In this document: one piece after another, positions 1 through 10,237 of the stretch
Layout of the letters: every line of letters starts with the position of its first letter
Position numbering within the stretch: position 1 is the first letter of the stretch
Source: a virus
Taxonomy: Duplodnaviria; Heunggongvirae; Uroviricota; Caudoviricetes
Strand: one strand, 5' to 3'
Length of the DNA stretch: 10,237 nucleotides
IMG/VR virus record: IMGVR_UViG_2778261151_000009
Span: 1-10,237 of that record
Notes under the pieces: generated by a model
Seen by the model: only the letters and a program-made list of their open reading frames with translations
Database searches by the model: none
What the model was told of the DNA's origin: nothing
Program-made: the position numbers and the translations under genes

Positions 1-296
1 CGCGTTGTTTCCGGTATATCGACTTTGATGTACGGGTTAATTTGTCTGGCGACAGTGGCAAGGTCTTTATTCAGGAGGGCTTTGCATTCTGCTTCGGTAT
101 ACGTTTTACCGAGCATGATGTCTTTTCCGGTGTGTCCGTGGCATACAGTCCATACGCCAACGATATCTTTGTATGGTATGTAGCTGACACCTTCCAGACC
201 ATCGTTACCACCTGGGCCAGTGATGAGCACAGACGCTATGGCAATAGCCCCACCACCAATAGCAACTGCAACAGCCTTGCGTAATGATGGCGACAT
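1..296 (-). CDS. R: SAR endolysin (phage 21 R-like lysozyme), N-terminal ~98 codons only; gene continues beyond window start
   Basis: Absent from ORF track because truncated by the window edge. Minus-strand ATG at 296-294 overlaps the holin stop (TAATG). Own translation: [98 protein letters not shown]. It has a Gly/Ala-rich weakly hydrophobic N-terminal helix (signal-anchor-release type) followed by a lysozyme-like E-x8-D-x5-T motif, and sits directly downstream of the holin. Confidence 0.85.
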
Positions 297-511
297 TATT
301 CACCTCTCGCAGCCTTACGCTTGTCTTCTCTGATTTTGAAGTACAGATTTGTCAGATAAGTCAGGAAGCCCAGAACCAGACTCCCCAGTACACCAATCGC
401 AGCCCACTGTGACGGACTGACCTGATCAAGCCACTGTAAAAACCAGTAGCCAGCACTGCCTGCGGAGGTGCCGTAGGCAATGCCCGTTGAAATTTTGTCC
501 ATGGATTTCAT
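296..511 (-). CDS. S: Class II holin / pinholin, phage 21 S-like (71 aa) with dual-start motif M1-K-S-M4
   Basis: ORF track 296..511. Protein [71 protein letters not shown] has two TM segments and a charged C-terminus. Strong SD (GGAGGTGAGG) upstream; stop overlaps endolysin start. Confidence 0.9.
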
Positions 512-803
512 AGCCTCACCTCCGCAAATAACGGATGGCGTAGTTTTACACTGAGAAATGAAAGGGATTTGAAAAGAAAAAACCGCAAAAGCGGGCGAAA
601 CGATATATACAGTAAGGAAAGCACTCTATCCAACAAACCACTCACAGTTAATCGGAATAAAAGCAGAGTGCTTATGAATGATCGCCTGCCCGAAGGTTAG
701 TATTTCTGCACAGCAATTTTGCAAAAAAAAGCGATCATTCATAACTTAAACGTCTTTCAGTCACTCCGGGATTTCCCATCATCGCAGACTGAAAGACTCT
801 AAC

Positions 804-878
<75 letters not shown>

Positions 879-881
879 ATA

Positions 882-957
<76 letters not shown>

Positions 958-959
958 AC

Positions 960-1036
960 TGGACCGCCACCGGGGACTCGAACCTCGCACACTCAACTTA
1001 AAGGGTTGACGCTCTTTCCTGATGAGCTAGTGGCGG
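960..1036 (-). tRNA. tRNA-like gene, Lys-type anticodon UUU but atypical anticodon loop (C at position 33)
   Basis: Reverse complement CCGCCACTAGCTCATCAGGAAAGAGCGTCAACCCTTTAAGTTGAGTGTGCGAGGTTCGAGTCCCCGGTGGCGGTCCA. Perfect 7-bp acceptor stem, 4-bp D stem, 5-bp anticodon stem (TCAAC/GTTGA), loop CCTTTAA, T-loop TTCGAGT, encoded CCA. Isotype uncertain. Confidence 0.55.
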
Positions 1037-1040
1037 TTGG

Positions 1041-1113
1041 TGGCCCTTGCTGGATTTGAACCAGCGACCTGGCGATTATGAGTCGCTCGCTCTCACCACT
1101 GAGCTAAAGGGCC
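1041..1113 (-). tRNA. tRNA with CAU anticodon; resembles tRNA-Ile2 (lysidine type) more than elongator tRNA-Met
   Basis: Reverse complement GGCCCTTTAGCTCAGTGGTGAGAGCGAGCGACTCATAATCGCCAGGTCGCTGGTTCAAATCCAGCAAGGGCCACCA; anticodon loop CUCAUAA. From memory the body resembles E. coli ileX-type tRNA. Confidence 0.75.
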
Positions 1114-1215
1114 GGGCGCAGGATAATAACGTTACGAAATCAATGTTGCAAGCATTCAAAAATCACCCTTATCTCCTCCACCAGCGCATTCACCATGTCT
1201 ATCCGAGATAAGTGG

Positions 1216-1244
1216 CACAAAAAACCCGCTTGTGGGCGGGTTTT
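1216..1244 (-). terminator. tR'-like intrinsic terminator downstream of the late promoter
   Basis: Hairpin ACCCGC-ttgtgg-GCGGGT (1224-1241) with A-run on plus side (U-run in minus-strand RNA) and T-run on the other side, so potentially bidirectional. About 45-70 nt downstream of the candidate pR'. Confidence 0.6.
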
Positions 1245-1289
1245 GTTTGCTTTTGCCATCACGTAAAAAATCGGCAAAATATCAGATTT

Positions 1290-1322
1290 GCATGAATATA
1301 TGCCTTTCAATCTACTTTTGCA
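1290..1322 (-). promoter_or_regulatory. Candidate late promoter pR' (-35 TTGCAA, ~16-17 bp spacer, -10 TATATT) overlapping the Q-like gene end
   Basis: Minus-strand reading ttgcaaaagtagattgaaaggcaTATATTcatg. Position between the Q-like gene and the terminator/tRNA/lysis block matches lambdoid late-region architecture. Confidence 0.45.
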
Positions 1323-1995
1323 ACACTTTGCTTTGAAAATGCCGTCTTTTTTTTGAACGTGTTCTCATTACAAACAATAAAGCCTCACTATCCAGTCGGT
1401 GAAAAATGTGTTTCATTGCAACCCAGTGACGAGTAAATGTTTTGGACCAGTTTTTAGTTGTCACTCCCGCCAGTAATGCCAGCTCCTGGTATTCATAACC
1501 TTCCCCACCAAAAAGTTCTGCTTTTACTGCCTGCGCCGCCAGCCAGATTAATTTTTTCAGGCGTTCCTGCGTTTTCCCTGCAATTTTTCTGGTACCGGAT
1601 TGAGCATTAAATTCATTCCACGCCCACTGTGTTATCGCGATCTGATATTCCCAACAAATACTCCCGCTGTAACACCACAACAACCAGGCTTTATGATGTT
1701 CTTCAAGAGACAGAACAGCCCGCCGCCACGATGATGTCGAAAACTCAACCGGACTGACCAGAGGAATTGACGTCCCCTTCGCCAGCGATTGCTTTCCCGG
1801 GATTGGTGGATTATCCCGCGTTATCATTTTTCCAGTCACTTCATCGCGGTACCGGATTTTTTTACGCCTGTAACGCCCTGTATCGAACATGGCATTCTCT
1901 TGCCAGGCTTCAAGCTGACCTTTTGTTGCCCCACTCAAATCAGCGGTGGCGATAATGAGCTGCTCACGCACAAACTGTAAATACTGGTTATTCAT
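1312..1995 (-). CDS. Putative late-gene antiterminator Q-like protein (227 aa from ATG at 1995; family assignment by position)
   Basis: ORF track 1312..2001 (its first codon is GTG). ATG at 1995-1993 overlaps the rusA stop as ATGA. Located immediately upstream of the pR'-like promoter, tR' hairpin, tRNAs and the S/R cassette, downstream of rusA. No motif verified by search. Confidence 0.55.
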   Translation of the reverse strand: MNNQYLQFVREQLIIATADLSGATKGQLEAWQENAMFDTGRYRRKKIRYRDEVTGKMITRDNPPIPGKQSLAKGTSIPLVSPVEFSTSSWRRAVLSLEEHHKAWLLWCYSGSICWEYQIAITQWAWNEFNAQSGTRKIAGKTQERLKKLIWLAAQAVKAELFGGEGYEYQELALLAGVTTKNWSKTFTRHWVAMKHIFHRLDSEALLFVMRTRSKKRRHFQSKVLQK

Positions 1996-2351
1996 GCGCA
2001 CCCCAGTTCTGTGATTTTTATCCCCAGCCGCCCACCAGGAACGAGCTGACCGCGCACAATATTGATTTCATCAAACTGCTCGTCGTCTATAAGTAGTCCA
2101 GCATGCGTCAGCGCATCCAGCGGTGCCTTCAGGATATTGTCCAGGTCACGACGGCGCTTATCCGGTGGCTCTGCAATAATCTTTATCGCCAGCCTTCCGG
2201 ACAGGTTTAATTTCAGTCGCTGCTGGCGAACAATTAGCGCCACATCACGGCGATAACGCTCACCGGCTTTTGATACAGTCGCCAGTAGGTGTTCACCGTT
2301 GGCGGGTAAGGCAAAACAAATTCTATGCGTTCGGTCATTTATGCTTTCCAC
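1992..2351 (-). CDS. rusA: Holliday-junction resolvase RusA; N-terminal region apparently frameshifted (possible pseudogene or sequencing error)
   Basis: ORF track protein contains PDKRRRDLDNILKAPLDALTHAGLLIDDEQ and GGRLGIKITELG, matching the RusA catalytic core. The canonical N-terminal motif (MTERIEFVLPYPPTVNTYWR) is in another frame, starting at ATG 2338-2336 right after the upstream stop. Confidence 0.8.
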   Translation of the reverse strand: MESINDRTHRICFALPANGEHLLATVSKAGERYRRDVALIVRQQRLKLNLSGRLAIKIIAEPPDKRRRDLDNILKAPLDALTHAGLLIDDEQFDEINIVRGQLVPGGRLGIKITELGCA

Positions 2352-3397
2352 TTCAGAACACCCGAATTTCTCGCGTGCATTAAAAAACGAATCAGCAACA
2401 ACAACTGACTACCGTGTTTTTCTTCAAAATCTTTTACCCCGGCGTGTAGTTCGTTATGGCATTTACGACACAGCGGAATAACAAACAAATCGTCAGCCTT
2501 TGTTCCCATCCCTCCCAGTCCATGACCAATGATGTGGTGCGGATCATCTGCCTGATTGCCACACGTCATGCATTTCTGCGTTTTTACCCAGCGCGTGTAT
2601 ACAGGCATCTCTTCCCGTTGTGGTTTCTGGCGCTGGAGATACTGAGCCGGAGATTCCGGATCAACGGCAATGCTGACCACCGTCTCTTCCTGTGGTGGAT
2701 TCTGTTGCTGGTGGGCGTGAGGCAGCGGCGCAAGATTTTTTGTGCGCTGCTTCAGTATGCTGGTGGCGGTCTGCTCTCCCGGCACGATGTCGCTTTCACG
2801 GTACATTGAGCGGATTTTTTCCGCACGCAACCCCAGCGAACGACGTAATACCGCTTCCGGTAGCGCGTCCGCCACCTGATTGCGGACCGCCCACCAGGAT
2901 AATTCAGCCAGAGATAATTCACGCTCCTGCGTACCGCTTATTGCGTGACCGATGACGTCAATCATCCATGCTGACAGGTTTTGATGAGCAAGTTGCTCGA
3001 GTGATTCGGATGTCTGGTCACGCAACTGGTTGTCGCAGTGCCAGCACAACACCATTGCGCCGGTACCATAACGGTGAATGACGGTTTCGCTGTGATGATA
3101 ATCGCCGTGTGGCCACTGGCAGGATTTAATATGGCGCAACAGCCAGTCAGACAATGCACCAGCACCACCAGCAGCACGAATCACCCGTGCGTTACTGAAA
3201 AACGGCAGCAATGTTTTGTCTTCCACTAGCGGCTGGCGAACGGCAGGAACGACCCCGGACGGCAGATTACGCATGCTTTTCGGTTCCGGCTCCACCAGTA
3301 CCCGGGTATTGTGGAATACCGGCATGGATTCACGGCCTGGCTTAAGGACCACCAGCCCGAGTTCCGGAACCAGAACAGGTCGAAGTAATACCCGCAC
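2339..3397 (-). CDS. DUF968 / YdfU-like prophage protein with C-terminal HNH-like zinc-binding motif
   Basis: ORF track 352 aa; first codon is GTG overlapping the upstream stop. C-terminus CMTCGNQADDPHHIIGHGLGGMGTKADDLFVIPLCRKCHNELH = CxxC...HH...CxxCH...H. Position between a Rem-like gene and rusA matches Qin-type prophages. Confidence 0.7.
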   Translation of the reverse strand: MRVLLRPVLVPELGLVVLKPGRESMPVFHNTRVLVEPEPKSMRNLPSGVVPAVRQPLVEDKTLLPFFSNARVIRAAGGAGALSDWLLRHIKSCQWPHGDYHHSETVIHRYGTGAMVLCWHCDNQLRDQTSESLEQLAHQNLSAWMIDVIGHAISGTQERELSLAELSWWAVRNQVADALPEAVLRRSLGLRAEKIRSMYRESDIVPGEQTATSILKQRTKNLAPLPHAHQQQNPPQEETVVSIAVDPESPAQYLQRQKPQREEMPVYTRWVKTQKCMTCGNQADDPHHIIGHGLGGMGTKADDLFVIPLCRKCHNELHAGVKDFEEKHGSQLLLLIRFLMHARNSGVLKWKA

Positions 3398-3398
3398 A

Positions 3399-3677
3399 TT
3401 ACCTCCAGATCCGTTGCTGGAACGTGCAGGACGGACGCGGTGGCCGTTCGGAATAAGGGAGCCTGACGAAGATTATCCAGTGACGATAATCGAGACTGAG
3501 GGCTTTCTTAATCTCGTATCCGTGTCTGCGGTAGCGCTGAATCAGCCATTCAGCCTGTTCTTCGGTGCAGGGGTCGTGCTGATACCAGTCAGATTTGAAT
3601 GCATGAGAACGCCGCCCGTGCCTGCTGGCAGGGGCGGCAGAGTTATCCGAATTGTAAAATTTGGTATCGTGCGCCAT
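3399..3677 (-). CDS. Small conserved prophage protein (Rem-like position), ~92 aa from internal ATG
   Basis: ORF track gives 3399..3806, but codons 1-43 are translated through the hok terminator hairpin and U-tract (3745-3776). ATG at 3677-3675 is the first start downstream of that terminator. Start and identity uncertain. Confidence 0.45.
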   Translation of the reverse strand: MAHDTKFYNSDNSAAPASRHGRRSHAFKSDWYQHDPCTEEQAEWLIQRYRRHGYEIKKALSLDYRHWIIFVRLPYSERPPRPSCTFQQRIWR

Positions 3678-3744
3678 CTGTTTTCTCTGCTGGCGCAGCA
3701 GGTGCCAGTTGTTCAGGCTGACGGATGGATTGTAAACCAGAACG

Positions 3745-3776
3745 ACCAGAAAAAACAAAACCCGCCGAAGCGGGTT
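3745..3776 (-). terminator. Intrinsic terminator ending the hok transcript
   Basis: 7-bp stem AACCCGC / GCGGGTT (3759-3776) with CGAA tetraloop, followed on the minus strand by UUUGUUUUUUCU. Not U-rich on the plus side, so unidirectional. Confidence 0.6.
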
Positions 3777-3844
3777 AAGTGCGGGTGCGTTGAGGATGCC
3801 TGACACATCAGCGGTGGCGAGGGATTTCTCCCCCGCCGGGTCTC

Positions 3845-4000
3845 TTACTCCTCAGGTTCGTAAGCTGTGAAGACAGCGACCTCCGTCTGGCCGGTTCGGA
3901 TTCGTACCTCGCAGAGGTCTTTCCTCGTTACCAGTGCCGTCACTATGACGGTTAAACAGATGACGATAAGGGCGATTAACATCGCCTTTTGCTGCTTCAT
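3845..4000 (-). CDS. hok: Hok/Gef family type I toxin (51 aa)
   Basis: MKQQKAMLIALIVICLTVIVTALVTRKDLCEVRIRTGQTEVAVFTAYEPEE is a single TM helix plus the conserved Hok periplasmic tail. ORF track extends it in frame to an upstream ATG at 4057. Flanked by promoter, terminator and 5'/3' complementary elements. Confidence 0.9.
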   Translation of the reverse strand: MKQQKAMLIALIVICLTVIVTALVTRKDLCEVRIRTGQTEVAVFTAYEPEE

Positions 4001-4176
4001 AGCCTGCTTCTCCTTGCCTTTCGGCACGTAAGAGGCTAACCTACATGTGTTCAGCATGGATTGAGCCTCAGATTAATGTTAAGCGTCTTGCAGGACGCGT
4101 AATGTTAACTGGGGCTTTTCTCTATCTGCCTTTTGGTGTTCATGCCTGAGACAGATAGCCTCAAGCACCCGCAGTC

Positions 4177-4204
4177 ATTCTACTTAACTAAGATTTCCCT
4201 GCAA
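4177..4204 (-). promoter_or_regulatory. Candidate hok promoter (-35 TTGCAG, 16-bp spacer, -10 TAGAAT)
   Basis: Minus-strand reading tTTGCAGggaaatcttagttaagTAGAATgactgcGGGTGC. Predicted start falls right at the 5' element (4158-4172) that is complementary to the 3' end of the transcript. Confidence 0.4.
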
Positions 4205-4259
4205 ACCGTTTTTGTCCGGCACAGTAAATATCCAACTAAACCAATAGCGTTCGCTGTAT

Positions 4260-4439
4260 TTACCGCCAGTATTCAATGCACATGACCGCCATGAACACCC
4301 CTAAAAAAAGGGCATTTATATGTCCAAACATTAATATCAAAACATCAATTTTTTCCATATACCTTGCTGTGAAGATGATGGGCATACATGATGCGAACAA
4401 CCAGAACGCAACAAACAAAAACTGCAATGCGTTTTTCAT
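4260..4439 (-). CDS. Small hydrophobic membrane protein, possibly a lipoprotein (59 aa from ATG with strong SD)
   Basis: ORF track 4260..4478; Met14 (ATG 4439-4437) is preceded by AGGGGGAATA. Protein MKNALQFLFVAFWLFASCMPIIFTARYMEKIDVLILMFGHINALFLGVFMAVMCIEYWR has a signal-like N-terminus ending in a lipobox-like FASC and a second hydrophobic helix. Lies in an AT-rich island. Confidence 0.5.
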   Translation of the reverse strand: MKNALQFLFVAFWLFASCMPIIFTARYMEKIDVLILMFGHINALFLGVFMAVMCIEYWR

Positions 4440-4651
4440 TATTCCCCCTACAATCAATGTGCAATAACATTTAAACACACCTCAATTTGGCCGGACATAT
4501 AAATATCTAAACCAGAAAAAATCACTTACATAGCGTTACAAACTCTTTAGTCTAAATACTCATCGTAAAACATTCCCCATACTTATCAGTCCGTTCCGCG
4601 CCAGGTAGCTTATTGCCTTATCTGGCAACCTATAATCAGGTTTCCGCTTTT

Positions 4652-5074
4652 TCAGTTGGCTGGTCGTTTAACCGACATAGTTAACCCATTAATCTGGTTG
4701 CCGGATGCTGGTGGATTTTCGCGTTTTAGTTGTTCATAAAAGTGCACAGCTTTAACCAGTTCTTCTGATGTAACCGGGACTGGTGGGGCAGTGAATAAGG
4801 CCTGAATTTCATAGTTCGGCCTGTCGTTACAATCCTCTTTTTTCGGTACATATTTCCAGTCACCAACCCACAACTCCCCCTGAGAGTCCATAACACCTTT
4901 TTTCACGTAGCGATATCGCCACGCTATCGGCTCTGCTTCCAGCGATGCCCGTGCAATTTTGAATAACTCGCCCTCTACTCGCGCCATCCCTGAATTGGGG
5001 TGGCATTTCGTAATCGCTATTTTTAATTTGGCTTCTTCGATTAATTGTTCTTTTGTTAATTCAGTCATTTTCAT
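4652..5074 (-). CDS. Hypothetical phage protein (140 aa)
   Basis: ORF track; ATG start with second Met at codon 3. Upstream has AGGAGG followed by a CCGCC-TGAAAG-GGCGG hairpin. No family recognised. Confidence 0.6.
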   Translation of the reverse strand: MKMTELTKEQLIEEAKLKIAITKCHPNSGMARVEGELFKIARASLEAEPIAWRYRYVKKGVMDSQGELWVGDWKYVPKKEDCNDRPNYEIQALFTAPPVPVTSEELVKAVHFYEQLKRENPPASGNQINGLTMSVKRPAN

Positions 5075-5164
5075 TACCGCCCTTTCAGGCGGCCTCCTGA
5101 TGTTCTGAGGGTGCAGAAATCCCTCCGGTTAAGGATTAAATTTTATTTGCTGTGCTAAATTTAA

Positions 5165-5620
5165 TTATTCAGTTTTTATTCCTGCTCTCAAAACAGCCTC
5201 TGCCATTCTGATATCCGGATTTTCTGAAATCATCTTTTCCGGCGAGTCGCAATCACCACCACATTCAGTTATGCGTTCATGACCAAAACGAATTGTGGTT
5301 TTGTGCGCATTAATCATTTGTGTAAGCGCATCTGTCAATTCTGCAATGCGTTTGTCTTTAACTTCCAGCTCTTTCAGTAAAGCCAGTACGTCAGGATCGC
5401 TAACATCAACGACGGTTACGCGCGATTTCAGGTAATGCTCATCCGCAAAAGTTCGACCAGTTTTAAAATATCCATCATCCCCCTCACCTGTGCAGGCATA
5501 CACAATATGCGTTCTGGAAAATATGCGCTGTATCGACATTTCATCGCCACAAACAGGACATTCCGGCACCTGAATTGGTGAATAACGTTCACGTAATGCC
5601 TGGTAATTAGTCTTGCACAC
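5165..5620 (-). CDS. Hypothetical protein with zinc-ribbon-like Cys motifs and a coiled-coil segment (151 aa)
   Basis: ORF track; GTG start preceded by TTTTCAGGAGA. CPVCG...C and ECGGDCD motifs; LKELEVKDKRIAELTDALTQM heptad-like stretch. Overlaps the upstream gene by 14 nt. Confidence 0.6.
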   Translation of the reverse strand: MCKTNYQALRERYSPIQVPECPVCGDEMSIQRIFSRTHIVYACTGEGDDGYFKTGRTFADEHYLKSRVTVVDVSDPDVLALLKELEVKDKRIAELTDALTQMINAHKTTIRFGHERITECGGDCDSPEKMISENPDIRMAEAVLRAGIKTE

Positions 5621-5912
5621 TGGCTGTCTCCTGAAAAATCACCGCATGCCCCAGTTTCTCCGCCAGCGCCAGTTCTGCCTTAGCGCCTGCTGACCGCTGC
5701 CAGCCTTTCAGCATGTAAATCGCATCCACACAACGAATCATCGCCATGCAGATATCCATGTACTGCGGCTGTGTCAGCCCGTCCGGAAGTACTGCCGGGT
5801 TTAAGACGGTATGCCCTTCCCGTTTCAGTTCCTCTTCCGCATTGTGAAACGCCTCACGGTTGAAATTTTTATACCCGGTCATTGGACCGGCGATATAGAC
5901 TCTCACCCTCAC
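5607..5912 (-). CDS. DUF4406-like protein (nucleoside 2-deoxyribosyltransferase-like fold family), 101 aa
   Basis: N-terminus RVYIAGPMTGYKNFNREAFHNAEEELKREGHTVLNPA matches the characteristic YIAGPMTG...NF...F...G..V.NP signature. GTG start overlaps the upstream stop (GTGA); SD AGGAGG 7 nt upstream. Confidence 0.7.
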   Translation of the reverse strand: MRVRVYIAGPMTGYKNFNREAFHNAEEELKREGHTVLNPAVLPDGLTQPQYMDICMAMIRCVDAIYMLKGWQRSAGAKAELALAEKLGHAVIFQETASVQD

Positions 5913-6331
5913 GCCATCACCTCCTGAAAATTACCCTGATAAAACGACAATATGCGCTGCATAACTTCGCTCTTCCGGCACTCGCGACAGATTATGTTTA
6001 GGCGACTGTCGTAGCGACGTATTTCTCCGTCAGGTAATGACCAGATAAGGTCCGGATCAACCGCAGATGGTTTCTTCAGCTTTGCCCTTGAGAGCTTTTT
6101 ACGAGCATTTTGCCAGTCCTTACGCGCCTGTTCAGACGGGAATAACCCGTAACCAGAGTTGTATACATCGCCACTGGCAACCAGCTCTCTGGCCAGAATG
6201 CTCATCAGATATCTTGTTGCCCCAGTTTTAGCTTCCAGTTGTCGTAACGTCTCGCGCCCACTCTGGCGTACGAGTTCAAGAACCTGCCCTTTAATTTTTT
6301 CCCGCTCTTCTTGTGTAAAAACTTTTGCCAC
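5909..6331 (-). CDS. Hypothetical protein (140 aa), possible winged-helix N-terminus
   Basis: ORF track; GTG start with SD AGGAGGG 4 nt upstream. No Walker A motif, so not an obvious DnaC-like loader. Confidence 0.6.
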   Translation of the reverse strand: MAKVFTQEEREKIKGQVLELVRQSGRETLRQLEAKTGATRYLMSILARELVASGDVYNSGYGLFPSEQARKDWQNARKKLSRAKLKKPSAVDPDLIWSLPDGEIRRYDSRLNIICRECRKSEVMQRILSFYQGNFQEVMA

Positions 6332-6371
6332 AAGCCCTCCTGAAAATTACCTCATGACCAGAAATTAACAC

Positions 6372-7442
6372 TTACCCCCTGAAGCCCGGCGGAATTTCGT
6401 TATCCGGTTCAGAAATATGATTCACACAACGCTGGTTGTTCGTGCCGCTTACCGGGAGCAACCAGGGGTTCTCAAAATTCCGGTCCGGTCCAAAAAACGT
6501 CGTCGCTCGCTGAACAAATTCCGTTCCCGTTTTCCCGGTAGCCGCCAGGTATCTTGCGTAACGCCTCACGCCATCCAGCATGGCCTCTGGTGGCACCCCC
6601 TCGCGTAATCTGGCCTTCCAGGCACTGAAAGCGGATTTCTTCGGGTTTGCCCCGGCACGCAACGGGTACTCCCGCCAGACCTGTTCGAACACATCCGGAT
6701 AATCCACTCGTCCCACAGACTGCCCGGTGTTTTCCGGGACTACCCGATCGGCTTCCCGCTGAATGGCGGAATCGGCTTCAGGCTGCTGCAGTTGGTGTGA
6801 TTGCTCCGGACTTGCGGTCATCACCTGCTGCACAGCGCCCGAATCGGCTTTCAGCGCATACGCTGAATCGGCTTCCGGTGTCGTGCCTGCTGGCTGACCA
6901 GGATTGACGGTCTGAACATCCCCTGCCTGGTTCGTGGCGTTTTTTACGCCATGGACCATAGTGTTTTGATCTTCTTGATCTGTATCTTTATCTGTATCTT
7001 TATCTGTCGTGACTCGTCGTGACATGTGCGTGACATATCGTGACGCGCCGTGACAATCGCCATTTTGTTCCCGCTTTCTTTCCCTCTCTCGCTGCGCCCT
7101 CTTGCGCTCTGCAGGAGATTTTGCGGTTTGCGAAATATTGCCGTTGTCCTCTTTCAGCACCTGGCGTTTTTCCCATCCAGTGATTAAATCACCATCAAGT
7201 ACCCGCCCCTGCATCGTCTGCAAAATTGAATCAATTACCTCTTCTGTCACGTCGAGCGCACTTGCCAAATCTTCTGTCGTGACATCAATGTGACCTCGCG
7301 TGACATTTCGTGACGCGCTCACCAGGAGGTGGATATACACTGCCATCACTGTTGCAATTGGCTGCCCTGACACCCTGGCAATTGTTCGCCACTTAGGGTC
7401 ATTTGGCATGTCATGCCATAATCTGAGCCAGGCGTTAGCCAT
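6372..7442 (-). CDS. Putative replication initiator (O-like: N-terminal HTH, low-complexity linker, C-terminal domain) with iteron clusters inside the coding sequence
   Basis: ORF track 6372..7448 (GTG); ATG at 7442-7440 has SD AAGAGGTGA. Position after Cro-like and YdaT-like genes. Acidic repeat linker TTDKDTDKDTDQEDQ; basic stretch KRAQRERERKRE. Two clusters of CGTGAC direct repeats at helical-turn spacing inside the gene. Confidence 0.65.
   Translation of the reverse strand: MANAWLRLWHDMPNDPKWRTIARVSGQPIATVMAVYIHLLVSASRNVTRGHIDVTTEDLASALDVTEEVIDSILQTMQGRVLDGDLITGWEKRQVLKEDNGNISQTAKSPAERKRAQRERERKREQNGDCHGASRYVTHMSRRVTTDKDTDKDTDQEDQNTMVHGVKNATNQAGDVQTVNPGQPAGTTPEADSAYALKADSGAVQQVMTASPEQSHQLQQPEADSAIQREADRVVPENTGQSVGRVDYPDVFEQVWREYPLRAGANPKKSAFSAWKARLREGVPPEAMLDGVRRYARYLAATGKTGTEFVQRATTFFGPDRNFENPWLLPVSGTNNQRCVNHISEPDNEIPPGFRG
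7008..7054. repeat. Iteron-like cluster 1: five direct CGTGAC repeats at 10-11 bp spacing
   Basis: Copies start at 7008, 7018, 7029, 7039 and 7049, immediately preceded by a tandem 12-bp repeat ATCTGTATCTTT x2.5 (6978-7013). Confidence 0.6.
7246..7314. repeat. Iteron-like cluster 2: CGTGAC at 7278, 7299, 7309, variant TGTGAC at 7289, inverted copy GTCACG at 7246
   Basis: Same hexamer and 10-11 bp phasing as cluster 1, about 225 bp away, within the N-terminal coding part of the initiator gene. Confidence 0.55.
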
Positions 7443-7513
7443 ACTCACCTCTTTTGATACCGAATCTTTTTACTCACAAATTGCCGGAAGTGATCCGGTA
7501 TGAATATTGCGAG

Positions 7514-7939
7514 TCAATGCACAGCCACAATATTTCCTGCAGGGCCACCACGATTCATCTGGTTGAAACCAGCGATCGCCACTGCGACAAAATCATCAGC
7601 GTCTCTCACCAGTCGTTCCCGCGTCTCCACTAGTTCCCGAAAATAGGCTGAGCTATGGCTGCGCATTCGGGCCACCAGCAGAGGTGGCATTGCTTTTTCG
7701 ATAGCTGGTAACAACGCCTGAATTTTTTTAAGCGCATCAGGGGGGTCTTTCTCCACCCAGCGGAAAATTTTCTGAGTATTGCGAGCCAGGGCTTCCGGAT
7801 GGCTGTCGTCATACAGTTCCGGGAACGTCATTCCCAGCTCGAAATACGCTTTGGTAATTTTCGCAGCCGGTACTTTTTCGCCGTCCGGATGCGCCCAGGC
7901 ATTCATCGCCATGCGGATGTGTTCATGCTTGATTTTCAT
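7514..7939 (-). CDS. YdaT-like protein (position equivalent to CII in lambdoid early operons), 141 aa
   Basis: ORF track; ATG overlaps Cro-like stop as ATGA. Sits immediately downstream of the Cro-like gene. Family name from memory of Rac/CP-933P YdaT, not verified. Confidence 0.5.
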   Translation of the reverse strand: MKIKHEHIRMAMNAWAHPDGEKVPAAKITKAYFELGMTFPELYDDSHPEALARNTQKIFRWVEKDPPDALKKIQALLPAIEKAMPPLLVARMRSHSSAYFRELVETRERLVRDADDFVAVAIAGFNQMNRGGPAGNIVAVH

Positions 7940-8190
7940 GAATCAACTCCCATCAGCTTTTTCGTAGTAGTTTTATTCCTGCCAATAGTTAAAATTGCAT
8001 CGGCAGAAAATAATCCGTTTGATGCAAGAGCGATTTTTTCAGCGTAATTTGTTTCGCCGGTATATTCTGTGCGAGGCAATTTTCCGTTATCCATCCATTT
8101 ATAGATTGCTCTTTGGCTGACACCACAAACGTCGGCCACAACAGCAACGCGAACAGTTTTGATTACATCTTCAAGTGTTTTCTGGTTCAT
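7936..8190 (-). CDS. Cro-like HTH DNA-binding protein (84 aa from ATG 8190)
   Basis: ORF track 7936..8262, but the ATG at 8190-8188 has SD GAGGGTG 6 nt upstream. HTH signature VVADVCGVSQRAIYKWMDNGKLP. Divergent from the repressor gene. Confidence 0.7.
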   Translation of the reverse strand: MNQKTLEDVIKTVRVAVVADVCGVSQRAIYKWMDNGKLPRTEYTGETNYAEKIALASNGLFSADAILTIGRNKTTTKKLMGVDS

Positions 8191-8269
8191 ATCACCCTCA
8201 CAATGTGAACTTTGAGTACATGCTATAACAGAACTGACAGTACATTCAAGAGCGAATATCATTGAACTT
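8191..8269. promoter_or_regulatory. Divergent promoter/operator region between the Cro-like and repressor genes
   Basis: Repressor-side promoter: -35 CTGACA (8234-8239), 17-bp spacer, -10 TATCAT (8257-8262). Cro-side: -35 TTGAAT (plus 8244-8249), -10 TATAGC (plus 8222-8227). Two AACnnnnAGTACAT motifs at 8208-8221 and 8232-8245. Confidence 0.55.
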
Positions 8270-8689
8270 ATGGTTCATGAAGATAAAGCGCGTAAAGAGT
8301 TCGCCAGTAGGCTTGCGCTAGCCTGTGAAAACGCTGGTTATGAACAACATGGAAGGCAGGCAGAAATTGCCCGTCGAATGAAATTAACACCAAAAGCGGT
8401 TAGCAAATGGTTTAATGGCGAAACAATTCCTCGCCGGGAGAAATTAAGGGAATTAGCAACACTAATAGGAACAACACCAACCTATCTTTTGGGAGAGGAT
8501 ACAGAAGAAAGTGGACAGGTACGTTTCTATCAGGAGTTAAATCCAAGACAAAAAATCATCATTGACCTTCTGGACGAGCTCCCTGACAGTGAGACAGATG
8601 AACTTTTAAAAACTCTTGAAGAGAAAAAACAGAAGTACAATGCAATTTACGAAGAGTTAGCACGAAAGAAAAAACAAAAAGCCTCTTAA
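8270..8689 (+). CDS. CI/DicA-like XRE-family repressor lacking a peptidase domain (139 aa)
   Basis: ORF track; HTH GRQAEIARRMKLTPKAVSKWFNGETIP; C-terminal acidic/coiled segment. Divergent from Cro-like gene. No SD, with -10 placed about 7 nt before the ATG, suggesting a leaderless mRNA. Confidence 0.8.
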   Translation: MVHEDKARKEFASRLALACENAGYEQHGRQAEIARRMKLTPKAVSKWFNGETIPRREKLRELATLIGTTPTYLLGEDTEESGQVRFYQELNPRQKIIIDLLDELPDSETDELLKTLEEKKQKYNAIYEELARKKKQKAS

Positions 8690-8759
8690 ACCAGCATAAA
8701 TCCGGTAGCGCCTTCCTCCGGGTTTGTGCTTCACTTTATCCCATCTCATTTTTTTACAC

Positions 8760-8810
8760 ACAAAATGTACTATAAGTACTTTACAACAATGAACGCAAAG
8801 TACATTATAT
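8760..8810 (+). promoter_or_regulatory. Operator/promoter region upstream of the ydfA-like operon
   Basis: Near-palindrome ATGTACT-ATA-AGTACTT (8764-8780) and AACgcaaAGTACAT (8791-8804) overlap a candidate promoter (-35 TTTACA 8779-8784, -10 CATTAT about 8802-8807). Confidence 0.45.
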
Positions 8811-8986
8811 ACCTGCCACCCACCCCGCCCCACAGAATGCAGGGCAATACTTCGAGTTACCAGGCAGTGGTCAGGGGTTAAGTAGCCAGCCCGAGGCGTA
8901 AGAACATGACGGCAGGGTTCAACTTTAATAACTATGCAGCAGGTTTTTGTTCCGCTACCCCGGCGTTAAGGGGAAATGAGGTCAGC

Positions 8987-9142
8987 ATGGATACTATCGA
9001 TCTTGGCAACAACGAATCTCTGGTGTACGGCGTGTTTCCCAACCAGGACGGCACCTTCACCGCAATGACGTATACCAAAAGCAAAACGTTTAAAACCGAA
9101 TCTGGAGCGCGTCGCTGGCTGGAAAGAAATTCAGGTGGGTGA
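8987..9142 (+). CDS. ydfA: YdfA-like small protein (51 aa)
   Basis: Internal ATG of ORF track 8906..9142 with SD GAGGT 4 nt upstream. Protein MDTIDLGNNESLVYGVFPNQDGTFTAMTYTKSKTFKTESGARRWLERNSGG. Size and position after the DicA-like repressor match Qin ydfA (from memory). Confidence 0.6.
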   Translation: MDTIDLGNNESLVYGVFPNQDGTFTAMTYTKSKTFKTESGARRWLERNSGG

Positions 9143-9143
9143 T

Positions 9144-9272
9144 ATGGATTTCGACACAATCATGGAAAAGGCTTACGAAGAATACTTCGAAGGCCTTGCC
9201 GAAGGCGAAGAAGCTCTCAGCTTCAGCGAATTTAAACAGGCGCTTTCCAGTTCGGCAAAATCTAACGGCTGA
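9144..9272 (+). CDS. ydfB: YdfB-like small protein (42 aa)
   Basis: Not in ORF track (too short). ATG 9144 with SD AGGTGGG; own translation MDFDTIMEKAYEEYFEGLAEGEEALSFSEFKQALSSSAKSNG. Start 1 nt after the ydfA-like stop. Confidence 0.6.
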   Translation: MDFDTIMEKAYEEYFEGLAEGEEALSFSEFKQALSSSAKSNG

Positions 9273-9300
9273 TAAGCGAAACAGCACGCGAGGAATCAGT

Positions 9301-9411
9301 ATGCAGAAACGAGAACCCGTCATCATCGCGCCAGACTATACCGATGATGAACTTTATGAGTGGATTTTGGCGGCATCAGTTTCATTGCTGGCTGATGTCC
9401 GCCCTTTTTAA
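9301..9411 (+). CDS. YdfC-like short ORF (36 aa), uncertain; its 3' end is the DicF-like hairpin
   Basis: ATG 9301 with SD GAGGAA; own translation MQKREPVIIAPDYTDDELYEWILAASVSLLADVRPF. The coding sequence runs through the terminator hairpin, so it may be truncated or partly non-coding. Confidence 0.35.
   Translation: MQKREPVIIAPDYTDDELYEWILAASVSLLADVRPF
9357..9409 (+). ncRNA. dicF: DicF-like sRNA (processed 3' end of the ydfABC transcript) with intrinsic terminator
   Basis: GGCGGCATCAG...CTGATGTCCGCC hairpin (9369-9403) followed by TTTTT. Sequence and position after ydfC resemble E. coli DicF (from memory); 5' end not determinable here. Confidence 0.55.
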
Positions 9412-9591
9412 AGTGAATTTTGTGATGCGGTGAATGCGGCTCAGCGCACGCGGAACAGTTAAAACAGTAAGGAAAATCCCTTATTCCGGCGTTAATTATT
9501 AACTGGTTAACGTCACCTGGAGGCACCAGGCACCGCATCAACAAAGTTCACTTCGGTGATGAAAGGTAAGAGAAAATGTTGAATGTAGCTA

Positions 9592-9703
9592 TTGAAAACC
9601 AGAACGGGTGGAATTATAGTGCACCTGCACCTCATAAAACGGGTGCCGGGCGTGGAAACCCGAAATCATTCACGGCGCATAACCGCGCTCAGGCGGTTTT
9701 TTT
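9592..9703 (+). promoter_or_regulatory. Promoter-terminator unit: -35 TTGAAA (9592-9597), 17 bp, -10 TATAGT (9615-9620); terminator hairpin ACCGC-gctcag-GCGGT plus T7 (9682-9703)
   Basis: Near-consensus sigma70 elements followed about 60-75 nt later by a stem-loop and seven T. Could be a small RNA or an attenuating leader for the Rha-family gene. Confidence 0.4.
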
Positions 9704-9872
9704 ATGCGTTAAGCACAGCCACATTCGCATTATGGTGGGGCGTGCAGGGCAACCGCAAGGCTGGCCGGGTTCCGTGATGACCGGTATTTCCACCCCTGTA
9801 CGTCTCACCACCCTTATGGTCGTGGAAAACCTCGGTGGTGAGTTAATCAAATTCATCGCGGAGGCTGCCATC

Positions 9873-10237
9873 ATGGCTACTATCCTTACCCTTTCTCACC
9901 CTGACGTAACCATCGAAAATGGTCGCGCTGTCACTACGTCTGTTGCGATCGCCGAGTTCTTTGGCAAACGCCACGAACGAGTGTTGGATAAAATTCGCAA
10001 TCTGGACTGTTCAGCAAAATTCACTGAGCACAATTTTGTGTCGAGCGAATACACCGACTCAACCGGGCGCAAACTCCCAATGTACCAAATCACCAAAAAC
10101 GGCTTCGTTTTCCTGGTGATGGGCTTCACGGGCAAAAAAGCCGCCGCATTCAAAGAGGCATACATTGCTGAGTTCGACCGCATGGAGGCCGAACTGCGCC
10201 AGAATAACACCCCACCTGCTGACAAGATGATTCCGGG
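9873..10237 (+). CDS. rha: Rha-family phage regulatory protein, N-terminal part; gene continues beyond window end
   Basis: Absent from ORF track (no stop in window). ATG 9873 with SD GGAGG 8 nt upstream. Own translation MATILTLSHPDVTIENGRAVTTSVAIAEFFGKRHERVLDKIRNLDCSAKFTEHNFVSSEYTDSTGRKLPMYQITKNGFVFLVMGFTGKKAAAFKEAYIAEFDRMEAELRQ matches the pRha domain signature. Confidence 0.75.
   Translation, partial: MATILTLSHPDVTIENGRAVTTSVAIAEFFGKRHERVLDKIRNLDCSAKFTEHNFVSSEYTDSTGRKLPMYQITKNGFVFLVMGFTGKKAAAFKEAYIAEFDRMEAELRQNNTPPADKMIP

Follow-up and report, generated by a model that had tools for sequence, protein, structure and literature searches.

The window, by which we mean the whole stretch of DNA that was analysed, is 10,237 nucleotides long and comes from a virus of the Caudoviricetes (positions 1 to 10,237 of IMG/VR record IMGVR_UViG_2778261151_000009). 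The features described here all lie on its minus strand. The Q gene (2001..1312; Pfam PF06323, Phage_antiter_Q, 6e-91) is accompanied by a pR'-like late promoter (1323..1295) and a tR'-like terminator (1250..1215), both upstream of a tRNA unit. A promoter scan finds a sigma-70 promoter for the tRNA operon at 1151..1123 (TTGCAA, a 17-bp spacer, TATTAT), and its G+C-rich discriminator CCTGCGCCC abuts the first tRNA. This discriminator resembles those of stringently controlled stable-RNA promoters. The first tRNA has the anticodon CAT (1038..1113); ARAGORN calls it Met and PGAP calls the equivalent gene tRNA-Ile. Next comes tRNA-Lys(UUU) (960..1036) in the variable second slot of the array, where the anticodon changes between relatives, then tRNA-Thr(UGU) (882..957) as the third tRNA and tRNA-Gly(UCC) (804..878) as the last. 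A non-coding gap of 292 nt (512-803) separates tRNA-Gly from the first lysis gene, a holin S of the phage 21 type (296..511), which is identified by Pfam PF04971 (Phage_holin_2_1, 1.4e-35) and by the annotation of relatives.

The gap holds two perfect inverted repeats that are genuine and far above chance. In the 14-bp repeat TTATGAATGATCGC (672-685) faces GCGATCATTCATAA (731-744) across a spacer of 45 nt, and in the 11-bp repeat GTCTTTCAGTC (752-762) faces GACTGAAAGAC (787-797) across 24 nt; complementarity is 100% in both. As a control, 512-803 was shuffled 2000 times with its dinucleotide composition preserved. With loops of up to 60 nt allowed, perfect arms of 14 bp or more appeared in 0/2000 shuffles and arms of 11 bp or more in 5/2000. 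The original prediction had described two perfect repeats with these coordinates and spacers, in a non-coding gap of about 290 bp directly after the last tRNA, and all of this is borne out: on the minus strand only 6 nt separate the end of tRNA-Gly(UCC) at 804 from the 11-bp repeat. Two further features of the gap had been missed. One is a third perfect repeat of 9 bp (619-627/665-673) and the other is a terminator-like hairpin with a U-tract at 594..572.

The minus strand is the sense strand for the tRNAs and for the late operon. Folding of the minus-strand transcript had been proposed as a check on the repeats, and the RNA of 803..512 gives three consecutive hairpins, H1 (797..752), H2 (744..672) and H3 (673..619). 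The minimum free energy of the whole is -92.5 kcal/mol with a z score of -4.8, and the plus strand reaches a z of -2.9. Each hairpin folded alone has a z of about -4.7. H1 is the 11-bp repeat (752..797; -22.5 kcal/mol, z -4.8). Its 13 consensus pairs are the 11 of the repeat and 2 more past a 1-nt bulge, and beyond an internal loop there is an apical stem of 4 pairs, 3 of them G-C, that reads GGG-AAAU-CCC. H2 is the 14-bp repeat (672..744; -26.3 kcal/mol, z -4.7), with an outer stem of 13-16 pairs, an inner helix of 8 pairs and a CC-UUCG-GG mini-hairpin. H3 is the third repeat (619..673; -20.7 kcal/mol, z -4.7), with a basal stem of 8 pairs and an upper stem of 10. The loops and internal loops are better conserved than the stems. 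The H1 loop CUGCGAUGAUGGG...CCCGGAGUGAC and the H2 segment UUUUUGCAAAAUUGCUGUG are near-invariant, and the apical GGUGGUUUGUUGGAU of H3 is conserved. Between the CCA end of tRNA-Gly and H1 lies a single-stranded, A/U-rich linker, GUUAGA (798..803). Its initial G and U never vary, and neither do columns A2, G3 and T4 of alignment A2. We consider this linker a candidate cleavage site for an endonuclease of the RNase E type. We are highly confident that the two repeats correspond to H1 and H2 in a non-coding RNA that measures about 190 nt and is built of three conserved hairpins (803..613, minus strand).

The fold is recovered from comparative data. RNAalifold, applied to a MAFFT alignment of 53 distinct homologues, yields the three hairpins, made up of six helices and 56 pairs. 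Standard pairs occupy 98.8% of the pair cells in this alignment, and a control in which the 3' partners are slid by 1-3 columns leaves 39-47%. Double changes occur at 9 pairs, and there are 121 compensatory cells against 41 +/- 4 in shuffles. A covariance model built from the 53 sequences matches the window at a single place (613-805, minus strand, 230 bits) and was used to make a broader alignment of 61 distinct sequences. Here double changes are found in 31 of the 56 pairs against 11 +/- 1.8 in shuffles, a number reached by none of 500 shuffles, and 96.7% of cells are paired; these values lean towards the structure because the alignment was fitted to the model. Much of the covariation splits two main clades, so there are fewer independent events than the cell counts suggest.

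The individual substitutions are of the kinds that keep a helix. Between the two main clades H1 changes U-A to C-G and C-G to U-A, one of its positions shows the series A-U, G-U and G-C, and another shows U-A, C.A and C-G. The compensatory changes in H2 are A-U to U-A and U-A to G-C. In H3 three consecutive basal pairs swap compensatorily between the clades. Many sequences have G-U at 12 of the pairs, and the plus-strand equivalents of these would be A-C mismatches, so the constraint must be on the minus-strand RNA. The fold is specific to that RNA and has been kept through compensatory changes across the prophages of Enterobacteriaceae. It had been suggested that the repeats could be RNA processing or terminator structures of the tRNA precursor. 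The part about RNA structure stands, since compensatory and G-U changes keep the pairing of the minus-strand RNA in the 3' trailer. The part about terminators does not, since no U-tract comes after H1 or H2. A protein-binding role, which had been suggested as well, is conceivable; the apical and internal loops are better conserved than the stems.

We tried H1 and H2 as intrinsic terminators and rejected them on several grounds. GUUUAAGUU comes after H1 and H3 directly after H2, the loops of the two span 24 and 45 nt, and a terminator scan of the window reported neither. The intrinsic terminator of the tRNA unit sits further downstream, past the third hairpin (594..572, CCGC-UUUU-GCGG then U6-C-U4). 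A G-to-U change in the sub-clade of the window has cut its stem to 4 bp, and its energy is -6.6 kcal/mol in the window versus -13.7 in close relatives (GCCCGC/GCGGGC) and -15.3 in HK639. The terminator sequence is clade-specific: close relatives have GCCCGC-UUUU-GCGGGC and the HK639 clade has CCUCGC-UUCG-GCGAGG. The HK639 record annotates the latter hairpin as a terminator, and three terminators follow the HK639 homologue. A simple scan finds a terminator after H3 in 47 of 77 distinct downstream contexts. The order of tRNA-Gly (ending at 804), H1-H3 (797..619) and terminator (594..572), all on the minus strand, is the same in most of 121 distinct contexts. In the window another 60 nt lead from the U-tract to the holin gene.

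The most instructive comparison is with an Stx2 phage. There the same tRNA promoter stands ahead of ileZ-argN-argO, a similar terminator (GGCTCGCTTTTGCGGGCC plus T6) comes 12 nt past argO, and stxAB lies beyond it. The covariance model, run on this phage with filters off, finds no H1-H3 (best score 9 bits). Since this phage shares the promoter, has a similar terminator, lacks the hairpins and carries stx past the terminator, the hairpins look like cargo inside the tRNA unit. Our conclusion from the comparison is that the three hairpins are an insert within the tRNA unit, placed after its last tRNA and ahead of its terminator. As a cargo, stx occupies a site past that terminator, and in the window this interval measures only 60 nt. 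The original prediction had taken the position of the hairpins to be that of the toxin genes in Stx phages and had offered a scar of cargo loss as one explanation. Neither idea survives: the compared Stx2 phage has stx after the terminator, and the repeats are upstream of the terminator in a conserved insert.

What surrounds the hairpins in other prophages points to the tRNA array as their partner. [quoted passage not shown] The upstream neighbour of the element is a tRNA, usually Gly(UCC), that ends 4-14 nt away in most of the 121 distinct contexts. The first downstream ORF varies, and includes at least four unrelated families of the holin type, an IS element and morons. Because the downstream genes vary, we believe the RNA travels with the tRNA array and not with any particular lysis gene. 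The tRNA operon appears to be an independent transcription unit with its own predicted promoter. It is at the 3' end of the tRNA array that the element is anchored, and conservation extends to the predicted promoter and terminator on either side of the unit. In HK639 the tRNAs have decayed and the stretch from tR' to the tRNA remnant is too short for a promoter of its own, which would leave read-through from pR' as the only source of the RNA there.

The gap is found in 540 of 5426 complete E. coli genomes (about 10%), with a median of 1 copy per genome and a maximum of 5. No copies are on plasmids in this set, and all sampled loci are in a phage late-region context. These numbers led us to reject a dispersed palindromic repeat or MITE. 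In the phage collection six records have the gap, one of them HK639 with 76% identity. About 150 loci came from two pattern scans of IMG/VR and one scan of GTDB species genomes, and the genuine-looking GTDB matches are in E. coli, Shigella flexneri, Enterobacter hormaechei, Citrobacter sedlakii, Yokenella regensburgei and Phytobacter ursingii. The original prediction was open to the objection that the repeats might be absent or unconserved in related prophages; they are present in this tenth of E. coli genomes and in other Enterobacteriaceae. The hairpins can be lost singly, H1 being absent from about 15 loci and H3 from about 15. H2 is the module most often retained, a result to be read with the fact that one of the two locus-gathering scans used an H2 sequence. 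Salmonella phage Fels-1 has a decayed copy with a 540-bp moron inserted between H1 and H2. The single losses and the Fels-1 gene argue against one obligatory fold of all three hairpins.

The element does not correspond to any RNA family that we searched for. A cmscan of the whole window against 4227 Rfam 15 families at E<=1 gave nothing in 512-803 on either strand, and the Rfam models for AgvB, AsxR, Esr41, STnc100, isrK and the tRNA-like families have no match there. Descent from tRNAs was rejected, as local alignments of H1, H2 and H3 to the four tRNAs are no better than shuffles. A GAUGAUG heptamer is common to the hairpins and tRNA-Gly and is not significant. A promoter inside H2 (TTGCAA, 16 bp, TACTAA) was dismissed since its -10 lacks the final T and is unconserved. 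The H1 loop GAUGAUGG can be likened to the PasA target motif, a resemblance we rejected for its two mismatches to the PasA seed. The partial PasA (5'-...GCCAGCACCUCUCCACCGAAAGUCAGUGCU) and partial PasD1 and PasD2 sequences given in a published supplement (PMC8550237) are absent from 512-803 in a comparison made by eye. Literature searches, made by topic as well as by sequence string, turned up no account of the element.

Nor does the gap seem to encode a protein. The only sizeable ORF, of 38 amino acids with its start at 742, was rejected as coding: it is absent in 24 of 53 relatives. What breaks it is apparently a T-run whose length varies by 1-2 nt between near-identical sequences, and it lacks an upstream Shine-Dalgarno sequence. 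'Hypothetical proteins' are annotated in the gap of phage 689R5 on the plus strand and of 606R7 on the minus strand. These annotations are mutually inconsistent, and the short ORFs are probably spurious. The element is best filed as an apparently undescribed member of the tRNA-operon trailers and prophage structured RNAs, and it is unannotated in the records examined.

Our confidence in the structure and context of the element is high, and in its function low. We think it probable that the RNA of H1-H3 is the 3' trailer of an autonomous tRNA operon in a lambdoid late leader, and that it is stable and most likely acts in trans. In lysogens the tRNA unit's own promoter would drive its transcription, and during lytic growth Q-modified polymerase that starts at pR' would transcribe it. 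An endonuclease would cut in the invariant CCA-GU linker, which would free tRNA-Gly on one side and, on the other, a stable structured trailer RNA of about 190-230 nt with its end at the terminator. The terminator would shield the lysis genes from promoter-driven transcription, and it is likely an insulator between constitutive tRNA transcription and those genes. The released trailer would then act in trans, as a base-pairing or sponge RNA or by binding a protein through its conserved loops, in the manner of the 3'ETS-leuZ RNA discussed below. This putative trans-acting step, suggested by analogy, is the weakest link of the mechanism.

The alternative that deserves the most attention is that the hairpins act in cis, either by guiding the maturation of the last tRNA or by shielding the late mRNA from 5'-end-dependent decay by RNase E. 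The 5' hairpin of ompA protects its mRNA against just this kind of decay. A cis element would explain why H1 starts only 4-14 nt past the CCA end in most contexts, why the RNA reads in the same sense as the late operon, why the hairpins are modular and independently stable, and why they are kept whatever lysis cassette comes after them. The cis reading also draws on the geometry of the transcript, because excision of the tRNAs would leave H1 only a few nucleotides from the newly made 5' end. The Stx2 phage speaks against it. That phage, with the shared promoter and similar terminator, manages without hairpins, which makes it unlikely that tRNA maturation or the stability of the late mRNA depends on them, and a cargo RNA is favoured over a purely cis-acting element. 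One hairpin would also suffice for 5' protection, loops more conserved than stems are unexpected for a purely steric role, and a terminator stands between the hairpins and the lysis genes that they would protect. On this evidence a cis role seems to us unlikely, if still worth keeping in mind.

It is less likely again that the RNA is a decoy that binds a protein, for instance a host tRNA-targeting nuclease or some other defence or RNA-binding protein, with the loops as recognition sites. Such a putative role would suit the strict linkage to a tRNA array whose second slot changes its anticodon, and would suit near-invariant loops on covarying stems. Modular hairpins could also serve as independent binding sites. 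Against it, the hairpins have no sequence similarity to the tRNAs and mimic neither the T-loop nor the anticodon loop.

We find it very hard to defend any explanation at the level of DNA, whether the repeats are taken for a scar left by departed cargo (stx, for example), for a miniature inverted-repeat element or for a palindromic protein site in double-stranded DNA. The site is within the known moron insertion zone downstream of pR', and a gene did insert between H1 and H2 in Fels-1. However, the G-U pairs suit one strand only, a median of one copy per genome that is always in a prophage late region is not the pattern of a dispersed repeat, stx is after the terminator and not at the hairpin position in the Stx2 phage, and the covariance model finds a single copy in the window, on the minus strand. 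A put-type antiterminator RNA, acting in cis to make polymerase resist downstream terminators, would fit stem-loops in a phage operon leader with terminators just downstream, and would fit HK639, which we take to carry a put-like RNA and which has a homologue followed by three terminators, but it is equally implausible: these phages encode Q, which already supplies late antitermination, constitutive transcripts that ran on from the tRNA promoter into the holin gene would do harm, the element comes after tRNAs and not after a promoter and has three hairpins and not two, and it is absent from an Stx2 phage of the same layout.

Returning to a stable trailer that acts in trans, its role can be narrowed only speculatively. 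One possibility is sponging of a host sRNA; another is titration of a protein that binds RNA or targets tRNAs. It is conceivable, and we offer this tentatively, that it represents an unrecognised family of phage-borne regulatory or counter-defence RNA, trans-acting in lysogens and in late infection. Prophage tRNA genes are usually viewed only as codon-usage or anti-defence cargo. If the regulatory or counter-defence reading is true, the tRNA arrays of temperate phages also deliver RNA cargo that is not tRNA. If the RNA is both stable and trans-acting, it would be a new class of prophage sRNA and a phage counterpart of 3'ETS-leuZ. In widespread lambdoid prophages the tRNA unit appears to be a cassette running from promoter to terminator, with a conserved structured RNA of about 190 nt among its contents. 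We believe the element is a well-supported candidate RNA family in a much-studied neighbourhood, and it overturns no known principle.

Several known systems resemble the element in part. The put RNAs (HK022, HK639) are found just downstream of early promoters, form two stem-loops and replace a protein antiterminator; HK639 is presumably a phage with a put-like antiterminator RNA. Like the element, they are stem-loop RNAs in phage operon leaders, and HK639 carries a homologue of the element. They differ in that the element has three hairpins, comes after tRNAs in a late leader and belongs to phages with Q. Lambda 6S RNA and StxS are small RNAs of late leaders that start at pR' and end at tR'. 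They share with the element the leader of a lambdoid late operon and a boundary at an intrinsic terminator. In the window, unlike in these cases, the pR'-tR' unit (1323..1215) is separate from the tRNA operon and upstream of it.

A second group of candidates is at the moron site. AgvB and AsxR are prophage sRNAs at this site downstream of pR' (PMC4104026), and so at the moron site are PasA, PasC and PasD (PMC8550237; Zhu et al., bioRxiv 10.64898/2026.05.13.724894). Like the element, these are non-coding RNAs of E. coli lambdoid prophages that lie between Q/pR' and the holin-lysozyme genes, some of them with a terminator. The differences begin with orientation. The moron-site sRNAs are convergent to late transcription (PMC4104026) and PasA is on the strand opposite to its flanking genes (PMC8550237), whereas the element is co-oriented with both. 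AgvB, AsxR and the Pas RNAs are also 80-240 nt long, Hfq-dependent and unattached to tRNAs, and the element is attached to a tRNA.

In working principle the closest analogues are probably the small stable RNAs of the T4 tRNA cluster and 3'ETS-leuZ. The T4 species 1 and 2 (rnaC and rnaD) are stable structured RNAs of unknown function that are processed from the phage tRNA cluster. The likeness is that both they and the element are phage-borne structured RNAs co-transcribed with a tRNA cluster. T4, however, is a virulent and unrelated phage and the element belongs to lambdoid prophages, and we know of no T4 small stable RNA that lies between tRNAs and a lysis cassette. 3'ETS-leuZ, reportedly described by Lalaouna et al. 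in 2015, derives from the 3' external transcribed spacer of glyW-cysT-leuZ, a tRNA operon of E. coli. It is reported to be freed by an endonucleolytic cut just 3' of the last tRNA. It appears under the name 3'ESTleuZ in a supplementary table (PMC8550237). 3'ETS-leuZ is chromosomal, about 50 nt long and essentially a terminator hairpin plus a seed, whereas the element is from a prophage, is about 190 nt long and has three extra hairpins. The two have no apparent sequence similarity, and any sponge or Hfq activity of the element is putative. What they have in common is their place in the operon: each is a non-coding 3' trailer between the last tRNA and the intrinsic terminator, co-transcribed with the tRNAs.

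The tRNA unit of this prophage is a portable cassette that runs from promoter to terminator and is common to Stx and non-Stx lambdoid phages. The comparison with the Stx2 phage Stx2a_F349 is what leads us to this reading, since in that phage the tRNA unit has the same promoter as in the window, a terminator resembling window 572-600 lies immediately 3' of argO (3890-3910 of its locus), and the stx2 genes come only after this terminator. The terminator that follows the third conserved hairpin (H3) of the structured RNA has a stem of only 4 bp in the window and its sub-clade (572-594, -6.6 kcal/mol); in close relatives the stem is 6 bp (-13.7 kcal/mol). In the window, RNA synthesis started at the tRNA promoter may run on into the holin gene.

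Two of the tRNAs carried by the unit, tRNA-Thr(UGU) and tRNA-Gly(UCC) at 804-958, share 99.4% identity with tRNA genes that almost every E. coli genome carries on its chromosome, which suggests that the phage copies were captured from the host. The matching chromosomal genes are annotated tRNA-Tyr, tRNA-Thr and tRNA-Gly, and correspond to the thrU-tyrU-glyT-thrT-tufB operon. The second slot of the array, occupied here by tRNA-Lys (960-1036), behaves differently from the others. Its anticodon varies among otherwise alike arrays (the window, L010, L014, L022, L029, L039, L065, L080, L110 and other compared loci), while CAT, Thr-UGU and Gly-UCC are fixed across the same arrays. The forms encountered were Lys-UUU, Arg-UCU, Phe-AAA/GAA, Leu-UAA/CAG, Asn-GUU, a single 'Stop-UUA' call, and several tRNAs whose anticodon loops are unusual. 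Selective pressure from tRNA-targeting defence systems could lie behind this switching, as could suppressor tRNAs.

Salmonella phage Fels-1 (2001-2704 of its locus) has lost the tRNAs and the H3 of the structured RNA; its H1 is degenerate and its H2 intact, and between these two lies a 540-bp insert that holds STM0906.1n, an ORF of 120 aa with a signal-peptide-like N-terminus. The hairpin boundaries may be joints for recombination or moron insertion. In HK639 (2675-2830) a gene resembling tRNA-Asn(GTT) and what remains of a tRNA-Gly that is truncated at its 5' end lie immediately upstream of the phage's copy of the element; the record annotates no tRNA around these positions. The deposited annotations of vB_EcoS-689R5 (1570-1701, plus strand) and vB_EcoM-606R7 (1627-1743, minus strand) each place a short 'hypothetical protein' ORF within the structured RNA, the two facing in opposite directions; both ORFs are probably spurious.

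Other parts of the window match Rfam families. The sok antitoxin RNA match at 3995-4170 (minus strand) is strong (118.9 bits against a gathering score of 59) and indicates that the prophage carries a toxin-antitoxin locus of the hok/sok type. Matches to prophage regulatory RNAs cluster on the plus strand at 9355-9815: DicF-like (9355-9404, 43.3 bits, under its gathering score of 48), STnc100-like (9416-9545, 33.5 bits, also below gathering), isrK (9627-9703, 67.7 bits) and C4 antisense RNA (9728-9815, 76.3 bits).

Upstream of the tRNA unit, at 1215-1323, a pR'-like promoter (TTGCAA, 17 bp, TATATT) overlaps the end of Q, with a strong tR'-like terminator after it. Together they delimit a leader RNA, about 70 nt long, which is weakly similar to isrJ and isrK (E 0.4-0.5) and is placed as lambda 6S RNA and StxS are.

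Follow-up and report, generated by a model that had tools for sequence, protein, structure and literature searches.

A C33 tRNA-Lys paralogous to argN in a lambdoid prophage cassette carries an anticodon loop that recurs in unrelated phage tRNA-Lys genes

The window analysed here, a stretch of 10,237 nucleotides that is 99.8% identical to E. coli chromosomes, contains a genuine phage tRNA gene on its minus strand, at positions 960..1036, whose Lys-type anticodon UUU follows a C at position 33. The gene is a paralogue of argN, a tRNA-Arg gene of Stx phages, and its anticodon loop, CCUUUAA, is found again in phage tRNA-Lys genes of unrelated scaffold. Our comparisons suggest that this C33 Lys tRNA is more probably functional than dead, and perhaps a variant that evades nucleases. 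U33 is described as almost invariant in tRNAs (PMC5041475), and it supports the U-turn that is required for ribosome binding (PMC5041475, PMC13276492). A textbook exception to U33, the eukaryotic initiator tRNA-Met, shares C33 with the tRNA of the window but is unrelated to it in sequence and, being an initiator, works in the P site instead of in elongation (PMC5041475).

ARAGORN, run over the whole window, gave a normal tRNA-Lys(ttt) call at exactly 960-1036 of the minus strand, and identical copies of the gene carry the PGAP annotation tRNA-Lys. The Rfam model RF00005 matched at 963-1036 with 44.4 bits (gathering score 29; E = 5.6e-7 for the whole window). Read 5′ to 3′ on the minus strand, the tRNA is CCGCCAC UA GCUC AUCAGGAAA GAGC G UCAAC CCUUUAA GUUGA GUGUG CGAGG UUCGAGU CCCCG GUGGCGG U CCA. 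The perfect 5-bp anticodon stem UCAAC/GUUGA leads into a 7-nt loop, and position 33 is therefore C. The loop occupies 998..1004 of the minus strand, with C32 at 1004, C33 at 1003 (a G on the plus strand), U34-U36 at 1002-1000, A37 at 999 and A38 at 998. An earlier note on this DNA had described a UUU anticodon with C33 in this loop, on an otherwise regular cloverleaf; the ARAGORN call and the direct sequence bear out the anticodon, the loop and the coordinates, the strand being the minus one. The regularity of the cloverleaf likewise stands, with two departures besides C33, namely an A51·C63 mismatch in the T stem, which is the single exception among 21 otherwise standard pairs (20/21), and the discriminator U73. 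The stems of 7, 4, 5 and 5 bp, the score and the core nucleotides (U8, A14, G18G19, the T-loop UUCGAGU with T54-Psi55-C56 and A58, and the encoded CCA) are those of a canonical elongator tRNA; U33 is absent. Neither broken stems nor truncation nor a sub-threshold score marks the allele of the window as a pseudogene. The MFE fold of the single sequence is not a cloverleaf (z = -1.46); in an alignment of 43 sequences, the cloverleaf is paired in 96.2% of cells, compared to 29-53% for slid controls.

The gene is the second of four adjacent minus-strand tRNA genes that form the cassette Ile2-Lys-Thr-Gly, all called by ARAGORN and all matching the Rfam tRNA model. The first, 1 nt upstream of the Lys tRNA at 1038..1113, is an ileZ-like tRNA(CAU), which ARAGORN reports as Met-type CAU (72.5 bits in Rfam) and PGAP as tRNA-Ile (lysidine-type Ile2). 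The other two, identified by ARAGORN, Rfam and host comparison, are tRNA-Thr(UGU) at 882..957, a copy of the host thrU with the one change A9G, and tRNA-Gly(UCC) at 804..878, which is identical to the host glyT. Directly upstream of the cassette lies the gene for the late antiterminator Q (1312..2001, minus strand; Pfam PF06323, E = 6e-91; PGAP annotation in L001), and the first lysis gene downstream encodes a class II holin of the P21 S type (296..511, minus strand; Pfam PF04971, E = 1e-35). This slot between Q and the late genes is the position at which Stx phages carry ileZ-argN-argO and stx. The remaining window is a lambdoid early region with RusA, DUF968, hok/sok, Ea22-like, Ren-like, replication protein, CII-like and repressor genes. 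No defence or nuclease gene was found among the ORFs of the window with Pfam, PADLOC and PHROGs, and as these ORFs hold standard lambdoid genes only, self-immunity to a nuclease encoded nearby was rejected as an explanation. Isolated temperate phages with complete genomes, among them PhiR47_1 (from ECOR13) and vB_EcoS-689R5, have the same cassette. Our literature search found no paper on an Ile2-Lys-Thr-Gly prophage cassette, and the names ileZ, argN and argO gave unrelated papers.

Between Q and the tRNAs, a G+C-rich hairpin with T/A runs on either side is located at 1221..1244 (minus-strand sequence GCGGGTTTTTTG). The terminator scan found none on the minus strand and listed the 1221-1244 hairpin on the plus strand only. 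By analogy with lambdoid late-operon organisation, we infer that the hairpin would be the late terminator (tR′), read through by Q-modified polymerase. Two promoter-like sites on the minus strand were, like the hairpin, identified by consensus match only. One, TTGCAA-17-TATATT at 1295..1323, overlies the end of Q and is a candidate pR′; the other, TTGCAA-17-TATTAT at 1123..1151, is 10 nt upstream of the first tRNA and could allow Q-independent expression of the cassette.

With the upstream CAU tRNA as anchor, 217 cassettes were gathered from IMG/VR and annotated by ARAGORN. The architecture of the window, Ile2-Lys-Thr-Gly, accounts for 86 of the 217; 68 are Ile2-Arg(UCG)-Arg(UCU), 29 have an unrecognisable remnant between Ile2 and Arg(UCU), and 13 are Ile2-Lys-Arg(UCU). 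Alignment revealed that the body of the Lys tRNA is common to that of argN (tRNA-Arg UCG, loop CUUCGAA, with U33), which in the ileZ-argN-argO cassettes of Stx-converting and other lambdoid phages takes the same slot, second after the CAU tRNA and between Q and the late genes. The two share the acceptor stem CCGCCA-, the D arm, U73 and the encoded CCA, with 91% identity over the region, and in argN of the 933W type the T arm is identical to that of the Lys tRNA, the A51·C63 mismatch included. They differ in the loop, where CUUCGAA is replaced by CCUUUAA (U33C, C35U, G36U), in pairs 7-66, 27-43 and 30-40, which are swapped or improved, and at variable-loop positions 44 and 47. The genes that follow differ as well, argN being succeeded by argO in the Stx cassette and the Lys tRNA by the Thr and Gly genes copied from the host. 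The location and the homology outside the anticodon arm are thus those of argN, but the anticodon is UUU and not the Arg anticodon UCG, which makes the gene an argN paralogue and not argN itself. An origin from the host lysT was ruled out by alignment, the Lys gene being unrelated to lysT.

When 43 distinct tRNAs of the second slot were aligned, three swaps, each with full compensation, separated the Lys clade from most of the argN clade, namely 7-66 from U-A to C-G, 27-43 from C-G to U-A and 30-40 from G-C to A-U. All the pair-level differences between the two clades are double compensatory; they amount to few events on one branch, and none breaks a pair. U·G intermediates of the swapped pairs are present in argN of the 933W type. 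The shift of the anticodon to UUU also created 36-UAA-38, the determinant of t6A37 in ANN-reading tRNAs (PMC13276492). These comparisons show that the Lys tRNA arose on the argN scaffold by anticodon change, U33C and the three compensated swaps. The 44.4 bits of the Lys gene compare with 64.9-72.5 for its three cassette neighbours, with 43.0 for the U33-bearing argN, and with 53.2 for a divergent relative (L128) that has U33. Decay following from C33 is ruled out as the cause of the low score by the similar score of argN; the low score therefore comes from the scaffold and not from C33.

The loop was then sought outside the cassette family, in IMG/VR, with a pattern of C33-UUU-A37A38 at the right distance from the T arm, position 39 being anything but G (which leaves out the family of the window) and position 32 being free; at least 120 loci matched. 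Among the matches listed, ARAGORN called at least 43 further tRNA-Lys(UUU), and every one of these has the loop cctttaa even though position 32 was free. They comprise at least 34 distinct sequences, which with the tRNA of the window make 35 and fall into at least 22 clusters at 80% identity. Among the same listed matches, the anticodon stem is a perfect 5-bp stem in 32 of the 35 (the tRNA of the window included), and the identity of the others to the tRNA of the window does not exceed 69%. The 14 that were checked against Rfam scored 52-70 bits, within the range of the adjoining U33 tRNAs. These C33 tRNA-Lys genes usually reside in large tRNA arrays, nearly all other members of which have U33 (among the matches listed). 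In some arrays the C33 Lys is accompanied by a U33 Lys, a Lys(CUU) and two Tyr tRNAs. With an unbiased Y33 pattern, the matches listed contained 106 U33 and 1 C33, a rough rate of about 1% of phage Lys(UUU) tRNAs; the 768 tRNAs that ARAGORN called in the listed loci of this pattern included 23 with C33, 4 with G33 and 1 with A33, which puts C33 at roughly 3%. C33 therefore occurs in phage tRNAs at the percent level, and not in those for Lys alone. Its occurrence within the loop CCUUUAA on many unrelated phage tRNA-Lys scaffolds argues that it is tolerated and has probably been selected.

The C33 families include one, with 119 phage records (78 of them at ≥99% identity), that comprises the tRNA-Lys of BF23, of T5-like phages of Salmonella, of Yersinia phiR2-01 and of other phages. 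The T5-type tRNA-Lys with U33 was found in 23 records only, which makes C33 the allele of the majority of T5-like phages (Tequintavirus, Epseptimavirus). The arm is GCGGA-CCUUUAA-UCCGU in BF23 and CUGGU-CUUUUAA-ACCAU in T5. The BF23 tRNA, from phages of E. coli or Salmonella, has a 7-nt loop identical to that of the window (C32-C33-UUU-A37-A38) and is the sole C33 tRNA of its array (L287), but its scaffold is unrelated (≤69% identity), with G1, A73 and a fully paired T stem, and its anticodon stem keeps U39-C40 (UAAUCC), unlike that of the window. BF23 and its T5-like relatives are virulent and carry about 20 tRNAs, whereas the cassette of the window is in a temperate prophage. The depositors of the BF23 GenBank record state that the tRNA reads the AAA codon and that replacement of its anticodon by CUA yields an "effective amber suppressor", and the record is silent on whether C33 was kept; suppressor activity is thus cited for BF23, whereas the tRNA of the window is known from sequence alone. 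In the literature we found no paper remarking on C33 in T5-like tRNA-Lys. The earlier note had raised the possibility of a pseudo-tRNA. For the allele of the window this finds no support, considering that its four stems pair, that its 44.4 bits are close to those of the U33 homologue argN, and that its loop is common to BF23 and at least 34 other well-scoring phage tRNA-Lys.

The UUU isoacceptor of tRNA-Lys is a known target of anticodon nucleases. PrrC cuts it 3′ of U33, and RloC cuts there and also 3′ of position 34 (PMC2610378). AriB of the PARIS system cuts tRNA-Lys at U36AAUC↓A41 and also cleaves tRNA-Thr(UGU) (PMC11464382, PMC12409363); an AlphaFold 3 model of AriB places a second catalytic site opposite U16-U17 of the D-loop (PMC12409363). 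At each of these places, the Lys tRNA of the window differs from host tRNA-Lys. It has C33 for U33 at the 33p34 junction that PrrC and RloC cut, U36AAGUU41 for U36AAUCA41 at the AriB site, with G39, and C16A17 for U16U17 in the D-loop. It is, in other words, an isoacceptor of a targeted host tRNA with substitutions at the cleavage or recognition sites, as in nuclease-insensitive phage tRNAs. The tRNA-Lys(UUU) of T5, which neutralises PARIS, escapes AriB through U39A and A41C, U39A alone abolishing cleavage (PMC11464382, PMC12409363). Both it and the tRNA of the window are phage Lys(UUU) decoders with an AriB site unlike that of the host, position 39 not being U and position 41 not being A, but the T5 tRNA has U33, and its resistance and its rescue of infection were shown experimentally, whereas those of the window tRNA are predicted from the sequence only.

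We therefore put forward, tentatively, that the gene provides the phage with a functional, nuclease-insensitive spare Lys decoder, the anticodon arm of which is unlike that of the host where PrrC/RloC and AriB act. Judging by the gene order, the Lys tRNA would be co-transcribed with the three other tRNAs between Q and the lysis genes, and its position in a late-operon cassette would make it abundant when the late operon fires. It would be matured, charged mainly with lysine by virtue of its UUU anticodon, and read AAA/AAG, and as a spare decoder it would go unrecognised by the tRNA-Lys nucleases of the host or of rival elements. That phage tRNAs evade nucleases by changes in the anticodon loop is a published hypothesis, in which position 33 is unmentioned (PMC10264068). 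Our literature search on the substrate determinants of PrrC found nothing on base 33, and no published datum on it for PrrC, RloC or AriB. The idea that C33 is a general block to anticodon nucleases is weakened by the K. lactis gamma-toxin, which cuts at 34/35 and on which U33C is without effect (PMC2275089). C33 may also make the tRNA a less efficient decoder, given the part that U33 plays in the U-turn. The Thr gene of the cassette keeps a host-like AriB site and the CNG motif that P2 OLD cuts (PMC12445682), so the cassette in its entirety is no evasion kit.

The main rival, somewhat less likely than the spare decoder, is that the gene is a weakly constrained relic, an argN that drifted in a dispensable slot, acquired C33 by chance and hitch-hikes in a successful prophage module, its product being processed with little or no role in translation. 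The Lys tRNA gene is carried by 798 of 5426 complete E. coli genomes (about 15%), and in 279 E. coli genomes the copy is ≥99% identical and is annotated by PGAP as tRNA-Lys. Roughly half of the E. coli copies, however, are variant alleles that go without PGAP annotation, and the two frequent ones among them are damaged; one, in STEC prophages, has a 1-nt deletion in the D stem that takes it below the Rfam threshold, and the other carries C4U/U8C/C11U. In the 29 remnant cassettes mentioned above, the second slot is wrecked to the point of being unrecognisable as a tRNA. Constraint on the Lys tRNA in the prophage state is clearly weak. A relic would also accommodate U73 in place of A73, the A51·C63 mismatch, C33 itself and an Rfam score that is 20-28 bits under those of the three neighbours.

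The fixation of C33 bears on the same alternative. Comparison with related prophages gave no re-reading of the base as U, which speaks against a sequencing error in the window, and C33 is restricted to the UUU type among the 693 ARAGORN-called tRNAs of the 217 cassettes, where it is present in 107 of 107 copies of that type (105 with cctttaa and 2 with tctttaa). The divergent relative L128 has the loop CUUUUAU, that is, U33 together with U38. A U33 version of the Lys anticodon arm had no exact match in 2.9 million IMG/VR contigs, so that the idea of an ancestral or reverted form of this arm with U33 was set aside. Among GTDB species representatives, however, the arm was present in E. coli and Shigella flexneri alone, with CC in both. 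The family is therefore young, the fixation of C33 needs a single event only, and invariance alone is weak evidence of selection; it may reflect recent common descent instead. Against a relic stand the three compensated stem-pair swaps that accompany the anticodon change, and the complete Lys-type loop with 36-UAA-38 that the new anticodon yields. The Lys gene is also no more variable than its Thr and Gly neighbours (4 haplotypes for Ile2, 9 for Lys, 13 for Thr and 12 for Gly in the 86 cassettes of the same architecture), some damaging variants occur in all four genes, and positions 33-38 of the Lys tRNA show no change across these 86. The identical loop is moreover found in many well-formed phage tRNA-Lys, including that of BF23, which is recorded as functional.

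It is unlikely that the gene is an ordinary supplementary tRNA, charged with lysine and boosting the late supply, in which C33 would be neutral or slightly deleterious and would have no role in evasion. The anticodons of its neighbours Ile2, Thr(UGU) and Gly(UCC) match phage-enriched codons, and the Thr and Gly genes are plain host copies with host-like anticodon arms, which gives the cassette the look of a supply device rather than one of evasion. The late genes of PhiR47_1 contain AAA at 33 and AAG at 14 per 1000. Against the codon frequencies of the host, these two values are ordinary, whereas ACA, GGA, AUA and AGR are enriched in the phage. The host has six tRNA-Lys genes of its own. As Lys codons are not enriched in the phage, codon supply fails to explain the Lys tRNA. 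A mere supplement would not account for the use of a foreign scaffold instead of a copy of lysT, and the exact CCUUUAA on at least 22 clusters is hard to credit as neutral at a near-invariant position. In the one anticodon nuclease tested, U33C was without effect (PMC2275089), as a purely supplementary tRNA would have it.

Altered decoding, which the earlier note had listed among its suggestions, is very improbable. It would make the gene a natural identity hybrid, an Arg-type body with a Lys anticodon that is partly charged with arginine, or in which C33 tunes charging or decoding in the manner of Candida G33, so that late AAA/AAG or other late sites would be read as Lys or Arg, or frame maintenance would be altered, through frameshifting or a shift of the anticodon register. 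Lys identity in E. coli consists of the UUU anticodon together with A73, and any substitution of A73 lowers lysylation (PMC9976931). The tRNA of the window has U34-U35-U36 and 36-UAA-38 and has U73 where LysRS prefers A73, and by analogy U73 should lower the efficiency of its lysylation. For ArgRS, A20 is the main determinant and C35 the other major one, and U73, which is not a Lys determinant, is tolerated (PMC9976931). The tRNA retains the Arg-type A20, U73 and U36, in line with a hybrid identity, but C35 is lost, and a UUU anticodon alone confers Lys identity in several systems (PMC9976931). The only other well-known anticodon-shifted tRNA without U33 is the tRNA-Ser(CAG) of Candida, a textbook exception that likewise bears the anticodon of a different amino acid, but that is eukaryotic, unrelated in sequence and has G33, not C33 (PMC5041475). 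In the BF23-type tRNAs, C33 is combined with an ordinary Lys body that has A73, and hence occurs independently of a hybrid one. Programmed frameshifting, in which the Gly(UCC) and Lys(UUU) tRNAs of the cassette would read the lambda site G GGA AAG, was also considered and was abandoned, since PhiR47_1, a carrier of the cassette with lambda-like G/T genes, has no GGGAAAG slip site at its G/T junction. Post-transcriptional editing of C33 to U would be a further, improbable oddity.

Least credible of all is that the gene is a structural mimic, that is, a tRNA-shaped att site or a pure RNase P/RNase E processing signal, as the earlier note had also proposed, since although RNase P cuts any tRNA-like fold in a polycistronic transcript and tRNA genes are common integration sites, the gene lies mid-prophage in the late operon, between Q and the holin, in a tightly packed array with tRNAs 1-2 nt to either side, the integrase and the prophage ends map elsewhere, and a conserved anticodon loop and an encoded CCA would be needless for a processing signal.

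It is already known that the gene is annotated as tRNA-Lys in hundreds of genomes, that phages carry tRNA cassettes and that some phage tRNAs evade nucleases. What appears to be new is the anticodon-shifted paralogue of argN, the lineage-wide fixation of C33, and the recurrence of CCUUUAA in unrelated phage tRNA-Lys, including those of most T5-like phages. Few nucleotides in biology are as highly conserved as U33. Its replacement by C next to a UUU anticodon is no isolated defect, and phage tRNA-Lys show it repeatedly: it is the majority allele in T5-like phages and occurs in lambdoid prophages of about 15% of E. coli and in dozens of metagenomic phages. Considering that tRNA-Lys(UUU) is a favourite target of anticodon nucleases and that PrrC and RloC cut it at 33p34, the spare Lys decoder put forward here suggests a route of escape for phages without RNA repair enzymes. 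If this is true, C33 would be a sequence signature of anti-defence tRNAs, and there would be a reason for a temperate phage to have remodelled an Arg scaffold into a Lys tRNA instead of copying the host gene. If evasion should prove false, the assumption that non-U33 tRNA genes are pseudogenes would still be corrected.

Phage tRNAs with C in place of U33 are not confined to the lambdoid cassette. Among the IMG/VR matches listed, four loci (L251, L262, L267 and L290) carry a compact array, at about positions 1200-2000 or equivalent, which consists of two divergent tRNA-Tyr(GUA), one tRNA-Lys(CUU), one C33 tRNA-Lys(UUU) and one U33 tRNA-Lys(UUU), the last of which has an unusual D arm. Retron Eco7/PtuAB and PrrC/PARIS have the Tyr and Lys isoacceptors as their targets. 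The large phage arrays at L231 and L271, among the same matches, each hold several C33 tRNAs, and the loops seen there extend to Asn (ccgttaa), Asp (ccgtcaa), Glu (ccttcaa and ccctcaa), Ser (cccgaaa) and Arg (cccctaa). In the control sample of phage loci, C33 was found in 23 of 768 tRNAs called by ARAGORN, a rate of approximately 3%.

Within the 217 related cassettes, a single relative of the Lys-type tRNA has U33. This gene, at L128 4009-4082 on the minus strand, has the loop CUUUUAU; its T stem is paired throughout and its 4-69 pair is compensated. Downstream of it lie four tandem copies of the STnc100 sRNA (L128 2265-3380, 77-132 bits). The second slot of the cassette, occupied by the Lys/argN gene, lacks an ARAGORN tRNA call in 29 of the 217 cassettes (for example L127, L133 and L134). 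The uncalled sequences retain the acceptor and the 5' part of the D arm (CCGCCATTAGCTTATCAGGAAGAGC...), followed by a middle that is foreign and longer (…AGACGACACGATAACAGGGTTGTTGG…); each is a wreck or else a tRNA-like gene that carries an insertion. Two common E. coli alleles of the Lys tRNA are unannotated in RefSeq/PGAP (for example in H69-H78 and H80-H87, and at L003 1501-1576). The first, found in O157/O145/O111 STEC prophages, has a 1-nt deletion in the D stem, and the second has the changes C4U/U8C/C11U. Because these two frequent alleles are without annotation, the gene count for the family is understated.

The matched phage contigs hold other RNA genes. ARAGORN called at least 13 tRNA genes with anticodon UUA among the IMG/VR matches listed (L235, L233, L241 and others), with the loops CUUUAAA, CUUUAAU and CUUUAAC; judged by sequence, these are ochre-suppressor-like tRNAs. 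A tmRNA-family match (L272 1329-1408, 74.5 bits) is located within the tRNA array of a phage; a different phage contig has a RAGATH-34 RNA (L263 8307-8404, 86.9 bits).

Elsewhere in the window, Rfam identified a sok antitoxin RNA (3995-4170, minus strand, 118.9 bits), which overlaps a hokD-type toxin ORF (about 3864-4019); the pair is a type I toxin-antitoxin module within the prophage. On the plus strand, the Hfq-binding sRNA isrK (9627-9703, 67.7 bits) is directly followed by a C4 antisense RNA (9728-9815, 76.3 bits), an order that is seen in P1/P7-like and Gifsy-like elements, there 5' of antirepressor genes.

The cassette neighbors of the Lys tRNA, both on the minus strand, are of host type. 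The tRNA-Gly(UCC) (804-878) is identical in sequence to host glyT, and the tRNA-Thr(UGU) (882-957) matches host thrU but for A9G; of 86 related cassettes, 61 have a Thr gene with no difference from thrU. The prophage tRNA-Thr retains the host-type anticodon arm, including the site UAAUCA of the PARIS nuclease AriB and likewise the CUG/CAG motif, which is cut by P2 OLD. It can supply extra dosage, but not resistance. A sigma-70-like site (TTGCAA-17-TATTAT, 1123-1151, minus strand) is positioned 3' of the putative late terminator, and the first tRNA begins 10 nt downstream of it. This promoter-like sequence hints that the cassette may be expressed independently of Q in the lysogen.

Follow-up and report, generated by a model that had tools for sequence, protein, structure and literature searches.

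A probable phage-82-type late-gene control module behind a frameshifted Q gene in a lambdoid prophage of Escherichia coli

The closest described counterpart of the locus reported here is the late promoter pR' of phage 82. Transcription from 82 pR' starts at an AAA, a TG-extended -10-like element lies in the initial transcribed region (PMC5001585, PMC3326312), the segment from +15 to +17 reads GCC, and RNA polymerase pauses at +25/+26 with a U at +25 (PMC5001585). A G at +24 is implied by the same work (PMC5001585). The Q-binding element (QBE) of phage 82 is located between the -35 and -10 hexamers, and the stretch from -31 to +30 includes the QBE as well as the pause element (PMC4914094). The pR', 6S RNA, and tR' of lambda follow the same logic, with a constitutive late promoter, a QBE in the promoter, a sigma-70-dependent pause, and an early terminator that is overridden by Q. 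Two short RNAs are also relevant for comparison. StxS of the Stx phages is a late-promoter RNA present in lysogens and encoded upstream of tRNA genes; its stable form of 74 nt arises through RNase E cleavage of a primary leader of 258 nt, and a regulatory role has been demonstrated for it (PMC7547250). IsrJ, an sRNA of Salmonella Gifsy-1, is 74 nt long and has a start site of its own as well as an intrinsic terminator; it has been detected in lysogens, and invasion by Salmonella is affected by it (PMC2330248, PMC4825925).

The stretch of viral DNA analyzed here (the window; 10,237 nucleotides, IMG/VR record IMGVR_UViG_2778261151_000009, Caudoviricetes) carries all of the genes near the finding, as well as all of the promoter, leader, and terminator features, on its minus strand (Table 1). 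The Q gene sits between the nin/rusA genes and the lysis cassette, as expected of a Q82-type antiterminator, and the RefSeq relatives share the gene order of the window (RusA, Q, tRNAs, holin). The region is very probably the late-gene control module of a phage-82-type lambdoid prophage of E. coli. Promoter, pause site, and terminator all lie within ~110 bases after the Q gene and form an ordinary late-gene switch; the locus adds one more, slightly damaged copy to the known examples of the classical late-control module of phage 82. It resembles phage 82 in the family of its Q protein (74% identity), the -35 hexamer TTGCAA, the position of the candidate QBE between -35 and -10, the AAA at the predicted start, the TG-extended -10-like element at +6 to +14, the GCC at +15 to +17, and the U at +25. 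Unlike phage 82, the window has a T at +24, a Q gene frameshifted at its C-terminal end, and tRNA genes after the terminator. The differences from lambda are larger: lambda has a Q protein of another family, a pause at +16/17, and a leader of 194 nt, compared with ~72 nt in the window.

Table 1. Features of the late-control region and neighboring genes, in reading order
Feature	Positions	Strand	Basis or remark
DUF968/HNH gene	3397-2339	minus	first in reading order, before rusA
rusA	1992-2351	minus	directly before the Q gene in reading order
Q antiterminator gene, Q82 family	1312-1995	minus	PF06323 profile match; 74% identity to phage 82 Q
pR'/leader/tR' region	1323-1215	minus	between the Q gene and the tRNA genes
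pR' -35 hexamer TTGCAA	1318-1323	minus	promoter scan and letter check; inside the last Q codons
Promoter spacer AAGTAGATTGAAAGGCA, 17 nt, candidate QBE	1301-1317	minus	putative assignment
pR' -10 hexamer TATATT	1295-1300	minus	promoter scan, letter check, related loci
Predicted start AAA, +1 at A1289 (plus or minus 2)	1287-1289	minus	AAA start of 82 pR'; relatives
Sigma-70 pause-inducing element TGaTATTTT	1276-1284	minus	TG at +6/+7; -10-like hexamer at +9 to +14
Leader hairpin 1, UUUUGCC/GGCAAAA (+11 to +39)	1251-1279	minus	predicted fold; hairpin in relatives
GCC, +15 to +17, G/C-rich segment setting the pause position	1273-1275	minus	GCC of 82 pR'; letter check
Predicted sigma-70-dependent pause, +25 (U) and +26	1264-1265	minus	homology with 82 pR' only
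tR' intrinsic terminator	1215-1244	minus	stem 1244-1221; GC core 1240-1225; U-tract 1224-1219
Promoter-like site TTGCAA-17-TATTAT	1123-1151	minus	scan; followed by GC-rich 9-mer CCTGCGCCC, then the first tRNA
Four tRNA genes	804-1113	minus	downstream of tR'; ARAGORN: CAU ('Met'), Lys, Thr, Gly
Structured spacer, 292 nt	512-803	minus	last tRNA to holin gene
P21-type holin	511-296	minus	lysis gene after the tRNAs

The Q gene and its altered end

The 1312-1995 product matches PF06323 (Phage_antiter_Q) with an E value of 6e-91 and a score of 304.5 bits against a cut-off of 25, its residues 4 to 217 aligning to positions 1 to 214 of the 220 in the model. PF06323 was the sole Pfam family found at E values up to 0.01, and neither the lambda-type family PF03589 nor the phage 21-type family PF06530 matched. 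An NCBIfam scan of the protein returned no family, and a sequence search of the PDB found no related solved structure, the sole match being a chance-level one to a phage lysin. When compared with the Q protein of phage 82, 168 of 227 residues are identical (74%) over the full length and without gaps. The original prediction had left this Q-like protein without a family assignment, which no longer holds; the product belongs to an antiterminator family and not to a non-antiterminator one, which favors that earlier reading.

Canonical members of the Q82 family consist of 229 residues and end in AK(L/V/P/M)(D/N), whereas the Q protein of the window has 227 residues and ends in KKRRHFQSKVLQK. The difference stems from the loss of one base in an A-run: eight A at 1347-1354 (minus) stand in place of AAAACAAAAGG, and the sequence at the frameshift reads TCAAAAAAAAGACGGC in the window as opposed to TCAAAACAAAAGGCGGC in intact relatives. 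The frame shifts 14 codons before the stop, so that the canonical 229-residue frame is not kept and the last 16 residues of the longer protein are exchanged for 14 others. An intact gene is found in strain 165 and in the Sakai prophage Sp12, and the intact 229-residue type corresponds to WP_016240600.1. In strain FDAARGOS_944 (NZ_CP065613.1), which differs from the window at 2 bases in 2 kb, the identical DNA is annotated by PGAP as a 'frameshifted' pseudogene. The allele of the window occurs at an identity of at least 99% in 16 of the 899 matching genomes. The length of 227 residues that had been given for the Q-like protein is therefore right, but it is the length of a frameshifted minority allele of a 229-residue protein.

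Because of this C-terminal frameshift, the Q activity of the window copy is uncertain. It is conceivable, although we consider it improbable, that the locus is a decaying relic, that is, part of a cryptic prophage in which Q has been inactivated, the short RNA is a dead end, and the tRNAs are transcribed from their own promoter at 1151-1123. The pseudogene annotation and the rarity of the allele both point in this direction. However, the replacement is limited to the last 16 residues of Q, and AntQ of Gifsy-1, which has antitermination-linked activity in vivo, carries an unrelated C-terminal tail. Judging by analogy with AntQ, which is active with an entirely different tail, the C-terminal tail of Q may be nonessential.

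Promoter, pause element, and terminator

The promoter scan placed TTGCAA-17-TATATT at 1323-1295 on the minus strand, and each element was checked letter by letter. The Q stop codon TAG (1314-1312) falls within the spacer of this promoter. The consensus matches by themselves are weak and not significant, with 7 promoter-like sites found against 1.8 expected and 1 terminator-like site found against 2.1 expected. Since the scan matches carry no significance on their own, the case for the module depends on the comparison with its relatives.

The -35 hexamer TTGCAA is present in 21 of 23 distinct related loci, as it is in the window and in phage 82, and the other two loci have TTGCAG and TTGAAA. 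The GenBank record of phage 82 (X92588) ends at the Q stop codon with ATTGCAAAACTGGATTAA, which contains the same -35 hexamer and the same start of the spacer; by our own count, the window matches 14 of the last 18 bases of this record. Within the spacer, the window reads AAGTAGATTGAAA where phage 82 reads AACTGGATTAA, with 3 positions differing. The spacer type AACTGGATT is found in 82, 434, and Gifsy-1, the Gifsy-1 spacer being of the TTGCAAAACTGGATTAAAA type, whereas the phage of the window has AAGTAGATT. Most of the variable bases of the spacer are at the same time part of the last codons of canonical Q, and the spacer is kept even where it is noncoding, as in Gifsy-1 and SW-37, in which the overlap with the Q coding sequence is gone. 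We consider 1317-1301 to be a candidate Q-binding element.

On the plus strand, 1318-1331 reads TTGCaacactTTGC, which fits the CII-binding consensus, and the record of phage 434 annotates paQ at the same place. A CII-dependent antisense promoter of the paQ type (TTGCN6TTGC) was nevertheless rejected for this site, as no CII-like gene was found in the immunity region of the window and the motif results from the palindromic -35 hexamer together with Q codons. The immunity region (7514-8689) is of the Rac/Qin kind, unlike that of lambda, with an HTH repressor at 8270-8689 (+), followed by a small HTH protein and a YdaT-family protein, both encoded on the minus strand. A hok/sok toxin-antitoxin pair is present at 3845-4170 (-), consisting of a Hok/Gef-family ORF at 3845-4057 and a sok RNA at 3995-4170 (118.9 bits).

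Counting from A1289, a letter check of the window gave AAA at the start, TG at +6/+7, TATTTT at +9 to +14, GCC at +15 to +17, and T at +25. The transcribed part of 82 pR' was matched through its published text descriptions, and the sequence of phage 82 was compared up to the Q stop codon. AAA occupies the start position in 17 of the 23 distinct loci, as in the window, and the Rfam isrJ model begins 3 nt upstream of the predicted start. In the pause element, G7, A8, T9, and A10 are invariant and T6 is nearly invariant (alignment A1). The spacing from -10 to +1 in the window is one base shorter than in intact relatives, and the G found at +24 in near-identical E. coli copies has undergone a private change to T in the window. 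By analogy with 82 pR', a pause is predicted at approximately +25 (1265).

The terminator tR' was found by scan and letter check as a 10-pair hairpin at 1221-1244, in the core of which CCCGC (1240-1236) pairs with GCGGG (1229-1225); a run of six U (1224-1219) comes next. Counted from A1289 as +1, the predicted terminated RNA has a length of ~70-73 nt. The original prediction had put a candidate late promoter in 1290-1322, the Q-utilization and pause sites within 1260-1325, and promoter and terminator ~70 nt apart. The putative sigma-70 promoter, detected by scan and conserved in relatives, the candidate QBE, the pause element, and the predicted pause are all consistent with these placements, while the element coordinates bear out the distance. 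The interval 1216-1322 covers the whole promoter-to-terminator stretch, as had been proposed.

The start point, the pause, Q binding, and antitermination of this module we infer from the work on phage 82, according to which the module would operate as follows. Host sigma-70 RNA polymerase would initiate at pR' near A1289, after which sigma-70 would rebind the TG-extended -10-like element at +6 to +14 and the complex would pause at about +25. Without Q, the polymerase would resume transcription and terminate at tR' (1244-1219), releasing a two-hairpin RNA of ~72 nt. With Q bound between -35 and -10, the paused complex would become resistant to termination, and the resistant polymerase would read on through the four tRNA genes to the lysis genes, including the holin gene.

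Conservation among Q82-type loci and the tRNA genes

Loci of the Q82 family were gathered from phage records and, for each species, a single genome, yielding 23 distinct related loci in Escherichia, Salmonella, Klebsiella, Enterobacter, Citrobacter, Raoultella, Cronobacter, and Buttiauxella. The composite of promoter, pause element, and terminator follows the Q gene at the same position in the 23 distinct loci, the module being displaced from Q in Gifsy-1 and SW-37. The shared composite opens with TTGCAA, or a variant differing from it in one base, and continues with a spacer of 17 nt that fits AA-NNNN-A(T/C)T(A/G)AA and with a -10 hexamer. In most cases AAA comes next, and T(C/T)TG(A/G)TAT and a terminator complete it. 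In loci whose Q proteins are just 50-73% identical, the stretch from -35 to +17 is 71-85% identical to the window, whereas the 51 nt after +17 are 38-62% identical; judged by these identities, constraint is concentrated on -35 to +17.

These comparisons bear on whether the promoter and terminator could be chance matches, in which case the hairpin would merely end the early operon after Q and the late genes would be driven from elsewhere. The consensus scans by themselves, being not significant, would allow for this. However, eight genera have kept the entire composite at one and the same position, four independent descriptors of 82 pR' are matched, and the module of Gifsy-1 has been shifted from Q as a unit and still yields a mapped RNA. 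We regard an origin by chance as scarcely credible.

In 20 of the 23 distinct loci, the end of the first callable terminator stem falls between +44 and +72 (phage 434, +45; phiES15, +44; window, +65; Gifsy-1, +67), with two outliers at +90 and +111. A strict terminator scan made no call in two distinct sequences, L006, which has a stem mismatch and of which L007 is an identical copy, and L009, which has a poor U-tract. In phage 434, which has a Q82-like Q, the curated record shows a terminator 49-74 nt past the Q stop codon. As short leaders are found in most of the relatives, the ~72-nt leader is the norm of the Q82 family and not a peculiarity of the window. The earlier description of the leader as very short thus holds in comparison with the 194 nt of lambda but not within the Q82-type phages, where ~50-80 nt is the rule.

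The leader region is present in 977 of 5,426 complete E. coli genomes, or about one in six. PPompW prophages and Sp12 of E. coli O157 Sakai carry near-identical DNA (97-98%), in which Q bears the annotation 'phage late gene regulator Q'. Unlike the window, these copies have an intact 229-residue Q, one more base between -10 and +1, and a G at +24. Their tRNA sets, Ile-Arg-Arg in Sp12 and an annotated Met-Lys-Arg in PPompW, both differ from that of the window.

In two genomes with a Q protein 100% identical to that of the window, L006 and L007 (2207-2286), the pause element contains TGATACTTT and a G in the terminator stem has become a T (CCCTCC). These changes may represent further decay of the module and, occurring with the same Q allele, they lend some weight to the idea that the locus is a relic, as does the conserved promoter-like site close to the tRNAs. 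In the window itself, by contrast, the pause element and the terminator are intact.

Together with the GC-rich 9-mer, the tRNA-proximal promoter-like site (1114-1151, minus) directly precedes the first tRNA gene, suggesting Q-independent tRNA expression. Stx2 phages have, upstream of ileZ, a sequence with 91.7% identity to this stretch, and another prophage (L008) has the same promoter layout with a different spacer. Expression of the tRNAs probably occurs in both ways, independently and via Q-dependent read-through. The site at 1151-1123 was rejected as the late promoter because no pause element accompanies it and because it is found along with the tRNA genes in phages with leaders that fail to match that of the window. 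The tRNA with a CAU anticodon (1038-1113, minus) was called Met by ARAGORN, whereas the identical sequence is tRNA-Ile/ileZ in RefSeq, and 75 of its 76 bases are identical to ileZ6 in Sakai Sp12. Based on these two annotations, it is likely to be an AUA-reading tRNA.

The spacer between the last tRNA gene and the holin gene (512-803, minus) folds into three long hairpins with -92.5 kcal/mol and a z of -4.8, none of 200 shuffles folding as well. It contains a perfect 14-nt inverted repeat (746-733 with 685-672) and had no Rfam match. In Stx phages, the stx genes sit at this position.

The leader RNA and its relation to IsrJ

The leader of the window is predicted to fold with -23.9 kcal/mol (z of -3.3 against shuffles) into hairpin 1 at +11 to +39 and the terminator at +46 to +69. 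The 5' arm of hairpin 1 overlaps the pause element, and the predicted pause site falls in its loop. An analysis of 18 leaders by MAFFT and RNAalifold recovered the terminator alone and missed hairpin 1 because one sequence class is offset by 1 nt, and the leaders were therefore folded one by one. In these single folds, from which the conservation of hairpin 1 was judged, a hairpin is present at the same place in ~20 long-form leaders across genera with four different arm sequences, whereas the short leaders of the 434 type have no hairpin 1.

In a permissive Rfam scan, the isrJ model (RF01393) matched 1220-1292 over its full length (1-75 of 75) with 24.7 bits, below the gathering score of 37, and with E values of 0.036 in 900 nt and 0.0055 in 136 nt. 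The first 14 nt of the model are common to the window except for one base (UGUAAAUCUGAUAU vs UGCAAAUCUGAUAU). IsrJ starts with UGUAAAUCUGAUAUCGUCGCC, the same start and pause element as in the leader of the window, and its promoter in Gifsy-1 is likewise the same (TTGCAAAA..GATT.AAA...TATATT). The two RNAs also agree in their two-hairpin layout, their length, and their place before the tRNA and lysis genes in a phage whose Q belongs to the Q82 family, but the arms of hairpin 1 differ and are offset by 1 nt. By this sequence comparison, the leader of the window is a diverged homologue of the 74-nt IsrJ. As IsrJ has been mapped as a 74-nt RNA, it offers indirect experimental support that a homologous promoter-terminator pair yields a stable short RNA. 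A weak isrK match at 1219-1291 (20.9 bits) was rejected as driven by the terminator, a real isrK-like RNA being present at 9627-9703. Likewise, HnrS (EcOnc10-12) was rejected as the leader of the window, given that EcOnc10 maps to Sakai 2234239-2234287 (+) and the Sp12 leader lies near 2241000 (-).

In Gifsy-1, Q (AntQ) is followed by isrK, a C4-type RNA, the antirepressor gene anrP, TTGCAAAACTGGATTAAAACGGCTATATT, isrJ, a tRNA, and the lysis genes, in this order. The 82-type promoter/pause module of Gifsy-1 (L003 4179-5121) and SW-37 thus lies ~840 bp past Q, behind isrK, C4, and anrP, whereas the module of the window directly follows Q. The Gifsy-1 qut module may have been separated from Q by the insertion of an isrK-C4-antirepressor module. 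By its sequence, IsrJ appears to be the pR' leader of a Q82-type phage, with its terminator corresponding to tR'. This link was not found in the accessible literature on IsrJ and Gifsy-1. The window has a pair of its own at 9627-9815 (+), on the strand opposite to Q, in which an isrK-like RNA (67.7 bits; gathering score 50) is directly followed by a C4 antisense RNA (76.3 bits). This pair represents a P1-type c4/antirepressor control module, and the same isrK/C4 pair is located in Gifsy-1 between Q and the isrJ leader.

The homology with IsrJ raises the question of whether the 72-nt RNA acts mainly in trans, as a regulatory sRNA of the lysogen similar to IsrJ or StxS and beyond a by-product of antitermination. 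IsrJ is expressed in lysogens and affects Salmonella invasion, and StxS is a precedent for a pR' leader that functions as an Hfq-bound sRNA (PMC7547250). Moreover, in the RNA of the window, an A-rich linker leads to a U-tailed terminator, and the structure of hairpin 1 is kept while its sequence changes. On the other hand, conservation is poor past +17, leaders of the 434 type entirely lack hairpin 1, and there is no known target. The near-identical leader of Sakai Sp12 is absent from the supplementary table of Hfq-bound sRNAs of EHEC, which counts weakly against an sRNA role. Unlike the leader of the window, StxS is processed from a longer transcript and has a demonstrated regulatory role; its sequence appears to be unrelated, judging from the Stx-phage records, among which only PPompW-derived sequence matched the leader. 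We therefore consider a main role as a trans-acting regulator unlikely. We are equally doubtful of a more specific proposal, in which the ~72-nt RNA would be an IsrJ-class sRNA made constitutively by Q82-type prophages and IsrJ would conversely be the qut leader and tR' of Gifsy-1 AntQ, displaced by ~840 bp.

Taking the locus as a late-control module of the phage 82 type, the annotation of this region is largely settled, with a Q82-family antiterminator gene that has a frameshifted end and, in the next 110 bases, its promoter, pause site, and terminator. The tRNA and lysis genes are thereby placed behind the terminator tR'. The leaders of Q82-type phages, uniformly short and with a structurally conserved first hairpin, offer a compact natural template for studies of Q loading. 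If IsrJ is a pR' leader, the natural target of Gifsy-1 AntQ would be located at isrJ; the proposal set out above, if true, would tie the phenotypes of IsrJ to the natural target of AntQ and would provide a function for the structurally conserved hairpin 1.

Follow-up and report, generated by a model that had tools for sequence, protein, structure and literature searches.

The Holliday junction resolvase RusA of Escherichia coli K-12 is encoded by the DLP12 prophage and is represented by the structures PDB 1Q8R, 2H8C and 2H8E. The protein has a four-stranded sheet and two helices, its residues 13-16 contact DNA, and residues 15-28 form a flexible loop that is proposed to enter the junction where its centre opens, with R24 and T25 as candidates for the recognition of unpaired bases and D70, D72, K76 and D90/D91 as the catalytic residues (PMC1636454). 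The K-12 gene is normally quiescent and suppresses ruv mutations only once an IS element activates it (PMC1636454). Closely related rusA genes are found between ydfU, encoding a DUF968 protein, and the antitermination gene Q. E. coli FDAARGOS_944 (NZ_CP065613.1, 652553-652918; WP_000140020.1) carries this gene order with an uninterrupted 121-aa rusA. The same ydfU-rusA-Q module is carried by the PPompW/Stx2a-converting phages, vB_EcoS-689R5 and vB_EcoM-606R7.

These systems were compared with the window, i.e. the whole stretch of DNA analyzed (10,237 nt), in which all features of the rusA locus are on the minus strand. The aligned DNA of FDAARGOS_944 over rusA and its edges is identical to the window, and the two share the ydfU-rusA-Q order, the TAAATG and ATGA gene junctions, the downstream four-tRNA cluster and the lysis genes; they differ in 19 bp that are present in FDAARGOS_944. 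The phage modules showed ~93% DNA identity to the window over a 601-nt query, gaps included, and their records also differ from it in having the 19 bases (619-620 nt per 600-601) and a rusA annotated as complete. By sequence, the K-12 and window RusA belong to the same family and fold, and both retain the catalytic Asp/Lys residues as well as the Arg-rich loop; both genes are prophage-borne and presumably dispensable. However, the K-12 rusA is intact but silent, whereas the window rusA is broken, with the equivalents of residues 20-26 gone and the frame shifted. The window very probably carries part of a lambdoid prophage in whose late-regulatory module, ydfU(DUF968)-rusA-Q, rusA is an ordinary pseudogene formed via a 19-bp deletion. 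Since the K-12 DLP12 gene is quiescent until IS activation (PMC1636454), we infer that a prophage rusA would be dispensable in a ruvABC-proficient host, so that its loss would be tolerated; this dispensability fits neutral decay.

Reading frames at the rusA locus

The DUF968/ydfU gene is closed by TAA 2341-2339 and is directly adjoined by ATG 2338-2336 (TAAATG). The frame opened by this ATG reads MTERIEFVLPYPPTVNTYWRLYQKPVSVIAVMWR, carries the canonical RusA N-terminus MTERIEFVLPYPPTVNTYWR and terminates at TAA 2236-2234. The frame of the RusA core is that of the ORF-caller gene (1992-2351, minus strand), which starts at GTG 2351 and reads MESINDRTHRICFALPANGEHLLATVSKAGERYRRDV... A sequence-only reading of the window had assigned the RusA N-terminus and core to different frames at these positions, and all elements of that assignment were confirmed in the sequence. 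Over its first 20 codons, the ATG-2338 frame does not differ from the intact 121-aa RusA of FDAARGOS_944 (L001:3163-3528), and the aligned sequence flanking the break on either side is also identical to the intact allele, indicating that the motif in the ATG-2338 frame is not a chance occurrence. The features of the locus and of its surroundings are collected in Table 1.

Table 1. Coordinates of the rusA locus and of other features in the window.
Feature	Position	Strand	Description
Holin-like ORF	296-511	-	Aligns with the 71-aa product of L004 7841-8056, which has a precomputed Pfam Phage_holin_2_1 assignment
Four tRNA genes	804-1113	-	Between Q and the holin-like ORF; CAT, Lys-TTT, Thr-TGT, Gly-TCC
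Antitermination protein Q	1312..1995	-	227 aa, ATG 1995, intact; Pfam Phage_antiter_Q, 304 bits; downstream of rusA
RusA core	1992..2276	-	Residues 28-121 of the intact protein and stop TGA 1994-1992; out of frame with the native start
rusA N-terminal remnant	2234..2338	-	ATG 2338; native codons 1-20 (MTERIEFVLPYPPTVNTYWR), then 14 out-of-frame codons (LYQKPVSVIAVMWR); TAA 2236-2234
Deletion junction	2277..2278		19 bp, GTCGTGGCAGCACATATTT (coding strand), absent relative to intact alleles
Off-frame leader used by ORF/gene callers	2279..2351	-	GTG 2351, MESINDRTHRICFALPANGEHLLA
DUF968/YdfU-family protein	2339..3397	-	352 aa, HNH-like C-terminus, intact; Pfam DUF968, 213.8 bits; upstream of rusA
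hok/sok-type toxin-antitoxin locus	3845-4170	-	Upstream of ydfU
isrK Hfq-binding sRNA	9627-9703	+	67.7 bits
C4 antisense RNA	9728-9815	+	76.3 bits; adjacent to the isrK match

The off-frame leader corresponds to the native N-terminus read in the -1 frame, and its overlap with the DUF968 gene covers the last 13 nt of that gene; at its other end, the junction codon ACT occupies 2279-2277. Part of this -1 frame (2300-2325, minus strand) reads HRICFALP, in which RICFALP resembles the hydrophobic pattern of the native RIEFVLP. The likeness is a matter of chance, and it inflates the BLASTP coverage of the off-frame ORF against true RusA proteins. A weak terminator-like hairpin at 2238-2252 (minus strand; CGCCGTGATGTGGCG followed by CTAATTGTTC) immediately precedes the stop at which the native frame ends prematurely. 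This hairpin is probably also due to chance; its sequence is present in the aligned intact alleles as well, and such matches number 6 here versus 3.6 expected.

The 19-bp deletion and its distribution

Megablast of positions 1900-2500 (601 nt) against 5,426 complete E. coli genomes gave matches with at least 80% query coverage in 710 of them, and the end-to-end matches among those listed had 618-620 record nt per 600-601 query nt, i.e. the extra 19 nt were present. Similar results were obtained for phage records, in which 12 of the 12 listed end-to-end matches (from 13 near-full-length ones) keep the 19 bases, with 618-620 nt per 600-601 query nt. In the best match, E. coli FDAARGOS_944, every aligned position from 2359 to 1980 is identical to the window except for one 19-nt gap, and by this alignment the window lacks GTCGTGGCAGCACATATTT between 2278 and 2277. 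The FDAARGOS_944 allele encodes an uninterrupted 121-aa RusA, MTERIEFVLPYPPTVNTYWRRRGSTYFVSKAGERYRR..., which scores 59.1 bits against Pfam RusA and covers profile positions 1-110.

The lesion had been placed near 2277-2284 and attributed to a single-base indel. The placement was almost exact, the true junction being 2278/2277, but the single-base indel was rejected, as the gap to FDAARGOS_944 is 19 nt and the length of the canonical loop is fixed. YRRDV follows LPxPP at a distance of 26 residues in K-12 RusA and in 64 of the 65 related clusters, and the single exception is itself frameshifted. Because this distance is fixed, a one-base repair, which gives 115 aa, would not restore the canonical protein. 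The canonical product of about 115 aa envisaged from the sequence alone was too short: the ancestral protein has 121 aa, and a one-base repair leaves six loop residues missing.

The deletion spans position 2 of codon 21 to position 2 of codon 27, removing RRGSTYF and shifting the frame by one base. Its left breakpoint is at the centre of a palindrome in the intact allele (CGAC/GTCG, the slash marking the breakpoint). No microhomology was found at the deletion, as comparing each end of the deleted segment with the opposite flank gave no match, and slipped mispairing between direct repeats was rejected as its cause for this reason. In another broken allele, L019:601-927, the left breakpoint (GGCGACG/) is 1 nt away from that of the window (GGCGAC/), and both fall within the palindrome GACGTC of codons 20-22. 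Since two deletions of independent origin start only 1 nt apart, this palindrome could be a fragile site or deletion hotspot, or the agreement could be a coincidence.

The 81-nt stretch around the junction had no contiguous match in the 5,426 complete E. coli genomes, and exact-junction scans gave zero matches in GTDB species representatives, IMG/VR viral contigs and JGI metagenome contigs. The deletion allele was located only via exact-protein look-up. The exact 119-aa product of the GTG-2351 ORF is already deposited as STG99435.1, "Holliday junction resolvase [Escherichia coli]", and was found on at least 24 contigs (NCBI, ENA and Logan). The junction was identical in all of the 11 loci fetched, ten of them for the 119-aa product and one, L020, for a related protein, P0002; these loci came from NCBI assemblies that are independent of one another, from an assembly of an ENA metagenome and from several separate runs assembled in Logan. 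At least 20 samples contained one and the same contig form. Contig UGBG01000002.1 of GCA_900448845.1 matches the window with 100% identity over 8,351 bp. The junction-bearing loci do not all share one prophage context, and at least two contexts could be told apart: downstream of rusA, the terminase and portal region of L005 is a different one, and L007 has relBE and flxA upstream, with 9 mismatches. The surroundings of L007 suggest a spread of the junction by recombination.

L020 (GCA_900449095.1, UGBT01000002.1) has the same junction as the window and differs from it over 5,358 bp by 19 single-base deletions and no mismatches. These deletions fragment ydfU, rusA, Q and the lysozyme gene, and they look like uncorrected long-read assembly error rather than biology. 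A second frameshift in P0002 was put down to the same assembly noise, as the 19 single-base deletions are the only differences between its locus and the window.

Such errors bear on the question of whether the genome has an intact rusA from which 19 bases were lost by sequencing or assembly. In favour of an artefact, GCA_900448845.1, the closest source assembly, shares its accession series with the error-bearing GCA_900449095.1. However, the errors in L020 are single-base ones, and assembly errors do not typically remove 19 bp cleanly from non-repetitive sequence; moreover, the same junction was recovered in 11 of 11 loci from independent assemblies, with one contig form in many samples. A sequencing or assembly artefact is hence extremely unlikely, and the sequencing error that had been offered as one explanation is effectively excluded. 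The identity of the junction in all 11 fetched loci, in differing contexts, indicates instead that the allele with the 19-bp deletion is inherited and did not arise as a read error. The real inactivating frameshift, proposed as another explanation, was borne out by the deletion shared among the 11 loci, with the inactivation itself being predicted from sequence.

Predicted products of the broken frame

A gapless alignment links the intact allele to residues 6-118 of the E. coli RusA structure PDB 1Q8R (E = 2e-24), so that the deleted residues correspond to RusA residues 20-26, within the flexible loop. In the ancestral 121-aa gene, the 19-bp deletion removed most of codons 21-27 (RRGSTYF) and shifted the frame. 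Ribosomes that initiate at the native ATG 2338 would then make a 34-residue peptide ending at 2236-2234, and the catalytic core (2276-1995) would be readable only in the -1 frame, from a chance start at GTG 2351. The GTG-2351 product would lack the authentic first β-strand, the DNA-contacting LPxPPSxN turn and the loop. In the window, no single continuous frame joins the N-terminal strand, the LPxPPSxN turn, the loop (15-28) and the core. We infer that an active Holliday junction resolvase would not be made.

The 119-aa ORF scores above the cut-off of Pfam PF05866 (45 bits versus 22.8), with the match limited to its residues 23-99 and to profile positions 19-110 of 124. The catalytic residues are kept as D69, D71, K75 and D89/D90, equivalent to D70, D72, K76 and D90/D91 of E. 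coli RusA, and the Arg-rich DNA-binding loop (E. coli residues 66-69) is kept as R66-R68; across 121 relatives, R67, D69 and D90 do not vary. At its N-terminus, 24 unrelated residues replace residues 1-27 of the intact protein. An AlphaFold2 model of the 119-aa ORF with 121 relatives had a mean pLDDT of 49.6, low throughout, with residues 1-33 below 50, which leaves the model uninformative about the fold. A weak GGGTG element lies 8 nt upstream of GTG 2351, so some 119-aa product with all catalytic residues could be made from this start.

The search of a 5.8-billion-protein collection with the 119-aa ORF returned 409 RusA relatives, and the query together with the best 120 clusters of these relatives was classed by N-terminus. 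The LPxPP motif is in frame with the core in 73 clusters (8,653 member sequences), an off-frame start (MESINDR... or MTDAHRF...) is present in 13 clusters (34 member sequences), and neither is found in 35 clusters (2,989 member sequences), mostly fragments cut at contig ends. Intact rusA alleles are the norm.

The proteins with an off-frame start return to the RusA frame at five or more different points (after GEHL, LLAT, HIF and IKSR, among others). In those of the alleles that were aligned as DNA, the off-frame stretch still encodes the LPxPP motif in the other frame. The other frameshifted alleles (P0033, P0045, P0081 and others) resemble the window in having the off-frame MESINDR.../MTDAHRF... 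start followed by the RusA core, but their lesions differ from the 19-bp gap: a 1-nt deletion in GCCGGTGAG was identified in L016, a 1-nt deletion in the T-run TATTTT in L014, and a deletion of ~67 nt in L019 (protein P0081, GCA_027666965.1). The lesions in L014, L016 and L019 are independent of each other and of that in the window. As each allele re-enters the RusA frame at a different point, the MESINDR... N-terminus is a gene-caller product of any rusA broken near its 5′ end and not a conserved variant.

A divergent N-terminus had also been considered in the sequence-only reading, with homologues sharing the MESINDR... start and having no LPYPP motif named as the observation that would overturn a frameshift. 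Such predicted proteins formally exist, but on inspection they are other frameshifted alleles; the MESINDR... start was seen only in frameshifted alleles with different re-entry points, and the divergent N-terminus was not upheld.

The retention of every catalytic and Arg-loop residue in the 119-aa ORF would also be expected if the allele were a functional variant, i.e. if a RusA-like protein were translated from GTG 2351 in which RICFALP replaces the native first strand, yielding a loop-less junction binder or nuclease. Such a variant is further favoured by the alternating hydrophobic pattern followed by LP in the off-frame N-terminus, by a strand at residues 11-15 in the AlphaFold model (at very low confidence) and by the presence of the allele in many samples. 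Against it, this N-terminus is simply the -1 frame of the canonical one, other alleles with such an off-frame start return to the RusA frame at varying places (which speaks against a conserved design), the LPxPP-to-YRRDV distance is otherwise fixed at 26 residues and both the LPxPPSxN turn and the loop are absent here, the native ATG abutting the ydfU stop is better placed as a start, and the modelled residues 1-33 have a pLDDT below 50. A functional variant is therefore very unlikely. It is just as improbable that a translated GTG-2351 ORF folds as a loop-less RusA and binds branched DNA, whether as an altered-specificity nuclease or as a non-cleaving junction binder; if true, it would account for the allele staying unchanged in many samples. 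The unchanged allele itself neither supports nor excludes residual function.

The two frames might also be joined in translation by programmed -1 ribosomal frameshifting, since a -1 shift is what leads from the ATG-2338 frame to the core frame and a CAA-AAG lies within the frame overlap. The lysine tRNA can slip at CAA-AAG at low frequency. However, no X-XXY-YYZ slippery heptamer was found in the ATG-2338 frame from start to stop, intact relatives need no frameshifting, the configuration results from a recent deletion in a minority lineage only, and the joined product would still be without the loop. The probability of programmed frameshifting is accordingly vanishingly small.

With the pseudogene as the preferred reading, STG99435.1 and the ORF-caller gene of the window would both be gene-caller artefacts, and the annotation should read as a frameshifted rusA with its native start at 2338. 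It is a pseudogene of a well-known family, already public under a misleading protein annotation. The locus offers a clean example of prophage gene decay that matters little beyond annotation hygiene, and the 19-bp junction can serve as a simple lineage marker; nothing new is learned about the RusA mechanism from this allele.

The prophage module around rusA

The order of a lambdoid late-regulatory module is present in the window, with rusA directly upstream of Q and followed by the tRNAs and lysis genes, and the same order was found in relatives and phages. The exact DUF968 protein belongs to a cluster of 5,135 members, and the exact Q protein, with its start as annotated in relatives, was found on 152 contigs. 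The Q start codon and the rusA stop share bases in ATGA, and Q is closely preceded by a Shine-Dalgarno-like element, GGGGTG. Given the frameshift, ribosomes from the native rusA start stop 238 nt before Q. With its own GGGGTG element, an intact gene and the same protein on 152 contigs, Q expression would be largely unaffected.

FDAARGOS_944 shows the reverse arrangement: rusA is intact and Q is annotated as frameshifted (L001:3525-4213). The window and FDAARGOS_944 carry sister prophages that are decaying at different genes.

The tRNA with the CAT anticodon was assigned to Met by ARAGORN and is annotated as tRNA-Ile in a relative. In the hok/sok-type locus, the sok RNA matched Rfam at 3995-4170 (118.9 bits), and the hok-family ORF at 3845-4057 is annotated as hokD in a relative. 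On the plus strand, the adjacent isrK and C4 matches (9627-9815) resemble a P1/P7-type antirepressor-control region.

What the first reader, a model, noticed from the sequence alone, without database searches (positions are those of the whole stretch)
3745..4204. Complete hok-type mRNA unit with 5'/3' long-range complementarity
The hok ORF is bracketed by a candidate promoter (4177-4204) and an intrinsic terminator (3745-3776). The segment GCGGGUGCUUGAGGC predicted at the 5' end (plus 4158-4172) is complementary to CCUCAACGCACCCGC near the 3' end (plus 3781-3797), giving 8+6 bp with one bulge. This matches the end-pairing that keeps full-length hok mRNA translationally silent in plasmid R1. 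An upstream ATG at 4057 extends Hok in frame by 19 codons, unlike the out-of-frame mok of R1. A Sok-like antisense RNA is expected on the plus strand around 4010-4120 but I could not identify one convincingly.
Basis: partly seen in the sequence, partly recalled or inferred. Interest (0 to 1): 0.55.

Follow-up and report, generated by a model that had tools for sequence, protein, structure and literature searches.

The report
Complete prophage hok/sok toxin-antitoxin locus
This is an intact copy of the well-known hok/sok (hokD / hokW-sokW type) RNA-controlled toxin-antitoxin cassette sitting in an E. coli lambdoid prophage, with every regulatory RNA element of the textbook plasmid R1 system recognisable, so it is real but ordinary.

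Summary
On the minus strand, 4205-3750 is a complete hok transcription unit. It has a promoter (TTTGCA-17-TAGAAT), a predicted start at G4170, a 170-nt leader, mok (70 codons), hok (51 codons) and a terminator.

The 5' end, GGGUGCUUGAGG (4170-4159), pairs with CCUCAACGCACCC (3795-3783). This tac/fbi pairing appears in the minimum-energy fold. It lies at a fixed position in more than 50 homologous loci from many enterobacterial genera, and it co-varies: 5 of 12 pairs show compensatory changes.

It differs by one base from sokW of the Stx2 prophage Sp5. Published primers show that this same -10 was the one mutated in sokW, and that the RNA was detected by northern blot.

The in-frame mok is not unusual. 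K-12 mokC and phage mokW are in frame, as are about half of the homologues examined.

The locus is annotated hokD in RefSeq. It is the complete form of the 5'-truncated K-12 Qin hokD (relF). Verdict: already known, low interest.

The parts
4177..4205 (-). hok promoter: -35 TTTGCA (4205-4200), 17-nt spacer, -10 TAGAAT (4182-4177)
   Evidence: Found by the consensus scan. In 77 of 80 cross-species homologues a TAnnnT hexamer sits exactly 6 nt before the first G of the tac element. Among 81 prophage copies the -10 is conserved (73 of 81) but the -35 varies.
4159..4170 (-). Predicted transcript start (G4170) and tac element GGGUGCUUGAGG, the 5' partner of the end pairing
   Evidence: The Rfam hok-leader model begins at 4170. 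Spacing from the -10 fits. It pairs with 3795-3783 in the minimum-energy fold. Identical in 78 of 81 prophage copies.
4142..4168 (-). Local 5' hairpin that can sequester tac in the nascent RNA (metastable hairpin of the R1 model)
   Evidence: The first 45 nt fold into this hairpin at -17.2 kcal/mol, z = -2.6. RNAalifold finds it in the consensus with compensatory changes (columns 7-12 with 20-26).
4111..4117 (-). ucb / anti-SD box AAGCCCC. It pairs with the mok Shine-Dalgarno in the closed RNA and is the alternative partner of tac after 3' processing.
   Evidence: Pairing GCCCC(A/G) with (U/C)GAGGC appears in the fold. The flanking pair switches GC:13 / AU:12 among 27 homologues. The forced tac/ucb fold is only 1.6 kcal/mol above the minimum in the 3'-truncated RNA, against 12 kcal/mol in the full-length RNA.
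3995..4170 (-). hok mRNA leader as matched by Rfam RF01794. The family is named 'sok', but the model is the sense-strand leader from tac to the hok AUG.
   Evidence: 118.9 bits, gathering score 59, E = 2.9e-27, model positions 1-157 of 157.
3845..4057 (-). mok reading frame: 70 codons, ATG 4057, SD GAGG at 4069-4066. It is in frame with hok and shares its stop codon.
   Evidence: Listed as an ORF. 94% identical to the annotated MokW of phage VT2-Sakai, with the first 63 residues identical. The SD is found 8 nt upstream.
3845..4000 (-). hok toxin gene, 51 aa: MKQQKAMLIALIVICLTVIVTALVTRKDLCEVRIRTGQTEVAVFTAYEPEE
   Evidence: Pfam HOK_GEF 3e-23. Annotated hokD, WP_000813254.1, in a 100% identical stretch of a RefSeq genome.
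3783..3795 (-). fbi element CCUCAACGCACCC (C3789 bulged), the 3' partner of tac
   Evidence: Fold. In 53 homologues the best tac site lies 47-70 nt (median 52) after the hok stop. Covariation.
3750..3776 (-). Intrinsic terminator: AACCCGC-UUCG-GCGGGUU followed by UUUGUUUUUU
   Evidence: Terminator scan. Similarity among 81 prophage copies stops right after the T-run.
4014..4042 (+). Sok promoter: -35 TTGCCT (4014-4019), 17-nt spacer, -10 TAACCT (4037-4042)
   Evidence: Read directly from the sequence. It has the same layout as the R1-type loci (TTGCGC-17-TATCCT), read from the R1-type rows. In the near-identical sokW, the published promoter-less mutant replaces exactly this TAACCTA (primers YO-421/422, PMC8621323). 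It falls below the threshold of the generic scan, with 3 of 6 matches in the -10.
4049..4125 (+). Sok antisense RNA, about 77 nt. It has a 5' single-stranded tail complementary to the mok start region, a long hairpin and a U-rich tail. It is complementary to hok mRNA nt 46-122 (ucb, mok SD, mok AUG).
   Evidence: The start is in the same register as the annotated K-12 sokC (G of GTTCAGC, 9 nt inside mok) and the end follows sokC. Fold -35.8 kcal/mol, z = -7.6. One base different from sokW. The published sokW northern probe YO-592 ends at the complement of G4049.

Best explanation

Inferred mechanism, by homology with plasmid R1:
1. A constitutive promoter makes a roughly 421-nt hok mRNA starting at G4170.
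2. While it is being made, the 5' tac element is held in a local hairpin.
3. Once the 3' end is transcribed, tac pairs with fbi. This locks the RNA in a closed fold in which the ucb box covers the mok Shine-Dalgarno. Neither ribosomes nor Sok can then engage.
4. Slow 3' trimming removes fbi. Tac can now pair with ucb, which frees the mok start region.
5. Translation of mok (here in frame with hok) opens the hok start site, so the membrane toxin is made.
6. This is prevented when the short-lived Sok RNA (4049-4125, plus strand) pairs with the mok start region and the duplex is destroyed.

What is shown here: the sequence elements, the predicted pairings and their covariation.

What is shown by others: toxicity of HokW, whose 51 residues differ from this Hok at four C-terminal positions, and antitoxin action and expression of sokW, whose gene differs from this one by one base.

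What is only inferred for this copy: processing, refolding and the biological role. The candidate roles are prophage retention, help with lysis on induction, and phage exclusion.
For: - Protein and RNA family matches.
- 100% identity over 561 nt to a RefSeq stretch annotated hokD.
- 93% identity to hokW-sokW of VT2-Sakai/Sp5 over the transcription unit, with an almost identical leader and Sok gene.
- End pairing in the minimum-energy and centroid folds, z = -7.3.
- The RNAalifold consensus of 27 diverse homologues pairs columns 1-6 with 401-406, and ucb with the mok SD.
- For the named 12-bp tac/fbi helix, 93.8% of cells are paired against 87.7% in shuffles (0 of 500 reach it) and 35-57% when slid. 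There are 22 double-change cells (0 of 500 shuffles) and 5 pairs with compensatory change.
- Each tac pairs better with its own 3' UTR than with foreign ones: -20.8 against -16.4 kcal/mol, 0 of 5000 permutations.
- The -10 hexamer is at a fixed distance in 77 of 80 loci.
- Removing fbi lowers the cost of the tac/ucb fold from 12 to 1.6 kcal/mol.
- Sok promoter, start and hairpin, and the published sokW mutagenesis and probe primers.
- The published description of the R1 mechanism (PMC9841398) and of hokW-sokW function (PMC8621323).
Against: - No transcript ends, processing, toxicity or Sok expression were measured for this copy.
- The minimum-energy fold of the 3'-truncated RNA keeps the mok SD covered and puts tac in the local 5' hairpin rather than on ucb. 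The activating refolding is therefore energetically allowed but not predicted outright.
- The Sok -10 (TAACCT) is a weak match to consensus.
- Chromosomal hok loci tested in the 1990s did not give post-segregational killing (as summarised in bioRxiv 10.1101/2025.08.07.668861).
- Covariation counts involve related sequences, so the shuffle controls overstate significance. The slid controls are the fairer comparison.
Confidence: 0.9

Rival explanations
1. The cassette is structurally intact but functionally silent, a decaying relic like the K-12 chromosomal hok loci, with no present role.
For: K-12 hokA, hokC and hokE are interrupted by IS elements, and K-12 hokD lacks its whole leader. The literature summary says chromosomal loci did not mediate killing. 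The Sok -10 is weak.
Against: Every element is intact here and in most of 81 prophage copies: tac 78 of 81, fbi 70 of 81, hok start region 77 of 81. Compensatory changes across genera indicate continuing selection on the RNA fold. The near-identical hokW-sokW is expressed and active in Sp5.
Confidence: 0.08
2. The unit works as hok/sok, but its role is tied to prophage induction rather than classic post-segregational killing. Loss of Sok on induction lets Hok damage the membrane early and helps phage release.
For: This was reported for hokW-sokW of Sp5: sokW disappears after mitomycin C in a RecA-dependent way, HokW appears about 1 h before endolysin, and deletion halves phage yield (PMC8621323). 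Here the cassette lies in the same kind of place, between Ead/Ea22-like genes and the DUF968-RusA-Q module, co-directional with them.
Against: It rests on a single study of one related prophage. The window's prophage may be defective: in the closest RefSeq copy the Q gene and the large terminase subunit are flagged as frameshifted. Nothing in the sequence distinguishes this role from prophage retention or phage exclusion.
Confidence: 0.4
3. The 5'/3' complementarity is a chance match in a GC-rich 3' UTR and has no structural role.
For: 1.3% of shuffled 3' UTRs pair as well with the 5' 14-mer, so the single-sequence evidence alone is only moderate.
Against: The site has a fixed position in 53 homologues. 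There are compensatory changes at tac positions 4, 7, 8, 9, 10 and 12. Own 3' UTRs pair better than foreign ones. RNAalifold recovers the pairing independently. Similarity between distant homologues ends immediately after the fbi box.
Confidence: 0.01

Closest known systems
hokW-sokW (mokW) of Stx2 prophage Sp5 / phage VT2-Sakai (Takada et al. 2021, PMC8621323)
   Same: 93% nucleotide identity from the -10 to the fbi box. tac, ucb, mok SD and start, Sok promoter and fbi are identical. Sok differs by one loop base. Mok is 94% identical and also in frame, 70 aa. Both sit in a lambdoid prophage.
   Different: There are four C-terminal Hok residue changes (AVFTAYEPEE against AVFVDYESEK). This copy has a canonical hairpin-plus-T-run terminator right after fbi, whereas similarity to VT2-Sakai ends a few bases after fbi and its downstream sequence is unrelated. 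The neighbouring genes differ.
hokD (relF) of the cryptic prophage Qin, E. coli K-12
   Same: The same Hok subtype and the same downstream neighbourhood (DUF968/ydfU, Q). 98.5% identity over window 3751-4014. RefSeq names the window's gene hokD.
   Different: The K-12 copy starts only 14 nt before the hok ATG. Its promoter, tac, ucb, mok start and the Sok gene are replaced by relBE. The window holds the complete ancestral-type unit.
hok/sok (parB) of plasmid R1, the reference system
   Same: The same architecture and order of elements: promoter, tac, metastable hairpin, ucb, Sok target, mok, hok, fbi, terminator, and a convergent Sok promoter with -35 and -10 in the same leader positions.
   Different: Hok is about 39% identical. 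tac/fbi is GGCGCUU/AAGCGCC in R1 instead of GGGUGCUUGAGG/CCUCAACGCACCC. R1 mok is in the +1 frame, 58 nt before hok, against 57 nt and in frame here. R1 lacks the 18-nt extension of the Sok hairpin. R1 is a plasmid stabilisation locus.
hokC/mokC/sokC (gef) of E. coli K-12
   Same: 82% Hok identity. mokC is in frame with hokC with exactly 19 extra codons (MLNTCR...), and sokC starts in the same register.
   Different: The K-12 copy is interrupted by IS186 downstream of hokC, and it lacks the 18-nt hairpin insert. It is chromosomal rather than in a prophage.

Membership tests
[quoted passage not shown] | Small hydrophobic Hok/Gef-family toxin ORF of about 50 aa | tested here: met
   Pfam PF01848 E = 3e-23, profile positions 1-42 of 42. 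Annotated hokD in an identical RefSeq stretch.
[quoted passage not shown] | Conserved structured leader of about 150-175 nt between the transcript start and the hok AUG | tested here: met
   Rfam RF01794 full-length match, 118.9 bits against a gathering score of 59. Leader of 170 nt.
[quoted passage not shown] | Long-range pairing of the extreme 5' end (tac) with a box in the 3' UTR (fbi), supported by covariation | tested here: met
   Minimum-energy fold, consensus fold, pair counts with controls, own against foreign 3' UTR test, fixed site position.
[quoted passage not shown] | Overlapping upstream reading frame mok with its own SD, sequestered by an upstream complementary box | tested here: met
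   ATG 4057 with GAGG 8 nt upstream, open through the hok start. ucb/SD helix with a GC-to-AU swap, 13:12. The frame relative to hok varies in the family, about half in frame.
[quoted passage not shown] | Cis-encoded antisense Sok RNA with its own promoter, covering the mok translation start | tested here: met
   Met at sequence level. -35/-10/start at 4014-4049, hairpin and U tail. Same register as the annotated sokC. Near-identity to the experimentally studied sokW and its mutated -10. Expression from this copy was not testable.
[quoted passage not shown] | 3' exonucleolytic processing that removes fbi and triggers refolding to a translatable, Sok-accessible form | tested here: inconclusive
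   Energy gap between the tac/ucb fold and the minimum is 12 kcal/mol in the full-length RNA and 1.6 kcal/mol in the truncated RNA. But the minimum-energy fold of the truncated RNA does not adopt the tac/ucb fold. The processing itself needs experiment.
[quoted passage not shown] | Toxicity of Hok and neutralisation by Sok | not testable with these tools
   Shown for HokW/sokW, which is 94% identical at the Mok/Hok protein level (PMC8621323). Not measured for this allele.

The most novel reading that the evidence does not exclude
The Sok promoter fires head-on into the prophage early-right (nin to Q) operon, while the hok unit is co-directional with it. Read-through transcription after induction could therefore occlude the weak Sok promoter. 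The stored hok mRNA pool would then escape repression. This would be the unexplained trigger behind the RecA-dependent disappearance of sokW reported for Sp5. It would make prophage hok/sok cassettes induction sensors wired through transcriptional interference.
Probability: 0.25. Interest if true: 0.4.

Novelty: already known. Interest (0 to 1): 0.12.

Why it matters
The practical value is for annotation. RefSeq marks only the 51-codon hokD here, whereas the functional unit is a 455-bp cassette (4205-3750). That cassette includes mok, a Sok RNA gene and defined RNA control boxes.

The window also shows what the complete form of the truncated K-12 hokD/relF locus looks like. The cassette boundaries in prophages coincide with the transcript: similarity runs from the -10 to the terminator.

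It adds no new biology beyond the R1 model (Gerdes and co-workers) and the hokW-sokW study.

Tried and rejected
- A first literature search on hokD/sokD/mokD returned only unrelated word-start matches.
I used a DNA pattern from the middle of the leader instead, which is independent of tac and fbi.
- The first R1-type plasmid locus I fetched (L086) has an IS150 in its leader and could not serve as a reference. R1-identical loci L197 and L202 were used instead.
- The generic promoter scan does not report the Sok promoter, because TAACCT matches only 3 of 6 consensus positions. I located it by homology and from published primers.
- Minimum-energy folding of the 3'-truncated RNA did not reproduce the R1 tac/ucb rearrangement. 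A constrained fold showed it lies 1.6 kcal/mol above the minimum.
- RNAalifold assigned tac positions 7-12 to the local hairpin rather than to fbi, because bulge positions shift between homologues. The full 12-bp helix was therefore tested as a named structure.
The two 5'-most pairs (4172 and 4171) lie upstream of the predicted start and do not co-vary.
- I rejected the idea that an in-frame mok is distinctive.

Full report
**What is in the sequence.**
- The minus strand of 4205-3750 reads as follows: TTTGCA-17 nt-TAGAAT (4205..4177), six bases, then GGGTGCTTGAGG starting at 4170.
- The consensus scan reports exactly this promoter. It is the only promoter-like site in 3600-4400. The only terminator-like site there is stem 3776..3759, followed by a T-run to 3750.
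- The ORF 4057-3845 (70 aa) matches Pfam HOK_GEF at E = 3e-23 over residues 25-66.
- The leader 4170-3995 matches Rfam RF01794 over the whole model at 118.9 bits, against a gathering score of 59.
- RF01794 is named 'sok'. However, its consensus starts with the hok 5' end and finishes at the hok AUG, and the hit is on the hok strand. It is therefore evidence for the hok leader, not for the antisense RNA as such.

**The end pairing.**
They pair 8+6 with C3789 bulged.
- A 422-nt RNA (4172-3751) folds to -178.8 kcal/mol, z = -7.29, with 0 of 100 shuffles as good. Both the minimum-energy and centroid structures close the ends through this helix.
- Taken alone the match is only moderately unlikely: 39 of 3000 dinucleotide shuffles of the 3' UTR pair as well with the first 14 nt. 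Across the whole window, both strands, only one other site does, apart from the element's own antisense.

**Where the transcript starts.**
- In 77 of 80 homologous loci from many species a TAnnnT hexamer lies exactly 6 nt before the first G of the conserved 5' element.
- The two bases upstream of that G vary freely (GC, GT, CC, AC, TC, TT), with no matching change after the fbi box.
- The start is therefore most likely G4170, and the RNA helix is 6+6 bp: GGGUGC/GCACCC and UUGAGG/CCUCAA.

- I collected 80 prophage copies encoding the identical Hok from IMG/VR.
- I collected a further 120 loci from one-genome-per-species contigs with a pattern taken from the middle of the leader (GCCTCTTAC-N11-12-CAAGGAGAA). 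This pattern contains neither tac nor fbi. Of these, 89 have a Hok ORF of 40-60 aa.
- In 53 loci of the GGG-type, the best duplex site for the 5' 14-mer lies 47-70 nt (median 52) after the hok stop.
- The pair types switch: U-A to C-G at positions 4, 7 and 8; G-C to U-A at position 9; A-U to G-C at position 10; G-C to A-U at position 12, in 29 against 21 loci.
- Each 5' element pairs better with its own 3' UTR than with those of loci carrying a different element: -20.8 against -16.4 kcal/mol. No permutation out of 5000 reached the observed mean.
- On an alignment of 27 diverse full-length units, RNAalifold by itself pairs columns 1-6 with 401-406. It also pairs the GCCCC box with the mok Shine-Dalgarno, whose flanking pair is G-C in 13 sequences and A-U in 12.
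- For the named 12-bp helix, 93.8% of cells are paired, against 87.7% in shuffles (0 of 500 reach it) and 35-57% when the partner is slid by 1-3 columns. There are 22 double-change cells (0 of 500 shuffles), and 5 of 12 pairs carry compensatory changes.
- The sequences are related, so the shuffle figures are generous. The slid controls and the many independent pair types make the case.
- Similarity between distant homologues stops immediately after the fbi box.
- Among the close prophage copies, similarity runs from the -10 to the terminator T-run and then breaks.

**The other R1 elements.**
- PMC9841398 summarises the R1 model as follows:
  - tac/fbi closes the full-length RNA.
  - ucb covers the mok SD.
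  - 3' processing allows tac/ucb pairing.
  - A metastable 5' hairpin holds tac during transcription.
  - Sok binds the opened RNA.
- All of these have counterparts here. The 5' hairpin is at 4168-4142. The ucb box AAGCCCC is at 4117-4111. The mok SD GAGG is at 4069-4066, and the mok ATG is at 4057.
- Forcing tac/ucb costs 12 kcal/mol in the full-length RNA but only 1.6 kcal/mol once 3798-3750 is removed.
- The unconstrained fold of the truncated RNA, however, keeps the SD covered. The activating switch is thus permitted but not demonstrated.

**The Sok gene.**
- On the plus strand, TTGCCT (4014-4019), 17 nt and TAACCT (4037-4042) precede G4049. The R1-type loci have the same layout (TTGCGC-17-TATCCT).
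- RNA from 4049 has a 5' tail complementary to the mok start, an extended hairpin and a CUUUUCUCU tail. It folds at -35.8 kcal/mol, z = -7.6.
- The annotated K-12 sokC starts at the equivalent G and ends at the equivalent ...TTTTCTCTAT. This gives 4049-4125 here.
- The whole leader is almost identical to hokW-sokW of phage VT2-Sakai (Sp5), and Sok differs by one loop base.
- In the published study of that locus, the promoter-less sokW mutant was made with primers that replace exactly TAACCTA. The sokW northern probe ends at the complement of G4049.
- That study also found that HokW is toxic, that sokW counteracts it, and that both RNAs are detected in the Sp5 lysogen.

**mok frame.**
- R1-identical loci have mok 58 nt before hok, in the +1 frame. 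This agrees with the positions given in PMC9841398.
- Here the distance is 57 nt, which is in frame.
- The same in-frame arrangement is found elsewhere:
  - K-12 mokC/hokC share a stop, with 19 extra codons.
  - mokW is annotated as a 70-aa product in VT2-Sakai and as two nested CDS in Stx2a_F422.
  - About half of the loci examined are in frame (57 or 60 nt), against the rest at 58 nt.
- K-12 mokB is out of frame. The in-frame mok is therefore normal family variation.

**Identity and context.**
- The 561 nt around the locus are 100% identical to E. coli FDAARGOS_944, where the CDS is annotated hokD. Of 5426 complete E. coli genomes, 2667 hold at least 80% of the query.
- On the same strand, the neighbours are Ead/Ea22-like genes upstream, and DUF968, RusA, antiterminator Q and four tRNA genes downstream. 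This is the nin-to-Q segment of a lambdoid prophage.
- K-12 Qin has the same order, but its hokD matches only 3751-4014. The promoter, tac, ucb, mok start and Sok are replaced by relBE.
- hok genes are reported to be enriched in prophages (bioRxiv 10.1101/2025.08.07.668861).

**Verdict.**
- The locus belongs to a family whose mechanism was worked out on R1, and whose phylogenetic covariation was, to my knowledge, published in 1997 (Gultyaev, Franch and Gerdes, J Mol Biol; not in the searchable library).
- A 93%-identical prophage allele has been studied experimentally. Nothing here departs from that family.
- Biological role remains open: prophage retention, lysis help on induction, or phage exclusion. 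The one untested idea worth noting is promoter occlusion of Sok by read-through from the early-right operon.

Noticed in passing
window 9627-9815 (+): Rfam hits to isrK (9627-9703, 67.7 bits) and C4 antisense RNA (9728-9815, 76.3 bits). These are the paired small RNAs of P1/P7/Gifsy-type antirepressor control regions, at the right end of the window.
   Followed up: no
window 804-1113 (-): Four tandem tRNA genes downstream of the Q antiterminator: Gly-TCC, Thr-TGT, Lys-TTT and a CAT-anticodon tRNA. ARAGORN calls the last one Met, while RefSeq calls the corresponding gene in the closest genome copy (98% over most of the window) Ile.
   Followed up: partly
window 3751-4014 against K-12 NC_000913.3 1645024-1645288 (L210): K-12 Qin hokD (relF) is a 5'-truncated copy of this cassette. 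It is 98.5% identical from 14 nt before the hok ATG to the terminator, with the whole leader and the Sok gene replaced by relBE.
   Followed up: yes
window 3859-3862 (-), Hok codon 47: Tyr47 is UAC followed by G, the UACG motif of TadA A-to-I editing that recodes Tyr to Cys in hok mRNAs (mentioned for hokD in bioRxiv 10.1101/2025.08.07.668861). In 67 distinct homologous CDS, all 58 Tyr codons at this site are UAC+G and 9 loci hard-code Cys.
   Followed up: partly
window 3995-4170 (-): Rfam family RF01794 is named 'sok antitoxin', but its consensus is the sense-strand hok leader from the 5' tac box to the hok AUG. Hits therefore mark the hok strand, and the real Sok is antisense to about model positions 45-115.
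   Followed up: yes
window 4083-4100: An 18-nt palindromic insert (ACGCGTCCTGCAAGACGC) lengthens the hairpin shared by the hok leader and Sok. It is present in hokD, hokW and P1-like plasmid copies and in some loci from other species. It is absent in hokC, hokB, hokE and R1.
   Followed up: partly
window 4177-4215, compared with L002-L081: Among 81 prophage copies the -35 hexamer of the hok promoter differs (TTTGCA 5, TTTGCG 35, TTGGCG 18, others), and sequence further upstream is unrelated. Everything from the -10 to the terminator is conserved, so the mosaic boundaries coincide with the transcript.
   Followed up: partly
L096, L121, L136, L154: Several genomes (Escherichia whittamii, Atlantibacter, Franconibacter, an unnamed Enterobacteriaceae) carry two hok loci in tandem, 500-770 bp apart.
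   Followed up: no
H115 (PP818812.1); L124, L135, L164: Near-identical hokD-type sequence occurs in a record named Actinobacillus phage vB_Apl-pPE4 (96%). It also occurs in short contigs labelled Xanthomonas pisi, Candidatus Scatousia and a Haemophilus MAG. This could be contamination, mis-binning or real transfer.
   Followed up: no
window 1312-2001 (-): The Q antiterminator ORF is open for 229 codons with a full-length Pfam match. The corresponding CDS in the closest RefSeq genome is flagged as frameshifted, as is the large terminase there. The prophage may be defective in some hosts.
   Followed up: no

What the first reader, a model, noticed from the sequence alone, without database searches (positions are those of the whole stretch)
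4060..4650. AT-rich island with a strongly translated small membrane protein next to hok
This is the lowest-GC stretch in the window. It holds one small gene (4260-4439) with an unusually strong SD (AGGGGG). The product has a signal-like N-terminus ending in FASC (lipobox-like, with F at -3, which is uncommon) and a second hydrophobic helix. Small membrane proteins at this prophage position are often toxins, superinfection-exclusion or abortive-infection factors. I recognise no family, and AT-richness suggests separate acquisition and possible H-NS silencing.
Basis: partly seen in the sequence, partly recalled or inferred. Interest (0 to 1): 0.6.

Follow-up and report, generated by a model that had tools for sequence, protein, structure and literature searches.

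The report
Unannotated prophage membrane microprotein beside hok
The AT-rich stretch holds a real 59-codon gene, missing from RefSeq annotation, for a two-helix membrane microprotein that sits just upstream of the hok/sok toxin locus in E. coli/Shigella lambdoid prophages; its function is still unknown.

Summary
The window's GC minimum is at about 4270-4590. A 59-codon ORF lies at 4260-4439 on the minus strand, with SD AGGGGG four bases before the ATG. Its product has two hydrophobic helices and a lipobox-like LFASC.

The "island" is composite. Bases 4060-4213 are the hok leader/Sok region and the hok promoter. Only about 4218-4556 travels with the ORF.

ORF length alone is not significant (P=0.21 in shuffles). 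The gene is nevertheless real:
- Its codon-position composition is coding-like (T2 0.53; GC1/2/3 .33/.28/.52; P about 0.002).
- A second clade exists with the same length and a gapless alignment, at 46% amino-acid identity and dN/dS about 0.19. It lies in a prophage remnant at the ttcA site.
- Both clades keep the order DUF977 gene, ORF, hok.

Clade 1 is in 1569 and clade 2 in 1045 of 5426 complete E. coli genomes. PGAP annotated neither in any sampled record. No Pfam, PHROG, NCBIfam, PADLOC, PDB or fold match was found.

Within-clade polymorphism is 15 nonsynonymous to 0 synonymous, which is unexplained. Toxin, exclusion or lipoprotein roles remain untested. The H-NS and separate-acquisition reading is not needed for the ORF itself. 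The result is a good microprotein candidate, not a surprise.

The parts
4260..4439 (-). 59-codon gene (plus stop) for a two-helix membrane microprotein. Predicted helices are 2-25 and 31-58. Conserved motifs are W13, S17-C18-x-P20-I-I22, T24, Y27, L36-MFGH-NAL44, G47-V-F49 and I55-E-x-W-R59.
   Evidence: ORF listing. Codon-position statistics against shuffles. Diverged same-length homologue P0037/P0042. dN/dS about 0.19 with a gapless alignment. AF2 helical hairpin, pLDDT 71.7. ORF intact in 223 of 233 related loci.
4444..4449 (-). Shine-Dalgarno AGGGGG, 4 nt before the ATG. The allele AGGAGG is present in about half of relatives.
   Evidence: Sequence. Polymorphism at 4446, G 60 / A 54. The decayed copy L007 still has GGAG.
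4440..4556 (-). AT-rich (GC 0.325) conserved leader that always travels with the ORF. It has no recognisable promoter and no unusual RNA fold.
   Evidence: Alignments of 33 and 41 unique haplotypes. GC by part. Promoter scans. Fold z = -0.31.
4557..4651 (-). Variable spacer and mosaic junction. At least three unrelated sequence versions occur here among relatives.
   Evidence: Dense substitutions and indels above 4556.
4214..4259 (-). Spacer between the ORF stop and the hok promoter. It is still recognisably homologous in the second clade. No terminator.
4177..4205 (-). hok promoter, TTTGCA-17-TAGAAT.
   Evidence: It lies immediately 5' of the Rfam-defined hok mRNA start at 4170.
3995..4170 (-). 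hok mRNA leader, which is the Sok antisense target (hok/sok regulatory region).
   Evidence: Rfam RF01794, 118.9 bits, E=2.9e-27. The matching stretch in phage 933W is annotated as SokW antisense RNA.
3845..4000 (-). hokD-type toxin gene (51 aa).
   Evidence: PF01848, E=3e-23. RefSeq annotates hokD at the same place in the 100%-identical locus L001.
4303..4309 (-). T7 homopolymer inside the ORF. It is the site of the recurrent +/-1 frameshift variants seen in databases.
   Evidence: Sequence. Variant proteins P0018-P0025 diverge exactly after NALF(L). One of 118 loci in the unbiased sample.
4276..4467 (+). Antisense shadow ORF of 63 aa (83 aa in other alleles). Some phage records annotate it as "hornerin" or hypothetical. 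It is probably not a gene.
   Evidence: Its length varies with the SNP at 4466. No ORF of at least 40 aa on that strand in the paralogue locus. tblastx identity is 34% against 46% for the sense frame.

Best explanation
The range 4260-4439 (minus strand) is a genuine protein-coding gene that RefSeq/PGAP omits.

Product and topology. It makes a 59-residue inner-membrane microprotein folded as a helical hairpin. Inferred topology is N-terminus and C-terminus in the cytoplasm (K2, R59), with a short periplasmic loop at residues 25-32. TM2 carries the conserved core LMFGHxNALxxGVF. That core contains a small-xxx-small face (G39, A43, G47) and mid-membrane polar residues (H40, N42). TM1 carries the invariant S17-C18-x-P20-I-I.

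Genomic setting. The gene belongs to a two-gene cargo unit, microprotein then hok/sok. The unit sits between the replication/ea22-type genes and the Rem/DUF968/RusA/Q genes of Rac/Qin-type lambdoid prophages.

Shown here:
- It is a gene.
- It has been under long-term purifying selection.
- It is hydrophobic and predicted helical.
- Its adjacency to hok is old.
- It has no promoter or terminator of its own that I could find.

Inferred:
- It is read from phage early transcripts or from a weak promoter.
- It inserts in the inner membrane.
- It acts through intramembrane helix-helix contacts, either self-association or binding to a host or phage membrane protein.

My best guess for the biological role is a membrane-level function in phage-host conflict, such as exclusion of other phages or control of membrane integrity. 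This part is weak, at about 0.3. I do not favour a housekeeping role.
For: Coding signal:
- T at codon position 2 is 0.525, GC3 minus GC1/2 is +0.21, and GRAVY is 1.20. Each has P about 0.002-0.003 against ORFs of at least 50 aa from 5000 dinucleotide shuffles. ORF plus 6/6 SD occurs in 0.16% of shuffles.

Homology:
- phmmer over 1.84 billion representatives found P0037 (59 aa, E=4.8e-10).
- Its common allele P0042 is on at least 1000 contigs.
- The alignment is gapless with the same start and stop, and 27/59 residues are identical.
- Codon-position identity is 58/72/50%. dN is 0.44, dS about 2.3, and dN/dS about 0.19.
- Nucleotide similarity is confined to the ORF and its 3' spacer.

Synteny in clade 2:
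- A lygF/DUF977-ydaW fragment lies upstream (74% identity to window 5927-6040).
- A hok 3' fragment lies about 50 nt after the ORF stop (80% identity to window 3867-3932).
- In clade 1 the hok promoter region starts 49-50 nt after the stop in 193 of 195 loci.

Intactness:
- About 110 of 118 loci picked by an upstream DNA pattern only have an intact ORF.
- 223 of 233 loci overall are intact.

Structure:
- AF2 predicts helices 2-25 and 31-58, mean pLDDT 71.7.

SD:
- It is kept as AGGGGG or AGGAGG.
Against: - No expression evidence of any kind. There is no sigma-70 promoter at 9/12 or better upstream and no terminator.
- PGAP annotated nothing under the locus in any of the 70 sampled complete genomes.
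- Within-clade polymorphism is 15 nonsynonymous to 0 synonymous. This is what relaxed constraint would give (binomial P=0.04 against neutral; Fisher P=0.009 against divergence).
- All clade-1 copies are at least 95% identical in the complete-genome set (one decayed copy, L007, is 86%), so intactness within the clade says little.
- Frameshift and mosaic-truncated variants exist, and one 86%-identical copy (L007) is decayed.
- dS between clades is saturated, so the dN/dS value is approximate.
- Hydrophobic ORFs arise easily in AT-rich intergenic DNA, a caution also made in PMC11188072.
- The assigned role is analogy only.
Confidence: 0.6

Rival explanations
1. It is a small lipoprotein. Residues 1-17 would be an LspA-cleaved signal peptide and C18 would be lipidated. 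The 42-residue mature peptide would stay in the inner membrane through the second helix. It would act from the periplasmic face, as the phage exclusion lipoproteins Llp and Cor do (those roles are from memory).
For: - S17-C18 is invariant across both clades.
- All alleles fit the PROSITE PS51257 pattern, with K/R in the first 7 residues and Cys at position 18.
- Clade 2 has the canonical VISC and also passes the stricter G+LPPv2 regex.
- The n-region and a 13-14 residue h-region have typical geometry.
Against: - The window allele has F at -3 and fails the classic [LVI][ASTVI][GAS]C pattern and G+LPPv2.
- Residues after the Cys (M/V-P-I-I-F/L-T) are strongly hydrophobic, which is atypical for mature lipoprotein N-termini.
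- Residues 4-24 have full transmembrane length, and AF2 runs one continuous helix 2-25 through the site.
- The PROSITE pattern is permissive for TM helices that contain Cys.
- SignalP and LipoP were not available.
Confidence: 0.25
2. It is a membrane-damaging toxin, holin-like or type I toxin-like. It would oligomerise through the TM2 G39xxxA43xxxG47 / H40 / N42 face to depolarise or permeabilise the inner membrane, independently of or together with Hok.
For: - Small size, two hydrophobic helices, and conserved small and polar residues mid-membrane.
- It sits beside a known membrane toxin, and the adjacency is conserved.
Against: - No match to Hok/Gef or to any toxin or holin model.
- No antisense RNA, no structured leader (z = -0.31) and no terminator-bounded sRNA nearby.
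- A strong SD on an unprotected toxin gene would be hard to tolerate.
- The phage's holin is in the lysis cassette elsewhere.
- The C-terminal tail is only 4 residues, unlike holins.
Confidence: 0.15
3. It is a formerly functional gene that now drifts as passenger DNA in cryptic prophages, kept intact only because the copies are young.
For: - 15 nonsynonymous to 0 synonymous polymorphisms within clades (tests).
- All clade-1 copies are 95-100% identical in 1569 genomes.
- Clade 2 lies in a heavily deleted remnant where intR, hok and sitD are all fragments.
- Frameshift variants occur at the T7 run.
- No promoter was found.
Against: - Clade 1 occurs in inducible, complete phages: PhiR42_1, vB_EcoS-640R1 and vB_EcoS-813R8.
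- The SD is kept in both alleles.
- The amino-acid changes are conservative (A/V, I/V, M/I, H/Y, M/T).
- An excess of nonsynonymous polymorphism at very short divergence is common for genes under constraint (general knowledge).
- The ORF alone survived intact in the clade-2 remnant in all 24 sampled loci.
Confidence: 0.2

Closest known systems
Hok/Gef type I toxins (PF01848), the downstream neighbour
   Same: A small hydrophobic membrane peptide carried by the same prophage module, on the same strand and adjacent. The adjacency is conserved in both clades.
   Different: No sequence relationship, with no Pfam hit at E<=1. It has two helices rather than one TM plus a periplasmic tail. There is no mok-like leader, no fold-back structure and no antisense RNA detected.
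Small prophage-encoded inner-membrane exclusion proteins such as HK97 gp15 and T4 Imm (recalled from memory, not tested)
   Same: A short membrane protein encoded by optional phage cargo, present in some related phages and absent in others.
   Different: No homology was detected in PHROGs or BFVD. The location is the nin-like early region rather than the tail region or the T4 context. No exclusion phenotype is known.
Phage exclusion and lysis lipoproteins (Llp of T5, Cor of phi80/N15, Rz1/RzoD o-spanins; recalled from memory)
   Same: A short precursor with K/R, a hydrophobic stretch and a conserved (A/V/I)-S-C at position 18. It fits PS51257.
   Different: The post-Cys sequence is hydrophobic and is followed by a full TM helix. 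The window allele has F at -3. No HMM similarity. It is not embedded in Rz and not near tail genes.
Class II holins / pinholin S21-68 (recalled from memory)
   Same: About 60-70 aa, two TM helices, and a small-xxx-small motif in TM2.
   Different: It is not in the lysis cassette, where a class II holin is annotated separately in L001. TM1 is very hydrophobic and not SAR-like. There is no basic C-terminal tail, no dual start and no HMM hit.
Chromosomal E. coli membrane microproteins that modulate larger membrane proteins (MgrB, MgtS, AcrZ, CydX; recalled from memory)
   Same: Size class, membrane location, and absence from automatic annotation.
   Different: Those are mostly single-TM and core-genome. 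This one is prophage-borne, has two TM helices, is restricted to E. coli/Shigella, and is absent from the K-12 Rac and Qin prophages, the only K-12 regions checked.

Membership tests
Bacterial lipoprotein (SPase II substrate) | N-terminal K/R, an uncharged hydrophobic stretch, and Cys between positions 15 and 35 (PROSITE PS51257 rule) | tested here: met
   The pattern matches residues 8-18 in both clade-1 alleles and in clade 2. K2 or R2/K3 are present.
Bacterial lipoprotein (SPase II substrate) | Canonical lipobox [LVI][ASTVI][GAS]C | tested here: inconclusive
   Clade 2 has VISC, which meets it. The window allele FASC and the FVSC allele do not. G+LPPv2 passes only for clade 2.
Bacterial lipoprotein (SPase II substrate) | Lipobox Cys conserved among homologues | tested here: met
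   S17 and C18 are invariant in 22 sequences of both clades.
Bacterial lipoprotein (SPase II substrate) | Lipid modification and globomycin-sensitive cleavage | not testable with these tools
   This needs labelling or processing experiments. SignalP and LipoP were not available.
Hok/Gef type I toxin | Match to PF01848 | tested here: not met
   No Pfam family at E<=1 for the 59-aa protein. The neighbour matches at 3e-23.
Hok/Gef type I toxin | Cis-antisense RNA and a structured leader controlling translation | tested here: not met
   The Rfam evalue scan gives nothing over 4214-4650. No terminator-like site on either strand. Leader fold z = -0.31.
Class II holin / pinholin | Two TM helices in a protein of about 60-75 aa | tested here: met
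   Hydropathy and AF2 helices 2-25 and 31-58.
Class II holin / pinholin | Encoded in the lysis cassette, next to the endolysin | tested here: not met
   In the identical locus L001 the holin, RrrD lysozyme and lysis protein lie about 3.5 kb away, beyond Q and the tRNAs.
Class II holin / pinholin | Sequence-family match (Pfam, PHROG) | tested here: not met
   No hits.
Moron (independent cargo unit in a lambdoid phage) | Present in some phages and absent at the same place in close relatives | tested here: met
   The hok loci of the 933W-type phage and of vB_EcoS-689R5 lack the ORF. Homology stops at window 4213/4217.
Moron (independent cargo unit in a lambdoid phage) | Own promoter and terminator | tested here: not met
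   No promoter at 9/12 or better upstream and no terminator between the ORF and hok. Consensus scans only, so a weak or non-sigma-70 promoter is not excluded.
Known anti-phage defence systems (PADLOC-DB v2) | HMM match to a defence protein | tested here: not met
   No family at E<=1.

The most novel reading that the evidence does not exclude
The microprotein is a functional partner of the prophage hok/sok locus. It would be a third component that modulates Hok insertion or toxicity, or gives immunity to it. This would explain why ORF-hok adjacency, with the same spacing of about 50 nt, has outlived 54% amino-acid divergence. Prophage hok/sok would then be a three-gene membrane module.
Probability: 0.1. 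Interest if true: 0.65.

Novelty: new member of a known kind. Interest (0 to 1): 0.4.

Why it matters
Clade 1 is in 1569 of 5426 complete E. coli genomes (29%), including ST131 strains such as EC958. Clade 2 is in 1045 (19%). Yet RefSeq annotated nothing at the locus in the 70 genomes sampled, so the gene is invisible to pangenome, transposon and proteomic analyses.

It is a clean, testable microprotein candidate. It has a strong SD, a diverged homologue that defines conserved residues, and a conserved partnership with a well-studied type I toxin.

If it affects Hok action, phage exclusion or membrane integrity, it would add a component to a classic system. If it does nothing, it is still an example of what annotation pipelines drop, and of a wrong-strand ORF being annotated in its place in phage records.

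Tried and rejected
1. Pfam, PHROGs, NCBIfam, PADLOC, PDB sequence profile and BFVD Foldseek on the protein or its alignment: no hit.
2. A profile search with both clades, plus metagenome, viral and genome scans, to find a third clade: only the two clades, and only in E. coli/Shigella.
3. ORF length as evidence: rejected, P=0.21.
4. Within-clade dN/dS as evidence for selection: it gave the opposite of the expected result (15 N: 0 S), and no reading frame on either strand was enriched for synonymous changes.
5. The plus-strand ORF 4276-4467, annotated as "hornerin" in two phage records: rejected as a shadow ORF.
6. A non-coding RNA or structured leader in 4425-4660: nothing in Rfam, z = -0.31.
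7. A promoter for the ORF: none at 9/12 or better. Relaxed scans gave only 8/12 matches in implausible positions.
8. K-12: Rac and Qin lack the gene, so K-12 small-protein screens cannot inform.
9. Literature: the peptide string is absent from 8 million full texts. It is also absent from the supplements of the Sakai intergenic small-gene study and of the Enterobacteriaceae microproteome study.
10. I considered a plus-strand hairpin with a T-run at about 4625-4655 as an sRNA terminator. It is not conserved in the other upstream variants, so I dropped it.

Full report
CONTEXT. The window is part of a Rac/Qin-type lambdoid prophage of E. coli/Shigella. Its early and nin-like genes are on the minus strand. 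In a RefSeq locus that is 100% identical over 4060-4700, the annotated order is as follows:
- YdaS/YdaT-type regulators
- a DNA-binding/O-like protein
- DUF977 (LygF)
- DUF4406
- an ea22-like gene
- a hypothetical gene (window 4652-5074)
- 651 bases with no annotated feature between that gene and hokD, which contain the finding
- hokD
- a Rem-like gene
- DUF968
- RusA
- Q
- four tRNAs
- the lysis cassette

THE OBSERVATION. It is correct. The lowest-GC 300-nt window of the whole sequence is 4291-4590, at 0.34. The minus strand carries an ATG ORF at 4439-4260 (59 aa), preceded by AGGGGG-AATA. The product has K2, a hydrophobic stretch ending in LFASC at residues 14-18, a short polar loop (ARYMEKID), a second hydrophobic stretch at 33-55, and the ending EYWR. 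GRAVY is 1.20.

The "island" is not one unit:
- 3995-4170 is the hok mRNA leader/Sok target (Rfam RF01794, 118.9 bits). Its GC is 0.49.
- 4177-4205 is the hok promoter, TTTGCA-17-TAGAAT.
- Other hok-bearing phages, such as 933W-type Stx phages and vB_EcoS-689R5, match the window only up to 4213/4217 and then continue with unrelated genes.
- Upstream, relatives diverge into at least three unrelated versions above about 4556.

The segment that belongs to the ORF is therefore about 4218-4556. It consists of a 46-nt 3' spacer, the ORF, and a 117-nt leader that is the real AT-rich core (GC 0.325).

IS IT MORE THAN CHANCE? Length alone is not. An ATG ORF of at least 59 aa appears in 21% of dinucleotide shuffles of 4214-4650. 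The frame's composition, however, is that of a coding sequence for a hydrophobic protein. T occupies 52.5% of second codon positions, and GC1/GC2/GC3 are 0.33/0.28/0.52. Each of T2, GC3 minus GC1/2, and GRAVY has P about 0.002-0.003 against ORFs of at least 50 aa from 5000 shuffles. An ORF of at least 59 aa with a 6/6 SD arises in 0.16% of shuffles. This also shows that the ORF's low GC comes from its amino-acid composition, because the third position has the window's normal GC.

HOMOLOGUES. Word-indexed searches found only relatives at 76% identity or above in E. coli/Shigella, plus many frameshifted or mosaic-truncated versions. An exhaustive phmmer search of 1.84 billion representatives then found a second clade. 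P0037 and its common allele P0042 are also exactly 59 aa:

MRKILMYLCISIWIVISCVPIILTSEYLTEASIMALMFGHANALCIGVFISIIYIECWR

The two genes align without a gap from ATG to stop, and 27/59 residues are identical. Nucleotide identity is 58%, 72% and 50% at codon positions 1, 2 and 3. dN is 0.44, dS about 2.3 (saturated), and dN/dS about 0.19. Across 22 sequences of both clades the invariant or near-invariant residues are M1, L5, L8, W13, S17, C18, P20, I21, I22, T24, Y27, L36, F38, G39, N42, A43, L44, G47, V48, F49, I55, E56, W58 and R59. The antisense frame is less conserved (34% against 46% in tblastx) and is not open in clade 2. The plus-strand "hornerin"/hypothetical ORF annotated in three phage records is therefore a shadow ORF. 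No third clade was found by profile, viral, genome or metagenome scans.

SYNTENY. Clade 2 lies in an AT-rich remnant (GC 0.31-0.37) at the ttcA site, which is the Rac attachment site. The order there is ttcA, an intR fragment, the island, sitD fragments, uspF, ompN (compare K-12). Inside that remnant:
- A fragment of lygF/DUF977-ydaW lies upstream of the ORF (74% identity to window 5927-6040).
- A 66-nt piece of the 3' half of hok lies about 50 nt after the ORF stop (80% identity to window 3867-3932).
- The 3' spacer of the ORF is still alignable by eye. The hok promoter, leader and first codons have been deleted.

In clade 1 the hok promoter region starts 49-50 nt after the ORF stop in 193 of 195 loci. 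One locus has an insertion between the ORF and hok, and in one locus hok was not found within 3 kb. The order DUF977, ORF, hok therefore predates the split of the two clades. No hok/sok RNA signal remains near clade 2.

DISTRIBUTION AND ANNOTATION. The 343-bp core is in 1569 of 5426 complete E. coli genomes, all at 95-100% identity. Most have one copy and some have up to three. Nothing was annotated under it in any of 40 evenly sampled records. Clade 2 is in 1045 genomes as a single copy, again with nothing annotated in 30 sampled records. GenBank and UniRef hold non-PGAP calls named "membrane protein" or "hypothetical protein", for example from Shigella flexneri and ATCC 25922. Some start at an upstream GTG and give 72 aa. 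Clade 1 is present in complete induced phages: PhiR42_1, vB_EcoS-640R1 and vB_EcoS-813R8. K-12 Rac and Qin lack the gene.

WHAT DOES NOT FIT. Within clades every polymorphism is nonsynonymous. Clade 1 has 11 N: 0 S (A16V, M28I, I31V, M37I, H40Y, A43V, L44I, V48G, V52G, M53T, Y57C). Clade 2 has 4 N: 0 S. Against 81% nonsynonymous sites this gives P=0.04. Against the between-clade counts (47.5 N: 24.5 S) Fisher P is 0.009. The changes are conservative, and the commonest ones form two haplotypes (I31-M37-H40 and V31-I37-Y40). I cannot tell whether this reflects relaxed constraint in cryptic prophages, slightly deleterious variants at short time depth, or diversifying selection. The T7 run at 4303-4309 is the site of recurrent frameshift variants in databases. 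It is rare in the unbiased sample, at 1 of 118, and many of the variants may be assembly errors.

EXPRESSION SIGNALS. The SD is strong and is kept as AGGGGG or AGGAGG. I found no sigma-70 promoter at 9/12 or better in the 210 nt upstream and no terminator between the ORF and the hok promoter. The leader has no unusual fold (z = -0.31). The simplest reading is transcription from the phage early operon or from a weak promoter, running on towards hok. Clade 2 has a possible extended -10 (TGaCATAAT) about 75 nt upstream. No expression data could be found.

STRUCTURE AND MECHANISM. AF2 on a 10-sequence alignment predicts two helices, 2-25 and 31-58, with mean pLDDT 71.7. Charges suggest N-in/C-in with a periplasmic loop: K2 or R2K3 at the N-terminus, R59 at the C-terminus, and a neutral-to-acidic loop. 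This topology is inferred. The most conserved block is in TM2, L36-MFGH-NAL-xx-GVF49. It has a small-residue face (G39, A43, G47) and polar residues H40 and N42 in mid-membrane. This is the kind of surface that mediates tight helix packing or oligomerisation (general knowledge), which is why I favour action through intramembrane contacts.

The invariant S17-C18 preceded by hydrophobic residues fits PROSITE PS51257 in all alleles and the canonical lipobox in clade 2 (VISC). A lipoprotein precursor is therefore a live alternative. Against it are F at -3 in the window allele, the hydrophobic M/V-P-I-I-F/L after the Cys, and the full TM length of the first segment. A toxin or holin-like role is possible but has no model match, no antisense control and no lysis-cassette context. 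PADLOC gives nothing. Fold and PDB searches are uninformative.

VERDICT. It is a genuine small membrane-protein gene, systematically unannotated, belonging to a two-clade orphan family confined to E. coli/Shigella prophages and linked to hok since before the two clades split. Its function is unknown. The toxin, exclusion and lipoprotein ideas remain hypotheses, and the H-NS/foreign-island argument is not needed for the ORF itself. It is a new member of a familiar kind, prophage cargo microproteins. That makes it worth a tagging and phenotype experiment, but it is not startling.

Noticed in passing
window 9355-9815 (+): A cluster of regulatory-RNA matches: DicF-like (43.3 bits, below the gathering score of 48) at 9355-9404, STnc100-like at 9416-9545, isrK (67.7 bits) at 9627-9703, and C4 antisense RNA (76.3 bits) at 9728-9815. 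Together they look like a P1/P7-type c4-icd-ant immunity element next to the prophage's repressor region.
   Followed up: no
window 807-1113 (-): Four tandem tRNA genes between Q and the lysis genes (Rfam tRNA, 44-72 bits). In the related locus L001 they are annotated as Ile, Lys, Thr and Gly.
   Followed up: no
window 1312-2001 (-); L001 2229-2917: The Q antiterminator gene is marked "frameshifted" (pseudogene) in the RefSeq locus that is 100% identical over 4060-4700 (identity). The prophage may therefore be defective for late gene expression.
   Followed up: no
window 4303-4309: A T7/A7 homopolymer inside the small ORF. Database variants P0018-P0025 are +/-1 frameshifts exactly here. Only 1 of 118 loci in the unbiased sample has this. 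Sequencing error and real slippage were not resolved.
   Followed up: partly
window 4282-4393 (ORF codons 16, 31, 37, 40, 53): All 15 within-clade polymorphisms of the family are nonsynonymous and none is synonymous. The common clade-1 changes form two haplotypes, I31-M37-H40 and V31-I37-Y40. I have no explanation for this.
   Followed up: partly
L004 3223-3474 and L003 3221-3472 (= window about 4282-4533, + strand): Three deposited phage genomes annotate an 83-aa plus-strand ORF here, two of them as "hornerin" and one as hypothetical, instead of the minus-strand gene. This is probably a wrong-strand call.
   Followed up: yes
L207 4984-7170 (E. coli chromosome between ttcA and uspF): About 19% of complete E. 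coli genomes carry, at the Rac attachment site, a 2-kb AT-rich remnant made of fragments of intR, lygF/ydaW, hok and sitD. The only intact ORF in it is the 59-codon paralogue. In L213 a complete sitABCD-like operon lies beside it.
   Followed up: partly
window 3399-3806 (-): The longest ORF here is 135 aa, but only residues 70-135 match the Rem-like phrog_1212. RefSeq annotates a 92-aa product, so the upstream extension is probably not translated.
   Followed up: no
window 4625-4655 (+): A hairpin (GGCAACCT...AGGTTTCC) followed by GCTTTTT on the plus strand, at the 3' end of the convergently oriented gene 4652-5074. It is terminator-like but below the scan's threshold, and it is not conserved in the other upstream sequence versions.
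   Followed up: partly
L031 / L149 (IMGVR_UViG_2537561977_000021): One relative has an insertion of about 1.3 kb between the small ORF and the hok promoter, at about window 4246-4250. PhiR42_1 has IS/transposase genes where hok should be.
   Followed up: no

Follow-up and report, generated by a model that had tools for sequence, protein, structure and literature searches.

The stretch between the replication initiator and hok/sok of an E. coli prophage is probably a ren plus nin-like set of independent cargo genes

The genes between the replication initiator and hok/sok in a Qin/Rac-type lambdoid prophage of E. coli form, in all probability, a 'ren plus nin-like' accessory stretch of four functionally independent genes and not one system; we put the probability of this reading at about 0.75. 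The stretch (positions 4652-6331) lies in a window of 10,237 nt, which is the whole DNA analysed and corresponds to positions 1 to 10,237 of the virus record IMGVR_UViG_2778261151_000009. Its genes, here called g1 to g4, are ordinary mosaic cargo of the ren/nin type that had been annotated before and is shuffled independently. As a system they are of no consequence. The point of interest at this locus is the substrate of g2, a DUF4406 protein.

Gene layout and neighborhood

An annotated prophage of E. coli FDAARGOS_944 matches the region at 99.9% identity and in gene order. The features discussed below are, in window coordinates:

5909..6331, minus strand: g1, 140 aa, GTG start; DUF977 / Ren-like
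5607..5912, minus strand: g2, 101 aa, GTG start; DUF4406 protein
5165..5620, minus strand: g3, 151 aa, GTG start; Ead/Ea22-like modular protein
4652..5074, minus strand: g4, 140 aa, ATG start; phrog_660 protein
4560..4667, minus strand: out-of-frame remnant of the lost g4 C-terminus, ending '…SQLKKRKPDYRLPDKAISYLARNGLISMGNVLR*'
6337..6346 (before g1), 5921-5930 (before g2) and 5628-5637 (before g3), minus strand: junction motif TTTTCAGGAG
5075..5164, minus strand: g3-g4 spacer (sequence, RNA fold)
6372..7448, minus strand: replication initiator / replisome organiser; phrog_3729, 3.5e-256

A preliminary description, made from the letters of the window, had placed four genes here, between the initiator and hok, where lambdoid phages carry accessory cargo. 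This stands: the four minus-strand reading frames each have Pfam/PHROG or homologue support, the initiator gene lies directly upstream, hok/sok lies downstream at 3845-4170, and the position is that of lambdoid accessory cargo. Because each gene is backed by strong family or homologue matches, none of them is a chance reading frame. NCBIfam and PADLOC (threshold E ≤ 0.01) returned no match for any of the four, and PDB sequence searches with each protein and with the DUF4406 profile gave nothing meaningful.

The same description called the four genes coupled, which holds for three of them. The GTG start of g2 sits on the stop of g1 in a 4-nt overlap (GTGA), and g2 and g3 overlap by 14 nt; g4, by contrast, is set off from g3 by a 90-nt spacer with hairpins. 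The spacer folds at -26.2 kcal/mol (z = -1.8), with a 7-bp GC hairpin located between an AGGAGG and the g4 ATG; RefSeq places the g4 start at the second ATG, 5068. A weak promoter-like site (10/12 match) lies nearby at 5191-5164. We rejected a promoter of its own for g4, since promoter-like sites in the region are not above their frequency in shuffled sequence.

Upstream, the initiator (358 aa) matches phrog_1701, which PHROG labels 'DnaD-like helicase loader', over residues 130-358 at 8.7e-63. Its C-terminal half resembles DnaD-like loaders, and the earlier statement that no helicase loader is recognizable does not hold as worded. A comparison of the initiator with the DnaT tail gave 19 bits, far under the cut-off of 201. 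The initiator gene also holds iteron-like arrays of CGTGAC, at 7016-7054 and 7276-7314. On the far side of the cargo come RusA, DUF968 and Q. The order and strand of the genes, along with the lack of any predicted terminator, make it probable that g1-g4 share the early rightward promoter with the cro-like, YdaT/CII-like and replication genes; on this reading, they would be made in lytic growth or upon induction, and not in the repressed lysogen.

This arrangement mirrors the lambda stretch ren-ninA..I between P and Q, which occupies the same place in the early-right operon, from the replication genes to Q. In both phages the first gene of the stretch (ren and g1, respectively) belongs to a common PHROG, and, as in lambda nin, the genes are small, tightly packed, often overlapping, non-essential and variable among related phages. 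RusA, DUF968 and Q close the arrangement here, compared with NinG/Rap and Q in lambda. The contents differ: with the exception of the Ren-like gene, the lambda nin genes are absent, DUF4406 and Ead/Ea22-type cargo stand in their place, and hok/sok is inserted.

Co-occurrence of the four genes

If g1-g4 worked as one system, they should travel together, and the preliminary description had itself named a lack of conserved co-occurrence as the observation that would tell against this. That lack is what we found in E. coli genomes, in the slots between g1 and hok, and in other species, which leaves the one-system idea unsupported. Across 5,426 complete E. coli genomes, g1 occurs in 3,978 (about 73%), g2 in 1,199 (about a fifth), g3 in 29 and full-length g4 in 20 (a partial g4 in 2,057), a 200-fold spread in frequency; the whole block is present in nine. 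IMG/VR loci anchored on g1 carry g2 in 12, g3 in 3 and g4 in 31 of 79 cases. In 60 distinct complete g1-to-hok slots, 27 contain none of g2-g4, 21 g4 only, 6 g2 only, 2 g2 plus g4 and 3 all of g2-g4. The pairing of g2 with g4 is statistically independent in these slots (5 observed, 4.8 expected), and related prophages show every combination of presence and absence of the cargo genes. The slot itself ranges from 1.1 to 4.8 kb, in 88 distinct versions with 134 ORF clusters, and QueH, DUF7167 and a Q-like protein are among the other cargo that it carries. Outside E. coli, representative genomes of 80 other species with DUF4406 have DUF977 nearby in two, g3 in one and g4 in two, and no DUF4406 neighbor recurs among them, with no cluster found in more than three.

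These counts bear directly on the proposal that g1-g4 form one module for nucleotide modification, defence or anti-defence, in which the DUF4406 protein would be catalytic and the others regulators or adaptors. Several observations speak for it. The overlaps couple g1, g2 and g3 translationally, g1 lies upstream of g2 in 66 of 80 g2-bearing loci, 14 of the 15 distinct slots with g3 have it flanked by g2 and g4, and the block, which adjoins two different replication modules, recurs at 92% identity beside the other one (with a DnaC-like ATP-binding protein) in about seven genomes. Against this, the alternative cassettes overlap in the same manner at a common ribosome-binding motif, g1 precedes nearly any cargo because it is, in our reading, a backbone gene, and the g2-g4 position of g3 is most simply attributed to shared ancestry rather than to a local linkage, as g3 is near-clonal. 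Together with the frequency spread, the existence of all sub-combinations, the occurrence of DUF4406 across 80 other species without the other three, the empty PADLOC search and the decayed state of g4, the co-occurrence data largely refute the one-module proposal, to which we give only a very faint chance. Confident placement in ordinary replication or recombination, the other outcome that had been named as telling against a system, proved possible for none of the four proteins.

A close counterpart is found in Rac-SA53 (KU052037), a sequenced Escherichia phage with lygF (DUF977), rac19 (DUF4406) and ead in the order seen here. Its rac19 product is 93% identical to g2, and mok/hok lies further downstream. 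Its Ead allele differs from g3, with only the N-terminal motif and the coil in common, as do its replication genes (ydaU/ydaV) and its extra cargo, which includes an IS1.

A repeated junction ahead of the cargo genes

The motif TTTTCAGGAG, which consists of a Shine-Dalgarno sequence and a U-tract, occurs in three exact copies in the window where 0.04 are expected, a number reached in none of 200 shuffles. The 146 related loci contain 180 copies on the gene strand and none on the opposite strand, and these copies precede g1, g2 and several alternative Ead-like genes. This suggests that the present arrangement was built by cassette exchange at the repeated junction, which would double as the ribosome-binding site for g1, g2 and g3. 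The region would then be a clean case of cassette swapping at a junction that carries a ribosome-binding site.

g1 belongs to the PHROG of lambda Ren

The preliminary description had listed all four genes as being of unknown function, which needs correction for g1, as it falls in the PHROG of lambda Ren. g1 matches phrog_142 ('Ren-like exclusion protein') at 2.4e-46 over profile positions 1-115 of 116, and lambda Ren matches the same PHROG at 1.6e-41 over positions 11-110. g1 also spans the whole of Pfam DUF977 (PF06163; 3.9e-30, 105.1 bits with the cut-off at 22.1; profile positions 1-134 of 134) and matches phrog_2391 ('DNA binding protein') at 1.1e-5. Lambda Ren does not match DUF977, and neither pairwise BLASTP nor hhalign found full-length direct similarity between the two proteins (140 aa in g1, 96 aa in lambda Ren). 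Rather, their direct alignment is limited to the C-terminal 20-23 aa (pairwise BLASTP E 5e-6; hhalign probability 79%), where g1 carries a conserved 'ICRECRKSEVMQRIL' motif; its N-terminus has a predicted winged-helix-type DNA-binding region.

The gene starts 40 nt past the initiator gene, with an AGGAGG 5 nt ahead of its GTG; in lambda, ren overlaps the end of P. The 120 best matches listed in a homologue search are all at least 89% identical to g1. Given its prevalence, g1 appears to be a near-constant backbone gene at this position, and the Ren-like identity connects DUF977, which some 73% of complete E. coli genomes carry, with a lambda gene that is classical and still poorly understood. 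Literature searches for DUF977 and LygF returned no functional information. We dropped an equation of DUF977 with YdaW of Rac, as the Rac-SA53 annotation gives 'ydaW' to another gene. A separate observation is that no rexAB was seen in the window.

As a small predicted DNA-binding protein of the Ren family right behind the replication genes, as ren is behind P in lambda, g1 most likely modulates replication-linked events or exclusion in the manner of Ren. The competing view, that g1 is a replication accessory protein or a transcription regulator of the replication module and no anti-exclusion protein, falls somewhat short of even odds. It accords with the constant position of g1 at the 3' end of replication genes of any type, with winged-helix or MarR-like matches for both Ren and g1, and with a lambda study in which ren is 'likely involved in DNA replication' and Rex proteins contact O and Ren by two-hybrid (bioRxiv 10.1101/2021.04.19.439022). 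Yet escape from Rex exclusion is the sole phenotype tied to the Ren family name, and a regulatory or replication role of g1 can coexist with a role in exclusion.

g2 is predicted to have a minimal deoxyribosyltransferase fold

g2 covers Pfam DUF4406 (PF14359) almost end to end (9.1e-38, 129 bits with the cut-off at 22; profile positions 2-91 of 91) and matches phrog_355 at 5e-48. Its AF2 model (pLDDT 90.4, pTM 0.83) has a flavodoxin-like alpha/beta fold of the type seen in nucleoside 2-deoxyribosyltransferases (NDTs). A Foldseek search of the PDB with this model returned NDTs, DNPH1, MilB and BcmB (probability 1.00, TMq 0.64-0.77, TMt about 0.5), led by the NDTs of T. brucei, L. mexicana and Chroococcidiopsis; TIR/SLOG-type nucleotide-processing domains were weak fold matches. 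The model thus points to g2 as a minimal member of the nucleoside 2-deoxyribosyltransferase / DNPH1 superfamily. Some 50 residues are missing compared with NDT and DNPH1, so that g2 is without the C-terminal elements that in those proteins complete the neighboring active site; it also lacks the segments by which DNPH1, MilB and BcmB provide a second phosphate-binding Ser from the partner subunit. DNPH1/Rcl, a 2'-deoxynucleoside 5'-phosphate N-hydrolase, and the CMP N-glycosidases MilB and BcmB share its fold; identity to this group is 17-22%, with no significant sequence-profile match.

Upon close examination of the residues, we found the signature YIAGPMTG, which the preliminary description had noticed, well conserved: across 39 homologues, no change is seen at Y6, I7, A8, G9 or M11, and Asp53, Ser74 and Glu80 are invariant along with Tyr6. 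The spacing of Y6/D53/E80 is like that of Y7/D62/E88 in CtNDT and of D80/E104 in human DNPH1. Classical NDTs carry an Asp six residues before the Glu, for example Asp92/Glu98 in L. leichmannii NDT. In g2 the residue six before Glu80 is Ser74, which by its spacing would take the position of Ser87 in rat DNPH1, where Ser87 and Glu93 bind phosphate and ribose (PMC3834327). With an invariant Tyr close to its N-terminus, an Asp in the middle of the chain and a Ser-x5-Glu motif resembling Ser87/Glu93, g2 would have a DNPH1-like set. In hhalign, the DUF4406 alignment gave no significant match to human DNPH1, and the putative catalytic equivalence of Y6/D53/S74/E80 rests on fold, invariance and spacing.

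The genomic company of the family points in the same direction. In other phages, DUF4406 genes lie among DNA-replication and nucleotide-metabolism genes; in phage Nebkiss, the g2 homologue is followed by an overlapping MazG-like gene. The fold of g2 recurs in viral proteins that bear the names dATP/dGTP diphosphohydrolase and dUTPase. A related phage enzyme is DmtZ, the deoxyribose-5-phosphate transferase of Z-genome phages, which belongs to the same superfamily as g2, uses a dNMP substrate as a dAMP hydrolase and transferase, and is frequently fused to a dUTPase-like enzyme (PMC12884076). DmtZ is tied to a dNTP pyrophosphatase, as are several viral proteins with the DUF4406 fold. It has about 145 aa and a Tyr6/Asn77/Glu103 triad, and builds Z-DNA with PurZ and DutZ (PMC12884076); unlike in Z-genome phages, PurZ/DutZ-type genes are absent from the window, and there is no hint of modified DNA. 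We did not use the actinophage labels 'deoxycytidylate deaminase', 'MazG-like pyrophosphatase' and 'hydrolase' as evidence of function, because they sit on the small DUF4406-like protein itself and not on fusions.

Since g2 belongs to the N-deoxyribosyltransferase structural superfamily, the earlier suggestion of nucleotide or nucleoside chemistry for this protein is a fair one. We favor a reaction on a (deoxy)nucleoside 5'-monophosphate, in which g2 would serve as N-glycosidase or as base-exchanging enzyme. Catalysis would proceed via a covalent glutamyl-sugar intermediate and use the Tyr/Asp/Glu set plus the Ser six residues before the Glu, and the enzyme would adjust or clean the nucleotide pool while phage DNA is made. 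For DUF4406, DUF977 and phrog_660, the literature search yielded nothing on function, be it an activity, a substrate or a phenotype. As a family, DUF4406 is very common among phages and prophages (519 of 50,697 phage records, about 1%, in addition to its E. coli prevalence). It has an active site of the NDT/DNPH1 type that looks intact, and it would make a cheap and well-defined biochemical target.

Two other roles have to be weighed against this assignment. That g2 is a true nucleoside 2'-deoxyribosyltransferase, which swaps bases between deoxynucleosides for salvage and does not act on monophosphates, would fit the NDTs being its highest Foldseek matches and the name 'nucleoside deoxyribosyltransferase' used by PHROG and many phage annotations. 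These names, however, are transferred labels with no tests behind them, the invariant Ser six before the invariant Glu would correspond to a DNPH1 Ser that binds the 5'-phosphate (PMC3834327), and the fusion or adjacency of the fold to dNTP pyrophosphohydrolases, which make dNMPs, argues against salvage as well; we therefore consider this role unlikely. We see a slimmer chance still for a counter-defence enzyme that cuts the N-glycosidic bond of a nucleotide immune signal or of a toxic nucleotide made by a defence system. g2 is a stand-alone small enzyme in the early lytic operon of a temperate phage, DUF4406 is widespread in unrelated phages, and its fold is akin to the TIR/SLOG-type domains, all in keeping with such a role. 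But there is no direct evidence for it, the searched literature holds no characterised anti-defence enzyme with this fold, and the neighbors of DUF4406 in other phages are replication and nucleotide-metabolism genes, which is why we favor a role in pool metabolism. A bolder formulation, that g2 is the minimal catalytic core of an uncharacterised class of phage nucleotide N-glycosidases aimed at a defence-related or non-canonical nucleotide instead of one from the normal pool, strikes us as improbable; if true, g2 would be a widespread single-gene counter-defence or pool-sanitising factor.

g3 and g4 are modular proteins

g3 matches Pfam Ead_Ea22 (PF13935) with residues 4-105 (2.2e-20, 74.1 bits against a cut-off of 27). 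It opens with an N-terminal 'NYQALRERY' motif and a CxxC-x18-C-x18-H arrangement; a coiled coil at about residues 75-105 comes next, and the C-terminal tail is private to g3. Both the Cys motif and the coil reported earlier are real: C21, C24, C43 and H62 are kept in six relatives at 43-56% identity, and a helical 'VLALLDELE…KRIAELE' stretch common to g3 and its relatives follows the Cys/His motif. The relatives that share the Cys/His site include ES18 gp41, ST64B Sb32, D6 orf92, P88 gp56 and GE_vB_TR. The putative zinc site has a single CxxC knuckle, and Pfam zinc-ribbon matches stay under their cut-offs; within the Ead/Ea22 family, this zinc-type insert is peculiar to a small subgroup (ES18 gp41, ST64B Sb32 and D6 orf92). 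In E. coli the gene is near-clonal, with 25 of 30 records at least 99% identical.

The domain organisation and tetramer of Ea22 have been described, and g3 resembles it in having a short N-terminal segment, a coiled coil and a variable C-terminal domain (PMC10834534). The likeness does not extend further: g3 has no pairwise similarity to lambda Ea22 (BLASTP E = 7) and no likeness to the solved Ea22 C-terminal domain (BLASTP; a PDB sequence search was empty). Lambda ea22 and P22 ead, moreover, lie in the early-left exo-xis/ea region, whereas g3 and g4 are early-right.

g4 matches phrog_660 at 6.3e-47 and has no Pfam match, Ead_Ea22 included. Its AF2 model is unusable (pLDDT 52.8). The protein combines a variable helical N-terminus with a conserved core, 'EPIAWRYRYVKKG…YEIQALFTAPP…FYEQLKRENPP'. 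In an alignment with 23 relatives, it lacks a 30-aa segment between two 'NPP' repeats. Translation of 4556-4700 on the minus strand ends in '…SQLKKRKPDYRLPDKAISYLARNGLISMGNVLR*', to be compared with '…SQLKKAQPDCKLPEKAMDYLKRNGLISVEDVLR' at the C-terminus of P0134, a tail that also closes ST64B Sb32. The alignments thus indicate that g4 is a truncated allele of a modular prophage protein, shortened by an internal deletion and a frameshift.

The relatives of g4 exchange N-termini and C-termini with the Ead/Ea22 family. We take g3 and g4 to be members of the shuffling, modular Ead/Ea22-type family, in which a helix or zinc module at the N-terminus is followed by a coiled coil or linker and then by a swappable C-terminal domain, and by analogy to Ea22 they would probably be oligomeric protein-binding adaptors that act on phage development. 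Relatives of g4 amount to 225 cluster representatives in 1.84 billion proteins, and DUF551 is present in 16 of 44 relatives.

Genomic setting of the four genes

The window comes from a Qin/Rac-type lambdoid prophage of Escherichia coli. Over bases 4500-6500 it is 99.9% identical to E. coli FDAARGOS_944 (NZ_CP065613), whose RefSeq gene order matches its own: replisome organiser/DNA-binding protein, DUF977, DUF4406, ead/Ea22-like, hypothetical and hokD, followed by DUF968, RusA, Q, four tRNAs and lysis genes. The minus strand carries the early-right operon.

Features of the window, with g1-g4 denoting the four genes under study
8906-9142, opposite strand to the operon: ydfA
8270-8689, opposite strand to the operon: DicA-like repressor
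9627-9815 (+): isrK (67.7 bits) and C4 antisense RNA (76.3 bits), adjoining, downstream of the repressor/ydfA side
7936-8262 (-): cro/DicC-like gene, early-right operon
7514-7939 (-): YdaT/CII-like gene, early-right operon
6372-7448 (-): replication initiator, early-right operon, immediately before g1-g4
5909-6331 (-): g1, DUF977/Ren-like
5607-5912 (-): g2, DUF4406
5165-5620 (-): g3, Ead/Ea22-like
4652-5074 (-): g4, phrog_660
4260-4478 (-): small membrane ORF between g4 and sok/hok
3845-4170 (-): sok/hok, a complete hok/mok/sok type I toxin-antitoxin module (HOK_GEF 3e-23; Rfam sok 118.9 bits)
Beyond sok/hok (-): small ORF, DUF968-HNH, RusA, then Q (1312-2001)
804-1113 (-): four tRNAs between Q and a P21-type holin

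The closest known arrangement to the g1-g4 stretch is lambda ren plus the nin region, and the closest sequenced phage is Rac-SA53, in which lygF-rac19-ead stand in the same order as g1-g2-g3. RefSeq labels already exist for all four proteins, and there is no new kind of system here. The small membrane ORF encodes 72 hydrophobic amino acids with two membrane-spanning stretches predicted by eye, and matched no family in the libraries searched; of the 88 related slots (the stretch from g1 to hok), 26 keep it at roughly 90% identity or above, usually with g4 alongside. The isrK/C4 pair is the P1/P7-type antisense control element, usually found ahead of an antirepressor gene. The tRNAs are Gly-TCC, Thr-TGT, Lys-TTT and one with a CAT anticodon (Met according to ARAGORN, Ile according to RefSeq) that is probably lysidine-modified.

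Coupling of the genes and the adjoining initiator

All four reading frames were found as first described, each with strong homologue support. The g1 GTG start lies 5 nt past an AGGAGG and 40 nt downstream of the initiator gene, the g1 stop and the g2 GTG start overlap as GTGA, and g3 begins with a GTG 14 nt inside g2. A 90-nt spacer sets g4 apart, with a 7-bp GC hairpin between its AGGAGG and its ATG. Because no terminator-like site was predicted on the minus strand between 3800 and 7600, the simplest reading is that g1-g4 are transcribed together with the replication genes.

The 10-mer TTTTCAGGAG stands exactly before the starts of g1, g2 and g3 (6337-6346, 5921-5930 and 5628-5637, minus strand), three copies against 0.04 expected, a number reached in 0 of 200 shuffles. 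It serves at once as ribosome-binding site and as the C-terminal '…FQE' codons of the preceding gene. All of its 180 copies in 146 related loci lie on the gene strand, and the genes it precedes there are g1, g2 and several alternative ones of Ead type. It could plausibly be a shared recombination junction for cassette exchange.

The initiator had no Pfam match. Its N-terminal half is of initiator type (phrog_21423/phrog_15931), and residues 130-358, in the C-terminal half, match phrog_1701, 'DnaD-like helicase loader' (8.7e-63); its final 24 residues bear a weak resemblance to the C-terminus of DnaT (19 bits, well short of the cut-off). The gene ahead of this four-gene block is instead a DnaC-like 'ATP-binding protein' in about seven genomes. 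The preliminary description, which had all four genes coupled and no recognisable helicase loader, is largely correct with two amendments: three genes (g1, g2 and g3) are coupled, and the initiator does contain a loader-like domain. Within the initiator gene, CGTGAC/TGTGAC repeats form two clusters of four (7016-7054 and 7276-7314), spaced about 9-11 nt within a cluster and with the clusters 260 nt apart; as candidate iterons they would mark an origin within this gene, in the manner of lambda O. A tandem of three 12-nt units (6973-7008) encodes the initiator's 'TDKDTDKDTD' linker.

The four genes do not form a system

The suggestion that g1-g4 act together as a functional system is not borne out by their distribution. 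A megablast search of 5,426 complete E. coli genomes found g1 in 3,978, g2 in 1,199, g3 in 29 (with 99% identity or higher in 25 of 30 records) and g4 full-length in 20 and partial in 2,057; at least 80% of the block occurs in nine. Among IMG/VR loci anchored on g1, g2 was found in 12/79, g3 in 3/79 and g4 in 31/79; of those anchored on g2, 66/80 have g1 upstream, as expected of a backbone gene. Sixty distinct complete g1-to-hok slots contain none of g2-g4 in 27 cases, g4 alone in 21, g2 alone in six, g2 and g4 in two, and g2, g3 and g4 in three, so that g2 accompanies g4 in five slots against a random expectation of 4.8. DUF4406 neighbourhoods in other species point the same way: in 80 species-representative genomes that carry the family (40-94% identity, Enterobacterales to Planctomycetota), DUF977 lies nearby in two, g3 in one and g4 in two, and no family recurs as a neighbour more than three times. 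Taken together, these prevalences, slot combinations and neighbourhoods show that g1-g4 do not form a system.

The slot itself ranges in length from 1.1 to 4.8 kb; its 88 versions hold 134 ORF clusters, with QueH, DUF7167, zinc-ribbon proteins and a Q-like protein among the alternative cargo. Related prophages (L096, at 216-995, and seven other loci) illustrate this variety: in some the slot encodes the epoxyqueuosine reductase QueH (Pfam QueH 2.7e-65), in others a Q-like antiterminator (PF06530) or DUF7167 proteins. One 3-kb contig (L163) of 'MAG: Collinsella sp.' has copies of DUF977 and DUF4406 that are 94% identical to those of the E. coli prophage; the likeliest explanation is that an E. 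coli prophage contig was mis-binned into the MAG.

The Ren-like protein g1

The 140-residue g1 product matches Pfam DUF977 over the entire profile and phrog_142, 'Ren-like exclusion protein' (2.4e-46), which the lambda ren product also matches (1.6e-41). Both genes come straight after the replication genes, and the N-terminal halves of both proteins match winged-helix or MarR-type DNA-binding families. The link holds at the profile level and not pairwise, since direct similarity is confined to a C-terminal motif (NIICRECRKSEVMQRILSFY / NLVFKECRQSAAMKRVLAVY) and Ren did not match DUF977 when searched against Pfam. One lambda study describes ren as 'likely involved in DNA replication' and reports that the Rex proteins contact O and Ren in two-hybrid assays (bioRxiv 10.1101/2021.04.19.439022).

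The modular proteins g3 and g4

The g3 product (151 amino acids) scores above the Ead_Ea22 threshold over residues 4-105. Its description as zinc-ribbon-like plus coiled coil finds partial support: C21-x2-C24, C43 and H62, and the helical stretch after them, are conserved in ES18 gp41, ST64B Sb32, D6 orf92, a P88-like phage and GE_vB_TR, and the C-terminal parts all differ. No similarity to lambda Ea22 was found; the account of Ea22 as a short N-terminus, coiled coil and variable CTD (PMC10834534) fits g3 in architecture only.

The g4 product (140 amino acids) had no match in Pfam, NCBIfam or PADLOC and matches phrog_660, labelled unknown function in PHROG. Its named relatives are exclusively from Escherichia and Shigella; when 1.84 billion cluster representatives were searched exhaustively, only 225 relatives came back, mostly piecewise matches, and 16 of 44 sampled relatives carry a DUF551 domain. 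In the alignment a variable N-terminal helical module precedes a nearly invariant core (residues 47-122); the AlphaFold model is unusable (pLDDT 52.8). Compared with relatives of 170-201 amino acids, the window's g4 lacks 30 residues between two 'NPP' repeats, and its frame breaks past this deletion. The lost C-terminus, SQLKKRKPDYRLPDKAISYLARNGLISMGNVLR with its stop, identified by comparison with one relative (P0134), is readable in another frame at 4560-4667 (-). The window's g4 is therefore a decayed allele. ST64B Sb32, whose N-terminus is g3-type, ends in the same tail, and another g4 relative (P0145) begins with the Ead-type motif 'NYQALRE', which makes g3 and g4 two products of one module-shuffling family.

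The DUF4406 protein g2

DUF4406 is a common family, found not only in the E. coli genomes counted above for g2 but also in 519 records out of 50,697 for phages (of Vibrio, Arthrobacter, Gordonia, Mycobacterium, Pseudomonas and others), and a literature search found no functional data on it. The g2 product (101 amino acids) matches DUF4406 at 129 bits and phrog_355. Its AlphaFold model (39-sequence alignment; pLDDT 90.4) matched, in Foldseek against the PDB, nucleoside 2'-deoxyribosyltransferases (NDTs), human and rat DNPH1 and the CMP N-glycosidases MilB and BcmB, all at probability 1.00 (TMq 0.64-0.77). Y6, D53, S74 and E80 are invariant in the alignment. PDB titles name mutated residues Y7, D62 and E88 in a Chroococcidiopsis enzyme and D80 in human DNPH1, in whose sequence a Glu stands 24 residues past D80 and a Ser six residues before that Glu. 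Rat DNPH1 holds the 5'-phosphate through Ser87 and the ribose through Glu93 (PMC3834327), the same Ser-x5-Glu arrangement as in g2, and we infer that the invariant g2 residues are equivalent to the DNPH1/NDT catalytic residues. A phage precedent is DmtZ (PMC12884076), an NDT-family dAMP hydrolase and transferase that is frequently joined to a dUTPase-like protein in a single fusion. In a viral structure library the g2-type fold also lies within proteins named dATP/dGTP diphosphohydrolase and dUTPase, and in phage Nebkiss the g2 homologue overlaps a MazG-like gene. Fold, Ser-x5-Glu arrangement, precedent and associations together favour g2 as a putative (deoxy)nucleoside-monophosphate N-glycosidase or base-exchange enzyme.

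The PHROG 355 profile has 249 positions, of which g2 matches 73-177, implying that longer members of the family exist. In Edwardsiella anguillarum (L171, 3575-4303), a g4-type N-terminal module ('TKERLLQIKQWRE…ALASLAAKPV…LYNAPP') is apparently fused in frame to a DUF4406 domain; the fusion may be genuine or an artefact of longest-ORF calling.

Follow-up and report, generated by a model that had tools for sequence, protein, structure and literature searches.

The locus analyzed here raises a simple question: why is nearly the same short string found in front of three consecutive GTG-start genes, and is it only a signal for translation, or also a seam at which prophages exchange genes, and if it is such a seam, does it help the exchange? 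The window, i.e. the whole stretch of DNA that was analyzed, comprises 10,237 nucleotides (positions 1 to 10,237 of the IMG/VR virus record IMGVR_UViG_2778261151_000009). An initial annotation, made from the letters alone, had pointed to the repeat and read it as a duplicated translation-initiation cassette or a module-exchange junction. We consider it fairly probable that the three copies are one conserved inter-gene junction, acting both as ribosome-binding site and as exchange seam, in the run of accessory genes behind the replication gene of a Rac-type lambdoid prophage.

The repeat at three consecutive gene starts

A search of the whole window on both strands recovered the string CCTCCTGAAAATTACC exactly at 5920–5935 and 6336–6351, the two places where the initial annotation had put it. 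Read on the minus strand, which is the coding strand here, the 16-mer is GGTAATTTTCAGGAGG, a U-rich leader followed by a Shine-Dalgarno (SD) sequence, and it is not palindromic. A third, degenerate copy, CTCCTGAAAAATCACC, differs from the 16-mer by two substitutions and one extra T; this variant is real, and it lies at 5628–5643, 2 nt away from the 5626–5641 given for it earlier. Allowing up to three mismatches to CCTCCTGAAAATTACC, no match was found in the window beyond the two exact copies (0.04 expected), while the core TTTTCAGGAG occurs exactly three times, always on the minus strand. The repetition was rightly called unlikely by chance in 10 kb: two or more occurrences of the 16-mer were seen in none of 200 dinucleotide shuffles of the window, and any exact direct repeat of at least 16 nt in 6 of 500. 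In fact, the 16-mer is the longest dispersed exact repeat of the window.

All three copies lie on the minus strand just before a start codon. Copy 2 (6336–6351) is intergenic, between the gene of an O-like replisome organizer and lygF, with its SD 4 nt upstream of the lygF GTG. Copy 1 (5920–5935) occupies the last codons of lygF (G-N-F-Q-E) with its SD 7 nt upstream of the GTG of a DUF4406 gene, and copy 3 (5628–5643; GGTGATTTTTCAGGAG on the coding strand) occupies the last codons of the DUF4406 gene (V-I-F-Q-E), with its SD 7 nt upstream of the GTG of an ead/Ea22-like gene. The coding-strand layouts are accordingly GGTAATTTTCAGGAGG-GCTT-GTG for lygF, GGTAATTTTCAGGAGG-TGATGGC-GTG for DUF4406 and GGTGATTTTTCAGGAG-ACAGCCA-GTG for ead. 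Copies 1 and 3 are read in the same frame within the preceding genes, as ...GNFQE and ...VIFQE; the DUF977/LygF protein ends ...YQGNFQEVMA before its stop, in agreement with the earlier observation that the first copy lies inside the coding end of the upstream gene. When the 30-nt leaders of the operon were compared, those of lygF and DUF4406 had a 16-nt exact string in common and the ead leader had 10 nt in common with each of them, while the best of all other pairs had at most 8 nt.

Genomic context

The window belongs to an E. coli lambdoid prophage of the Rac/Qin type. The gene of a cI-like repressor lies on the plus strand (8270–8689), and the early-right operon lies on the minus strand according to the ORF list, the annotation and the PGAP annotation of an E. 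coli locus of 12.9 kb with 97.6% identity. This operon holds a cro-like gene (7936–8262), a YdaT-like gene (7514–7939) and the gene of the O-like phage replisome organizer (6372–7448), which stands upstream of the cassette array and whose last ~20 codons (to 6434) accompany lygF in many relatives. An 18-nt tandem run with a period of 12 within the O-like gene is the only repeat in the window longer than the 16-mer.

Between the two exact copies lies the DUF977/LygF gene (5909–6331, minus strand; GTG start 6329–6331), whose TGA stop (5909–5911) overlaps the next start in the form GTGA (5909–5912). It is followed on the same strand by the DUF4406 gene (5607–5912; GTG start 5910–5912), which matches a nucleoside 2-deoxyribosyltransferase PHROG and overlaps its neighbor by 14 nt (5607–5620), and by the ead/Ea22-like gene (5165–5620; GTG start 5618–5620), the cassette with which the overlapping run ends in the window. 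The starts named in the initial annotation (6331, 5912 and 5620) are the same in the ORF list and in the PGAP annotation of the 97.6% identical locus, where the CDS lengths of 423, 306 and 456 nt equal those in the window. A conserved non-coding stretch on the minus strand at 5075–5164 (TTAAATTTAGCAC...CCTTAACCGGAGGGA) closes the cassette run; it follows several different last cassettes in relatives, and HSP ends pile up at ~5170. Then come a 140-aa gene (4652–5074, minus strand), a hok/sok module, DUF968, RusA, a Q-like gene (DUF1133 in the annotation) and four tRNA genes, with the HNH-type DUF968 protein and RusA encoded ~2.5–4 kb downstream of the repeat. In the PHROG comparison LygF matches phrog_142, annotated as ‘Ren-like exclusion protein’. 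Since LygF matches this family and the gene order leads from an O-like to a Q-like gene, the repeat lies at the ren/nin position of lambda, and the window shows a ren/nin-type layout, with a run of small genes on one strand separating the replication genes from the Q antiterminator.

A predicted translation signal

On the mRNA, the junction would serve as the ribosome-binding site (RBS) of the next gene, offering a U-rich leader, a strong SD and a GTG start. AGGAG(G) is found upstream of the annotated GTG in all three copies, at spacings of 4 nt (lygF), 7 nt (DUF4406) and 7 nt (ead), and the predicted pairing with the 3' end of 16S rRNA amounts to -10.8, -17.7 and -7.4 kcal/mol, respectively; both support the idea of a translation-initiation cassette put forward in the initial annotation. 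Copy 1 and the next four nucleotides form a 10-nt SD, AGGAGGTGAT, whose predicted 10-bp duplex with 16S rRNA is the strongest in the operon. The same RBS string had been ascribed to every copy, which holds as far as AGGAG(G) is concerned, but copy 3 supplies TTTTCAGGAGA and not ...GGAGG. At two of the three junctions the preceding gene ends only after the next one has started, and translation is therefore probably coupled there; the O-like gene and lygF are separated by 40 nt, so coupling is applicable to these two junctions only. Judged from sequence and annotation, ribosome binding and coupling are likely, and they would be the conventional role of the junction. No promoter or terminator match was found at the three copies.

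The placement also has a consequence for the proteins. Since the RBS lies inside the previous gene, the protein of that gene has ...FQE near its end, followed by a short tail derived from the start region of the next gene. This tail varies with the downstream gene (ETASVQD, EVAQ, EANSE, EEVQ, EATSEQH and so on), because it is read from that start region in another frame.

Conservation and neighbors of the junction in relatives

We sampled 80 LygF and 80 DUF4406 protein-anchored loci and obtained the consensus TTT(T/C)CAGGAG(G/A), or TTTYCAGGAGR, followed by a spacer of 6–7 nt (4 nt before the lygF start) and GTGAG(T/C/G). Scored position by position across about 100 distinct junction sequences, conservation remains high over the motif, weakens within the spacer, returns with GTGAG and drops sharply beyond it. 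At least 119 IMG/VR contigs contain the 16-mer without a mismatch; of the 143 occurrences examined, 89 belong to the leader of lygF and 51 to its 3' end. In a set of 154 different lygF alleles, 74 have the exact 16-mer on the 5' side, 75 on the 3' side and 26 at both ends. The leader variants GGTGATTTTTCAGGAGG and GAAGTAATTTCAGGAGG are kept behind at least three unrelated upstream genes and are retained even in lygF alleles with only 41–55% protein identity, and the leader of YdaW-linked lygF, AGTGATTGCCGGAGG, is without the U-run. A scan of genome contigs for LygF gave only 13 close loci.

The same core was found at the O-like/lygF, lygF/DUF4406 and DUF4406/ead junctions, behind a different P-like gene and at an unrelated gene ending in GIFQE, and weaker forms of the seam end other cassettes, e.g. 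AAGGAGACAACCA-GTGAGC. The GGTGATTTTTCAGGAGG leader before lygF had suggested an order of DUF4406 followed by lygF, which was rejected when the upstream gene proved to be the different P-like gene.

LygF and DUF4406 are each joined by the junction to six or more non-homologous genes downstream, as seen across hundreds of IMG/VR contigs and in ~4,200 E. coli genomes. After the LygF junction there are DUF4406, a DNA methyltransferase, phrog_4030 (‘MSESKCQ’), several ead-like genes, ‘MSNQWRPD’ and others; after the DUF4406 junction there are the ead type of the window, other ead-like genes, phrog_667, phrog_1372, phrog_4030 and ‘MSNQWRPD’, so that two families occur downstream of either gene. In all, 19 different cassette chains built from 13 families were obtained among 147 loci, in a walk that mis-picked some start codons (ATGCAG inside DUF4406) and serves for architecture counts only. 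The motif is mostly part of the shared 3' end of LygF or DUF4406, and its presence at junctions of LygF with various genes is therefore not independent evidence.

Homology breakpoints at the junction

In most relatives, the homology to the window stops within ~20 nt of the motif copies. Homology was lost at 5905–5924 in 67 of the 80 LygF-anchored loci, at 6330–6344 in 18 and at 6430–6434 in 37, and at 5615–5629 in 53 of the 80 DUF4406-anchored loci. The initial annotation had proposed to check whether gene boundaries in homologues coincide with the motif; they do, with 67/80, 18/80 and 53/80 breaking at the three junctions, and together with the non-homologous genes behind the same junction this supports its reading as a module-exchange junction. 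Its word ‘duplicated’ is not adopted here in the sense of a recent duplication.

Complete E. coli genomes gave a similar picture. The part of the window from 5420 to 6560 was matched by 4,262 records (4,237 of 5,426 genomes), and merely 171 of the 4,262 cover at least 80% of this arrangement. We then took 60 records evenly spaced down the ranking of the 4,262. Their internal low-coordinate ends fall at 5918–5935 (43 of 58), at 5908 (4) and at 5628 (5), in total 52 of 58, and their internal high-coordinate ends at 6330–6346 (13 of 37), 5906–5915 (3) and 6433/6434 (20). Copy 1 is the main homology breakpoint in relatives: the match of phages Tritos, Evi and 204576 to the window begins at 5934/5935, and the match of vB_EcoS-683R6 is limited to 5936–6340, i.e. 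to the lygF gene flanked by the two copies. The lygF genes of Tritos-type relatives diverge immediately ahead of the motif.

Mosaic joints pile up also at gene borders that have no motif (~5170, 5060–5070, 7520 and 7940–7950) and inside the O-like gene at 6434, and they are as sharp at these places. The joints at motif-less borders mean that the motif is not needed for exchange at gene borders.

Comparison with known systems

The closest known counterpart is the boundary sequences of lambdoid phages. The idea that recombination is targeted by short conserved border sequences is traced, in PMC3233612, to Susskind and Botstein (1978), and according to the same paper Clark et al. (2001) supported it for phage HK620; the competing model for mosaicism is illegitimate recombination followed by selection (PMC3233612; PMC3974807; PMC3945230). 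As in those boundary sequences, the junctions of non-homologous genes have a short sequence in common, which is placed at gene borders, where mosaic breakpoints also fall. The likeness to the sequences of Clark et al. was judged from the HK620 genome, where ...GGAGGCAGCCA-GTGAGCAAGATTGACTAT stands before hkaG, an eaD-like gene, and repeats the SD-spacer-GTGAG form that is found before the ead-like cassettes of the window, and where the TTTTCAGGAG core is absent. What sets the junction of the window apart is its place behind the replication gene in the early-right operon and its partly coding nature, which gives two unrelated proteins their FQE C-termini. No published description of this motif was found in the literature on lygF, on the RBS of ead/Ea22 and on boundary sequences, Clark et al. 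(2001) apart. Since the descriptive features of boundary sequences are all found here and the motif had no published description in that literature, we regard the locus as a further instance of a known phenomenon; it is a real, non-random, conserved and fairly ordinary example of mosaic-phage boundary sequences, and a clear one.

The ren-nin region of phage lambda, between O/P and Q, has the same map position, small same-strand genes and overlapping stop and start codons, and the run in the window resembles nin further in having RusA and a Q-like gene downstream and in the match of LygF to a ‘Ren-like’ PHROG. However, its gene families are others (DUF977, DUF4406 and ead/Ea22-like), and the 30-nt leaders of lambda ren/nin have at most 8 nt in common, which is the SD level, against 16 nt in the window. 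An ordinary SD site with translational coupling is matched in the complementarity of AGGAGG to the 16S 3' end, in the spacing of 4–7 nt and in the GTGA and 14-nt overlaps, but neither a 16-nt identity between neighboring genes nor co-conservation with GTGAG, the five bases that open unrelated genes downstream, is expected of such a site.

Does the shared sequence promote exchange?

On DNA, the junction would be a seam where prophages exchange cassettes, and an in-register exchange at it would preserve both the reading frame upstream and the translation signal downstream. The sequence of the motif, its placement, its conservation and its coincidence with breakpoints are direct observations, and as a pattern the motif marks exchange points; that it causes exchange is a separate claim. 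We infer that the short shared sequence, 16 nt exact or ~30 nt with mismatches, may aid recombination rather than merely survive it. The spacers bear on where the crossovers fell. Their class tracks the left gene, being TGATGGC-like after LygF and CAACCA-like after DUF4406, which means that some exchanges crossed at or after GTGAG and not inside the 16-mer; spacer subtypes also track the right-hand gene, which fits crossovers in the core.

Among the other explanations, a meaningless chance repetition of the 16-mer is hardly credible. The 6 of 500 shuffles with an exact repeat of at least 16 nt speak for it, but both copies and the third variant share strand and placement relative to consecutive starts, and the arrangement is kept in hundreds of contigs and many alleles, so that the conservation data refute chance. 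An RNA-level regulatory element, such as a target of a small RNA or protein, an RNase site or a programmed frameshift signal, would find some backing in the U-run followed by an SD-like sequence within coding regions, which could pause ribosomes, and in the sRNA genes of the window (sok, C4 and isrK). We judge it very improbable: the three sites are not predicted to fold more stably than shuffled controls (z = 0.84, -0.56 and 0.21), no Rfam family was found at them (the matches in the window, namely tRNAs, sok, C4 and isrK, are all elsewhere), a search of both strands found no complementary sequence elsewhere in the window, and no alternative-frame ORF runs on past the sites. As copy 2 is intergenic, frameshifting cannot be the common function of the copies. 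Just as improbable is a site for a dedicated cassette-mobilizing enzyme, whether a site-specific recombinase or a nuclease, comparable to integron attC or the targets of homing endonucleases. A single small gene flanked by direct repeats, the very high diversity of neighbors and the nearby HNH-type DUF968 and RusA genes would suit such an enzyme, and an integron likewise strings together small genes on one strand that lack promoters, vary greatly in content and are set apart by a recurring short sequence. However, DUF968 and RusA are ordinary nin-region genes, and the ORFs and annotated genes include no integrase, either in the window or in the homologous locus of 12.9 kb. Neither an attC-like hairpin nor an inverted repeat was found at the sites; their folding does not exceed that of shuffles, and the 16-mer is no palindrome. 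Unlike attC, the junction is an RBS inside coding sequence, its crossover points are spread over ~30 nt instead of being fixed, and precise excision or duplication products were not found in IMG/VR or in JGI metagenome contigs.

A stronger competitor, which we still hold to be somewhat unlikely, is that the motif is a translation signal only, carried by the 3' ends of LygF and DUF4406 and by the lygF leader, and that random illegitimate or microhomology recombination was filtered by selection for intact genes, as in the Hendrix model. The equally sharp joints at motif-less borders and inside the O-like gene favor it, as do the spacer classes, which imply that some crossovers occurred at GTGAG, with only ~5 nt of identity. 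The minimal length for efficient pairing is 23–27 bp for Red-beta and 31–34 bp for RecA (PMC3945230), and the 16 bp of identity fall short of both. Recombinants from copy to copy were also not found: the lygF deletion junction (O-leader, motif and DUF4406; CATGAGGTAATTTTCAGGAGGTGRTG) and the tandem lygF junction had no matches in IMG/VR, and the recombinant-specific pattern had three matches in JGI metagenome contigs, all in unrelated low-GC contexts. On the other side, ribosome binding needs just AGGAGG and perhaps the U-run, which leaves unexplained why GGTAA is identical and why a leader in an intergenic region and the 3' end of a coding sequence agree at 16/16 positions; lambda's own ren/nin leaders do without more than 8 nt in common, and the motif turns up again both at the ends of genes that are not homologous and in lygF leaders that follow three different upstream genes. 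Rac-like prophages encode single-strand-annealing recombinases of the RecT/Red-beta type. A more ambitious proposal, which we put forward as tentative and on the whole unlikely, is that the junction evolved as a recombination-ready linker, in which the ~30-nt SD-spacer-GTGAG seam, the 16-nt exact core included, is kept alike from one unrelated cassette to another and lets such recombinases swap genes in register, as an integrase-free cassette system of promoter-less genes. If this were true, the run at the ren/nin position would shuffle anti-host or defense-related genes, such as the Ren-like exclusion protein, the DNA methyltransferase and the deoxyribosyltransferase-like enzyme. If the junction does not promote exchange at all, it is merely a well-conserved ribosome-binding site of local interest only.

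Use of the junction

The locus is a compact natural test case, with a well-defined junction of 11–16 nt, dozens of alternative right-hand partners and an occurrence in ~78% of complete E. coli genomes, and the FQE tail makes the coding effect of an exchange easy to score. For annotation, the junction fixes the GTG starts of several poorly characterized prophage genes and explains the variable C-terminal tails of poorly characterized prophage proteins.

Boundaries of the cassette run

The homology between the window and many of its relatives breaks off sharply inside the O-like replisome organizer gene, at 6430–6434, some 20 codons short of the stop codon at 6372. Homology ends at this mosaic joint in 37 of the 80 LygF-anchored relatives, and the same positions account for 20 of the 37 high-coordinate homology ends in the sampled E. 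coli records (60 of 4,262 matching). Since the ends pile up at this point, the final ~20 replisome-organizer codons move together with lygF, the DUF977 gene that follows, and not with the remainder of O. LygF loci with 90–94% identity to the window were also met in the scan of genome contigs, where the metagenome-assembled genomes that carry them go under the names Collinsella, Bacillota and Veillonella parvula (L121, L123, L124 and L126); the contigs most probably come from E. coli prophages and were binned wrongly.

At its other end, the run of small accessory genes is closed by a conserved non-coding stretch on the minus strand (5075–5164; TAATTAAATTTAGCAC...AATCCTTAACCGGAGGGA), and in the relatives several different last cassettes precede this same stretch. 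A sigma-70-like match (TTGAGA, 16 nt, AATAAT; 5191–5164, minus strand) is located at its start, and a GC hairpin, GGCCGCCTGAAAGGGCGG, also on the minus strand, is found within this region immediately before an ATG at 5074.

Ead-like junctions in phage HK620

In HK620 (AF335538), at 3510–3550 on the minus strand, GGAGGCAGCCA-GTGAGCAAGATTGACTAT precedes the eaD-like gene hkaG, and GGCATTCGCATCAAAGGAGAGTGAG lies upstream of hkaF. Both leaders are near-identical to the junctions of the ead-like cassettes in Rac-type loci. However, the operon is the opposite one: the Rac-type ead-like cassettes belong to the early-right operon, unlike hkaG and hkaF.

Repeats and small RNA genes

The O-like gene contains an 18-nt exact tandem run of the 12-nt unit ATCTGTATCTTT (6978–6995), encoding DKDTDKDTD, and two imperfect direct repeat pairs of 36–39 nt (7016–7054 with 7276–7314, and 6747–6782 with 6843–6878), one of which is GTGAC-rich. 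By analogy with lambda O, these repeats may be origin iterons.

Elsewhere, a tandem array of four tRNA genes (Gly-tcc, Thr-tgt, Lys-ttt and Met-cat) occupies 804–1113 on the minus strand, downstream of the Q-like gene. A sok antitoxin RNA (Rfam RF01794, 118.9 bits; 3995–4170, minus strand) and a hok-like ORF at 3845–4057 overlap each other, and the two constitute a type I toxin-antitoxin module within the nin-like region; the homologous locus, which is 97.6% identical, has an annotated hokD. On the plus strand, genes for the Hfq-binding RNA isrK (9627–9703; Rfam, 67.7 bits) and the C4 antisense RNA (9728–9815; Rfam, 76.3 bits) adjoin each other left of the immunity region.

Follow-up and report, generated by a model that had tools for sequence, protein, structure and literature searches.

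Paired hexamer arrays inside a prophage initiator gene as the probable iterons of its replication origin

Two arrays of a six-base repeat in an Escherichia coli prophage are probably the iterons of its replication origin, lying within the gene for the very initiator that would recognise them. The layout of the arrays, selection on them at the level of DNA, and their family-wide co-variation are observed directly. The design, an iteron origin inside an initiator gene and beside an unwinding element, is classical, and in principle it will not surprise a specialist. What is distinctive is that the cores are 6 bp long and occur once per helical turn, that a second array lies in the coding region of the DNA-binding domain, and that the family uses four hexamer types.

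The window, by which we mean the whole stretch of 10,237 nucleotides that was analysed, is the early region of a Qin/Rac-like lambdoid prophage of E. coli. Its genes around the arrays are:

8270 to 8689, plus strand: cI-like repressor gene
7936 to 8262, minus strand: Cro-like HTH gene
7514 to 7939, minus strand: YdaT-like gene
6372 to 7442, minus strand: replication initiator gene, 356 aa; ATG at 7442, preceded by AGAGGTGA; stop codon at 6372 to 6374

Downstream of the initiator lie genes for DUF977, DUF4406 and Ead/Ea22, after which come, in order, a hok/sok locus, a DUF968 gene, antiterminator Q and four tRNAs. Read in the direction of the initiator gene, the elements of the proposed origin are:

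7278 to 7314, minus strand: N-domain iteron array, four GTCACG-type units spaced 10-11 bp, encoding aa 43-56, SRNVTRGHIDVT
7246 to 7251, plus strand: single inverted iteron copy, encoding D64-V65-T66 at the start of a putative recognition helix
7008 to 7054, minus strand: linker iteron array, five GTCACG units spaced 10-11 bp and falling in all three reading frames, encoding CHGASRYVTHMSRRVT
6960 to 7007, no strand assigned: AT-rich run, a proposed DNA unwinding element, directly after the linker array, encoding DKDTDKDTDQED
6928 to 6958, no strand assigned: inverted repeat with 13-nt arms and a 5-nt loop, after the AT-rich run

The original prediction described two groups of CGTGAC, phased at 10-11 bp, and one inverted copy at 7246. 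Exact mapping agrees on both counts. On the plus strand the linker group has perfect copies at 7008, 7018, 7029, 7039 and 7049, spaced 10, 11, 10 and 10 bp apart, and the N-domain group has perfect copies at 7278, 7299 and 7309. The latter group also includes a one-mismatch copy, TGTGAC (GTCACA as read along the gene strand), which gives spacings of 11, 10 and 10 bp; this unit starts at 7289 and not, as had been implied, at 7288. The inverted copy spans 7246-7251. All units were further claimed to lie on one face of the helix, which holds within each group but is not established across the two groups, since the gap between them is 229 bp, or about 21.8 helical turns, and varies in length among homologs.

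Outside the arrays the 10.2-kb window has just one plus-strand and two minus-strand copies of CGTGAC. Eight same-strand copies occur within 307 nt, against 0.05-0.07 expected, for a Poisson probability of eight or more between 5e-16 and 1e-14. Across 200 simulations of the window by a first-order Markov model, non-simple hexamers never exceeded five copies per 307-nt span; the scan of the simulations, with starts every 50 nt, scored 7 in the real sequence where the true count is 8. Local enrichment beyond chance, as had been predicted, is thus confirmed. A genome-wide count of CGTGAC had been named in advance as a result that might overturn the origin claim, and it showed that the hexamer is not equally frequent elsewhere. 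In the complete genome of phage Tritos (46.4 kb, with the gene 98.7% identical), 25 copies occur on the two strands together, 9 of them in the homologous 307 bp; the remaining 16 are spread out as single copies, where 18.5 would be expected over the genome as a whole. The complete Tritos genome contains no second cluster of the hexamer.

A repeat inside a coding region might simply result from recurrence of a peptide motif or from biased codons or composition, and the motifs VT, SR and H do recur and are invariant in alignment. Along the gene strand, however, the core is GTCACG, and its 10-11 bp spacing puts successive units into three frames, read as GTC ACG (VT), TCA CGx (SR) and xGT CAC Gxx (xHx). 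Because the units use three reading frames, the repeat belongs to the DNA and not to the protein. Codon usage points the same way. In a codon alignment of 22 sequences, comprising the window and 21 other loci whose GC content ranges from 34 to 69%, V47 and V54 are always GTC, T48 always ACG and G50 always GGT (each 22/22), S141 is TCA in 22/22 and S44 in 21/22; V65, in the inverted copy, is GTG in 19/19. Synonymous-site entropy in iteron codons is mostly 0 and at most 1.0 bit, whereas 33 other conserved codons of four- to six-fold degeneracy use their codons freely, at 1.1-2.3 bits. The two sets of values do not overlap (Mann-Whitney U = 0, P 1.9e-7). Thus synonymous positions are frozen in the units while other conserved residues use all their codons. 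The residues that correspond to D64-V65-T66 also vary in loci without the inverted copy, which is present, at offset 191, in 13 GTCACG-type loci. We therefore reject the protein-repeat reading on the reading-frame and codon evidence, leaving it a practically negligible probability. Judged from the codons, evidence that we regard as direct, the hexamers are under purifying selection as DNA. Only the 6-bp core is conserved, flanking positions carrying less than 0.9 bit, and across loci the units are direct repeats spaced 10 bp apart in 76 cases and 11 bp in 22.

Directly beyond the linker array comes AGATAAAGATACAGATAAAGATACAGATCAAGAAGATC, corresponding to three 12-bp repeats (6973-7008). Over the first 50 nt past the last iteron, GC content is 28%, compared with 54% for the gene. 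A run of GATAAA or GATACA follows the linker array in most related loci, with every hexamer type, and remains at 24-46% GC even where the gene reaches 68% GC. In high-GC loci, aspartate codons in the run are GAT:GAC 70:8, against 181:277 in the rest of the genes (Fisher P 1.5e-17), and lysine codons are AAA:AAG 57:29, against 124:203 (Fisher P 3e-6). This codon bias indicates that AT-richness itself is under selection in the run, as expected of an unwinding element. Beyond the run, the inverted repeat at 6928-6958 has a predicted dG of -8.7 kcal/mol (z -2.2), and GC-rich inverted repeats, judged by eye, follow the AT-rich run in many homologs. The origin had originally been placed at 7008-7314. 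Both arrays lie inside that interval, but the likely unwinding element (about 6960-7007) and the palindrome (6928-6958) fall just outside it. A scan for DnaA boxes found no local concentration at the origin, only one-mismatch matches at 7167 and 7217.

The arrays could instead be operator or roadblock sites, by which, for example, the initiator regulates its own gene or rightward early transcription is controlled, and not the place where replication starts. Plasmid iteron arrays also serve autoregulation and handcuffing. Such a role would suit an array in the coding region of the DNA-binding domain, far from the AT-rich run; moreover, GTGACA units look like a -35 hexamer, and the promoter scan gave one weak match that overlaps an array. 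However, promoter and terminator sites were no more numerous in our scan than in shuffled sequences, the gene that bears the arrays is by its PHROG match a replication initiator, and the linker array always has beside it an AT-rich run that resists the GC content of its genome, the hallmark of an unwinding element. A regulatory N-domain array, furthermore, is compatible with the origin model and is no alternative to it. We consider a purely regulatory role quite improbable.

To see the arrays across the family, we collected 57 loci encoding N-domain homologs from contigs representing one genome per species. GTCACG occurs at the same gene offsets, 128/138/148/159 for the N-domain array and about 388-430 for the linker array, in 24 of the 57, over a range of locus GC from 34% to 69%. 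Among the sources of these loci are Shigella, Escherichia albertii, Serratia, Rahnella and Pseudomonas, and also Bordetella, Acidovorax, Chromobacterium, Pseudothauera and Entomomonas. The two arrays in the 24 loci hold nearly all the GTCACG copies within 5.4 kb, and the number of linker units at the equivalent place in homologs varies from 1 to 7. More distant homologs have, in the same two places, GTAACG (6 loci), CGAACG(C) (15 loci) or GTGACG (1 locus). Within one gene, both arrays carry the same hexamer, and both switch together. Two exceptions in layout are L039, which has seven linker units and no N-domain array, and L053, whose N-domain array is shifted. Three low-GC loci retain only two degenerate units, beside the AT-rich run, and no iterons are evident in L049 and L050.

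No flanking gene family is common to all GTCACG-type loci, the commonest being repressor-like and found in 15 of 23; the gene that contains the arrays is therefore their only constant partner. This constant partnership is the main argument, an indirect one, that the encoded protein would be the binder of the arrays. A different factor (for example a host protein, phage repressor, partition protein or terminase) might bind the hexamers, which would make them a centromere, a pac site or a place of host-factor recruitment. Binding by the initiator is, after all, something we infer, and cI- and Cro-like genes are frequent neighbours (15 and 11 of 23 loci). Yet neither these nor any other flanking family is found in all loci, we found no partition or terminase genes near the arrays, and the hexamer type changes with initiator subfamilies across phyla. 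A conserved host factor would leave four different hexamers unexplained. Recognition by another factor is accordingly very improbable. Within the initiator itself we could not assign specificity to particular residues, since hexamer types largely follow clades. Variants of a basic helix (ERKRxQRE, ERAKAWRE, RVKAFRE and ERTRAYRE) track the hexamer types but track the clades too, and a within-clade switch of hexamer (L026 compared with L023 and L027) revealed no clear determinant residue.

The initiator product matches PHROG 3729, "replication initiation protein", from end to end (E 3e-256), and its C-terminal region matches PHROG 1701, "DnaD-like helicase loader" (E 8.5e-63). A Pfam scan at E <= 0.1 gave only two sub-threshold, unrelated matches and no family for it. 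Among NCBIfam models the N-domain found no family, and only the DnaT-like tail was matched (E 7e-4). A PDB sequence search gave no match to the N-domain, and the family profile found DnaT alone, by way of C-terminal domains that other members have. The N-terminus of the homologs reads MAN.WLRLWHDMPNDPKW. With AlphaFold models as a guide, the coding region divides as follows:

7167 to 7442, minus strand: N-terminal winged-helix domain, aa 1-92
7053 to 7115, minus strand: basic helix between the wing and the linker array, aa 110-130, AERKRAQRERERKRE (AF2 models)
6375 to 6695, minus strand: C-terminal helical domain (aa 250-317) and DnaT-like tail (aa 333-356)

The N-domain is modelled with confidence as helices 2-14, 16-25, 29-45, a loop, helices 56-63 and 67-77, and then a beta hairpin, a winged helix closest to the DnaD N-terminal domain and to the N-domain of pSK41 Rep. 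Its modelled fold places the initiator among the DnaD-like winged-helix initiators. What the N-domain array encodes is the last part of helix 29-45 with the loop behind it, a place of lowered pLDDT, while the linker array falls in a long region predicted to be disordered (about aa 131-249). Homologs tolerate 7-aa (21-bp) insertions at the N-domain site, which in L004 add two units, and the E. coli linker has a 21-bp insertion of seven aa that amounts to two extra units. The models thus agree with the proposed placement of one cluster in the linker and the other in the coding region of the N-terminal domain. The basic helix, whose sequence differs between hexamer types, may contact DNA. At the C-terminus, the last 24 residues resemble the end of DnaT. 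Many family members have instead a DnaT-like ssDNA-binding C-domain, and the C-domain of DnaT assembles into filaments on ssDNA where helicase is loaded (PMC13377028).

Taking lambda O, SPP1 G38P and pSK41 Rep as analogues (PMC7466680, PMC5737612, PMC5703833), we infer a mechanism that includes binding, melting and helicase recruitment. Monomers of the N-terminal winged helix would bind each GTCACG core. The observed spacing of 10-11 bp would place the bound proteins on one face of the helix, where they may form oligomers and deform the DNA. A strand-asymmetric AT-rich run of GATAAA type directly adjoins the linker array, with the small palindrome beyond the run, and it is this run that would melt. 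The C-terminal domain and DnaT-like tail could then recruit host DnaB/DnaC, engage ssDNA, or both, a step that is conjectural where there is no loader gene. The N-domain array, about 230 bp upstream, most likely would enlarge or loop the complex or feed back on transcription through the gene; alternatively, it might be a transcriptional roadblock.

Several origins inside initiator genes have been proven by experiment, namely ori-lambda in O (PMC7466680), SPP1 oriL in gene 38 (PMC5737612) and the Rep boxes inside rep of pSK41 (PMC5703833). As in lambda, the initiator gene here follows cro and cII-like genes in an early operon of lambdoid type. Lambda O binds its iterons as dimers, and ori-lambda also has a palindrome beyond its AT-rich tract. 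The iterons of both systems lie mid-gene, in the part that encodes an inter-domain linker, with an AT-rich tract directly beside them, but those of lambda are 19-bp imperfect inverted repeats (PMC7466680), whereas ours are 6-bp direct cores, one per helical turn. In-frame insertion of iterons also has a counterpart, O of Stx phages gaining 13 aa for two iterons (PMC7466680), compared with 7 aa for two units here. Unlike lambda, the prophage has a second array inside the coding region of the DNA-binding domain, and no P- or DnaC-type loader gene directly downstream of the initiator in the window. The annotation of Tritos likewise lists neither a loader nor a helicase gene, while a DnaC gene follows the initiator in phage 75/02 Stx and a DnaB-like helicase gene does so in Pseudomonas relatives. 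Relatives of the initiator are labelled "phage replisome organizer" or "replication protein O". No homology to lambda O (Phage_rep_O) was detected, the Pfam scan at E <= 0.1 giving no such match, and the GenBank "protein O" labels, which lack Pfam support, look like naming by position. Of the original proposal of a lambda-like origin in an initiator gene, the origin part is supported computationally, by DNA-level selection on the hexamers, by array positions that are conserved across phyla, by the joint switching of the hexamer in both arrays, by an adjoining run that stays AT-rich in spite of genomic GC and by the DnaD-like winged-helix N-domain, but the protein is no homolog of lambda O.

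SPP1 resembles our system in having its origin in the initiator gene, with boxes that the initiator binds and an adjacent AT-rich unwinding element (PMC5737612). The NCBI name for the present family, "phage replisome organizer", recalls SPP1 as well, and among PHROG families those of replisome organizers match the initiator weakly (E 1.8e-5 and 4.5e-4). Similarity to G38P (Phage_rep_org_N) was nevertheless not found, at an hhalign probability of 0.2 and with no Pfam match. Genes 39 and 40 give SPP1, unlike the prophage, a loader and a helicase of its own, and it has a second, far G38P-binding region (oriR), whereas Tritos has no second cluster. From pSK41, a staphylococcal system of the RepA_N plasmids, the present one differs in several respects: the element is a phage and not a plasmid, its host range covers Proteobacteria and beyond, it has two arrays where pSK41 has one, and the C-terminal part of the initiator is a DnaT-like tail or DnaT-like domain. 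At E <= 0.1 the initiator matched neither the RepA_N nor the DnaD domain of Pfam.

The iteron plasmids P1 and F have two separate arrays of the same short repeat near the initiator gene, an arrangement that invites models of looping or handcuffing. Two arrays of one short repeat are what we find here too, as in P1, F and SaPI origins. Unlike in those systems, coding sequence contains both arrays, which are separated by about 230 bp, the AT-rich element flanks the pair and does not lie between its members, and the module belongs to a lytic or temperate phage and not to a copy-controlled plasmid. A further parallel comes from phage 75/02 Stx, whose initiator is 65% identical over the C-terminal half and has an unrelated N-domain. 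A simple repeat is present in this phage, together with a palindrome almost identical to that at 6928-6958. The phage has only four exact copies of AAGGGGCT, in arrays of two and two at equivalent places. One pair is direct and adjoins the simple repeat; the other is inverted and lies about 250 bp off, in the N-domain coding region. This case supports the initiator as the probable binder of its arrays.

The 551-bp segment that bears the arrays is found in 2210 of 5426 complete E. coli genomes (about 41%), in up to four places per genome, and is annotated there as "phage replisome organizer" or "hypothetical protein". Current annotation of the function of the module is limited to these two terms, and a literature search for a description of this origin, of the family or of a GTCACG iteron in phages found nothing. 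The family as a whole reaches prophages of many Proteobacteria, of Acidobacteria and, in one MAG, of a Planctomycete. Many of the E. coli prophages are cryptic, and the window itself possibly comes from a chromosomal prophage, so that the origin may be of the type proposed and yet inactive in this possibly defective element; the absent loader gene would fit such a state. However, the initiator ORF is intact in the window, and a phage collection yielded seven records 98-99% identical over the initiator gene. In the one complete record examined, Tritos, every iteron unit is intact. We give inactivity only a slim chance. A search of a plasmid collection produced no convincing natural mini-replicon driven by the initiator gene, the records it matched being plasmids of large size, chromosomes with a wrong label and two entries of about 51 kb with the look of circular phage genomes.

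The present analysis assigns a concrete, if predicted, origin to this replication module of about 41% of complete E. coli genomes. It leaves the general picture of phage origin construction unchanged, but the evidence is unusually clean and the module very widespread. Coding and presumed protein binding share the same bases in the family, which makes it an unusually clean natural experiment, and four hexamer types at fixed positions make the co-evolution of initiator and iterons testable in nature. Uses would include prediction of prophage origins and of replication compatibility, the design of synonymous origin knock-outs, and mini-replicons of narrow specificity.

A more far-reaching reading, which we offer tentatively and hold to be unlikely, regards origin and initiator as a self-referential unit, in which a loop of the DNA-binding domain and the linker are written in iteron DNA, arrays change in steps of 21 bp, and specificity co-evolves in cis. 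The specificities would be GTCACG, GTAACG, CGAACG and GTGACG, and each step of 21 bp would be seven codons and two turns of the helix. The second array could then be an element of looping, handcuffing or control coupled to transcription. If this were true, replication interference (incompatibility) could arise between co-resident prophages that share a hexamer type, a possibility that follows from the multiple segment copies in single E. coli genomes.

Among 5426 complete E. coli genomes, the proposed origin segment, which spans positions 6900-7450 of the window, was found in 2210, at up to 4 places in a single genome. This distribution prompts one to ask whether prophages with identical iterons cross-talk when they reside in the same genome.

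Phage 75/02 Stx (L002) encodes an initiator whose N-terminal domain is unrelated to that of the window; its C-terminal domain and the palindrome are the same. Exact AAGGGGCT occurs there in four copies only, at 3626-3652 and 3880-3905, forming one direct and one inverted pair that lie about 250 bp apart, with an 11-bp spacing within each. This arrangement looks like a parallel two-array origin.

At two loci from Serratia and Pantoea (L046 and L056), the same N-terminal domain is joined to a different C-terminal part, and CTACGTAGTA-like repeats replace the usual linker array and DK-encoding run at a gene offset of about 300-420. Just past the AT-rich run, loci from E. albertii (L004), Serratia (L008), and Sphingomonas (L044) have in common AAAACCCCACACA(T)AACGCGCACGTGCGCGAG, a motif that codes for KTPHNAHVRE, includes a CGCGCAC/GTGCGCG palindrome, and is shared despite differing iteron hexamers (GTAACG in L044).

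At 6928-6968 on the plus strand, the window's own origin palindrome and the T-rich stretch after it together score like an intrinsic terminator, one that would act on transcripts running antisense to the initiator gene. Overall, the scan that identified this site found no more sites than in shuffled sequence.

Two features may bear on the link between initiator and replication machinery:

6375-6446, initiator residues 333-356: DnaT-like C-terminal tail, matched by NCBIfam NF002770
5165-6331: DUF977, DUF4406, and Ead/Ea22 genes, next after the initiator

The tail, ending ..ISEPDNEIPPGFRG, resembles the far C-terminal end of E. coli DnaT (E-value 7e-4) and is found again in homologs with otherwise differing middle regions. 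It may serve as a host-replisome docking peptide. Within 5165-6331, the genes after the initiator include none of the P, DnaC or DnaB type, and a loader or helicase gene is likewise absent from the annotation of the complete relative Tritos. Unlike the window, 75/02 Stx has DnaC directly downstream of its initiator homolog; in Pseudomonas relatives, that position is taken by a DnaB-like helicase.

Additional features of the window include the following:

807-1113, minus strand: four tandem tRNA genes, downstream of Q
1312-2001: antiterminator Q gene
3995-4170, minus strand: sok antitoxin RNA (Rfam, 118.9 bits)
9627-9815, plus strand: isrK, then directly C4 antisense RNA (Rfam, 67.7 and 76.3 bits, respectively)

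The isrK and C4 RNAs sit on the cI side of the immunity region. The sok RNA belongs to a hok/sok-type toxin-antitoxin locus, and at the equivalent place the Tritos annotation lists HokD.

Follow-up and report, generated by a model that had tools for sequence, protein, structure and literature searches.

A tandem hexamer array beside iterons inside a prophage initiator gene: a proposed lambda-style intragenic origin

The initiator gene and its internal elements

The window examined here, the whole 10,237-nucleotide stretch of the Caudoviricetes record IMGVR_UViG_2778261151_000009 (IMG/VR), carries genes in the order repressor, Cro-like, CII-like, initiator and Ren-like. This is the layout of a lambdoid early-right operon, with no P- or DnaC-like loader gene following the initiator. 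Elsewhere in the window, Rfam matches above the gathering score comprise a sok antitoxin RNA, isrK, a C4 antisense RNA and four consecutive tRNA genes that follow a Q-like antiterminator gene (jointly at 3995-4170 on the minus strand, 9627-9703 and 9728-9815 on the plus strand, and 807-1113 on the minus strand). The initiator gene houses all of the elements considered below (Table 1). Near-identical copies of it occur in 1647 of 5426 complete E. coli genomes (~30%), and the module also occurs in a small number of phage isolates, Tritos and Evi among them.

NCBI names the initiator protein 'phage replisome organizer', and it matches PHROG 3729, 'replication initiation protein', over its full length (E 3e-256, residues 1-356 of 356); the replisome-organizer label is taken from the NCBI annotation and PHROG categories only. 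A Pfam search returned no family above threshold and detected no homology to lambda O (Phage_rep_O), and the SPP1 G38P-type replisome-organizer N-terminal model (PF09681) was absent from the hits at E up to 0.1. An AlphaFold2 model built on a 12-sequence alignment predicts a confidently folded N-terminal domain (residues 1-95, pLDDT 85-91), a basic helix (residues 110-126), a disordered linker of roughly 120 residues (128-248, pLDDT ~30) and a moderately confident C-terminal domain (about 250-317). The full-length model had no Foldseek hit in PDB at E <= 0.001; winged-helix regulators ranked highest, at E 0.5-3, but with half of the model disordered these hits are uninformative. A sequence search of PDB gave only a weak match, between the last ~22 residues and the C-terminus of DnaT. 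The tail concerned, ...VNHISEPDNEIPPGFRG (the final 24 residues, window 6372-6443), bears a weak resemblance to the C-terminal end of this host primosomal protein (NCBIfam E 7e-4, far below cut-off; PDB 6aep/2ru8, E ~0.05), and several C-terminal modules that otherwise differ retain the motif PD..IP.GF[RK]G.

Table 1. Positions of the initiator gene and of the elements within it
Feature	Positions	Strand	Remarks
Initiator gene, 356 aa, 'phage replisome organizer'	6372-7442	-	Stop codon 6372-6374; houses the whole element
Second array of the linker iteron, four GTGAC 10-11 bp apart	7276-7314		Inside the N-terminal-domain coding region
Disordered-linker coding region (residues 128-248)	6699-7061	-	Holds iterons, tract and palindrome; AlphaFold2 pLDDT ~30
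Linker iteron array, five CGTGAC cores (coding strand GTCACG)	7008-7054		Starts at 7008, 7018, 7029, 7039 and 7049
A-rich, purine-rich low-GC tract, 48 nt; proposed DNA-unwinding element	6960-7007	-	Encodes TDKDTDKDTDQEDQNT
Tandem repeat	6973-7007		2.9 x 12 bp; exact part 6978-7007
Mosaic junction	6967-6985		BLAST hit boundaries
Imperfect palindrome, 11-13-bp arms (GGTTCGTGGCGT TTTTT ACGCCATGGACC)	6928-6958		Directly after the tract

On the coding strand the elements follow one another as N-terminal domain, five iterons, A-rich tract, palindrome and C-terminal domain, with iterons and tract encoded at residues 128-160, in the disordered linker between the two domains. The original prediction placed at this point a 12-bp unit twice in perfect tandem (6978-7001) with a partial third merging into the first iteron, and the sequence agrees in each respect. 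On the plus strand, exact copies of ATCTGTATCTTT occupy 6978-6989 and 6990-7001, a partial unit ATCTGT occupies 7002-7007, and the C at 7008 opens the first CGTGAC iteron (7008-7013), so that the repeat does abut the five iteron cores as claimed; the plus strand across the repeat reads ...ttgATCTGTATCTTTATCTGTATCTTTATCTGTCGTGAC.... Tandem Repeats Finder (TRF) reports a period of 12 (2.9 copies, 95% matches) together with an underlying period of 6 (5.5 copies), and a separate repeat search recovered the same three copies of the 12-bp unit. At period 12 the sequence matches itself exactly over 18 nt from 6978 onward, further than at any other period of 4-30 anywhere in the 10-kb window and further than in any of 200 dinucleotide-preserving shuffles (mean 8.9, maximum 13). 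Thus, the repeat is real and not a product of chance.

Read on the coding strand, the repeat consists of five GATNMA-type hexamers (GATAAA, GATACA, GATAAA, GATACA and GATCAA). The minus-strand translation runs ...HMSRRVTTDKDTDKDTDQEDQNTMVHG..., and the peptide specified by the repeat is TTDKDTDKDTDQEDQ (residues 147-157). The acidic DKDT linker predicted between the two halves of the initiator is therefore borne out by the translation, and it lies between the N- and C-terminal domains in a region of low pLDDT. Two GATC (Dam) sites 9 bp apart (6968-6971 and 6977-6980) mark the distal end of the tract; in several enterobacterial relatives the tract also closes with AAAGATCTAAA, which may reflect mere Asp-Leu or Asp-Gln codons.

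The five linker iteron cores are spaced at 10, 11, 10 and 10 bp, about one helical turn. Across 80 near-identical loci, substitutions fall in the iteron spacers and spare the cores, with the exception of a single locus in which one GTCACG has become ATCACG (L072). At 260 bp upstream of the linker array, a second array of this iteron encodes the loop SASRNVTRGHIDVT, and an inverted iteron copy is found at 7245-7256. Of 23 relatives checked, 21 have one core common to the two arrays, which change together between GTCACG, GTAACG and GAACGC; the hexamer tract follows the downstream array only. Judged from these two co-varying arrays, an origin at this locus seems to be bipartite.

The palindrome after the tract has a DNA folding energy of -8.7 kcal/mol (z = -3.3) and was also flagged by a stem-loop scan. 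At the same position, 22 of 43 relatives have a hairpin that ranks in the best quartile for the ORF concerned (p = 2e-4), which lends the downstream hairpin moderate support across the family. Stem-loop and T-rich plus strand could conceivably act as a terminator antisense to the initiator, or the tract as an antisense promoter, and a scan of the plus strand did pick out 6928-6958 plus TAGTGTTTTG as resembling a terminator. With 0.7 hits expected, however, a single one does not exceed chance, and other bases break up the T run. The sole promoter-like hit falls in the iterons and none in the tract, and no Rfam family matches at 6900-7100. Because an antisense signal would also leave the conservation of the hexamers unexplained, we regard it as highly improbable.

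Several alleles depart from this anatomy. One IMG/VR locus (L134) has gained an extra 10-bp iteron (AGTCACGACA) that shifts the reading frame, one protein homologue (P0012) is missing all linker iterons and the tract (KREQ joined to EDQNTM), and another (P0019, hit H135) is without iterons 2-5, tract and palindrome. These alleles are possibly inactivated origins of cryptic prophages.

Copy-number variation and module exchange

The best 80 IMG/VR loci all had two units, but this set was biased to identical length and was replaced by a flank-anchored scan of IMG/VR with the pattern GTCACGACA ... AAYACTATGGT, which returned 119 contigs. Two units (39-nt spacing) were present in 100 of these and three perfect units in 11; the other alleles were longer by 6 bp (2 contigs), shorter by 6 bp (5 contigs) or carried the extra 10-bp iteron (1 contig). 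Three-unit alleles occurred on at least five flank haplotypes. Over 980 nt of flank, as many as 30 substitutions separated the ten three-unit loci with complete flanks from each other, and one of them, with a different C-terminal module, stood ~350 substitutions from the others. The nearest two-unit locus was 0-6 substitutions away for nine of the ten and 12 away for the tenth, and one three-unit locus had a two-unit twin with identical flanks. Thus, three-unit alleles have arisen on several backgrounds close to two-unit alleles, indicating that gains are recurrent, as slippage predicts.

Complete E. coli genomes, sampled at even intervals, gave 45 full-length hits, of which 41 had the same length and high identity; the remainder comprised one allele each at -6, +12 and +18 bp and one of the same length at only 94.8% identity. 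In the 90-95% identity band there were 87 E. coli records. The two-unit allele dominates both the IMG/VR contigs and the E. coli sample (84-91%), and in distant protein homologues the D[KT] runs extend over 2 to 7 dipeptides. That slippage would cause linker length to vary among related prophages had been anticipated, and comparison of copy number across homologous prophages in these two collections found such variation, with alleles of 1.5, 2, 2.5 and 3 units. Copy number differs recurrently between near-identical alleles, as in a coding microsatellite, and the tract could serve as a natural length marker for typing these prophages. A phase-variable contingency locus was considered and rejected: units are of 6 or 12 bp, all tract-length alleles remain in frame, and the +10-bp allele is an iteron.

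The linker shows a second length polymorphism, associated with a 36-bp direct repeat (6747-6782 and 6843-6878, 75% identical, 96 bp apart) that encodes PEADSA...PEADSA. Many homologues of 324 aa (e.g. P0004-P0009) lack exactly the 32 residues between the two copies, consistent with deletion between these direct repeats.

BLAST matches also divide at the tract. Those confined to the C-terminal module end at 6967, those confined to the N-terminal module begin at 6972-6985, and among protein homologues the same tract precedes at least four different, unrelated C-terminal modules. The repeat therefore belongs to the module of iterons and N-terminal domain and marks the junction of exchange. It might be argued that this is its function, that is, that the tract is a patch of homology at which phages swap N-terminal/origin and C-terminal modules; the match boundaries, the variety of C-terminal modules behind one tract and the occurrence of that tract across many lineages would all agree with a recombination joint. 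Yet a benefit to evolvability is a weak selective force, and it would account neither for the AT and purine bias of the tract and its fixed position adjoining the iterons nor for conservation in lineages without a visible exchange partner. We consider a recombination joint very unlikely as the reason for the tract, and module exchange is more plausibly a result of having a conserved repeat within a disordered linker.

A non-homologous initiator (MRDYAKVSPRFW...) carries the C-terminal module of this window (L261, 1500-1570, E. coli VG35A2, minus strand). Behind the three tandem 11-bp AAGGGGCTTYG iterons of this initiator type comes a (GAACAG)n tract of variable length, which specifies (EQ)n and shows no A/T codon bias; the same palindrome comes next, its 9-bp arms perfect here. 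To judge from these sequences, a similar origin design seems to have been built in parallel around another DNA-binding module. The arrangement in three parts is found again here, whereas the AT-richness is peculiar to the initiator family of this window.

Conservation of the A-rich tract across Proteobacteria and Acidobacteria

GC along the gene reaches its lowest value in the tract (0.30-0.35, against about 0.55-0.6; 0.30 at 6960-7000, against ~0.57), and all 16 tract codons end in A or T (ACA GAT AAA GAT ACA GAT AAA GAT ACA GAT CAA GAA GAT CAA AAC ACT). Relatives were collected with N-terminal-domain peptides only, one genome per species, and hence with no selection for the tract. The 60 loci obtained come from Gamma-, Beta- and Alphaproteobacteria and Acidobacteria. 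Of the 56 ORFs that were usable, 47 have their lowest-GC 36-nt window immediately behind the iterons; the other nine had no such low-GC tract in that place. Iterons were located automatically at 43 loci, and at 41 of these the stretch after the last iteron ranked among the lowest 5% of its ORF for GC. In relatives, the tract has 56% A and 77% purine on the coding strand, with a median low-GC length of 48 nt.

The hexamers themselves persist as well. GATAAA and GATACA are found beside all three iteron types (GTCACG, GTAACG and GAACGC) and at gene GC from 0.37 to 0.69: the tract reads CTAGATAAAGATACAGATAAAGATAAA in Pseudothauera (ORF GC 0.69), six copies of GATAAA in Variovorax and five copies of GATACA in Sphingobium. 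In the 60 nt that follow the iterons, GATAMA (M = A or C) reaches a density of 46 per kb, as against 0.23 per kb elsewhere, a 200-fold enrichment. Moreover, at 32 of 41 loci (C/T)AGATW starts 2-5 nt past the last iteron, and it does so in all three reading frames, the AGATA motif being read as TDKD in ACAGATAAAGAT (the DKDK type), as DRLDK in ACAGATTAGATAAG and as PQIRE in CCACAGATAAGAGAAG.

Codon choice was compared between the 16 codons after the iterons and the rest of the ORF in 43 species-level relatives. Aspartate is encoded by GAT in 98% of cases after the iterons and 43% elsewhere (p = 1e-40). Corresponding figures are 77 and 16% for Thr ACA, 82 and 9% for Arg AGA, 91 and 12% for Ile ATA, and 75 and 45% for Lys AAA, whereas Glu GAA does not differ (60 and 58%). 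Restricting the comparison to the 23 ORFs whose GC is 0.55 or higher leaves the bias in place. Since the units of one array are copies of each other, the codon counts overstate independence. Recent acquisition from AT-rich donors was rejected as a source of this composition, since ORF GC (0.37-0.69) tracks the GC of the 5-kb locus and tract GC does not.

These observations bear on a reading confined to the protein, in which the stretch is a flexible acidic spacer between a DNA-binding and a helicase-recruiting domain, its length is tuned by slippage and the DNA has no role in cis. The predicted disorder of the region and the tolerance of length variants suit a spacer, as does the (EQ)n linker of the other initiator type, a hexamer repeat in the same place without AT-biased codons. 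What a spacer leaves unexplained is the near-exclusive use of GAT, AAA, ACA, AGA and ATA codons at host GC of 0.55-0.69, the reading of one AGATAA motif in three frames as different peptides and the fixed distance of 2-5 nt from the last iteron. A role limited to the protein is on this evidence unlikely. Since a constraint on the peptide cannot yield this pattern of codons and frames, we conclude from the comparison of sequences that the tract is conserved by selection on DNA rather than on peptide, an argument that rests on the 43 separate lineages and the changes of frame. With the same hexamers present whatever the host GC and frame, the linker peptide appears to be more consequence than cause. 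The original prediction was right to see an acidic, low-complexity linker that adjoins the iterons and varies in length, and overlooked the constraint at the level of DNA.

A proposed origin and its relation to known systems

From the combined analysis, we think it probable that the 12-bp repeat is the core of an A+T-rich unwinding element in a lambda-style origin inside the initiator gene. We infer that the N-terminal domain of the initiator would bind the five GTCACG iterons, one helical turn apart, and that the resulting strain would melt the adjoining 48-bp GATAAA/GATACA tract, where the host helicase would then be loaded via the initiator C-terminal domain. Because the tract lies in the disordered-linker coding region, a requirement of the DNA would set the peptide and not the reverse, dictating D-K-D-T in a linker that tolerates it. 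Slippage in the array would add or remove units of 6 or 12 bp with the frame kept, producing the length polymorphism. An origin is favored by the finding that the tract stays with the iterons and the N-terminal module when C-terminal modules are swapped. Against it stand the nine of 56 relatives that are without such a tract and the (EQ)n repeat linker of the L261 type, which shows that a repeat linker there need not be AT-rich.

The GATAAA/GATACA array may, more tentatively, be a sequence-specific code, with one hexamer for each protomer of the initiator or of a host factor. Binding could be to duplex or to single-stranded DNA, and the array might then be, with similar reserve, a phage counterpart of the DnaA-trio. 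Such a code would explain why the same hexamer stands beside three iteron types and in three frames, from E. coli to sphingomonads and Acidobacteria; slippage in copy number would tune the efficiency of origin firing, and hexamers read in this way would constitute a new kind of origin-opening signal.

Phage records carrying the module contain no origin annotation. In the literature searched, we found no paper that describes this origin or hexamer array or that maps an origin experimentally for this initiator family, a search by repeat sequence gave nothing relevant, and a paper on the Stx-phage replication region (PMC8044961) makes no mention of iterons or AT-rich tracts. The locus most likely represents an uncharacterized initiator family with a lambda-type intragenic origin not previously described in the literature found. 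The analysis supplies a testable map of the proposed origin, consisting of two iteron arrays, a hexamer-repeat unwinding tract and a hairpin, and the map is relevant because the module resides in some 30% of complete E. coli genomes and has relatives across Proteobacteria. It also offers a case of overlapping constraints, in which a cis-acting DNA element within a gene would dictate the amino acids of a disordered linker.

Among known systems, coding microsatellites and contingency loci share with the array an in-ORF tandem repeat that changes recurrently in copy number between close relatives. Unlike contingency loci, the unit here is a multiple of three, which precludes on/off switching by frameshift, and one allele (two units) dominates. 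The 13-mers of oriC and the repeats of iteron plasmids (RK2, pSC101) are likewise short AT-rich direct repeats beside initiator-binding sites, and GATCTGTATCTTT fits the 13-mer GATCTnTTnTTTT with two mismatches. The fit is no better than chance, with 7 such sites in the window and 4.5 expected, and the present array differs from the 13-mers in its period of 6/12 bp and in that GATC is not conserved in relatives. A model based on DnaA boxes and the DnaA-trio was also rejected: no DnaA-box-like site (TTATNCACA) occurs between 6427 and 7469, the period is 6 and not 3, and the polarity of the trio does not fit.

SPP1 oriL lies in gene 38, where the replisome organizer G38P binds repeats in its own gene beside an AT-rich region. 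The NCBI name and PHROG matches of the present initiator point to the replisome-organizer class of SPP1 and other Firmicute phage origins. It differs from that type in having no match to the Pfam replisome-organizer N-terminal model and in its hosts, which are Proteobacteria and Acidobacteria. To our knowledge, no hexamer array is known for SPP1.

The closest parallel we consider is ori-lambda, in which four iterons (ITN1-4) are followed by ACACAAAAGACACTATTACAAAAGAAAAAAGAAAAGATTATT, encoding DTKDTITKEKRKDY, and then by an inverted repeat. In lambda and Stx phages, the strands part and DnaB is loaded at the AT-rich tract, whose single strands are bound by O protein (PMC3349717, PMC7466680). 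The present locus is unlike ori-lambda in several respects. Its initiator is without detectable homology to lambda O, and the likeness is architectural only; its iteron cores are of 6 bp, in contrast to the inverted-repeat sites of 18-19 bp in lambda; a second iteron array lies upstream; and no P-like loader gene follows. Furthermore, the tract here is a tandem hexamer array whose sequence is conserved across phyla and whose copy number is polymorphic, neither of which is true of the lambda tract. The shared features are nonetheless those of a lambda-type origin: a position in the middle of the initiator ORF, between its two domains; direct repeats about one helical turn apart; and a promoter-distal, A-rich tract of ~40-50 bp whose A-rich strand is the coding strand, followed by an inverted repeat. 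In both, the tract encodes a hydrophilic peptide (DTKDTITKEKRKDY in lambda, TDKDTDKDTDQEDQ here), and the 38 bp of the lambda tract is close to the median low-GC length of 48 nt found in this family.

Follow-up and report, generated by a model that had tools for sequence, protein, structure and literature searches.

HK022-type operator dyads at the two promoter regions of a probable lambdoid prophage immunity switch

The immunity region described here is very probably a lambdoid (pro)phage switch that carries HK022-type operators for a repressor and a Cro-like protein. It lies in a 10.2-kb stretch of viral DNA (10,237 nucleotides), analyzed at full length and referred to as the window. The repeat unit of the switch is a 17-bp dyad, ATGWAC-N5-GTWCAT (core TGWAC-N5-GTWCA), of which three copies (8205, 8229 and 8262) are found between the divergent cro-like and repressor genes and two (8765 and 8789) over the promoter of the ydfA operon. 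These sites are not randomly distributed, they are identical in design to annotated HK022 operators and promoters, they are conserved, and they are co-inherited with both regulators. The features of the region are as follows, with operator matches given out of 12 scored positions.

7946 to 8817: immunity cassette, 872 bp, comprising the cro-like gene, O_R1-3, the repressor gene, O_L2-1 and P_L
7936 to 8190, minus strand: Cro-like protein, 84 aa, start ATG 8190, Shine-Dalgarno GAGGG
8205 to 8221: O_R1-like operator, GTGAAC-TTTGA-GTACAT, 11/12, over the -10/+1 region of the leftward cro promoter
8221 to 8249, minus strand: P_R-like promoter of the cro-like, ydaT and replication genes, -35 TTGAAT (8249-8244), -10 TATAGC/ATAGCA (8227-8221)
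8229 to 8245: O_R2-like operator, CAGAAC-TGACA-GTACAT, 10/12, between -35 and -10 of the cro promoter
8234 to 8262, plus strand: P_M-like promoter of the repressor gene, CTGACA-17-TATCAT, 10/12 in the promoter scan
8262 to 8278: O_R3-like operator, TTGAAC-TTATG-GTTCAT, 11/12, spanning the repressor ATG (8270) and codons 2-3
8270 to 8689, plus strand: repressor, 139 aa, N-terminal HTH_3 (HK022/933W CI-like), C-terminal ~55 aa DicA-like
8765 to 8781: O_L2-like operator, ATGTAC-TATAA-GTACTT, 11/12, right arm overlapping the -35 TTTACA of the ydfA-operon promoter
8780 to 8808, plus strand: P_L-like promoter of the ydfA operon, TTTACA-17-CATTAT, from the promoter scan and conserved in the family alignment
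8789 to 8805: O_L1-like operator, ATGAAC-GCAAA-GTACAT, 12/12, between -35 and -10
8987 to 9272, plus strand: ydfA (8987-9142) and ydfB (9147-9272), first genes of the P_L/O_L operon, Pfam DUF1391, from the RefSeq annotation of identical DNA

The initial annotation had described a heptamer, AGTACAT, preceded by AAC, together with an inverted pair, ATGTACT-ATA-AGTACTT. The heptamers at 8215-8221 and 8239-8245 stand exactly where they had been placed; the third is also present, at 8799-8805 instead of 8798, and the inverted pair occupies 8765-8781, not 8764-8780. The AAC had likewise been seen, although the repeat unit was misdescribed: AAC belongs to one arm and AGTACAT to the other of a single dyad, (A)TGWAC-N5-GTWCA(T), with AGTACAT as its right half, and the inverted pair is no separate element, being the most symmetric copy of the same 17-bp dyad. 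Four operators had been noted; the fifth, at 8262-8278 over the repressor ATG, had been missed.

Across the whole window AGTACAT matches five times against 0.71 expected, a count reached in none of 200 shuffles; besides the three copies above, it occurs on the reverse strand at 8765-8771 and at 5758. Allowing at most one mismatch, AACNNNNAGTACAT gives 4 matches (0.55 expected) at four places only, the AGTACAT copies at 8215, 8239, 8799 and 8765, and GWACN5GTACAT gives 7 strand-hits (0.75 expected), all within the five dyads. When dyads were scored over 12 positions, with 10/12 or better defining a good copy, exactly five were found in the 10.2-kb window, all in the two regulatory gaps and zero elsewhere. 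Their spacings are 24 and 33 bp in OR and 24 bp in OL, and the OR dyads lie at -65, -41 and -8 relative to the repressor ATG, in the gap of about 80 bp that separates the repressor (ATG 8270) and cro (ATG 8190) starts. A repeat of this kind might be due to chance or to AT-rich promoter composition (-10-like TACATT/CATTAT), with no protein binding to it, and several bases do serve promoter elements: the last three bases of O_L1, CAT, begin the -10 CATTAT, and GTACTT-TACA overlaps a -35, while a further AGTACAT is found in coding sequence at 5758. That copy, however, is unrelated and without a dyad partner, the regulatory sites are dyads with fixed 5-bp spacers, the shuffles never attained the observed counts, and arms outside the promoter hexamers are conserved across bacterial orders where spacers and flanks vary. 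Chance or composition is effectively refuted as the source of the repeat and retains almost no probability.

The sites had been proposed to sit over the divergent cro/repressor promoters and the ydfA-operon promoter, and comparison with the operators and promoters annotated in HK75 (HM173637) and HK022 (AF069308; Carlson & Little 1993) bears this out. The P_R-like promoter falls base-for-base on the annotated HK75 pR (L128 2445-2474, offset 5775) and the P_L-like promoter exactly on HK75 pL (L128 3277-3305, offset 5503). The counterpart of the O_R2-like operator is HK022 oR2, cGGAACTGATAGTACAg, also at -41; the O_R3-like operator shares its full 15-bp core with HK022 oR3, tTGAACTTATGGTTCAa (-8), the sole difference being the outermost flanking base; and the O_L2-like and O_L1-like operators correspond to HK022 oL2, aTGTACTAtTGGTACTt, and oL1, aTGAACTTTAaGTACAt, the latter 24 bp from oL2. 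The spacer of the O_R2-like operator, CTGACA, provides the -35 of the repressor promoter, whose start is predicted at or next to ATG 8270, so that the repressor mRNA would be leaderless, with no Shine-Dalgarno sequence. No accessory operator resembling oL3 (53 bp from oL2) or OFR (~300 bp beyond OR) was found, there being no site of at least 9/12 in 6903-8205 or 8690-8764.

The initial annotation would have been refuted had related prophages lacked the motif at the corresponding positions, and they do not lack it: motif and geometry recur in about 35 distant loci of Enterobacterales, Vibrionaceae, Pasteurellaceae and Pseudomonas, including Salmonella, Klebsiella, Enterobacter, Pantoea, Providencia, Vibrio, Photobacterium, Haemophilus, Pseudomonas and others. 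In the OR family alignment of 33 loci, the mean information is 1.34 bits in half-sites vs 0.60 bits at other positions. Within this alignment the O_R1-like half-sites are conserved, the O_R2 spacer CTGAxA is unusually conserved, the ATAAT-like -10 and TTGnnT -35 of P_R are retained, and TAT..T is kept directly 5' of O_R3 in the 33 loci. O_R3 has the greatest information content of all, part of which may reflect the protein, since its right arm is also coding (Met-Val-His). Insertion of higBA or of an ATPase gene behind the repressor gene does not displace the OL pair, which still stands ahead of the following operon. In 52 haplotypes that share this immunity, only 1 of the 15 common polymorphisms in 8757-8817 is in a half-site, at its outermost base; OL-region spacers are highly variable, and O_L2 in particular combines a polymorphic spacer with conserved arms. 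Depletion of polymorphism in the OR half-sites is weak (2 of 11 variable positions vs ~4.5 expected). The conservation signal comes from OL and the family-wide alignments, not from OR polymorphism alone.

A single regulator, probably the 8270-8689 repressor, had been suggested for both regions, and all the computational comparisons agree with this suggestion: the match of the sites to HK022/HK75, their conservation in distant loci, the homology to HK022 CI and Cro, and the co-inheritance of the cassette. The DNA-binding domain of the repressor is 47% identical to HK022 CI (aa 4-102), and its aa 1-73 are 51% identical to 933W CI. Its recognition helix, TPKAVSKWFNGE, differs from TPKAISKWFNGE of HK022 CI at one residue (V/I). 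Lys46 is conserved in the alignment with HK022 and 933W CI; for 933W, Bullwinkle et al. (PMC3317979) proposed from a model-built complex that this residue contacts the guanine in the C-G pair at position 5, and they tested the complex with a K46A mutant and with substituted operators. No solved structure of a close repressor homologue was identified, the only match being a marginal one to the P22 C2 N-terminal domain (E 0.006). The C-terminal part is of another kind: against DicA the repressor shows 29% identity over 112 aa (E 5e-15), in an alignment of aa 30-137 that takes in the motif region LPxSE...L of the C-terminus; its last 55 aa find their match in DicA, whereas the S24 homologues P0021/P0034 do not align there. 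Pfam assigns HTH families only, and the repressor has no S24 (LexA-like) self-cleavage domain. This DicA/Gifsy-like C-terminus is the only unusual feature of the immunity region. Salmonella homologues that are 62-65% identical adjoin the same operators, and one of them, P0015, has an upstream in-frame AUG; its assignment as Gifsy-3 GfhR is a lead, the cluster names giving no gene name.

Over 73 aa the Cro-like protein and HK022 Cro are 60% identical (E 1e-33), and identity to Cro-like proteins of Salmonella and Raoultella loci is 56-58%; the protein is presumed to be the second ligand of the same five operators. A relationship to DicC was considered and rejected, no similarity being present. 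The operators might instead be used only by the Cro-like protein or by another phage or host factor, with the 139-aa HTH protein recognizing something else; because the sites are inherited together with both regulators, comparison alone does not tell which of the two binds them, and the repressor C-terminus is unusual. Against this, CI proteins with a homologous HTH have been shown to bind such sites in HK022 and 933W (PMC8053113, PMC3317979); repressors with either type of C-terminus adjoin the same operators; LexA-box-like sites do not exceed chance; and cII-type direct repeats are not the pattern seen at the sites. We consider exclusive use by a factor other than the repressor very improbable.

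From these data we infer how the switch would operate, from binding itself to occupancy order, cooperativity and route of induction. Repressor dimers would bind the five 17-bp dyads, and dimers of the Cro-like protein would bind the same dyads in the lytic state. In a lysogen, repressor on O_R1 and O_R2 would occlude the leftward cro/ydaT/replication promoter, and repressor on O_L2 and O_L1 would occlude the rightward ydfA-ydfB-... promoter. O_R3, placed over the predicted start of the repressor's own transcript, would allow its shut-off by Cro or by excess repressor. Since O_R2 is a weak dyad (10/12), its occupancy may differ, and since it covers the -35 of the presumed repressor promoter, its centre being near -33, positive autoregulation is not to be assumed. 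In HK022, the C-terminal domain of CI mediates strong cooperativity, and the corresponding domain of the window repressor differs. With a DicA/Gifsy-like C-terminus in place of S24, induction is predicted to require an antirepressor or another RecA-independent route. The only antirepressor candidate found is a Rha-family gene, an ORF from 9870 onward in the P_L operon, with isrK and C4-type RNAs ahead of it. The window showed no antirepressor gene under LexA control, and the idea that LexA governs the region or this candidate was rejected: CTGT-N8-ACAG with at most one mismatch yields 4 matches vs 3.4 expected, none relevant. A put- or nut-like structured RNA in the conserved leader 8815-8990 was also rejected, as its fold is no better than that of shuffles (z = +1.16), and this leader has no Rfam match.

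The boundaries of the cassette emerge from the phages 689R5 and 640R1, which carry other immunities and are 96-99% identical to the window up to 7944/7945 and from 8818/8821, and unrelated between. Promoter and operators are, judging from these alignments, exchanged together with the repressor and cro genes as one cassette. Alternative cassettes in the same backbone, including that of Qin, each have their own motif common to their OR-like and OL-like regions. Downstream, the ydfA-ydfB DNA of the window is 97% identical to that of Qin, and the full ydfABC-dicF-dicB set stands behind the same cassette in Escherichia phage Tritos and in E. coli PCN061; in the window, rearrangement of the operon sets in beyond codon 21 of ydfC, a truncated gene here joined to a 3' remnant of dicF. 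This rearrangement, along with rare singleton half-site mutations in some genomes, would suit a decayed prophage remnant in which the operators are real, the switch no longer operates and the sites are kept by recent descent only. Yet both regulator ORFs are intact, the same cassette is present at 98.5% identity in the Tritos phage record and also in other phage records, and it is carried by 360 of 5426 complete E. coli genomes, the repressor protein being found on >1000 contigs. Decay is in our judgment unlikely.

The operator design of HK022 and 933W was worked out long ago, and the present finding is right yet ordinary, adding a new allele to a textbook mechanism and leaving the understanding of phage switches unchanged. 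It does provide a precise operator map for a common, uncharacterised immunity cassette, one that gates the dicF/dicB cell-division inhibitors in related prophages. It also indicates that the HK022 design extends far beyond two model phages and occurs across Enterobacterales, Vibrionaceae, Pasteurellaceae and Pseudomonas, and that recombination has joined the DNA-binding module to two different C-terminal modules, which determine induction. The TGWAC-N5-GTWCA specificity appears common to a very broad repressor family, whose members end either in an S24 domain open to SOS cleavage, as in HK022, or in a DicA/Gifsy-like domain that is not cleaved. With a recognition helix that departs from the HK022 CI one by a single conservative residue, and operators that could almost be exchanged, the window repressor might cross-repress HK022-type phages, a speculative idea that we regard as having a minor chance of being right. 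If true, a common E. coli prophage would give SOS-insensitive immunity against, or silence, co-resident or incoming phages with a cleavable repressor, and crosstalk in immunity would have come about through a domain swap.

Among known systems, HK022 and 933W are the closest precedents for the DNA-binding part of the switch and Qin DicA-dicBp for its target operon. In HK022/HK75, oR1-oR3 and oL2-oL1 match the window sites in sequence, spacing and position from the repressor ATG, pR and pL are placed as in the window, and the OL/PL DNA of HK022 is 82% identical over 61 bp, the region upstream of OL being unrelated. The HK022 repressor has 235 aa with an S24/LexA-like domain, in contrast to the 139-aa window repressor, which has none; oL3 and OFR are present in HK022 and absent from the window; HK022 P_L drives putL-nun, whereas that of the window drives ydfA-ydfB...; and HK022 cII is replaced by a YdaT-family protein. 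HK022 CI binds adjacent OR and OL operators cooperatively and loops OL to OR (PMC8053113, citing Carlson & Little 1993). The 933W repressor has five natural 15-bp rotationally symmetric sites with G-(A/T)-A-C at positions 2-5 (PMC3317979), arranged as three OR and two OL sites, as in the window. Its half-sites read CGTAC/TGAAC, its helix (SSKGVSKWFNAE) differs from that of the window repressor, it carries an S24 domain that the window repressor does not have, and it was reported not to bind adjacent sites cooperatively (PMC3317979).

Qin dicA-dicC-dicBp resembles the window in its short repressor of 135-139 aa, non-cleavable and homologous at the C-terminus, its divergent cro-like gene, its motif common to both regulatory regions, and a repressed promoter just downstream of the repressor gene that drives ydfA-ydfB-ydfC-dicF-dicB (Bejar et al. 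1988; PMC3441716; PMC10448788). The operator specificity is another one: the experimentally supported DicA Oc of Qin (PMC3441716) is TTGTTAGTCATAACTAACAA, a sequence not found in the window, the shared Qin motif TGTTAGTCAT is equally absent from the window, Qin promoter/operator DNA is non-homologous, and DicC is unrelated to the window Cro-like protein. The Gifsy-type short repressors, which are inactivated by antirepressors, are of the same size class as the window repressor and likewise have no cleavage motif. This group includes DicA and RacR according to Lemire, Figueroa-Bossi & Bossi 2011 (PMC3121763), and the window repressor falls within it; the upstream AUG of P0015 resembles the GfhR/GfhR* arrangement (PMC3121763).

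The likeness to lambda oR/oL that had been drawn at the outset is thus one of logic. Lambda operators have no sequence relationship to those of the window, lambda has three OL sites and the window two, lambda O_R2 lies next to the maintenance-promoter -35 (centred at -42) whereas that of the window lies on it (about -33), and the window repressor, unlike that of lambda, is without a RecA-cleavable domain. Both place three sites between divergent cI and cro genes and use shared sites at the leftward early promoter as well; in both, OR1 and OR2 are 24 bp apart and the cI message has no leader, a prediction in the case of the window.

Five dyads in the window, which is the early/regulatory region of a lambdoid E. 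coli (pro)phage, are very probably the operators of its repressor/Cro pair. They are listed here with the genes around them.

Features of the window (dyads with start position and score)
Minus strand: P21-type holin gene
804-1113, minus strand: tight cluster of four tRNA genes (Gly-TCC, Thr-TGT, Lys-TTT, Met-CAT), flanked by the Q antiterminator and holin genes
Minus strand: antiterminator Q, RusA, DUF968, hok/sok, Ead/Ea22 and DUF977 genes
Minus strand: replisome organiser gene
7514-7939, minus strand: YdaT-family gene
7936-8190, minus strand: Cro-like HTH gene, 84 aa
8205: dyad GTGAAC-TTTGA-GTACAT, 11/12 (O_R1)
8229: dyad CAGAAC-TGACA-GTACAT, 10/12 (O_R2)
8262: dyad TTGAAC-TTATG-GTTCAT, 11/12, contains the repressor ATG (O_R3)
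8270-8689, plus strand: HTH_3 repressor gene, 139 aa
8765: dyad ATGTAC-TATAA-GTACTT, 11/12 (O_L2)
8789: dyad ATGAAC-GCAAA-GTACAT, 12/12 (O_L1)
3' of the repressor gene, plus strand: ydfA then ydfB

In Stx phages, the position corresponding to the tRNA cluster is occupied by tRNAs and toxin genes. The late-early region of the prophage contains a toxin gene of the hok family (hokD/relF-like; listed at 3845-4057, minus strand) with a full-length match to the sok antitoxin RNA (118.9 bits), the hok/sok locus spanning 3845-4170 on the minus strand. Escherichia phage Tritos, with two regulators named CI and Cro by its depositors, matches positions 7900-9300 at 98.5% identity; of 5426 complete E. coli genomes, 360 contain this stretch at a coverage of at least 80%.

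The initial annotation had proposed the heptamer AGTACAT, preceded by AAC, as an operator-like motif under one regulator. It occurs on the plus strand at 8215 and 8239, as described, and at 8799 rather than 8798, on the minus strand at 8765, and as an unrelated copy at 5758; these five occurrences compare with 0.71 expected, a count reached in 0 of 200 shuffles. Matches to AACNNNNAGTACAT with at most one mismatch were confined to four regulatory places. The preceding AAC is also present, but the heptamer is not the unit: when both strands are read, AAC and AGTACAT prove to be opposite arms of one dyad, (A)TGWAC-N5-GTWCA(T). A search of the entire window, set against the regulatory gaps, with a 12-position dyad score and a cut-off of at least 10/12, returned exactly five sites, every one inside the two gaps; their starts are 24 and 33 bp apart among the first three sites and 24 bp apart for the other two. 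The proposed operator set at both regions is retained, although it was incomplete, since the 8262 site had been overlooked, and the supposed inverted pair exists at 8765-8781, not as a separate element but as the most symmetric copy of the common dyad.

A consensus promoter scan placed the repressor promoter P_M at 8234-8262 (CTGACA-17-TATCAT) and the ydfA-operon promoter P_L at 8780-8808 (TTTACA-17-CATTAT), both on the plus strand. On the minus strand, the leftward promoter P_R was read as TTGAAT (8249-8244) and TATAGC/ATAGCA (8227-8221); it precedes the cro-like gene, whose Shine-Dalgarno sequence is GAGGG. With elements at these coordinates, O_R1 and O_R2 cover the +1/-10 and spacer/-35 of the cro promoter, O_L2 and O_L1 cover the -35 and spacer/-10 of the ydfA-operon promoter, and O_R3 covers the repressor transcript start, in agreement with the earlier placement of the motif over -35/-10 elements at both regions. 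Because no Shine-Dalgarno sequence precedes the repressor ATG at 8270 and the -10 ends only 8 nt upstream of it, we infer that the repressor message is leaderless, as is the lambda cI message from P_RM. The O_R3-like segment 8262-8278 includes this ATG and codons 2-3 (Met-Val-His/Gln), with equivalents in comparison loci L006-L044; from E. coli to Vibrio, this operator continues to overlap both the transcription start and the start codon, and in Pasteurellaceae loci the distance between the O_R3 equivalent and the aligned start is about 19 bp greater.

Comparison with phage records by tblastn gave 47.5% identity between the repressor N-terminal domain and HK022 CI (aa 4-102) and 50.7% with 933W CI (aa 1-73), and the Cro-like protein shares 60% identity with HK022 Cro. 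The HK75 record is annotated 'similar to HK022 oR1, oR2, oR3, oL1-3, OFR, pR, pL'.

Operators of HK022/HK75
oR1: gTGAACTTATGGTTCAt
oR2: cGGAACTGATAGTACAg
oR3: tTGAACTTATGGTTCAa
oL2: aTGTACTAtTGGTACTt
oL1: aTGAACTTTAaGTACAt

Relative to the cI ATG, the three oR operators are placed at -65, -41 and -8, and the OL pair is 24 bp apart, which is exactly the geometry of the window, and the annotated HK75 pR and pL (offsets fixed by oR3 and oL1) map to 8220-8249 and 8780-8808, where the promoters had been located independently. Judged by sequence, the window dyads are HK022-type operators. The recognition-helix region reads TPKAVSKWFNGE in the window, TPKAISKWFNGE in HK022 and SSKGVSKWFNAE in 933W, and Lys46 is conserved in the window repressor. 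For 933W, a model-built complex, tested by its authors with substituted operators and a K46A mutant, suggested that Lys46 contacts the guanine of the position-5 C-G pair (PMC3317979). The five natural 15-bp symmetric sites of 933W have conserved G, A (T preferred), A and C at positions 2-5 (PMC3317979), corresponding to the GWAC core of the window dyads. HK022 differs in having oL3 and OFR, which lack counterparts in the window, and putL-nun under P_L, where the window has a Qin-type operon (ydfA, ydfB...).

Variation among close relatives largely avoids the half-sites. The few substitutions of Tritos and vB_EcoS-666R9 lie in N5 spacers or between sites. Among 52 distinct haplotypes from 82 same-immunity loci, 15 positions in 8757-8817 were polymorphic (variant in at least four haplotypes), the only one within a half-site being 8789, the outermost and least specific base, and the most variable stretch being the spacers 8771-8775 and 8795-8796. 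By our binomial estimate this half-site depletion has P ~0.006 (half-sites making up 39% of positions); in OR alone the depletion is weak.

Repressor homologues occur in enterobacterial hosts (Salmonella, Raoultella, Klebsiella, Kluyvera, Enterobacter, Brenneria, Pantoea, Providencia) and in Vibrio, Photobacterium, Haemophilus, Gallibacterium, Pseudomonas and Salinicola. Conservation at equivalent positions in related prophages, raised earlier as a check, extends to these distant loci, which keep the dyads at -65/-41/-8 (-84/-27 in Pasteurellaceae) and a pair 24-25 bp apart ahead of the next rightward operon. When 33 distinct OR regions were aligned without gaps, half-sites carried 1.34 bits of information on average, compared with 1.09 bits for spacers and 0.60 bits for the remaining positions; the figure for spacers is inflated by the O_R2 spacer CTGAxA, which also serves as the -35 of the repressor promoter. 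The OL consensus was aaaaTGtACTtt.ggT.CTTtAc...aaTGAACt.t..GTACAT.aT. The OL pair stays directly ahead of the early-left operon even beyond a higB-higA insert in Salmonella and a 480-aa AAA ATPase gene in Raoultella. Such cargo between repressor gene and OL operators (L006 3553-4220 and L007 3588-4255, Salmonella; L009 3808-5250, Raoultella) occupies the position of rexAB in lambda; it is the higB-higA toxin-antitoxin pair in Salmonella prophages, and in Raoultella/Klebsiella prophages an AAA_15/AAA_21 ATPase that is possibly a defence gene. Some Salmonella homologues, P0015 among them (L007 3001-3456, 151 aa, against 138 aa for P0012 of L006), have an annotated start at an in-frame AUG that lies 15 codons before the conserved MVHEDK start, an arrangement resembling that of Gifsy-3 GfhR/GfhR* (PMC3121763). 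A 1026-bp record titled Streptomyces sp. (NZ_JBEOWA010000103.1, L021) combines the start of an HK022-like repressor with operators that hardly differ from the E. coli/Kluyvera ones, and most likely represents enterobacterial contamination of a Streptomyces assembly.

Phages 689R5 and 640R1, with other immunities, match the window at 96-99% identity up to 7944/7945 and resume that identity at 8818/8821, with unrelated DNA in the interval; the ydfA-operon promoter and operators therefore belong to an immunity cassette of 872 bp whose end coincides with the predicted transcription start. No window-type dyad was found in the regulatory gaps of loci with other immunities. Each alternative cassette has its own 9-10 bp word, common to the cro/repressor gap (OR-like) and the promoter region downstream of the repressor (OL-like) on the same prophage backbone.

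Words shared by the two regulatory regions
689R5: TTTTAGATT, L004 1149-1247 and 1893-2010
640R1: ATGTTTTGAT, L002 1767-1896 and 2497-2640
Qin: TGTTAGTCAT, L005 1352-1434 and 1843-2008

These words are operator predictions for the three cassettes; that of Qin is part of the DicA operator Oc, for which there is in vivo binding evidence (PMC3441716).

The last ~55 residues of the repressor do not align with HK022 CI, align with Qin DicA (29% identity over 112 aa, E 5e-15) and contain no S24 domain in Pfam, so the protein joins a DNA-binding module of HK022 type to a tail of DicA/Gifsy type. The same operators adjoin repressors that have an S24 peptidase domain (P0021, P0034, HK022) and repressors with a short DicA-like tail (window, P0012, P0015), and operator type is, across these loci, apparently independent of the C-terminal domain. 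Cross-immunity between cleavable and non-cleavable repressors with common operator specificity seems unlikely. DicA is inactivated by the antirepressor Rem (PMC10448788) and Gifsy repressors by GfoA/GfhA/GftA (PMC3121763), with no cleavage on SOS induction, and we predict by inference that the window repressor is induced through an antirepressor of this class. The only candidate antirepressor locus seen for this repressor without a cleavage domain is the isrK/C4/Rha locus.

Further along the early-left operon lie an isrK-family sRNA (9627-9703, plus, 67.7 bits), a C4 antisense RNA of P1 immI type (9728-9815, plus, 76.3 bits) and a Rha-family regulatory protein gene (Phage_pRha, E 2e-31; 9870-10237, plus, continuing past the window end), an arrangement resembling the P1 c4-icd-ant and Gifsy-1 isrK-anrP modules. 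In the region 9301-9465, ydfC is intact only to 9365, its ORF stopping at 9411 (36 aa), and from 9366 there is ~90% identity to Qin starting at the 13th base of dicF; a deletion therefore joined ydfC to the 3' part of dicF. Rfam gave no DicF match in the window, and dicB is absent from it, whereas Tritos and E. coli PCN061, of the same immunity, have the full ydfC-dicF-dicB.

Repressor dimers on O_R1/O_R2 and O_L2/O_L1 would block RNA polymerase at P_R and P_L, O_R3 would serve for shut-off of the repressor promoter by Cro or excess repressor, and Cro would use the same sites once repression is lifted. O_R2 falls on the -35 hexamer, its centre ~33 bp before the point where the repressor mRNA is predicted to begin, and repressor there may either activate or repress its own promoter, a caveat also made for HK022 (PMC8053113). 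The same paper, citing Carlson & Little 1993, reports cooperative binding of HK022 CI to adjacent operators in OR and OL, and OL-to-OR looping. The 24-bp pairs and the OR-OL distance of ~580 bp are compatible with both, uncertainly so because the repressor C-terminus differs from that of HK022. Occupancy order, sign of autoregulation, leaderless start and antirepressor are details held with less confidence than the operator assignment.

In the literature searched there was no description of the chimeric repressor allele, nor of how broad the operator family is. From HK022 and 933W the family was already known, together with its geometry and logic, and a short repressor controlling a dicB-type operon from a promoter just downstream is already known from Qin.
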